DNA from: an archaeon
Lineage (GTDB): Archaea; Iainarchaeota; Iainarchaeia; Iainarchaeales; Iainarchaeaceae
Assembly: GCA_038046625.1 (NCBI GenBank)
Contig: JBBSVV010000050.1
Span: forward strand, 1-30,266
Length of the DNA: 30,266 nucleotides
Direction of reading: 5' to 3'
Made by a program: the position numbers and the translations under genes. Numbering within the stretch: position 1 is the stretch's first letter; each line of letters opens with the position of its first letter. Below the pieces are notes generated by a model. That model saw nothing but the letters and a program-made list of their open reading frames with translations, ran no database searches and had not been told where the DNA came from. Shown here one piece after another: positions 1-30,266 of this stretch.

Positions 1-83
1 ATAAAGAAATTAGAACCGACACAACAATAAAAATATTAACAACTTAGAGCATTATACTATTCGAAAAACAAACCAACAACTTT

Positions 84-190
84 TGAGAGACTCGCCATTT
101 GCGGTCTAGGCTCTCCCTCAGCTTTTCCCAAAATATAAGGTTCTTTCTTTTTGGTACAGCTTTTTCTTTCTTCCAAGAAAGAAAAAGGTG
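84..190. repeat. Cluster of palindromic, REP-like hairpins upstream of the ABC-F gene
   Basis: Hairpin tgagaga-ctc-gcc...ggc-tc-tccctca at 84-120. Perfect inverted repeat ctttttctttctt (160-172) / aagaaagaaaaag (175-187). Confidence 0.6.
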
Positions 191-301
191 TTTCTGGCTC
201 CCTCCCCCAGCTTACCAACACTTTTGATGCGGCACCTGACTCTTGCAAAAGCGCACAAAACTTATTAATGGATTTTAAAGGTTCGCCAATGGTATTTGTA
301 T

Positions 302-1882
302 ATGCCGCTGATAATCAAAAACCTCTCGATTTCAATCGGCAAAAGGGAACTGCTTCTTGATGAGAGCGTCGGAATTGCGGATGGGTCAAAGGTCGGCTTA
401 ATCGGCAGAAACGGTGCAGGGAAAACAACATTCCTCAAGGCAATCCTCGGACAGGCGGATTATACGGGCAGCATTGAATACAACGGCAAGGCAGCCTATT
501 TTTCCCAGCACATTGATCTGAATCCGGATAAAACCATGCGCGAAACATTGGAACAAAGCGCAACAATCCACCACCAGAATCCGTTTCAGCAAGAGCTGGA
601 AGAAATTGAAAAGCAAATTTCGAACCCCGCAATCAGCCGGAACAACCCAAGCCAATTGGAGAAATTAACGCAGCGCTACTCCGAACTCCTCACAAAAATG
701 GCGCACCACCAAACGCCCGCGCCCACAAACAAAATCAACTCCGCACTGAAAACGCTTGAAATCAAGGAGGCCTGGCTCGGCCAGAAAATCGGCGCCCTTT
801 CAACGGGACAGCGCGCAATCGTTGCGCTCGCGCAGATTCTAAGCTCCGACGCAAACTTTCTTCTCCTCGACGAGCCGACAAACCACCTGGATTTCAAACG
901 CCTGGGCATTCTGGAAAAATACCTGCAAACATTCAGGGGAACAGTGCTCATGGTTACGCATGACAGGTATTTCCTGGACCAGGTGTGCGACACCATTTTA
1001 AAAATAGAAAAAGGAAAATGGATCAAGTATAAAGGAAACTATTCAGATTATGTGAAAACGCGCGAAGCGGCCTTTGAAGCCCAGACAACGGCCTACAACC
1101 AAGAAAACAAGTACCTTGCGATTGAAAAGGACAAAATCGCAAGGATAGGAAAAAGCCCGCAGAAAGTAACGCAGGGAAAATACCGCGAGCGGCTTTTGGA
1201 GAAACGCGAAATCGTGGAAAAGCCCGACATGGACAAATCGGAATTCAAAACGCATTTCGATGCCTCGCCCATTTCATCAACAGTTGTTCTGGAACTCGAA
1301 AACCTCTGCGTGGGATACGACAAGCCACTCATTTCAAACATTAATTTCAAAGTCGGCGCAGACCAGAGAATAGTTCTAATCGGCGAAAACGGGCTCGGCA
1401 AAAGCACGCTCTTCAAAACCATTGAAGGCCGCCTCAAACCCATTTCAGGCGAAGTGATTTTTGACCATCAGGCAAAACTAGGGTATGCAGACCAGGAATT
1501 AAAGGACCTGGCAAGCGACGCCACATTGTACGATGAAATACACGCAAAGCTCAAGGACATGGCGAAAACGCGCCAAAACCTATCCATGATGGGATTTGTC
1601 GAGGACAAAGAAGTGTTCAAACCAATTTCACAACTATCAATGGGTGAGAAATCGCGGCTCAATCTGCTAAAAATCCTAATTGAAAAACCCAACCTGCTGC
1701 TCCTGGATGAACCCACAAACCACCTCGACATTGACGCGCGCGAAATTATCGAAAACGCATTCCTGAATTACGACGGCGCGGTTCTCGCGGTGTCACACGA
1801 CCGCTATTTCATCGAAAAAATTGCACAGCGCATTTTTACAGTAGGCAACGGAGCAATAAAAGAAATACCCGTGAAGCGCTAA
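302..1882 (+). CDS. ABC-F family ATPase (two ABC domains, no TM segments; ribosome-associated EttA/Uup-like)
   Basis: Walker A GRNGAGKT and GENGLGKS, signatures LSTGQ and LSMGE, two LLLDEPTNHLD motifs, THDRYF/SHDRYF, and a YKGNYSDY linker. ATG at 302 preferred over TTG at 296. Confidence 0.93.
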   Translation: MPLIIKNLSISIGKRELLLDESVGIADGSKVGLIGRNGAGKTTFLKAILGQADYTGSIEYNGKAAYFSQHIDLNPDKTMRETLEQSATIHHQNPFQQELEEIEKQISNPAISRNNPSQLEKLTQRYSELLTKMAHHQTPAPTNKINSALKTLEIKEAWLGQKIGALSTGQRAIVALAQILSSDANFLLLDEPTNHLDFKRLGILEKYLQTFRGTVLMVTHDRYFLDQVCDTILKIEKGKWIKYKGNYSDYVKTREAAFEAQTTAYNQENKYLAIEKDKIARIGKSPQKVTQGKYRERLLEKREIVEKPDMDKSEFKTHFDASPISSTVVLELENLCVGYDKPLISNINFKVGADQRIVLIGENGLGKSTLFKTIEGRLKPISGEVIFDHQAKLGYADQELKDLASDATLYDEIHAKLKDMAKTRQNLSMMGFVEDKEVFKPISQLSMGEKSRLNLLKILIEKPNLLLLDEPTNHLDIDAREIIENAFLNYDGAVLAVSHDRYFIEKIAQRIFTVGNGAIKEIPVKR

Positions 1883-1900
1883 TCAATGCATAAATTCCGA

Positions 1901-2902
1901 TTAATTTACTGCATTGATTTTCTTTCCTTTCGAGAACGCCGCGATGTTCTGTATTGTGGTTTCAAGGATTCTCTGGAGCGCCTCCCTGCTGTTGAACGCA
2001 TTGTGCGGAGTGATGAGAACATTAGGCTCCTTCAGGAGCAAATGATTGCGCAGAACCGCACGGAGATCACATTCCTTCGCAAACTTCTCATGCAGAACCT
2101 GCTTCTCCTCGCGGATAAAACACTCGCCCTCAAGAACATCAAGGCCCGCGCCGCCTATTATTCCTTTTGAAAGCCCTTTCAAAATGGCTTCAGTTTCAAT
2201 GACTTCGCCGCGCGAAGTGTTGATTACGACACAGCCCTTTTTCAGCTTCGAAATATTTTCCATGTTCAGCATGTGCTTGGTTTCAGGGGTAAGAGGAACA
2301 TGGAAAGTCAGCACATCCGATTTCGCGAGAAGCTCATCGAAAGAAGCGTAAGTGAAACCGAGCTCCTTCGCCTTAGCTTTATCTGGGTGCTTCTCAGTAA
2401 CCAGCACATTCATTTCAAAGCCCTTTGCTATCCTCACGACATGCTCTCCGATGTGCCCGCACCCGACAACGCCGATGGTTTTTCCCTTCAAATCGAACCC
2501 TTCGAGGCCCTTCGCCGAAAAATCCGCCTTCTGCGTGCGCTCATAAGAGAGATGTATTTTGCGCGAAATCGCGAGAAGAAGCGCGAAGGTGTGCTCGGCA
2601 ACGGTATTCTCGCCGTAAGTCGGAACATTACAAACTGTTATTCCGCGCTTTTTGCATTCCGCAACATCAATGTGGTTGAAGCCCGTGGACATTGTTGCAA
2701 CAAGTTTGAGCTTTGGCAGCGCATCCAGGACTTTTTTGCTTACTTGGGAATAAATGAAAACCGCGATTGCCTCGGAATCCGGAATTTTTTTTGCGCGGCC
2801 CGGAGTGAGCTCCCGGGAAAAGAACTCGAGCGAGTGCCTTGAAAGCCTCTCGCCCAGGAATTTCTCTTCCCATTTTTCGAGCTCGAAGAAACTTACTTTC
2901 AT
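1901..2902 (-). CDS. D-isomer-specific 2-hydroxyacid dehydrogenase (D-lactate dehydrogenase-like)
   Basis: STGFNHID, NVPTYG, VAEH, GVVGCGHIG (NAD binding), INTSRG, GLDVLEGE and ITPHNAF motifs. Confidence 0.92.
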   Translation of the reverse strand: MKVSFFELEKWEEKFLGERLSRHSLEFFSRELTPGRAKKIPDSEAIAVFIYSQVSKKVLDALPKLKLVATMSTGFNHIDVAECKKRGITVCNVPTYGENTVAEHTFALLLAISRKIHLSYERTQKADFSAKGLEGFDLKGKTIGVVGCGHIGEHVVRIAKGFEMNVLVTEKHPDKAKAKELGFTYASFDELLAKSDVLTFHVPLTPETKHMLNMENISKLKKGCVVINTSRGEVIETEAILKGLSKGIIGGAGLDVLEGECFIREEKQVLHEKFAKECDLRAVLRNHLLLKEPNVLITPHNAFNSREALQRILETTIQNIAAFSKGKKINAVN

Positions 2903-2915
2903 GCTTCACCATTGC

Positions 2916-3059
2916 TCATTTTCTTTTTTTCTTTTTCGGCTTTTTCCTGGGAGCCTTCCTTGCCTTGGCCTCTATTTTCTTTACTTCCTTTGCCTTTCTC
3001 TCGAGCCTTATTCCAAGCCTCTCAAGGGTTTTTCCTATTACTTTCAAATCTATGCCCAT
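2916..3059 (-). CDS. Small Lys/Arg-rich protein, 47 aa (MGIDLKVIGKTLERLGIRLERKAKEVKKIEAKARKAPRKKPKKKKRK), not in the ORF track
   Basis: ATG at 3059, TGA at 2916-2918, SD GAGGTGA at 3068-3074, leader hairpin 3080-3096 and TATA-like CTTTAAATAT at 3117-3126 (minus strand). Confidence 0.8.
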   Translation of the reverse strand: MGIDLKVIGKTLERLGIRLERKAKEVKKIEAKARKAPRKKPKKKKRK

Positions 3060-3190
3060 TTGCTTTTTCACCTCAAAACAAAACCCAGCGGGTTTTTGTT
3101 AAGTAACTCAAAACCTATATTTAAAGGTTATGTGGAAAAAAATGCGGCAAAAAACACGAGTCTTATAAAGTCCGCAACCGAACTTTCATT

Positions 3191-3859
3191 ATGCCGGTAC
3201 TTAGAAAACGCCCCGCACGAGGAATCGGGACGCATGCGCCCGTACCTGAAAAAAAACCTTTCGGAGCGAGACAAGGCAGAAGCTTTATTTCCGGGCGCTC
3301 GGCACACCGCGCAAAGGAAGGGATTCTAAAAATAGCCAATCGGGCTGCCGGAAGGGCAATGGAGTCCTGGCGAATGCGGGGCGCCAGGCCGCGGGAAACC
3401 CACATCCCTTCACCATATGATTATTTTACCGGCCAGAGAAGGATAGAGTTCGGGCAGGTGATGAGCGAGCATCAGGGGGAACTCATGCAAAAGGAATTCC
3501 AGGGCATAATGAAAAACATGAACCACGACGGGCTGATGGAGCGCGACAGGGAAACATTGAATCCGCGGCAAAAAGAAATTTACGACCTGAGAAACCTCGC
3601 ACTGCAGGCACTTGAAATGGCTGCCCGCACAGGGAAACTCCGGGGTTTCCGGAGCAGGGAGGAATTCAGGAAATATTTCGAAGGATTCCTGGGAAACTGG
3701 CTCGCCGAGCACCAGGGGCCGCAGGCAGCCGCATATGCAGGCACCGCGGCAAAAAAATTCTTTGCAACCTTATATGGTTCAAAAGCAGGGGAAGAGGCAT
3801 TCAGGAGGCGCTTCGGGAGGCTTGTGTTCATTGCAGGGGGCGGAGACCCCTCCGACTAG
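3191..3859 (+). CDS. Hypothetical protein with basic low-complexity N-terminus
   Basis: 222-aa ORF filling the gap, with TATA-like TTATAAA about 25 nt upstream of the ATG (leaderless). No recognisable motif. Confidence 0.7.
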   Translation: MPVLRKRPARGIGTHAPVPEKKPFGARQGRSFISGRSAHRAKEGILKIANRAAGRAMESWRMRGARPRETHIPSPYDYFTGQRRIEFGQVMSEHQGELMQKEFQGIMKNMNHDGLMERDRETLNPRQKEIYDLRNLALQALEMAARTGKLRGFRSREEFRKYFEGFLGNWLAEHQGPQAAAYAGTAAKKFFATLYGSKAGEEAFRRRFGRLVFIAGGGDPSD

Positions 3860-3944
3860 AAGGTTTTTAAATAATTGCTGGGGAATTTAGTAGTACCGGA
3901 AAAAGGGTTTTCCGGCTATAAAAACGCTTTTTTGAGTGGTTTTC

Positions 3945-4694
3945 ATGGGTTTAAGGCCTGGGCGCTGCTACAGCTCAACCAAGGACAGGGCATACACGCG
4001 TTACGCGGACAAAGTGCAGAGATTGAATTACATCGGCGCGATTCCCGGAGTGAAAACCAGGCAATTCAACATGGGCAACGGATTGAAGGAATTCGACACT
4101 ATTCTGGACCTATTAACAATTTGCGGAAAGGACGGCCTCCAGATCCGCGACAATGCAATTGAAAGCGCGCGCCTCATAATCAACAGGACGCTCGCAAAAA
4201 GGGTTCCAAAAGAAGGCTACTTTTTGAAGGTAAGGATTTACCCGCACCACATTCTCCGCGAAAACAAGCAGGCGCAAGGAGCGGGAGCGGACCGTGTCTC
4301 AAAGGGAATGAGCCACTGCTTCGGAAAACCCATTGGAAGGGCGGCAAGAATCAGGAACAACCAAAAAATCTTTTCAGTTCTGGTAATGGACGAGTATGCG
4401 GAAGCCGCAAAACTCGCAATGCTCACAGCGGCGGCAAGGATCCCATGCGGAGTAAGGGTTCGCATAGGGAAGGATATTGAAAGCATAGGGACAAAGCCAA
4501 AGAAAATCAAGGAAATCAAAACCAAAGAGGAAGAGGAAGCCGAAGCAACCGCGGCAACAGCCGGCGAAGCAGGCGCAACGGAAGAAAAGGCAGCAGCACC
4601 GGCAGCAGGAAAAGCCGGGGCAAAGGGAGCCGAGGCAAAGAAAGCCGAACCCGAGAAGAAGGAAGCCGCGAAAAAAGAGGACAAGAAAAAATAA
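3945..4694 (+). CDS. rpl10e: 50S ribosomal protein L10e (uL16) with long Ala/Lys/Glu-rich C-terminal tail
   Basis: MGLRPGRCY, QIRDNAIESAR, RIYPHHILRENK, GAGADRVSKGM and FGKPIGRAAR motifs. Confidence 0.95.
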   Translation: MGLRPGRCYSSTKDRAYTRYADKVQRLNYIGAIPGVKTRQFNMGNGLKEFDTILDLLTICGKDGLQIRDNAIESARLIINRTLAKRVPKEGYFLKVRIYPHHILRENKQAQGAGADRVSKGMSHCFGKPIGRAARIRNNQKIFSVLVMDEYAEAAKLAMLTAAARIPCGVRVRIGKDIESIGTKPKKIKEIKTKEEEEAEATAATAGEAGATEEKAAAPAAGKAGAKGAEAKKAEPEKKEAAKKEDKKK

Positions 4695-4706
4695 GCCTTA
4701 CTGGTT

Positions 4707-5717
4707 ATGCCTGAACTCATTGTGGACCTTGAAGGGGCCAAAAAATTTTTGCGGGAAAAACAGGCCAAAACAGCAATAGTGCAGATTCCCGAAGGCCTCA
4801 AAACAAAAACCACGCAAATCATTGACGAGCTCAAAGAAGCCTGTGAAAACGTTTTCGCCAAAATGGACCCCTGCTTCGGCGCATGCGATTTGCCATTGAA
4901 TGACATGAAGGCCCTCAATGCCGACGCGGTAATACACATCGGCCACGGAGCCATACACCCGCACAAAAACATCATCTATATCCCGTGCCACTATGATCTC
5001 GGCGAAAAAGAACTCGAAAAAAACGTTTCAGCACTATTGAAGGAACTCGAAAAAAGAAAAATAAATTCCATTGCACTCGTTTCTAATGTCCAGTACAGCA
5101 ACGCGCTGCCCGGGATAAAGGAAAAGCTTTTCAGGCACGGAATAAAATCATTCATAGGAAAAGGCACGAGCAGGATAGCAACACAAGGCCAGGTGCTGGG
5201 GTGCAATTACTCTGTTGTAGAAGAGGTGCAGCCAGCTGTTCAGGCAAGCGTTTACTTTGGAGACGGCTACTTCCACCCTATGGGCCTTGTGTTCAGCACG
5301 AAAAAACCCGTGATTGTTGTGAACCCTCTTCACGGAACCGTGGAAGAAATAAGCGAAAAGAACAGGGACAGGTTCATGAGAAAAAGGTTCGCGGCAATCG
5401 CAAAGGCGTCGCAGGCAAAAAAATTCGGGATAATTGTTACCGTGAAAAGCGGGCAGAGGCAAAAGGAAAAAGCCTTGAAATTGAAAGAGGCAATTGAAAG
5501 GCACGGAAAACAGGCATATCTCCTTGAAATGGATTTGGTGGTTGAAAGCTACATGACAGGCATTGGGGTTGACTGCCTCGTTAATACGGCCTGCAACAGG
5601 ATTGTGCTTGATGATTCTGACAACTGGAAAACGTTAATAATAAATCCGACCGAGTGCCTGATTGCTATAGGCGAGAAAACCTGGGAAGAATGGGTTCCCG
5701 ATGAATTCCCGCATTGA
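4707..5717 (+). CDS. dph2: Diphthamide biosynthesis protein Dph2
   Basis: QIPEGLK, PCFGACD, HIGH, GQVLGCN, GDGYFH and NTACNR motifs, including the three Fe-S cysteines. Confidence 0.93.
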   Translation: MPELIVDLEGAKKFLREKQAKTAIVQIPEGLKTKTTQIIDELKEACENVFAKMDPCFGACDLPLNDMKALNADAVIHIGHGAIHPHKNIIYIPCHYDLGEKELEKNVSALLKELEKRKINSIALVSNVQYSNALPGIKEKLFRHGIKSFIGKGTSRIATQGQVLGCNYSVVEEVQPAVQASVYFGDGYFHPMGLVFSTKKPVIVVNPLHGTVEEISEKNRDRFMRKRFAAIAKASQAKKFGIIVTVKSGQRQKEKALKLKEAIERHGKQAYLLEMDLVVESYMTGIGVDCLVNTACNRIVLDDSDNWKTLIINPTECLIAIGEKTWEEWVPDEFPH

Positions 5718-5725
5718 GTGATATT

Positions 5726-5959
5726 ATGGCTATACCAAGAAGAAAAATAAGAATTGTAACCGGCAGAACATCACGCCCCGTTCCAAAGCTGCCAACGGAG
5801 AGGCTTTTCACAATCGGGGGGCAAACAATAGGGGTGTTTCGTGATGGCACAGTAGCATCCATAGGAAATAATGGGCGCAAAATAAAAATCCCGGAAAACC
5901 TAAAACCTCAAATAGCTCAACTTATTGGAAAAAGAGTGGAAGAAATACCTTGGTTCTAA
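5726..5959 (+). CDS. Small hypothetical protein with basic N-terminus (MAIPRRKIRIV...)
   Basis: ORF directly after dph2, with GAGTGA SD-like sequence before the ATG at 5726. It ends at the convergent pyrH 3' end. Confidence 0.6.
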   Translation: MAIPRRKIRIVTGRTSRPVPKLPTERLFTIGGQTIGVFRDGTVASIGNNGRKIKIPENLKPQIAQLIGKRVEEIPWF

Positions 5960-5964
5960 TAAAT

Positions 5965-6948
5965 TCAGAAATCAATCTCATCCGGATGGATGGATTTCTT
6001 GTCGAGGTTGCCGACGTATGTGCGCACCTTGCGTTTCTTTCCGCGGTTAATCGGCTTTTTGTCCTTGGCAACGCCCTCAATGTCCGCCTCCTCAACTGAA
6101 TGCTCCGGGGAAGCGGGCGCGGAATTTTCCGGCGCACCAAATTCAGCGGCAGCAACGGGCGCAATTGCCTCATCCTCGCCGTTCGTTTCCTTAATCATTG
6201 TGCCCGTGAATGAATACCCGTTCACAAACGCCTTGAAATTCTCTATATTGTCCCCGTCAAGCACGGCCGCGGGAATCCTGCTCCTGCGCAGAATCATGCA
6301 GCATGCAATGTCCAAAACAACATTCTGCCCAGGCCTTGAGCCCGCAGCAACAATGAGGGAAACCAGTTTGTTATAGCCTATTTCATCAAAGCGCCTTGCA
6401 TCTGGATTTGTTTTCGGGTCGGAATCATAAATCCCGTCAACATTAGTCAGGTTCACAAAAGTGGCATTCAGTTTTTCGGCAAGCAGAGCGCCGACCGAAT
6501 CGGTTGTAAAGAAAGGCATGAGGCCCCCGAAAACAGGCACCTTTCCCGCCTCAAGGAGCTCGGAAACCCTTGAAACATCAGAAACAACCTCGTTATAGGA
6601 TTCGGCAATCGCGTTCGCGAGCAGCATTGCGTTCGCGCGCGTAACGTGGATTCCAAGCAAATCCTGCTCGAAATTATTTGCGCCGAGAGAGGCAGCGGCA
6701 TTGGCGTAATTGCGCGCGGTTTTTCCCCCGCCGACAACAACAACAATTTTTTTGCCCGAAGAATGCAGCGAGGAAATAGCGTCCGCAAAGGCGCGGATAG
6801 CCTCAACCCTGGGGCCCTGCTCATCAACAATGAGGCTCCCGCCGATTGAAACCACGAAAATGCCGGAAGATTCAGCTTGGTAATCGGACCTTGAAGGCTC
6901 GCTGGCGCCGGTTGCAACGCTGTTGAAAAAGTCAAACACAGGAATCAT
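5965..6948 (-). CDS. pyrH: UMP kinase (archaeal type) with N- and C-terminal extensions
   Basis: VVSIGGS, VVVVGGGKTARNY, DLLGIHVTRANA, TTDSVGALLAE and TNVDGIYDSDPK motifs. Exact start uncertain. Confidence 0.92.
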   Translation of the reverse strand: MIPVFDFFNSVATGASEPSRSDYQAESSGIFVVSIGGSLIVDEQGPRVEAIRAFADAISSLHSSGKKIVVVVGGGKTARNYANAAASLGANNFEQDLLGIHVTRANAMLLANAIAESYNEVVSDVSRVSELLEAGKVPVFGGLMPFFTTDSVGALLAEKLNATFVNLTNVDGIYDSDPKTNPDARRFDEIGYNKLVSLIVAAGSRPGQNVVLDIACCMILRRSRIPAAVLDGDNIENFKAFVNGYSFTGTMIKETNGEDEAIAPVAAAEFGAPENSAPASPEHSVEEADIEGVAKDKKPINRGKKRKVRTYVGNLDKKSIHPDEIDF

Positions 6949-7094
6949 AGAATTATGGGAAACGGAATATTTAACCCTTACTCGCACAAAAAAACCGGAA
7001 AGGCGCAGGTATTTTAATCAAGAGCCTGCAAATTCATTACATGCAGACGAATTCCTGCGATTAGCCTGTTTTCTCAATTTTCATAGTGATAACC

Positions 7095-8312
7095 ATGGTT
7101 GAACCTAACGAGCCCTCACAGGGCGAGGAAGTAGTTTTCAAGAAAAAGCTCAAGAAGCTCGCGCAGTACCGCGGAAGGGGCACGGAACTCATTTCGGTTT
7201 ACGTTCCCTCTGATTCGGACAGGAGCTCGGTGATGGGGCAGCTAACCGAAGAGATTTCACAGAGCTCGAACATCAAGAGCCCCAGCACCAAAAAAAACGT
7301 TCAAGGAGCCCTGCGCAAAATAATCAATTTCCTCAAGCAGATAGACTTCAAGATACCGAAAAACGGCCTAGTTGTTTTCGCGGGAAACATATCCGAAACC
7401 GAGGGAAGAACCGACATCAGGCTGTTCACTGTAAAGCCCATAAAGGAGCTGCACACGAAACGTTACTGGTGCGACTCCGAATTCCATTTGGAGCCACTGA
7501 AGGAAATGGCGAAGCCCACGGGCATTTATGCATTGGTAACCATTGACAAGAACGAGGCCACAATAGCCATACTAACGGGGAAAAGGTATGAAATAATCGG
7601 GCACTTCACTTCAGGATACATTGGAAAATTCAAGGCGGGCGGACAATCGGCATTACGTTTTGAAAGGTTGCGAGAAGAGGCGGAGCAGGAGTTCTACAAG
7701 AGAATAAGTGAAAAAGTTAACATGGCATTCCTGCCGGACGAAGAAAAAATAAAAGGCATTATAATCGGCGGCCCCGGAATGACGAAAAACTTTTTCCTCG
7801 AAAAGGGCCTGATAGACCACCGCTTAAAGAAAAAAGTGCTTGGCGTAATGGACACCGGCTACACCGATGAATCGGGCATACGGGAACTCGTGCAGAAATC
7901 CGAAGAGTTGCTGAAGGACACCGACCTCATGAAGGAGCGCGCAATAATGAGCAAGTTCCTCGCGGAACTCGCGAAAGACGGCCTCGCCACTTACGGGGAA
8001 AAAGAAGTGCTGAAATCGCTTGAACTCGGCCAAGCAGGCACGGTCCTTGTGAGCGAGGGAATAGAGTGGGTTGTCTACAAGCTTGAGAACGAAACAACCA
8101 AAGAAACGCAGATTGTCGTGGACAAAACAAATTCTTTCAAGGCAGGCCCCGGAATGGAAGTCATAGAGGAAATGGATTACATTGATTACATGATTGAAAA
8201 GGCGGCGCAGACCTCGGCTTCGGTAAAAGTTGTTTCTGTTGATACCCCTGAAGGGGAGCAGTTCTTCAGGGGCTTCGGCGGAATAGCGGCAATGCTGCGC
8301 TACAAAATCTGA
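7095..8312 (+). CDS. prf1: Peptide chain release factor aRF1
   Basis: GRGTELISVY, NIKS, YWCDSEF, GGQS and GFGGIAAMLRY motifs. Confidence 0.96.
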   Translation: MVEPNEPSQGEEVVFKKKLKKLAQYRGRGTELISVYVPSDSDRSSVMGQLTEEISQSSNIKSPSTKKNVQGALRKIINFLKQIDFKIPKNGLVVFAGNISETEGRTDIRLFTVKPIKELHTKRYWCDSEFHLEPLKEMAKPTGIYALVTIDKNEATIAILTGKRYEIIGHFTSGYIGKFKAGGQSALRFERLREEAEQEFYKRISEKVNMAFLPDEEKIKGIIIGGPGMTKNFFLEKGLIDHRLKKKVLGVMDTGYTDESGIRELVQKSEELLKDTDLMKERAIMSKFLAELAKDGLATYGEKEVLKSLELGQAGTVLVSEGIEWVVYKLENETTKETQIVVDKTNSFKAGPGMEVIEEMDYIDYMIEKAAQTSASVKVVSVDTPEGEQFFRGFGGIAAMLRYKI

Positions 8313-8341
8313 TGCCGAAGCGCCGAACAAAAGGAATCTTT

Positions 8342-9109
8342 ATGCCAGAGGAAAAAATCACCATAAGAAACAACAGCGGCGAAAACCTAAAAGGGATTTT
8401 CCACAAATGCGGCACGGAAATGAAAATAGTGATTGTATGCCACGGCTTCACCTCGACAAAAGAGCACAAGCTCGTAAAGGGAATCTGCTCGGCGCTTGAA
8501 AAGAAAGGGACAAATTCCTTCAGGTTCGATTTTTCAGGCAAGGGAGAATCACAAGGCGAATTCGGAAAATCTACTTACACCAAGGAAGCAAAGGACCTCG
8601 AGGCGGTTCTCGATTATTTTGGGCACGTGGGGTTCGAAACACCCTGCGTCGCGGGGCACGGCATGGGCGGAGTGGTTGCGTTGATGCAGGCCGCAAACGA
8701 CAGGAGAATTGAATCAGCCATAGACATTGCGGGAATCACTTATCCCGAAAGGATAATCGAAAGGTTCGGAAAGGATTTGGTCGAGAAGTGCATGCGCGAA
8801 GGCGAAGCGGGATATATGAAGGGCGGGAAAAAATTTGTTCTCAAAAAAGAGTTCTTCGATGACGCGCTGAAAATGGATTTGTTCCACACAATAAAAAAAG
8901 TGAATGTGCCAGTGCTATTTGTTTATGGTGAAAAAGACGGGGAAGTTCCGCTCAGCCAGATGCAGAAGCTATTCGAAAAAGCGTACCAGCCGAAAGGCCT
9001 CAAGGTTTTCGATGACGCAAACCATTCATTCACAAAAAAAGAGCACCTCAAGGAAGCAAGCGAACTCTGCGCAACATGGGCAGCAAGACAGGCAATGGCA
9101 AAGCAATAA
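8342..9109 (+). CDS. Alpha/beta hydrolase fold protein (nucleophile elbow reads GHGMGG)
   Basis: CHGF, RFDFSGKGES, GHGMGG, VYGEKDGEV and ANHSF motifs. Confidence 0.88.
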   Translation: MPEEKITIRNNSGENLKGIFHKCGTEMKIVIVCHGFTSTKEHKLVKGICSALEKKGTNSFRFDFSGKGESQGEFGKSTYTKEAKDLEAVLDYFGHVGFETPCVAGHGMGGVVALMQAANDRRIESAIDIAGITYPERIIERFGKDLVEKCMREGEAGYMKGGKKFVLKKEFFDDALKMDLFHTIKKVNVPVLFVYGEKDGEVPLSQMQKLFEKAYQPKGLKVFDDANHSFTKKEHLKEASELCATWAARQAMAKQ

Positions 9110-9118
9110 TGGTTTTTT

Positions 9119-10363
9119 ATGACAGGGATAAAACATTACAGCACCGCATCAAAAGGAATAGGCGGCGACATCAAGAAAAGGATAGCCGATTTCATTGTGC
9201 GCGAAATAACCTTCGAGGGAAAAACGCTTGAGACAAAGGCGTTCGGCGAATGGCCTGAAAAACGCAACCAGGAACTAATTGTGCCGCAGAACAACGGCGA
9301 AGAATACCTGCACGTTGAAATGGAAAAATTCAACCTCGACACAAATGATGCATTGAGGAGGGTTGCGAGGCATTTGCATTGTTCGCCGAAAAGGCTCGGG
9401 TACGCGGGAATGAAGGACAAGCGCGCAATAACCGTGCAATTGATTTCAATCTGGAAACCGGAAGCGAAAGCACTAGAAGCGTTCAACCAGCGCTATGTCT
9501 CCCTTACAAACGCGCACTGGAGCAACGAAAGGATGGAAATAGGCAAACTAAAGGGCAACGATTTCGAAATCACCATAAGGAACATTTCAATGGAGAAAAA
9601 GGAACTCGGAAAAAATGCGGAAAAATTCTTTGCGGAAGCGGAAAAAAACGGAATCGCGAATTATTTCGGGGAACAAAGGTTCGGAGGAGCGCGCGAAATA
9701 ACGCACAAGGTCGGAAAAAAATTCATTGACGGGAAATTCGAGGAAGCAATAATGCTCTACCTTACCTCGCCGAGCACAGAAGAAGAGGAAATTGCAATTG
9801 CGAGGAAAAACCTTTTGGAAACGCGGGATTTTGCAAGGGCAACAAAAGAATTTCCGGCAAAATTCAGGTTCGAGCGCGCAATCCTGCACCACCTCTGCAA
9901 ATACCCTAAAGATTTTGTCGGCGCGTTCCAGAAATTGCCGAGGCACTTGACTTACCTTTTCACGCACGCGTACCAGAGCTACCTTTTCAACCAGATAATA
10001 AACAGGCGGATGGAAACAGGATTGGGCCTGCAGCCTGTCGAAGGCGACACTGTCGAGGATGGAATAGCCATGGCTCCTCTTATGGGGTTTGACACGGAGT
10101 TTGCAAAAGGAAAGCCCGGGGAAATAGAAAAACGGGTTATGGAGGAAGAGGGCGTAAAGCTGGAGGATTTCAGGGTCAAGAGTTTCATGGAGCTCAGTTG
10201 CTCGGGCGCGCGAAAAAAAATACTTGTGAAGCCATTGAACCCGAGAATAATATTGGTCTCGGAAGATGAGCTGAATGAGGGCAAATTAAAGCTAAAAACA
10301 GGGTTTTCGCTGGAAAAGGGCAACTATGCAACCACTGTTCTCAGGGAATTAATGAAAAGCTGA
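9119..10363 (+). CDS. truD: tRNA pseudouridine(13) synthase TruD
   Basis: DFIVRE, GYAGMKDKRAITVQ, GNDFEITIR, NYFGEQRFG, HAYQSYLFN and KGNYATTVLRE motifs. Confidence 0.96.
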   Translation: MTGIKHYSTASKGIGGDIKKRIADFIVREITFEGKTLETKAFGEWPEKRNQELIVPQNNGEEYLHVEMEKFNLDTNDALRRVARHLHCSPKRLGYAGMKDKRAITVQLISIWKPEAKALEAFNQRYVSLTNAHWSNERMEIGKLKGNDFEITIRNISMEKKELGKNAEKFFAEAEKNGIANYFGEQRFGGAREITHKVGKKFIDGKFEEAIMLYLTSPSTEEEEIAIARKNLLETRDFARATKEFPAKFRFERAILHHLCKYPKDFVGAFQKLPRHLTYLFTHAYQSYLFNQIINRRMETGLGLQPVEGDTVEDGIAMAPLMGFDTEFAKGKPGEIEKRVMEEEGVKLEDFRVKSFMELSCSGARKKILVKPLNPRIILVSEDELNEGKLKLKTGFSLEKGNYATTVLRELMKS

Positions 10364-10364
10364 A

Positions 10365-11591
10365 GTGAAAACAATGCGTGACTTTGCCGAAAAAGCATGG
10401 AAAGCGGCGCGCGAATACAAGTGGTTCATTGTTTTTTTCTGCATTTTTCTGGCAATCCAATTGTGGCAGGCTTCCTTTCTCGAGTGGGACAGGATAACAT
10501 ATCTTTTCCAGGGAAAGTGGTTCTGCGGCGAACAAATTTACTTTGAGTGGCTCAGGCCGCCGATGCCGGGAATAATGAATTGCCTTTTCGGTGCGGGTGA
10601 AATTTCCACAATCGTTTCGGCACTCATGGCAAGCACGCTTTATTTCTCCGCAATCCTGCTGATTTACAAAAATGAAAAAGGCAAAATAAATCAGCTGTTA
10701 TTCCCCGCACTCGCGTTCCTTTTTCCCACAATTTTGTTTGCATCAAACTTCGGGAGCGACCTCCTCGCGCTTTCATTCCTTCTGCTCGCGCTCTCAATCA
10801 ATGGGCCAACAAAAAAAGGGCTCTTCTTTGCGCTCGCAACCCTTTCGAGGTACAATTTTTTCCTTTACGTTTTTGTCCTGCTCCTTGAAATGGAAAAAAA
10901 GCATTGGCCGAAGTTTCTGCTCGTGGTTGCCGCGATATGGCTTCCATGGCTGGCATTCAATTATGCGTACACGGGCAACGCATTCTTCAGTTTGCAGGAA
11001 ACCGTTGCACTGAACATTCAGCAGAAGGGGCTATTCAAGGAATTTGATTTGGGGATGCTCGCAACCATAGGTTTTTTCCTCGCCACCCTCGCGCTCGGCA
11101 AAGCAAAGGCGTTCGGAAAATACAATCTCTCGGCAATTGCCGCAGCCCTGCAGGTGCTTGTTTCAGGCATCAAGGAATACAGGTTCCTGAATGTGCTCGT
11201 GCCGGTGCAGGCACTGAACATTTCCGCGCAAAAAATCAGCGGGAAGCTCACAATTGCAGTAATACTTCTCCTGATTGCAGGAGCCGTGTACGGGTTCGTA
11301 GCCATGCAGCCCGCGGAAAAAACCCTGCCAAAAGAAGGTTTCCTGAAGGAGTGCAGGGTTATGAGCAACGAGTGGGTTTACCTTTATAGAGCCGGAATTG
11401 TTGCGGAGCCGCTCCCTGATAATGCGGACCTGAATGCGCTTTCTGAAAGCGGCGTGGCAATAGTTTTGATGGATGAAAAAAATGCCCCGAACAAAGGAGA
11501 CTTCGACATAATCAATGGGGGTTCTTACATCATCCTAAAACCCAAAAATTGCGCCTCGCAACCCAAAAAATATGAACTCAGGGTCAGTTGA
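10365..11591 (+). CDS. Polytopic membrane protein, probably a GT-C-fold glycosyltransferase
   Basis: Many TM stretches, an N-terminal WD..Y / RPP loop, and ALATLSRY and KEYRF motifs typical of PMT-like proteins. Confidence 0.6.
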   Translation: MKTMRDFAEKAWKAAREYKWFIVFFCIFLAIQLWQASFLEWDRITYLFQGKWFCGEQIYFEWLRPPMPGIMNCLFGAGEISTIVSALMASTLYFSAILLIYKNEKGKINQLLFPALAFLFPTILFASNFGSDLLALSFLLLALSINGPTKKGLFFALATLSRYNFFLYVFVLLLEMEKKHWPKFLLVVAAIWLPWLAFNYAYTGNAFFSLQETVALNIQQKGLFKEFDLGMLATIGFFLATLALGKAKAFGKYNLSAIAAALQVLVSGIKEYRFLNVLVPVQALNISAQKISGKLTIAVILLLIAGAVYGFVAMQPAEKTLPKEGFLKECRVMSNEWVYLYRAGIVAEPLPDNADLNALSESGVAIVLMDEKNAPNKGDFDIINGGSYIILKPKNCASQPKKYELRVS

Positions 11592-11676
11592 ACAATGAAA
11601 AAAAACTATGAGAATAACGGGTAAAACGCCCCCTAAAAACCCCTAAAACACATAAAAACAGGCTCAATAGCCCTAA

Positions 11677-12339
11677 TTATTGCTGGCACTGTATTTTCTG
11701 CATGATATCTGTATGAGGTATCAGCACCGAACCGTTCGAAACAGCCACTGGTTCATAACCCCCTATTACGACTGCAGGAAAATTCGTGATTCCGTGCTTT
11801 TCGAGCAGCAAATCAACCAATGGGAGGCCATAATCATATGGCAGGGCGAACACCCTCAGGTTCCGGCATTTCACAACCACCGAATCCAGCACGGCCGCCT
11901 GGGCGGCGCACTCGGCACAATAATACTTTTCAGGGTAAAAGTAAAGCACCGGAACAATCCCTTTGTTGCCGCAGTCCTTCCGTGATTTTTCCACAAGGAG
12001 ATAGAGCAGGCCGTTCTGGACAAGGTACTTCCTTTTCGCCAGATCAATGTCCGCAAAAAAACCCTGGGATTTTGCCTGCTCAAGTTGCGAGAGAAGGCCC
12101 CCGAGCTTTTCGGCCTGCGAATCAATGTTCTTTGAAAGCACGGGGCAAATCGCAGGATCATCGCCGAAAATCTGGGTGTAAAGCAGCAATTGGTAAGTGG
12201 ATTCCGTGTTGAGGGAAGCCACTTCGATTGAATTGGAAATTCCGCTTACCCTCGCGTTGTCAAAATAGCTCATAATGCCGAGCCCGAGCACGAACAAAAC
12301 AAGCGTAAGCAAAAGCGCCTTGGCGTACTTGTTCACCAT
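11677..12339 (-). CDS. Membrane-anchored protein with C-terminal thioredoxin-like CxxC domain
   Basis: N-terminal TM helix, LYFY...CAEC, and GITNFPAVVI (cis-Pro-like) motifs. Confidence 0.7.
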   Translation of the reverse strand: MVNKYAKALLLTLVLFVLGLGIMSYFDNARVSGISNSIEVASLNTESTYQLLLYTQIFGDDPAICPVLSKNIDSQAEKLGGLLSQLEQAKSQGFFADIDLAKRKYLVQNGLLYLLVEKSRKDCGNKGIVPVLYFYPEKYYCAECAAQAAVLDSVVVKCRNLRVFALPYDYGLPLVDLLLEKHGITNFPAVVIGGYEPVAVSNGSVLIPHTDIMQKIQCQQ

Positions 12340-13616
12340 GAATAATCACTCCGGTTTATCTCCTTGAAAAAGCCGAAGAAAAATACCGCTGAAATGAATA
12401 TGCTGTAAACAATTATAAATAAAGTCATTTCAGGAAGGCGCGCCAACCCGAGTTTCACGCCCGCCAATTCATGGCTGTAGTAAATGAAAACCGAATAAAA
12501 CGCGGCGCCTATGAGGTAAAAAAAGAAACTCGAATTGAGGCCGAAAAAAGCCGGAATAAAATACTCCGGGCTTACTCCGGCGGACAAAACAAGTGAAAGG
12601 GCGCCGAAGTAATTCAGCACGGCCTCGATGTTCGCGGCAACCATGACAAAAACGAACATGACCACGCACCACTCGACAATCACTGAAAACGGGAAAGTGA
12701 ACAAACCGAACTCCCCGAACTTCGGGTTGAAAAGCATCCCGCCGTACTTCACGGTATTCACGAATTTTCCCCTGTACCAGCGTGTGCGCTGCCTGAAAAG
12801 GCTTCTCAGGTTATCCGGAACAACGGTATACATGTGCGCATCTATGCAAGCCGCAATGCGCCACCCGTTCTGCCTGAGCCTGAAAGCAATCTCCATGTCC
12901 TCGGTAATGTTCTTCTCATCAAAGCCGCCAATGTCACGCAGCACACTTGCTTTGTAAGCGCTCATGGGGCCGGGCGTCACAAGAATAGCATTGATGTCGG
13001 AAAGAACCTTCTGGAAAAACCCGAAAGCAACCAGATACTCTATCTCCTGCAGCTTCTCCACAAAGCCTTTTGTGTTGAATGCCCTCACAAAACCCGTTAC
13101 CGCTGCAACACCCCCATTCAGGCAGGGAATCATTTTGACAAGGCAATCCTTTTCAGGAAAAGTGTCGGAATCAATCGTAACAATTACTTCGCCCCTGGCG
13201 AGCCTTATGCCGTCATTAAGGGCCGCCGCCTTGCCCATGTTTTTCTTTTTCAGGATGTGCTTTATTCCGGAAAATTTTTTCAGGATTGCCAGCGAACCGT
13301 CCCTTGAACCGTCATCAACCACAATTATTTCCTTTCCGGAAGGGTACTCAAGCGCCTTTACCGACTCAATGCATTTCGCGAGCGTGCTTTCCCCATTGTA
13401 GTTCGGAATTATTATTGAAACCGACGGCCACTTCTTCATGGTTGTTTGCTTTTCGCCCTTGAGGTCGAGATAGGCGAACAGGAAAACCGAATTAATGTAA
13501 AGCAGCACAATGTTGAAGAAAATAATCAGGATGTAAATGGAAACTATCTTCACCAGAAAATAGACCAATGCAAGCAGGAGCGCGAAAACAATTGCCGTGC
13601 GAAGCCTCAGGTTCAT
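12333..13616 (-). CDS. Processive family 2 glycosyltransferase (cellulose synthase/PgaC-like)
   Basis: IIIPNYN, VVDDGSRD, GKAAALN, IDSD, TED and QRTRW motifs, with flanking TM helices. Confidence 0.92.
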   Translation of the reverse strand: MNLRLRTAIVFALLLALVYFLVKIVSIYILIIFFNIVLLYINSVFLFAYLDLKGEKQTTMKKWPSVSIIIPNYNGESTLAKCIESVKALEYPSGKEIIVVDDGSRDGSLAILKKFSGIKHILKKKNMGKAAALNDGIRLARGEVIVTIDSDTFPEKDCLVKMIPCLNGGVAAVTGFVRAFNTKGFVEKLQEIEYLVAFGFFQKVLSDINAILVTPGPMSAYKASVLRDIGGFDEKNITEDMEIAFRLRQNGWRIAACIDAHMYTVVPDNLRSLFRQRTRWYRGKFVNTVKYGGMLFNPKFGEFGLFTFPFSVIVEWCVVMFVFVMVAANIEAVLNYFGALSLVLSAGVSPEYFIPAFFGLNSSFFFYLIGAAFYSVFIYYSHELAGVKLGLARLPEMTLFIIVYSIFISAVFFFGFFKEINRSDYSW

Positions 13617-13661
13617 GGTAATAGTTTTGTTGGAAGAAAGTTAAAAACCCGTGCGCAGACC

Positions 13662-14279
13662 TTATTTCAGCTTGCTCACAACGAGATTCACGCGCTCGAT
13701 TATCTGCGGGGTGTCCTCGTAAAGGCTCTCCATGAAAACATATGAGGCGCCGGAAACGCCCTCAAAGGAATTCGGAACAATGGTTGCCTTGCCGTCCTCA
13801 AGAAGAACGCGCGGCGAGGAAATTCCTTTCGGGGGAAAAGAAATGAAAACCCTGGCATTTGCCGAATCGTTTATTATGTTCCCGCACTCTTCCGGGGAAA
13901 GCTCCTTGTTGGTTTTTACATCGCCCAGATTCGACTGGCATTTCACGAGATTGCCCTTGCCATCAAGGACGCGCGCCACAATAATGACATCCTTTGCCTT
14001 GTCAATCAGGACAGCCGACATGATGGTTATGGATGAAGTCATGTAACTGTTTTCCGGGCCGCTTGCCACGAACTGCGGCGAAATAATGAATGTTTCGTGC
14101 TGCTTCAGCGCATCCAGAATATCCGGGGGCTGGCCCGAATTCGAAACAAACTCAAGGCCGTTCCTCGAAACAGAATATTTGTAAGGCGAAAAATCCGTGT
14201 TGAAGGCTATGAAGGCCAGCACGAGCAGTATCAGGACCGCGACCAGCGCCGTAACGTAAAAATAAATGTTCTTTCCCAT
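13662..14279 (-). CDS. Hypothetical membrane-anchored protein
   Basis: 205-aa ORF with an N-terminal TM helix, co-oriented with its neighbours. Confidence 0.75.
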   Translation of the reverse strand: MGKNIYFYVTALVAVLILLVLAFIAFNTDFSPYKYSVSRNGLEFVSNSGQPPDILDALKQHETFIISPQFVASGPENSYMTSSITIMSAVLIDKAKDVIIVARVLDGKGNLVKCQSNLGDVKTNKELSPEECGNIINDSANARVFISFPPKGISSPRVLLEDGKATIVPNSFEGVSGASYVFMESLYEDTPQIIERVNLVVSKLK

Positions 14280-14402
14280 GGAAAGATTTGGCTGAAAAAA
14301 GCTTTAAAAAGCGAAGCATTAAGTGAGGAAAAAAACTTTTTGCGGCAAAACATGAATAGCGGTTACTGGGAAAAAAATCCGTGGCTTACGCAGGGGGGAT
14401 TT

Positions 14403-14430
14403 TAAAAAAAAGAAAAAAAGAAGAAAAACA
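14403..14430 (-). terminator. T-rich archaeal terminator after the S-layer gene
   Basis: The minus strand reads TGTTTTTCTTCTTTTTTTCTTTTTTTTA just after the stop codon. Confidence 0.6.
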
Positions 14431-14436
14431 GTTGGC

Positions 14437-17400
14437 TTATGCCAACTGCATTCTGTCAATGTCGTTAATGAGTTCCTGTACCGCTGATCCGGTGTCCTGT
14501 GCCGTATATCCAGCTACGAAGATGTCTCCGCTTGCCGCGTCAACTTCCGCAACTTTCTGGCCCGGGGCAGTTAGCCTGTCAGCGAGGCTTGATGCAAGCC
14601 TGTTGACTATGTGGCCTCCAACAATTATGTTGGTTCCTGCCGGTGCGTCGGTATCCATGTACACTATAGGATTCTTGACCGCTGCCGGGCTTGTATAGCT
14701 TGTCGGGTTAGCCGTACAAACTATGCTGCCTGAGCCGTCTCCTATTGTGCATGAGCCGCCGTTGACCGCCGTAACGGTGACTTTCGTTCCGGAGTCTGTG
14801 GTTCCTTCGTCGCCGATACCCAGGGAGATTGTTTCTCCGCCTGAGACTTCTCTTGTAACCTCGGTTCCGTAGACGGTGATGTCTATCTTCTCAGCCGTCT
14901 GTGGGGCACTTATTTTCACGCCTGCATCGTTGTCGAGCAACCAAGCTTTTGTCGATGCATCCGTATAACCGGAGTGCAGGAAAGTGCTTGTTGTCCCTGA
15001 CTTTAGATTCCAGGCCGGTGTTCCCCTATACCTGAGGTCTCCGTTGGTGTACTGCGTCAGGTTGGTTGTGCTGTCGAATGGGCCTATGTTTCCACCTGTC
15101 TCAGTGTCCACGTACACGTTGAAGTCGCCGTTGCTTACCGCATCGTTCACAAGGAACTCTGCAACAAAGTAGGCACTTGCCGCCGTGTAAAGGCCGCTGT
15201 TCTGGCCACTCGTGTTGAAGTCCGAATCCTTAGGCACGTAATGCGCGTACTGCCAAGTCGTAGTCGTCCCGTCATTCAGGATGGCTATTTCCTTGCCCGG
15301 ACTTGATCCAGGCGAGCTCGTACCGTCCGCATAAAGCGTGTTCAGGTCGCTTGCTTCGGTATAGGTTCCGTTGTCCGAAGGAACGTTTGTTCCCAGGAAG
15401 GATATCTTGTGGTTGTTCTGGATGTTGTCACTCTGGCCCGAACCCATCTTGTCCGCATCCAGCATCAAGAACAGCTTACCGCTGATCGTGTTGTACTTGG
15501 CAGCGTAGTAAACCCTTCTATCCTTACTTGTCGTGTAGAGTCCTACTGTGACCGGTTTTCCTCCGCTTCCCGCGGTAATGGCGTTTCCATCGAATGGAGA
15601 GTCGTTACTCAGGAACAACAGTCCTTCCGAGGCATCTGCAACTGCGATGCCGGTGGTCTCGTCGTTCGAGTTGTAGATTTTTGTTCCACTCTCGGTCGAG
15701 AGCCTGAGTTCAACTGCGAGGTCGACAACTACACCCATCCTATTCAGGCCTGCGCCCATGTTTGCGTCGGTGACCTTGTAGTTTACACCATCGATAATGA
15801 AGCTGTTGTTATCCCAAACTGCTCTTCCACCCGCAAGATTGTCTGCGTTGGAATCCTTATCGATTAGTCCAACTCCTTGGACACTCAAACTAGCGTTCTG
15901 GTCTCCTCCGCCCGAAATGGTCCAGATCCTGCCGTTGATATAATCGCCGGTATTCACGGTTACGTTATAGTCGTTTGCGGTTGTTTTTCCGCCCGTGCCT
16001 GTCGCGAATCTCATGCTGTACCAGACGTCCTTTCCCTCAAACTCGAAAGTGCTTCCCGAGTTTGTGTCTGACCTTTTGAGGTAGAAAGGCACTTGCCTTA
16101 GGTCGTCGTTGTCAGCCCTGAATGAGAGACCGCCTTTGGTTCCGGAGGCCAAGCCAGTGACATCCTTTCCGATTTCAATGACTGTTTTCTCCTCGCCGCC
16201 CCTGAAACCAAGGAACTCTACTTTTGCGTAGCCTTTTCCCTGTGTTCCGTCAGGCAAACCCTGGAGGAATACTGCTTGCGCACCAGTTTTACCGGTGAGT
16301 GACTGCCCTGACTTTATCGGGTACAGTGGGCCGAAGTCGTAGTCATCCCCTGATGGGTCTGTCCACTTCTCAGCGCTGTTCCTGACTTCTATTGAGTACA
16401 GGGAGTTTGCGTCTGATGTCCCTACGGTAAGGATTGCCTTGTATGGCTTTGTCCCGCTTGTATTGGTAGAGTCGTATGGATACCTGCCGTTATTGAACAG
16501 CTCAACAGTATCCGTTCCTTTCGTTACTTCCACATAGCCGACTCCTGTGGTTGCACCGACAGCAATCGTGTCAACAAAGAGATTGCTTGCAAGTGCCGCA
16601 TCCTGGCCCGAGTCCTTGAAGCTATCCCTCAGGTTCTCGGCAGTGCTCACAGTTCTCGTGTCTATGAGATTGCCTGTAGAGTCGTACAATTCAAAGGTTG
16701 CCTGGTAGGCTGCTACCGCAGCACCGGTCTGGATTATTTGCACGACCTTGATGCTGACTTCCTCGTCGGCATACTCGTTGTCGCCTAGGAGACCTTCGAT
16801 TGCCTCCCCTTCGTTGTATGATTCCCTGGCCGAGCTTTTAACAAGCTTTATGTTCTTTGTGCCCGTAGTGGACAGGCTTGCGGTGTTCAGCTCATACTCC
16901 TCACCGAAGAAGATTATTTTGACATTGTCATCACTACCGTCAGTAAATGAGGTCGAACCCAGGTCAACACCTGAAGTTGCGGAACCTATTGTGACTTTGT
17001 AGCTGAATGCTTCCGAATCAATCGTGGTGACAAGATCCTTGACGTCAGTTGTCGTGTCGAACTTCGCGTCCGCATCAATCTGAATCAGTTCTTTGACTGT
17101 CAAAGAGGTTGTCTGATTTGACTGGTCACCATTGTTCACTTTCTGGTTTATTGTAGCGTTGTACAAGTGCGGCAACTGGGCATCGGTCAAAGCATTGTTG
17201 TCGCCCTGAACCTGTCCTGTCAGCACTTCATACTCTGCCTGGGTAGAACCGGAGCTAAGGAGCACATTGTAGTTCTTTGAACCGGCTCCGAAACTGATTG
17301 TCCCTCCGACAGTAATGTCGACCGTAAGGTCGCTTAAGTCAACATCTGCGCCTGCTCCGCCCTCGCCGGTAGCTGAAACGCTAACCTGCTTGGTTGTAGC

Positions 17401-17619
17401 GGCTTTCTCCGCTATCTTTGCCGCAAGGTTTCCTGCCCAGACAGCGTCTGAGAGTTGAGCCTGTGAACCTATTACAATGTTCACGTTCGGCGAACCTGTG
17501 CTATCAAAGATATCGTTCTTTGTGACGTTAGTTGCCGTCACTATAGGTGCGATTGCTGTTCCCAGCAAGGCCGCTCCTGTAGCTATTGCAGCCAACTTCT
17601 TTACGTTGAGTCCTTTCAT
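14437..17619 (-). CDS. S-layer protein (Methanococcales/Thermococcales-type N/C domains), 1060 aa
   Basis: Signal peptide MKGLNVKKLAAIATGAALLG, NIVIGSQA..SDAVWAGNLA, and C-terminal IIVGGHIVN and IFVAGYTAQDT. Thr/Gly/Ser/Asp-rich. SD GAGGTGA at 17628-17634 supports ATG 17619. Confidence 0.9.
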   Translation of the reverse strand: MKGLNVKKLAAIATGAALLGTAIAPIVTATNVTKNDIFDSTGSPNVNIVIGSQAQLSDAVWAGNLAAKIAEKAATTKQVSVSATGEGGAGADVDLSDLTVDITVGGTISFGAGSKNYNVLLSSGSTQAEYEVLTGQVQGDNNALTDAQLPHLYNATINQKVNNGDQSNQTTSLTVKELIQIDADAKFDTTTDVKDLVTTIDSEAFSYKVTIGSATSGVDLGSTSFTDGSDDNVKIIFFGEEYELNTASLSTTGTKNIKLVKSSARESYNEGEAIEGLLGDNEYADEEVSIKVVQIIQTGAAVAAYQATFELYDSTGNLIDTRTVSTAENLRDSFKDSGQDAALASNLFVDTIAVGATTGVGYVEVTKGTDTVELFNNGRYPYDSTNTSGTKPYKAILTVGTSDANSLYSIEVRNSAEKWTDPSGDDYDFGPLYPIKSGQSLTGKTGAQAVFLQGLPDGTQGKGYAKVEFLGFRGGEEKTVIEIGKDVTGLASGTKGGLSFRADNDDLRQVPFYLKRSDTNSGSTFEFEGKDVWYSMRFATGTGGKTTANDYNVTVNTGDYINGRIWTISGGGDQNASLSVQGVGLIDKDSNADNLAGGRAVWDNNSFIIDGVNYKVTDANMGAGLNRMGVVVDLAVELRLSTESGTKIYNSNDETTGIAVADASEGLLFLSNDSPFDGNAITAGSGGKPVTVGLYTTSKDRRVYYAAKYNTISGKLFLMLDADKMGSGQSDNIQNNHKISFLGTNVPSDNGTYTEASDLNTLYADGTSSPGSSPGKEIAILNDGTTTTWQYAHYVPKDSDFNTSGQNSGLYTAASAYFVAEFLVNDAVSNGDFNVYVDTETGGNIGPFDSTTNLTQYTNGDLRYRGTPAWNLKSGTTSTFLHSGYTDASTKAWLLDNDAGVKISAPQTAEKIDITVYGTEVTREVSGGETISLGIGDEGTTDSGTKVTVTAVNGGSCTIGDGSGSIVCTANPTSYTSPAAVKNPIVYMDTDAPAGTNIIVGGHIVNRLASSLADRLTAPGQKVAEVDAASGDIFVAGYTAQDTGSAVQELINDIDRMQLA

Positions 17620-17627
17620 GTTTTGTT

Positions 17628-17720
17628 TCACCTCACAAATCCTATGAAAAGTTACATCGGCATGCTTATGGCAAAGCCGATTGTAGGCTCTTATACTTGT
17701 TCGCTCACTTTCTTTAAAAA
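17628..17720 (-). promoter_or_regulatory. S-layer promoter and structured 5' UTR
   Basis: TATA-like TTTTTAAA at 17713-17720, hairpin ATCGGC/GCCGAT at 17656-17681 and SD at 17628-17634. Confidence 0.65.
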
Positions 17721-17996
17721 CGTTTCGGTTTTGTACCAAACCCGTAAACGCCTTTAAATAGGGAATAAGGCAAAATTTAAGGCTTTTGAGGAAGGGTTGT
17801 CAGTCAATAAACGAACCGTTCCAAATCGCCTTAACGAGCCCGAGAACAAGAAGCATTAGGCAGGGAAGAAATTAAAAGGAAATCGCTTTTTTCGGCAAAC
17901 AGCGAAATTCGGGTTTTTGGGGTGCTTTGGAGGGCATTAACAGAAAAACAGAAAATCAGGAATAAGTCGCCTGCAAACCCAAGCTTTTTCCGGCTT

Positions 17997-18157
17997 TTGC
18001 TGCGAAGCAAACACACCATCAACGAAAATCACCGCACAGGTGATTTGGGTTGCTGCGAAGCAAACACACCATCAACGAAAATCACCGCACAGGTGATTTG
18101 GGTTGCTGCGAAGCAAACACACCGTCAACGGAATGCCCGTTAGGGTATTGGGTTGCT
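17997..18157. repeat. Tandem array of three ~53-bp hairpin modules
   Basis: Units start at 17997, 18050 and 18103. Units 1 and 2 are identical. Unit 3 keeps ttgctgcgaagcaaacacacc-R-tcaacg and ttgggttgct but carries a different internal hairpin. Confidence 0.92.
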
Positions 18158-18801
18158 CATTTGGCGGGCCTGTAAAGGCCTTTCGCGAATTCCTCGAGCT
18201 CGCCCTTGCTCATGGATTTGAGCATGGCATTGTTGTAGGAATGAATCATTTCCACCATTTCCATGAACGCGTCCTGGAGGTCATCCATTGCCAGGACAAC
18301 GCGCTTGGGGCTAAGGACCTCTACTGAGGTTGGGCCAAAGAAGTAAAGGAACCTCACCAAAGAGGTGAAGTCCCTGGCGCTCAGGTTCACTTCAAGGTAA
18401 GAGGTTACATGCCCATGCTCCGCCATAGGCTTTGCCCTGAAAACATCGTAAATCGTGTAGTTCTTGTCCGCCTTAATCTTCTTCTCTATTTCGTCCATGC
18501 TCTTCTTGAGGAACATTTCCTCGACCCCGCGGAACTCTATAACTGCGGAAATCCTGAGGTTGAAGGGGTCCTTTTCCTGGATATCCTTGCGCCTCTTCAC
18601 TGCCTCGGCAATGTTCTCCATGAGCTTGTACTTCTGCGGATAACCCTCGACCTTTACAACCTTGAGCCTGAGCATCTGCCTAAGGTTATCATTGAGCTCA
18701 TCAAACGGAATCCCGAGCTGCTTGTTCAGTTCATCGACAGTTTTCGGCGCGTTAAGCAAAAGCAACGCAACCCTTTTCTGCTCCTCGGTAAAACGGCCCA
18801 T
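18157..18801 (-). CDS. Conserved archaeal hypothetical protein with N-terminal winged-HTH-like domain
   Basis: LLLLNAPKTVDELNKQLGIP...LKVVKVEG is wHTH-like. The C-terminal domain has FGPTSVEVLSP. ATG 18801 preferred. Confidence 0.7.
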   Translation of the reverse strand: MGRFTEEQKRVALLLLNAPKTVDELNKQLGIPFDELNDNLRQMLRLKVVKVEGYPQKYKLMENIAEAVKRRKDIQEKDPFNLRISAVIEFRGVEEMFLKKSMDEIEKKIKADKNYTIYDVFRAKPMAEHGHVTSYLEVNLSARDFTSLVRFLYFFGPTSVEVLSPKRVVLAMDDLQDAFMEMVEMIHSYNNAMLKSMSKGELEEFAKGLYRPAK

Positions 18802-18878
18802 GCAAAACCTTACTCCAACCCTAAACTTTCCAATCCTATTACTTTTCTTTATTATATATAATAGCAAGCAACGCCAGC

Positions 18879-19021
18879 GCGGGCAACACCCCCGCAAAGC
18901 GGAATGGCTTACTTTATAGCAAACCAATAAAGTAATTCATGGATTTTCATGGTTCCTTGTCCCCTACGGGGACGAGGCCTAGTACCCATTGGGCACCAGG
19001 TGCTATCTAGCAGACCACCAT
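18879..19021. ncRNA. Candidate structured non-coding element (stacked hairpins and four-way junction), identity unknown
   Basis: At least five hairpins in 140 nt of an intergenic region. TATA-like TTATATATA at 18852-18860. Confidence 0.35.
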
Positions 19022-19038
19022 AAATGCCAAAAAAACTT

Positions 19039-19099
19039 TTGCGGCCTGCTATAAAATAAATTAACGATAGTATTTTTATAGTCGAGCAACAGGCCGCAA
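19039..19099. repeat. Long imperfect inverted repeat upstream of the EndoQ-like gene
   Basis: ttgcggcctg (19039-48) / caggccgcaa (19090-99) and ctataaaata (19049-58) / tatttttatag (19071-81). Confidence 0.75.
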
Positions 19100-19137
19100 C
19101 AAGGTTTAATACGCATTTCAATCCCCAAATATTGCGG

Positions 19138-20412
19138 ATGCCCGAACTCAACCTTGACCTGCAGATGCACGGGCTTTACGCCGGCGGGGTAAGCAAAAAC
19201 ATGGAAATCCCCGTAATGGCGGAGCAGTCGAAACTCAAGGGCCTTGATGCCCTGGTTACTGCGGACATCCTGCACAAAAAATGGTTCGAGCACGTGAAAA
19301 AAAACCTTGTTGAGGAAAGCAACGGGGTTTACGCGGATTTGAAGGGAAAATGCAATTTCATTGTCGGCGGCGAAGTCGAGGACAACAGGAGAATCCACCA
19401 CCTTTTCTACCTGCCCTCGCTCGAAAGCGCAACTGAATTAAGGGAAAAAATTTTGGGATTCGGGAACCTCGACTGCATACTCTGCGGCAGGCCAAAACTC
19501 AGGCTCAGCGCGGAGCAAATCGCGGAAAAGGTTGTTGAATGCGGCGGAATCTTCGGGCCCGCGCACTCATTCACGCCATACACCGGCATCTATGCTTTCT
19601 ATGATTCGCTCAAAGATGCTTACGGCGCGATGCACGAAAAACTCAAGTTCATAGAACTCGGCCTGAGTGCGGATTCGTACTTTGCGGATTTGATAAAGGA
19701 AAACCACTCATACGCGTTCCTCACAAGTTCTGACGCGCATTCCCCGTGGCCGAATCGCATAGGCAGGGAATTCAACAGGATAAAAATGCAGAAGCCGGAT
19801 TTTGCGTCGCTGAAAAAAGCGATTGAAGAAAAGGATGAGAAGCTGATTACACTCAATGCCGGCCTGGATCCGCGCGAAGGAAAATACCACGCAACCGCAT
19901 GCAACTCCTGCTTCGCAAAATACAGGATTGGAAAGGCGGAGGCCCTGAAATGGAGATGCGTCAAATGCCAGGGGGAAATAAAGCGCGGCGTGCGCGACAG
20001 GATCGAAATGATTGCGGACTTCAAGGAGGAAACCCACCCGGAATTCAGGCCGCCGTACCTGCATTTGCTCCCCTTGGCGGAAATAATACAGGCAGCAGTG
20101 AATTCCAAGGGCGTGAACACCAGGGCAGTGCAGTCACGCTGGCTCAGCCTCGTTGAAAAATTCGGGAACGAAATTTTTGTGCTCGTGGACGCGAAAGAAG
20201 CGGAATTGCGCGAAGCCGACAAGGAAGTTGCGGAAAAAATAATTGCATTCAGGAAAGGCTTTGTCCTTTACATCCCGGGCGGCGGGGGGGAATACGGCAA
20301 GCCAATAATCTGCTCAGGCGAAAAGGAAATGCTGGAAAAGAAAAAAGAGCTTTACAGGGAGCTTGAAGGAATCTCCGAAGAAGGAATGCAGAAAACCCTC
20401 GGGGAATACTAA
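19138..20412 (+). CDS. TIGR00375 / endonuclease Q family PHP-domain protein
   Basis: GEVED..RIHH, GRP, GPAHSFTP, ELGLSADS, SSDAHSP, GREFN, GKYH..AC..C...C..C, GVRDRI and PGGGGEYG motifs. Confidence 0.9.
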   Translation: MPELNLDLQMHGLYAGGVSKNMEIPVMAEQSKLKGLDALVTADILHKKWFEHVKKNLVEESNGVYADLKGKCNFIVGGEVEDNRRIHHLFYLPSLESATELREKILGFGNLDCILCGRPKLRLSAEQIAEKVVECGGIFGPAHSFTPYTGIYAFYDSLKDAYGAMHEKLKFIELGLSADSYFADLIKENHSYAFLTSSDAHSPWPNRIGREFNRIKMQKPDFASLKKAIEEKDEKLITLNAGLDPREGKYHATACNSCFAKYRIGKAEALKWRCVKCQGEIKRGVRDRIEMIADFKEETHPEFRPPYLHLLPLAEIIQAAVNSKGVNTRAVQSRWLSLVEKFGNEIFVLVDAKEAELREADKEVAEKIIAFRKGFVLYIPGGGGEYGKPIICSGEKEMLEKKKELYRELEGISEEGMQKTLGEY

Positions 20413-20430
20413 AAAATATAAAAGCTGGAA

Positions 20431-21204
20431 TTACCTGACGTAGCTTAAACCCGCGGCGGGCGCTTCCTCACCCTCGTCAAACTGCTTATTGAGCTCGGAA
20501 AAGGCCTTTTCAATTTCCTTGGCCTCCTTTTCCATTGCCTCCATTTCAACCGCGAAACCGTAACGCTTGATTAAAATCTCGATTATCTTCTTGGCCGCAC
20601 CCGGGTCGCCGTAAACAAGGCGCGTGCTCGTTTCCCCCATTAAACAGGAGCCATTCAGGCCATATTCCTTACCTATCCCGATAAGCAAACCCGCGGCACC
20701 GCTGATGAGGCCGACAGGCCTGTCATTCACCGCACCAAACTTTTTCCACTCCTCCATCTCCGCCTTGGTTGTGGACGCGACAATCACGTGCGGCTCGGAG
20801 TGGAGCCTCTTTTCACCGACATTCAAGCCGGCCAGTGTGCAGATTTTTGCCGCACCTCTTCCCTTCAGCGCCTCCACGATTGCGCGCGAAAACTCGAAAT
20901 GTTCCTCCATCGAGGAAGACCTCGAATCAAGCGGGGGCTGGACCGGCCCCGAAAGGAACAAGTAATCCGAGCCCTTGAAAGGGAAATAATGTATTTCGTC
21001 CTTAATGAGGCTCACAATGCCCTTTTCCGTCTGCACGCTCGGGGGGAAAAAATCAGAAGTTATTTCCGCAATCTTTTCAGCCTTGAACTGCTTCAGCAGG
21101 TAATCAACGCATATTTTTCCGACCAAGCCTATTCCCGGCAGGCCCACAAAAAGAGTCGCGTCCCTGAATTTCTTTTCGGAAAGGAACTTTATCGTGGTTG
21201 GCAT
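20431..21204 (-). CDS. PAC2 / proteasome assembly chaperone family protein (COG2047-like)
   Basis: GLPGIGLVGKI, ISGAAGLLIG, CLMGET, DPGAA and a C-terminal LSYVR. Conserved position after aIF2-alpha. Confidence 0.9.
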   Translation of the reverse strand: MPTTIKFLSEKKFRDATLFVGLPGIGLVGKICVDYLLKQFKAEKIAEITSDFFPPSVQTEKGIVSLIKDEIHYFPFKGSDYLFLSGPVQPPLDSRSSSMEEHFEFSRAIVEALKGRGAAKICTLAGLNVGEKRLHSEPHVIVASTTKAEMEEWKKFGAVNDRPVGLISGAAGLLIGIGKEYGLNGSCLMGETSTRLVYGDPGAAKKIIEILIKRYGFAVEMEAMEKEAKEIEKAFSELNKQFDEGEEAPAAGLSYVR

Positions 21205-21971
21205 TACTCCGACCTCACAAATTCAGCCTTGCCGCCCTTCGAAGAAATCGCGGAAATTATTTCGTCCGAAGACGCCTTCAGGATTTTCTCCGCGGACTTG
21301 TAATCAGTTGAAACGACCTTCACGGAATACTTTCCAGAACCCTCATAAGCGAAAACCGCCTTTTTCGCATTCTTCTTTTCCGCGTCAGCAAAAGCAGCCC
21401 TGATTTTTTCCGCGCCATCCGAGCCCGGAACAGAAATGACGAGCTTTCCGCGCACTTCCTTCTGCGGAATCTCGAAATTCTTTTCAATCAGCTCCAGAAG
21501 CGGCGCAACCCATTTTTTCGGGACGCCGGTCAATGCGGATTCCCCTTCAATGAGCGCCGCATTGAAGGCCGCGTAAAGCGAATCGTATTTCGCAAGCAGC
21601 GGCTCTGAAACCTCCTCCATTGCCTTTTCGGGCGTCTCCTTGAGCTGCACCGCAAGCAACTGAATGAGCTTCTGCGTCCTCTTGGTCTGCTTGTACTCTT
21701 CTACTTTCGCGCGCTGCGCACTCGTGGGGACCTTCGTAAGGGAAATGTCTATGTGCCTCTTCTGCATGTCAACGTTAATGACTTTGCCCGCGCGCACCTG
21801 GCCTTCCTTGACGACATTCCTTATGTTCTTTACCCAGCTGCTGCTGACCTCGGAAATGTGCACAAAACCCTGGAGAGTCCCGTACTCCATGAGCTCCATT
21901 AACACGCCGTAAGGCAGCACCTTAGTGATGCGCCCAATCACTATTTCGCCGACTTCCGGAAAATCATCCAT
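21204..21971 (-). CDS. eif2a: Translation initiation factor aIF2 alpha subunit
   Basis: FPEVGEIVIG, S1 domain GFVHISEVSSSWVKNIR, IDISL and YSVKVVSTDYKSAE motifs. Confidence 0.95.
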   Translation of the reverse strand: MDDFPEVGEIVIGRITKVLPYGVLMELMEYGTLQGFVHISEVSSSWVKNIRNVVKEGQVRAGKVINVDMQKRHIDISLTKVPTSAQRAKVEEYKQTKRTQKLIQLLAVQLKETPEKAMEEVSEPLLAKYDSLYAAFNAALIEGESALTGVPKKWVAPLLELIEKNFEIPQKEVRGKLVISVPGSDGAEKIRAAFADAEKKNAKKAVFAYEGSGKYSVKVVSTDYKSAEKILKASSDEIISAISSKGGKAEFVRSE

Positions 21972-21980
21972 ACGGAAAAA

Positions 21981-22175
21981 CTACTCCAGCACCTTCAGAA
22001 TCTTTGTCTTCAGGATTATTTTTGACGCGCCCGTCTGCGCGAGCTCCGAATTGCAGGCCACACAGCGCACCTTGCTCGAGGCCGCGCTGAAAACGTTCTG
22101 TTCGTTGCCGCAGGCCGGGCATTTTATGCGGTAAAACTTTGTCTTTGGATTAGGTATCAAATCGGCATTGCTCAT
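21981..22175 (-). CDS. rps27e: 30S ribosomal protein S27e
   Basis: PKTKFYRIKCPACGNEQNVF...VRCVAC zinc ribbon. Confidence 0.95.
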   Translation of the reverse strand: MSNADLIPNPKTKFYRIKCPACGNEQNVFSAASSKVRCVACNSELAQTGASKIILKTKILKVLE

Positions 22176-22729
22176 GAAATCACCTCAACAAGCTTCCTCT
22201 CCGAAAGGAGTTTCGCAATCTTTACGGGCAGTGAAACCACCGCGCCCTTCTGGAAAGGCCCGTAATCATCCATGTCCGAACCCACAAACTCGGGGATGTC
22301 AGAGAGAATCTTCACGGAAAGCTTATTTAAATCCTTCTTGTCCCCACTCCTTTTTGCGCCGCCCGAAAAGATTTCCTCGAGAAGGGAATTGTGCTTTTCA
22401 ATGGTGGAAAGGATTTCGTGGAACATTTTCCTCTCCTGCAGCGCCAGGTGCTCGTCACTTGATTCCTTTGTGCGCGAAGAAACAAGGGCGCGGTTCAGGA
22501 TCTTTTTTTCGCGCATCGCAAAAATCTCCTCAACCATTTTCTTGAGGTTCACGAAATCGCGGGCCTTGGTGGAGGAAAAATCCTTCAATGAAGCGAGGTA
22601 ATCCTGCTTCTCCTGCGAAAGGAAAGAATAAAGGCCATTGTAAAACTCGGGCTCGACCTCGACAAGCTTCACTGTATTCTTTTCCAGCCTGTGGATGCGC
22701 CTGATCTCATCGTAAGAAAGTTCAGCCAT
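22172..22729 (-). CDS. DNA replication complex GINS family protein (Gins15/Gins51-like)
   Basis: Helical A domain (EPEFY, REKKIL..A) and B domain VKILSDIPEFVGSDM..YGPF..G..V.LP. Conserved position after priS. Confidence 0.88.
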   Translation of the reverse strand: MAELSYDEIRRIHRLEKNTVKLVEVEPEFYNGLYSFLSQEKQDYLASLKDFSSTKARDFVNLKKMVEEIFAMREKKILNRALVSSRTKESSDEHLALQERKMFHEILSTIEKHNSLLEEIFSGGAKRSGDKKDLNKLSVKILSDIPEFVGSDMDDYGPFQKGAVVSLPVKIAKLLSERKLVEVIS

Positions 22730-23956
22730 TCAGCTCACCAGCTCCGCACTGCCGCGCGCCAGCAGATAAAATGCCGCAAAGGAAGGCAACGGCACTTCAT
22801 CGCCATTAAAAGGGCCAAACCACTCGCCATTCAAGTAAAATTTCGGGGCAACCGCCTTGGAAAGCTTCACTTCGCCCGAGGAAAAAACAACGCACTCCTT
22901 CAAAGGGTTATGCGATGGAAGCGCAGAAAGCGGAACCTCCTTTGCCTGCAAACCGGTTGAGCCGTGAAGCGTGTCCGGAACGCGGATTATCTTGTTTATG
23001 TCAATGGAAGTCTGCCTGTCTATCTCAAGCTTGTCCTCGGAAACCGCAAAGCCGAGCATTGAACCCCAGAAGCGCTCCGCATTTACCCCCGAACGGCCGC
23101 TAACCAAAAAACCCCTGTCCATGCTACTAATAAGCCCCTGCTTTTCTTTTAATAATTTCTTGGCCTGGGAAACCGATGCGGAGCCGAAAACCGCTATTTT
23201 TGAGGCGTCCCCCTCATTGAAAAGAGCCTCTATCCGCTCAAGGATGCGCTTTGACCAGCCCTTTGCAGCACCTCTCTTGGGGCAGGAATAAGCCTTATTT
23301 GAATAAACAAAGCCAAGGGCCTTCAAATCAAGGTTTGTTCCCGTGAGATAATCAAGCAGCTCGAGGCGCGCGGCCTTCGAAAAGCCCCTCACGGAAGCGC
23401 CGCGCACATGCACATGATAGCCCTTGCTGCCGGAAAAATTCACGGAAACCCCTTCCGAAAAAGAGAAATCCTTCTCAAGAACCGAAATGAGGTTCAATGA
23501 CTGCCGCCTCGTTTCCGCCAGGCAATCCGGGCAAACCCACTCCTCAACGCTTGTTCCGGAACCGCATTCCGCGCACACATCAACGTTGCCCTTTCCGGAA
23601 GCGCCGCACTTCGCATTCATGCATTGCCACGAGTCATGGGAAAGCTTGCAATCCGTTTTGATGTCATCCGCATCAAACTCATAAATCAGATCCGCGCCGA
23701 GCAAACCCTTCTTCTCCATCGGCCTGTCGGCAGGCCTTGAGTAAAGCGCGTCCGAATAGGAAATGTAGAACGGGGTTTTTTCGCGCAGAAAAGAATTCAT
23801 TTCAGCGGCATTCCTGAAAGCGAGGTGCCTTGAGGAAATCTTCTTCCCGAAAACCCCGAAGCCGAATTCCCTTGCGCTTATTTCCGGCACGGAGCCGATA
23901 GTGTGCGCACTATAAAAGCCGCGCAGCATCCCTTTGAGAAAATCCTCCGCCCCCAT
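22730..23956 (-). CDS. priS: DNA primase catalytic (small) subunit
   Basis: REFGF, RHLAF, GADLIYEFDADD, FSGSKGYHVHV, IDRQTSID and RVPDTLHGSTGL motifs. Confidence 0.95.
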   Translation of the reverse strand: MGAEDFLKGMLRGFYSAHTIGSVPEISAREFGFGVFGKKISSRHLAFRNAAEMNSFLREKTPFYISYSDALYSRPADRPMEKKGLLGADLIYEFDADDIKTDCKLSHDSWQCMNAKCGASGKGNVDVCAECGSGTSVEEWVCPDCLAETRRQSLNLISVLEKDFSFSEGVSVNFSGSKGYHVHVRGASVRGFSKAARLELLDYLTGTNLDLKALGFVYSNKAYSCPKRGAAKGWSKRILERIEALFNEGDASKIAVFGSASVSQAKKLLKEKQGLISSMDRGFLVSGRSGVNAERFWGSMLGFAVSEDKLEIDRQTSIDINKIIRVPDTLHGSTGLQAKEVPLSALPSHNPLKECVVFSSGEVKLSKAVAPKFYLNGEWFGPFNGDEVPLPSFAAFYLLARGSAELVS

Positions 23957-24059
23957 AATTTAGGTTGGCGGAAAACAATTAATAAAGCGTTAAGAAAAAA
24001 AAGAACGGGAAAAAAGGTAAAAAATTCCAATTAGCGTTATGTTGTGCAAAAAAGCCCGT

Positions 24060-24098
24060 TTATTTCCTTTTTGCTTTCTTTTTTTTCTTGGCTGCCAT
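24060..24098 (-). CDS. Putative 12-aa poly-lysine micropeptide MAAKKKKKAKRK, not in the ORF track
   Basis: ATG at 24098, TAA at 24060-62, SD GGGAGGT at 24107-24113 (8 nt spacing), leader hairpin 24119-24148, CTTTAAATAT at 24170-24179, and downstream T-tracts. Confidence 0.65.
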   Translation of the reverse strand: MAAKKKKKAKRK

Positions 24099-24239
24099 TG
24101 GCGCTAACCTCCCTTGAAAATTTTTTCACATTTTGTATGGAAAAAATTTAATTAACTAAGGGCCTTTCCATATTTAAAGTTTTGCAAACGCGCCTCAAAA
24201 TAATTTTTCCGTGCAATTGCGAAAAAAAATCAGGAAAAA

Positions 24240-25337
24240 CTATTCCGGTGCCGAAAATATTTTTTCCCCGCCGCTTGATTCCGGATGCGGCTTGGATTTT
24301 TCGCGGGTGTAAAACTGCACAGGGTGGCTCACATGGCAGTTCGCAACGCACAAATTATAGGAGCGCATCTTGTCGCAGCTCGGCGCACTGTATCCCGCCG
24401 CCATGCCCGCGGCGGGAGAGCGGCTCATCTTCGCTTCGCTCGATGAACCTAGCTTCGCGCCGGAGCCGACCAACCTCTCAACCTGGTAGCGCGTGGTTCT
24501 CTCGTTGAAGTTCGGGGTCTGCCTGTACATGTCTATTATTTTTTCCGGCTCCATGCCGATGGAGTAAAGGAAAGTTGCAATCGCGAACCTCGCGGAGTGG
24601 TTCACCTTTACCCCTGCTATAAGCTCGGAATAAATTTTTGCCATGCAAGGCGGAAAATTTTCCGGGGCAACGCCCCCGAAATCCGTCCTGGAGAACTGCT
24701 TCCTCGAAACCTCGGCGAATCTTCCTTTGAGCGAATCCGCGGCGCTTTTGAACTGCGCCGGCACGCCCTTCACGGGAACCGGCAGCGATTCGCGCAGCTC
24801 CTGCGCGACAATCATTGAAACGTGCCGCGCGAACAGGTTCCTGTCGAGGAAAACTTTTCCTTTGGAAACCTGGGCATTCGCGAGCTTCATGGAAGCCGAG
24901 TCAAGCTCCGGCCTGAGGTAATCTGAAATGCCTAGTTCGACAAAAAAAAATTTGTCCTCCGAAAGGTTCGCCTTGAGGCCGAGGTCCATCGCGATGCCGA
25001 GGAGAACGTCGCTCTTTTCATTCTCGAGATTCAGAAAAACAGAATCGGAAACCATTGAGCAGAATTTCCTGTACAGCTCGAAGCGGTCAATCATTGAAAC
25101 AAGTATTTTTGCGGCAGGGAACGCAAGAATCTCGTCAAGGAGAAGCCCGGGGGATGCCTCGATGCGCGGGCCGTAATTTTTTTCCTCAAAAGCCGAGGCA
25201 ACCATTGACCCGGCTCGGCGCAGGACGCTTTCCGGAATGTCCTCGAGCAAGTATCCCGACTGCTTTACGGCCATCTTTGCGGCCGTGGAGAAAAAATATT
25301 TCTGCGCAAACCTAAGCTCTTCAACCGGTTGCGGCAT
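24240..25337 (-). CDS. priL: DNA primase large subunit
   Basis: FPPCM, HSARFAIATFL, PNFNERTTRYQVE and YSAPSCDKMRSYNLCVANC..HP (four Fe-S cysteines). Confidence 0.93.
   Translation of the reverse strand: MPQPVEELRFAQKYFFSTAAKMAVKQSGYLLEDIPESVLRRAGSMVASAFEEKNYGPRIEASPGLLLDEILAFPAAKILVSMIDRFELYRKFCSMVSDSVFLNLENEKSDVLLGIAMDLGLKANLSEDKFFFVELGISDYLRPELDSASMKLANAQVSKGKVFLDRNLFARHVSMIVAQELRESLPVPVKGVPAQFKSAADSLKGRFAEVSRKQFSRTDFGGVAPENFPPCMAKIYSELIAGVKVNHSARFAIATFLYSIGMEPEKIIDMYRQTPNFNERTTRYQVERLVGSGAKLGSSSEAKMSRSPAAGMAAGYSAPSCDKMRSYNLCVANCHVSHPVQFYTREKSKPHPESSGGEKIFSAPE
24393..24468. repeat. Palindromic element inserted in-frame in priL
   Basis: tcccgccgc/gcggcggga (24393-24417), tcatc-ttcgcttcgctc-gatga (24425-24446) and cggctc/gagccg (24421-24468). 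Coincides with a ~20-aa low-complexity insert. Confidence 0.6.
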
Positions 25338-25341
25338 GCTA

Positions 25342-26061
25342 TCACAACAGCATGTGCGCGAGGTAAAACCTTATCTCGCTGGCCCCTATTTTATAGCTCA
25401 CCTTCATCGGGGAGTCGCTCTTGAGCTCAAGCGCCACTATTGAATCGGCATCGGCCTCCCTGATTATGTTCTGCAGGAAATTAAGCGAATACTTCGAGAC
25501 AACGTCCTCCTTTGAAACAACCTTCACGCCTTTTGACTGCGAGGAAGAATTCAATGTGCCCGCGGAGCCCTTCGCATCGAGAAAAAACTTGTCGCCTTTC
25601 GTGCGGATGACCACGCTCGAACTGAAAAGCGACGCGTCCTTCAGCGCTTCCTTAAGGAGGCGGGAATTGATTTCTATGTGCGCACCATATCCGGATTCCG
25701 GCAGCTTGAGTTCCTCGTCAGAAACGTCAATCAGGGGAAGCCTGAACGAGCGCTCAAGCTCGCCGCTGAGGCTCACCAATAACTCTGAATCCGTGATGTC
25801 AATGGTTATGCTGTCGCTCGGAAGCGCCCTCGCAAGTATTTTTCCCAATTCGAGTATGTTCACGCCTATGAAGCACGGCTCTATGGAATATGAGCCAAAC
25901 AGCTTCTTGTCCACGAAAAAGTCGACCAATAGAATCTGGCTCGGGTCAATCGCGCGGAAATGCACGCCCTTGTCGTTGAAGCGGAAATTGCCTTCAGGAA
26001 TGAAAGAGGAAATTGCCTCCACCCCAGATTTGAAAAATGCGGCGTCCTTAAGCTCTATCAA
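25342..26061 (-). CDS. pcn: PCNA (sliding clamp) paralogue 2, divergent
   Basis: EGNFRF, RAIDPSQILLVD, RSFRLPLID, SKYSLNFL, ELKSDSPMKVSY and FYLAH motifs. TTG start. Confidence 0.88.
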   Translation of the reverse strand: MIELKDAAFFKSGVEAISSFIPEGNFRFNDKGVHFRAIDPSQILLVDFFVDKKLFGSYSIEPCFIGVNILELGKILARALPSDSITIDITDSELLVSLSGELERSFRLPLIDVSDEELKLPESGYGAHIEINSRLLKEALKDASLFSSSVVIRTKGDKFFLDAKGSAGTLNSSSQSKGVKVVSKEDVVSKYSLNFLQNIIREADADSIVALELKSDSPMKVSYKIGASEIRFYLAHMLL

Positions 26062-26126
26062 GTTTTACCCCAAAGAATTGAACCCCACTATATGGTTTAA
26101 ATCTTTTTGTTACACAACAATTTCGG

Positions 26127-26192
26127 CTGTTGGGAGCGAGTACCATCTTCGCCTTAGGGCTCGATGGTAAAAACGCGGCCCCAAGGCAACAG
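26127..26192. promoter_or_regulatory. Long hairpin in the leader of rpiB
   Basis: taccatc/gatggta core at 26141-26169, and outer ctgttg/caacag pairing that reaches the SD-like GGGTGA. TATA-like TTTAAA near 26096-26101. Confidence 0.55.
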
Positions 26193-26201
26193 GGTGAAAA
26201 A

Positions 26202-26654
26202 ATGAAGGTTTATCTAGGTTCGGATCACGCGGGCTATAAGCTCAAGGAATACGTGCAAAAGCACCTACTACAGAAAAAGGGCTTTGAAACTGTTGATTTG
26301 GGCACGCATTCGGAAGACTCCGTTGATTACCCGGATTTTGCGGAAAAAGTGGCCGAAAAAGTGATGCAAGGCAAAAATGCTTTCGGGATTCTCATGTGCG
26401 GCACAGGAATAGGCATGAGCATCAGCGCGAACAAAATCAAAGGAATCAGAGCCGCGGTAGTTTACGACAGATACACCGCGAGAGTTGCGCGCGAACACAA
26501 TAACGCGAACATAATCTGTCTCGGCGGAAAAACCACGAAAACTCCGGAAGCGGCAAAAATTCTCGATGCTTTTTTCTCCGCAAAAAAGCCTTTGAAAGGC
26601 TCGAGGCACGCGAGAAGGGTAAAAAAGATTGGCGCGCTGGAAAAAAATTGCTGA
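26202..26654 (+). CDS. rpiB: Ribose 5-phosphate isomerase B
   Basis: GSDHAG, VDYPDFA, CGTGIGMSISANK..GIRAA, AREHNNAN and RHARRV motifs. Confidence 0.95.
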   Translation: MKVYLGSDHAGYKLKEYVQKHLLQKKGFETVDLGTHSEDSVDYPDFAEKVAEKVMQGKNAFGILMCGTGIGMSISANKIKGIRAAVVYDRYTARVAREHNNANIICLGGKTTKTPEAAKILDAFFSAKKPLKGSRHARRVKKIGALEKNC

Positions 26655-26704
26655 AACCAATCCTGAACTCTTTTTGATAAACAAAAGTGCTGCACGAATT
26701 CGAA

Positions 26705-27451
26705 TCAATCCGACTCTATTCTCGGCGCGAGGAAATAAGTGAGCTTTCCCTCCCCCACGGAATAAGAAATTTCAACCGGCGCATTGGACTTGAGCTTTAC
26801 AAGGACTTCGGTGTCGGAAGATGCCGCCTTCACTATGTTCGAGAGGTAATCAAGAGGGAACATCGCCCTTGTTTCCTCCCCGGCCTTGAGGGAAACCATC
26901 TGCTCATCCTTCTGCGCATAAACGTTTTCCACGTTCCCCTTGCTGGAGTTTGCCTTCACAACGAACGAATCGTTTTCAACCGAAAGCACCACGTGCGTTG
27001 AAATCAGCGCGGCATCCTTGAAGCTGTCCTGCAGGGCGCCCGCCATTATCTTCACTTCCGAATCAAAGTCGATGCGCGGCATCGGCAAGTCGGCACCGCC
27101 CAGGTTAAGGAGCGGAATCGAGAAAGTCCTCTTCGAGCCGCCCGCAAAAATCACGGAAAGCTTTGAATTGTCATTCCCAATCGCCAAAGCAAGGGAATCA
27201 TTGGCCTTTGCGCGCGACATCACCTGGCTGAAATAATTCAAATCCACGCCAAGCTTCACTAGTTCGTGAAAATCAAAAACCTTGAAGGCCTTTTTCGGCA
27301 GCACAAAATCAACGAGCGAAATCTGCGAGGCATCGGTTGCCTTGAGGCTCAAACCATTGGCATCAACAACGAATTCGGCCTCGTCAACGAGCACGGATAT
27401 TCCCTCCACAAACTTCTTGAAAACGGAGGCATTTCCATACACGAGGTTCAA
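26705..27451 (-). CDS. pcn: PCNA (sliding clamp) paralogue 1
   Basis: LVDEAEF, KATDASQISLVD, KRTFSIPLL, MFPLDYL and a canonical C-terminal FLAPRIE. Confidence 0.93.
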   Translation of the reverse strand: MNLVYGNASVFKKFVEGISVLVDEAEFVVDANGLSLKATDASQISLVDFVLPKKAFKVFDFHELVKLGVDLNYFSQVMSRAKANDSLALAIGNDNSKLSVIFAGGSKRTFSIPLLNLGGADLPMPRIDFDSEVKIMAGALQDSFKDAALISTHVVLSVENDSFVVKANSSKGNVENVYAQKDEQMVSLKAGEETRAMFPLDYLSNIVKAASSDTEVLVKLKSNAPVEISYSVGEGKLTYFLAPRIESD

Positions 27452-27484
27452 ATCAACACCAGAAACATTGCAAAACGGAATCCT

Positions 27485-28414
27485 TTAAAAACCGTTCATG
27501 GGAGAAAGCGCCTCGCGCTGATCAGGGGATGAAAACGCGCACCCGAGCAAATCCACCTTGCCCTTAAGGGAAATGCCAAGGCAATTGAAGAACCACGGCA
27601 AATCATCAAAAATGAGGAGCTTCGCATAACCTATCAAAGGAACATGGAAAAGATAAACACCCTTTACCGAACCGGCTGAAACCGGGTTCACGGTTATGCA
27701 GTTGTAGGCAGAGCCCGTTTTGCCGCAGTCCTCGTCAATCCGGTTATTGTTGTCCCCAAGAGTAATCAGGAAATTCCCGTCGGAAGCATGCAGCAGCAAA
27801 ACCCCGCGATGGATGATGTCGCGCTTCAGCAGCGGCGAGTAATAAACCACTATCGGCCCCTTGAAATCCAACCCGTATTCATTGCCGCTTATTTTCAGTG
27901 CCGAAGGCCTCAGCCTGCCGAAAGCATTTATGGAGTAACCCACCTCCGCAAAATCCGAAAGGGTTTTGCCGGCAACCGCAAAATCGAGCGCCGCGGAACC
28001 CATTGAAAAGTTTTTGGAGCCCGAAAGCAGGACTATGTCGCCGCGGTAAAGCGTGGGCTCCATCGAGCCCGAGTAAACAATCATTAAAGGGGCATTCGAG
28101 CCCAGAAGAAACGCAAGGACGAAATTGTAAAGCACGAACGCGAAAAGAAACGCGGAGAGCAGATAAACGGACCACTTTACGGACTCGCTTTTCTCGAAAA
28201 AATAAAGGTACGCGTAAACCGCGCTCAGGAAAACAAAAACCATGGGCGGGTTCGCGGTGATTAAAGAGACCAAAATCAGGAGCGCGGCGTAGCTCGCGAA
28301 AAAAACAAGCAACTGAATTTTTTTGGGAGCAGCCTCGATTTTAGGGAGTACAAATTTGTCCACGTAAGTGAACGGGTCAAGCCACTTGAGTTTTTCCTTC
28401 AACGCGCGCAGCAT
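27485..28414 (-). CDS. Signal peptidase I, archaeal/ER (S26B, Sec11-like) type
   Basis: VYSGSMEPTLYRGDIV, IIHR, GDNN and VPLIGY motifs, with N-terminal TM helices. Confidence 0.88.
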   Translation of the reverse strand: MLRALKEKLKWLDPFTYVDKFVLPKIEAAPKKIQLLVFFASYAALLILVSLITANPPMVFVFLSAVYAYLYFFEKSESVKWSVYLLSAFLFAFVLYNFVLAFLLGSNAPLMIVYSGSMEPTLYRGDIVLLSGSKNFSMGSAALDFAVAGKTLSDFAEVGYSINAFGRLRPSALKISGNEYGLDFKGPIVVYYSPLLKRDIIHRGVLLLHASDGNFLITLGDNNNRIDEDCGKTGSAYNCITVNPVSAGSVKGVYLFHVPLIGYAKLLIFDDLPWFFNCLGISLKGKVDLLGCAFSSPDQREALSPMNGF

Positions 28415-28458
28415 CGCAAAGCACACAGCAATAAAAGGAAGCAATCAGGCGAAAAAAA

Positions 28459-28734
28459 TTATTTGATGGACTTGGAAACCTTTTTGCCGAAATCATCAAG
28501 GTCTTCCTCAATTGCCTTGGCGGCGTCTTCGAGAGCCTTTTTCGGCGATTTTCCCTTTGTCTTCACGATGAACTTTGCATTCTTGCCCATCGGGTGCTCG
28601 AGAATGTACGAGGCGAATTCAACCGACTTGTCCTCAAGGAGCTTTTCCTTCAAAAGGTTCGGGAATGTGTGGCGCTCGCCCTCAAGCCTGAATTCCGCGG
28701 TTTCCTTGCCGCTCCTGATCACTTCAATCTTCAT
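28459..28734 (-). CDS. rpoL: DNA-directed RNA polymerase subunit L (Rpo11)
   Basis: GERHTFPNLL and VEFASYILEHP motifs, with SD GAGGT upstream. Confidence 0.95.
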   Translation of the reverse strand: MKIEVIRSGKETAEFRLEGERHTFPNLLKEKLLEDKSVEFASYILEHPMGKNAKFIVKTKGKSPKKALEDAAKAIEEDLDDFGKKVSKSIK

Positions 28735-28745
28735 GCAAACCAACC

Positions 28746-29312
28746 TCACTTCAAAGCATAATCGCTTGAAATCTTTCTTTCTTCCATCGCGCCAGTAACC
28801 GGATCCCTAAGGCGCCCGTCAATGAGAATCAACGGCTTCCTGGATTTTACCCCGAAGGCCTTTATCACGCCCAAATCATTGGACTTGGTCTCGAGCTCAA
28901 TGCCGTAGCGCGTGACTTCCAGAATGCGCGCCTTCACTATGTCGCCCATCCTGAACGCATCCTCGAGGTTGCGCACGTACTCGTTTGAAACATTGAAAAC
29001 CATTATGGAACCGTTCTGGTTGTGGACCACGAGGCGCTCGCCGTTCTTCTCGGCCTCAAGAATCTCGACCAAAACGGAGCTGCTCTTCACAGTGCTGACA
29101 AGGGCAATCACAATCGCGCCCCTCTCAAGTATTTTAGTGGGGCGCGTGGCTTTCCGGACACTGGCCTCATGGGTTTTGGAATCAAGGCTCATGACGCCGA
29201 TGCTGTCCGAATAAACGCTTCCAGTTCCATCCTCAAAAGCATTTGAGCCCGCAAGGAACTCCTCCTCATACGACAAAAAAGTGCCGGGATAAACAAAAGA
29301 CTTTTCCTGCAA
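28746..29312 (-). CDS. csl4: Exosome complex RNA-binding protein Csl4
   Basis: VYPG..L..EEEF..G, S1 domain FRMGDIVKAR, LGVIKA and ERKIS motifs. Adjacent to rpoL. TTG start at 29312 is inferred. Confidence 0.88.
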   Translation of the reverse strand: MQEKSFVYPGTFLSYEEEFLAGSNAFEDGTGSVYSDSIGVMSLDSKTHEASVRKATRPTKILERGAIVIALVSTVKSSSVLVEILEAEKNGERLVVHNQNGSIMVFNVSNEYVRNLEDAFRMGDIVKARILEVTRYGIELETKSNDLGVIKAFGVKSRKPLILIDGRLRDPVTGAMEERKISSDYALK

Positions 29313-29397
29313 AAACAACCACTCCAAAAACCGGTTAATTCAATTAGAATTTTCCCCAGAAACCTATTTAAATCACTACGCCAGTAATCCTTGCGTT

Positions 29398-30266
29398 ATG
29401 GTCCTGGAATCCATCATAAACGTGAATATAGCCGAAAAACGGCCCGTTTACCTATTTTTCCTGGCTTTTGTGGTTTCAACCGTTTCAATGTTTGCGGCGT
29501 ACAACCTCTTCCCCGAAAGCTCCTCCGTGCTCAAAATAGCGTTCATAACAGTCGCATTCATGCCCATACTGCACGCGCTCTACCTCAGGGAGGAGCAGGT
29601 TGAGGTGGACGAAAACGACGTTCCGTTTGCATTCATTTCAACGCATTTCGAGGTAATACACATTTACGGCTGGATTTTCCTGGGCATGATGGTTTCCTTC
29701 GCGCTCTGGACGGCAGTGCTTCCCGAAACTACGCAGAACTGCACAGGAGCGCAATGCATGCTCCCGCCAAAATCGATTGTTTTTTCTGAACAGGAAAAAG
29801 TGCGCTACGGCATAACCGGAAAAGTCATAGGCGAACAGGAATGCTTCTCGGACGGCACAAAAAGCTTTGAACAGTGCTTCGGGCTCATATTCACGAACAA
29901 CCTCTGGGTCCTCGTGCTCGCAATATTATTCTCATTCATCTGGGGCGCGGGCGCGATATTCCTGCTCGGGTGGAACGCCTCGGTAATCGGGTTCTTCATA
30001 GGAACCGAAATAACGCAAAAAAGCCTGGTTGCGGGAATCGAGCGCGGCATAAGTTATTTGCCGCACGGCATACCTGAAATAACCGCCTACTTCATCGCGG
30101 CAATAGCCGGAGGAATAATATCCGCGGCAATCTCGAAGCAGCAGTTCAAGAAACACGAAATAAGGATAGTGATTCTGGACACGATACTCCTGATACTTTT
30201 GGGCGCGATAATGCTGTTCATCGGCGCGTTCATCGAGACCGCGGAAATATTCGCTTACTGGGACGC
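29398..30266 (+). CDS. SpoIIM/DUF95-family membrane protein, 3'-truncated by the window edge (absent from ORF track)
   Basis: Open frame from ATG 29398 (MVLESIINV...) to the window end, with IFTNN, GAGAIFLLGWNASVIG, LPHGIPEITAYFIAAIAGGIIS and GAFIE motifs. Confidence 0.88.
   Translation, partial: MVLESIINVNIAEKRPVYLFFLAFVVSTVSMFAAYNLFPESSSVLKIAFITVAFMPILHALYLREEQVEVDENDVPFAFISTHFEVIHIYGWIFLGMMVSFALWTAVLPETTQNCTGAQCMLPPKSIVFSEQEKVRYGITGKVIGEQECFSDGTKSFEQCFGLIFTNNLWVLVLAILFSFIWGAGAIFLLGWNASVIGFFIGTEITQKSLVAGIERGISYLPHGIPEITAYFIAAIAGGIISAAISKQQFKKHEIRIVILDTILLILLGAIMLFIGAFIETAEIFAYWD

Follow-up and report, generated by a model that had tools for sequence, protein, structure and literature searches.

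A conserved archaeal micro-gene encoding a lysine-rich peptide, a candidate free polycation for nucleic-acid condensation

Nucleic acid is neutralised and condensed by small polycations such as protamines, which are arginine-rich, and polyamines, which are metabolites made by enzymes. Any polycation binds DNA in vitro. Among lysine-rich proteins, the chlamydial Hc2 (HctB; PF07382, NF038052), Bordetella BpH1 and the Burkholderia H1-like family NF038053 are built of lysine-rich pentamers with A/V/T/P spacers, and Hc2 and BpH1 change their length by gain and loss of repeats and have a repeat region without a folded DNA-binding domain; Hc2 condenses DNA and binds RNA, and BpH1 is dispensable (PMC2848022, accessible part). 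The C-terminal tail of linker histone H1 is disordered, consists mainly of K, A and P, and has a DNA-condensing composition (PMC11331069, in part), and the KPAA tail of Pseudomonas AlgP is similar in its K/A/P composition and disorder (PMC9239181, in part). These proteins are the nearest counterparts of the peptides described here.

The window, i.e. the whole analysed stretch of 30,266 nt, is a contig (JBBSVV010000050.1) of an Iainarchaeota genome (GCA_038046625.1, hereafter G000; 986 kb in 57 contigs, 85% complete). The locus under study (L047) lies on its minus strand between two genes which, from the original prediction and the look of their translations, we take to be priL and priS. Its features, from upstream to downstream, are:

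24240..25337, minus strand: priL, presumed primase large subunit, upstream neighbour (ORF list; in relatives, homologues precede the peptide gene)
24170..24185, minus strand: BRE-like GCAAAA and TATA box CTTTAAATAT of the peptide gene (sequence read)
24118..24149, minus strand: hairpin in the A/U-rich leader, where the transcript is expected to start (fold)
24107..24113, minus strand: Shine-Dalgarno (SD) sequence GGGAGGT, 8 nt 5' of the ATG (sequence read)
24060..24098, minus strand: 12-codon ORF MAAKKKKKAKRK plus stop, eight basic residues (sequence read; same-genus copy)
23990..24059, minus strand: T-rich 3' region, probable archaeal terminator (T-tracts; fold z +0.3)
23979..23986, minus strand: TATA box TTTATTAA of priS itself, 30 nt before the priS ATG, in a leaderless layout (sequence read)
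22730..23956, minus strand: priS, presumed primase small subunit, downstream neighbour (ORF list; homologues in 39 of 41 genomes)

The BRE-like element occupies 24185-24180 and the TATA box 24179-24170, and the ORF reads ATG GCA GCC AAG AAA AAA AAG AAA GCA AAA AGG AAA TAA from the ATG at 24098 to its end at 24060. The TATA box, the strong SD, the 12 codons and the T-tracts were all found where the original prediction had placed them. The priL stop (24240) and the priS start (23956) leave 283 nt between them, in which the unit lies 103 nt ahead of priS with T-tracts in between; no stable hairpin was found in the T-rich region of the window genome. A TATA-like box 27-33 nt before the priS start is present in the window and in 14 of 20 genus/family loci, including L006, L015 and L017, which lack the peptide gene. 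Since priS is preceded by a TATA box of its own whether or not the peptide gene is present, the peptide gene is a separate unit, in agreement with the predicted stand-alone organisation, and in this family merely sits in the primase cluster.

By a crude count, an SD of at least 6 nt is rare in the window genome (11 of 1140 long frames). TATA+SD+ATG units number 12, the peptide gene and a gene for a 47-aa basic protein included. Three further strong-signal TATA+SD units of this genome, on C11, C18 and C28, are candidates for abundant nucleic-acid binders; we take their products to be a 50-aa SWIB-like protein, a 54-aa CxxC zinc-ribbon and a TRAM-like protein. Of the 46 SD-led ORFs in the 986-kb genome that span 6-70 aa and contain 40% K+R or more, the peptide ORF is the richest in K/R. 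A comparable ORF arose in 1 of 12 order-4 Markov simulations of this genome, so that the signal of the single genome is only modestly beyond chance, and the status of the gene therefore rests on comparative data.

The set of relatives comprised 41 genomes; priS was located in 39 of them, the DNA upstream of it was taken from 38, and basic ORFs were sought there without the peptide as bait. An SD-led, K/R-rich ORF occupies the same spot in 11 of 20 genus/family loci (12, 27, 72, 59, 14, 64, 15, 22, 11 and 28 aa, and one cut by a contig end), which bears out the synteny with priL and priS proposed as a check of the prediction. Among the genus/family loci without it, six have a short gap and three give no information, owing to an N gap, a contig end or a priL located elsewhere; in other families, 2 of 18 loci hold the ORF upstream of priS. 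The spurious ORF of L013 was left out of these counts. The SD precedes all ten complete syntenic genus/family ORFs, and that of L021 too; a TATA box nearly identical to that of the peptide gene was found in L001, L002, L010 and L020, fetched by means of priS, and a TATA-like box in 25 of 34 archaeal members. T-tracts also follow the stop codon in the syntenic relatives. Synonymous AAA/AAG variation, another proposed check, occurs among the relatives: the same-genus copy (G001) has one such change in the 39 nt of the ORF against 4 changes in 184 flanking nt, this pair being too close for a selection test. The SD, ATG, frame and stop are retained across a six-fold change in length, as opposed to the frameshifts, or the loss of ATG and SD around a surviving A/T tract, by which a mere terminator was to be recognised. 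Taken at the level of sequence, these comparisons confirm a real, conserved micro-gene.

A search for the 5' pattern of the gene gave 28 matches in 24 of the 41 genomes, as compared with 3 when the pattern was reversed. Of the 28, 24 proved to be K/R-rich ORFs of 9-79 aa, often next to other genes, and L041, L053, L063 and L065 were left out as ordinary genes. With all approaches pooled, members were confirmed in 24 of the 41 genomes, or in 25 if a doubtful 9-mer in G028 is counted. In G004, G005, G009 and G030, which are 91-95% complete, SD-led members were not seen, and the gene is therefore probably dispensable. Within the phylum, 23 of 204 genomes contain a match to a strict short-ORF pattern (control: 1), and the 14 newly fetched loci comprised ten members, three non-members and one ORF (L071) overrunning the usual stop, with L070, L077 and L079 left out. 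A loose pattern matched 104 of 133 genomes, and about 10 of the 31 ORFs read among the matches listed are family members; neither figure gives the prevalence in the phylum, as the strict pattern misses long forms and most of the ORFs read for the loose one are non-members. At L071 (G097) the peptide frame continues past the usual stop to 28 aa, and the same-genus L072 (G100) holds an 11-mer; a frameshift or an assembly slip in the A-run are candidate readings. In the A-rich genome G005, dispersed repeats starting ATGGCTC(G/A)CAAAAAAA occur in several copies (C2, 7159-7819, and other sites) and do not clearly belong to the family.

The prediction envisaged a pattern search of DPANN genomes; members were indeed found there, but the class is much wider. 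At least 120 stretches of GTDB genomes matched the pattern SD-ATG-GC..(AAR)3..stop. Among 80 titled stretches, 11 are from DPANN-type or unnamed archaea, one is titled Nitrosotalea, and the rest are bacterial (Acidobacteriota, Binatia, Rokubacteria/Methylomirabilota, Verrucomicrobiota, Patescibacteria, Nitrospiria, Elusimicrobiota, planctomycetes, an actinomycete and others). Records of a Limisphaera and a Dactylosporangium are among the matching stretches. The peptides among the matches listed have 9-17 aa and the form MA(A/T/K)KKK...KKK, and the stop is in frame in 116 of the 123 matches listed, vs about one third expected; four of the seven out-of-frame matches are ordinary genes (L117, L135, L147, L182), two are longer members and one is a read-through variant. 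Selection acts at the level of codons. Within clades the peptide is fixed and third positions vary, with 8 distinct coding sequences among 11 copies of one 16-mer, in a comparison where the kin are not independent and the search pattern itself fixes some codons. In GC-rich genomes AAG is used almost throughout, and long A-runs are avoided: the mean longest run is 5.4 vs 6.6 once codons are shuffled, and of 163 ORFs, among them close kin and a few loci represented twice, 114 have a shorter run than their shuffles and 23 a longer one. The relatives thus support a stand-alone, selected and translated-looking gene, in line with the proposal of a polycation gene missed by ordinary gene calling. Being of such low complexity, these genes may share one ancestor or could have arisen independently in distant phyla.

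Similar peptides of 10-15 aa were also seen in viral contigs (L302-L317; 14 of 16 matches in frame), in several variants such as MACKKKGGKKKK or MAYKKKGKKK, and are possible counter-ions of packaged DNA. The record titled Nitrosotalea (L154) has a Rokubacteria-type gene and terminator in a 4.6-Mb genome, and its label may be wrong.

After the initial Met, the 34 archaeal members, a set preselected for at least 43% K+R, contain 54% K, 21% A, 9% R, 6% V, 4% T and 3% P, with S also present, and not a single D, E, F, W, Y, L, I or C. In composition they agree with the K/A/P-dominated, disordered tail of linker histone H1. The longest of them (L042, 79 aa) consists of 15 runs of [AVTP]2-3[KR]2-3 covering 77 of 79 residues, and consecutive pentamers of two basic and three A/V/T/P residues occur in L042, L054, L056 and L064. 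Such xxxKK strings, a pattern known from chlamydial Hc2, are the architecture of the long members; the 12-mer of the window, equivalent to about two repeat units, is too short and K-dense to show pentamers. The DNA repeat periods in six long members are mostly multiples of 3, and tandem or second copies exist in L039, L157, L171/L297, G006, G010 and G034, as would suit a reagent needed in bulk.

Hc2 differs from these peptides in its length of 165-237 aa (about 150-240 aa when Hc2-like proteins are included) and its C-terminal domain; the peptides have 9-79 aa and end in a K/R run, their HMM scores lie far below the cut-offs, and the archaeal carriers also possess histones. The 72-aa member scored 15.5 bits against PF07382 (cut-off 40), and L042 scored 33.7 bits against NF038053 (E 4e-8, cut-off 80) and 21.7 bits against NF038052 (E 2e-4, cut-off 135); all family matches fall below cut-off, and composition alone may explain them. 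Unlike H1 and AlgP, the peptide has no globular winged-helix or other N-terminal domain (no winged-helix hit in Pfam for the 72-aa member, and no room for one in 12 aa) and is one tenth as long; sequence of such low complexity allows no demonstration of homology to the H1 and AlgP tails. In the ESM Atlas, the best feature hit for the 72-aa member is a mostly archaeal cluster auto-named 'Histone family protein' (0.95, a lead only), and its Atlas model has a pTM of 0.14. Eight longer members (22-79 aa) were absent from a collection of 15 billion proteins, the 72-aa one being present in the ESM Atlas. A PDB sequence search gave three matches, all of them weak sigma-factor tails.

We propose, with a probability of roughly 0.6, that the product is an abundant, disordered, free polycation which binds and condenses DNA and RNA. 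The stand-alone micro-gene would yield an intrinsically disordered peptide, in effect the H1 C-terminal tail or the Hc2 repeat unit minus the folded domain, and the strong TATA box and SD would ensure that many copies are transcribed and translated. Removal of Met would leave an 11-mer with eight basic side chains, which could bind phosphate backbones without sequence specificity, neutralise and bridge DNA (and RNA), and so aid compaction of the nucleoid beside the archaeal histone. Selection would act on charge, frame and the lack of acidic and bulky residues, not on length or exact sequence; since length and copy number vary freely under strict charge, a bulk polycation is favoured over a part with a fixed site. 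A histone was found in the window genome and in 31 of the 41 genomes, and Alba was not found in the window genome. Because polycations bind DNA in vitro regardless of identity, composition leaves the target in the cell unnamed. Octalysine (K8) fully retards plasmid DNA at an N/P ratio of 3:1, but its complexes are less stable, and K16 is the minimum for optimal packaging (PMC4991294, in part); a peptide with eight charges would thus be a weak, exchangeable condenser. Judged by its inferred function, the peptide would be H1-tail/Hc2-like in action, yet it falls outside the membership of both.

An unlikely alternative is a ribosome-bound micro-protein that neutralises rRNA, either a filler like eL41, bS22 or bTHX or a helper in hibernation or assembly. 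The product is tiny and very basic, with strong translation signals, a conserved MA-K-K-K start and a K/R end; invariant peptides occur in bacterial clades (MAKKKKAAKKKKK in 14 loci, MAAKKKAKKKAKKKKK in 11), and a gene which we take to be bL28-like lies convergently downstream in Rokubacteria-type loci. However, a fixed pocket does not accord with lengths that range over 9-79 aa, with the tandem copies, with the diversity of the non-ribosomal neighbours or with the lack of aromatics, no ribosomal chain was among the three PDB matches, and no family of the bS22/bTHX type emerged from Pfam and NCBIfam scans of the long members. The original prediction had considered an eL41-like peptide in particular. 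eL41/eS32 (PF05162), which has a conserved Trp, an R-rich helix and a fixed length, is likewise very short and very basic, but the peptide family lacks W-K-W, has K far above R and varies in length, and PF05162 had no hit at the peptide locus in the window genome or its relatives, the hits in relatives being a different gene. That gene is an eL41-like frame with W-K-W, 42 codons long from the putative start in all six complete cases (G001, G004, G005, G008, G014, G019) and partial in G018. Although the PF05162 search found no eL41 in the G000 assembly, the eL41-like region of G001 is itself absent from this 85%-complete assembly (no blastn hit), and because the carriers G001, G008 and G018 hold both genes, the peptide is not eL41. 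The Iainarchaeota-type eL41-like frames (L247-L252, L272) have an N-terminal extension, giving 42 codons with a probable TTG start vs the 25 positions of the Pfam model.

It is rather improbable that the peptide is a general counter-ion or organiser of condensates whose partner is polyphosphate, bulk RNA or an acidic protein, i.e. a genetically encoded analogue of polyamines. The KPAA tail of AlgP organises polyphosphate granules (PMC9239181, accessible part), and the spermidine-synthase family PF01564 had no hit in the window genome and in 13 of 14 carriers of at most 1.1 Mb. On the other hand, no acidic partner gene is linked at the window locus, and spermidine-synthase-like genes are retained in many carriers: PF01564 hits were obtained in 24 of 40 other carriers tested, 10 of them full-length at E<1e-34, so that the gene does not track the loss of polyamine synthesis, the pattern of a polyamine substitute is not borne out, and the suggested replacement of polyamines is weakened. 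In favour of the counter-ion reading, some copies lie directly upstream of a gene that we take to be that of a RimK-like ATP-grasp ligase; at L048, L049 and L055 (G010, G006 and G011; second copies in G010 and G006) they have leaders of 124-171 nt and end 10-65 nt before it. If such a ligase added glutamates to the peptide, the charge of the latter would be cancelled; tblastn found no RimK-like gene in the G000 assembly, and the idea of its membership in the system was dropped.

Very improbable is a cis-acting role, in which a leader peptide or structured RNA would control priS by attenuation or poly-lysine stalling and the peptide would be incidental. The short distance to priS with its intervening T-tracts would allow this, and in some members a stem that is complementary to the SD or spans the stop can form further downstream (fold of the window unit; L003 and L004 by eye). 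Nevertheless, besides the separate TATA box of priS, the downstream genes in most other lineages are unrelated or convergent, the long A-runs are avoided rather than kept, and Rfam gave no match over the unit (L047) at gathering score; the locus was accordingly not assigned to the attenuator leader peptides. The last reading, that the tract is no gene but an A/T-rich terminator or spacer which reads as lysines by chance, finds some room in the simulations and in the closeness of G000 and G001, but the retained signals, the reversed control, the in-frame stops and the AAG usage of GC-rich genomes make its chance close to nil. Roles other than those named have a slight probability.

Two traits by which the gene had been characterised proved to be incidental. 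The predicted 5' hairpin (24149-24118) does form, with a lower stem of 10 bp plus 3 bp and -7.3 kcal/mol, but 27 of 200 shuffles fold equally well (z -1.0, not significant). Leader hairpins were seen in L001, L009, L010, L012, L020 and L021, and no structured leader in L068 and L074; being neither significant nor universal, the hairpin was rejected as a defining feature. The TATA 10-mer is identical, as stated in the original prediction, to that of the gene for the 47-aa basic protein, but it occurs six times in the genome, elsewhere ahead of unrelated genes which, judged by their translations, are presumably those of TBP, a pilin and an antiporter-like protein. It is therefore a generic TATA box, and a special regulon defined by it was rejected. 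The 47-aa gene (window 2916-3059, minus strand) is itself real, and its conservation is at the level of the family: at E<=0.1 it has matches in 15 of 22 genus/family genomes and in 1 of 18 others. Its product has no Pfam or NCBIfam family, is present without a name in the collection of 15 billion proteins and is, by its sequence, of a family separate from the peptide; with the generic TATA box as the sole link, the suggested two-gene compaction system is not supported.

Gene callers skip a peptide of 9-17 residues that is two-thirds lysine, and trypsin shreds it, so that it would escape surveys by HMM and mass spectrometry. Surveys of archaeal chromatin look for known proteins by HMM and match mass spectra to predicted proteomes (PMC7613761 and an Asgard preprint, both in part). 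In the literature searched, which is sparse in subscription papers, we found no published description of such lysine micro-genes in archaea or bacteria, nor are they mentioned in the accessible parts of PMC11331069, PMC9239181, PMC9297842, PMC2848022, PMC7613761, PMC11764897, PMC4991294 and bioRxiv 10.64898/2026.07.02.735847. If the peptides are abundant, the inventory of chromatin and counter-ions would change both for small-celled archaea and for bacteria that are common in soil and groundwater. A wider and doubtful view, which we put forward tentatively, is that they constitute an overlooked class of ribosome-made oligolysines that extends over DPANN archaea, numerous bacterial phyla and some viruses. 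They would be a minimal, domain-free H1-tail module and a major constituent of chromatin that escapes gene callers and tryptic proteomics, and in histone-bearing archaea such as the present one they would do the job of a linker histone. If true, this would bear on the origin of the lysine-rich H1 tail, which an older review reportedly placed in bacteria.

Several RNA and repeat elements were noted in passing. At L073, L076 and L078, and partly at L048, a leader motif GGTGTGGC...TTTTGCTGTGGC...CTGATTCTAGCAA...TGCC is conserved about 85 nt 5' of the ATG; the former three belong to three families with different flanking genes, and the motif is a candidate structured RNA that had no Rfam match in L076, L078 and L048. 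Near the window's S-layer gene, a sequence of about 53 nt is repeated about three times (~17990-18140) between the promoter region of that gene and the gene upstream. In Binatia (L085, L087, L100 and others) the gene is followed by a conserved 3' element AAACCCTCCTTACTCTCAGGCGAC... that contains an anti-SD sequence. Rfam searches of 20 loci gave two matches, a tRNA in L048 and, in L109, a hairpin downstream of the gene that matches Acido-Lenti-1, an RNA motif which may thus be the 3' end of these transcripts.
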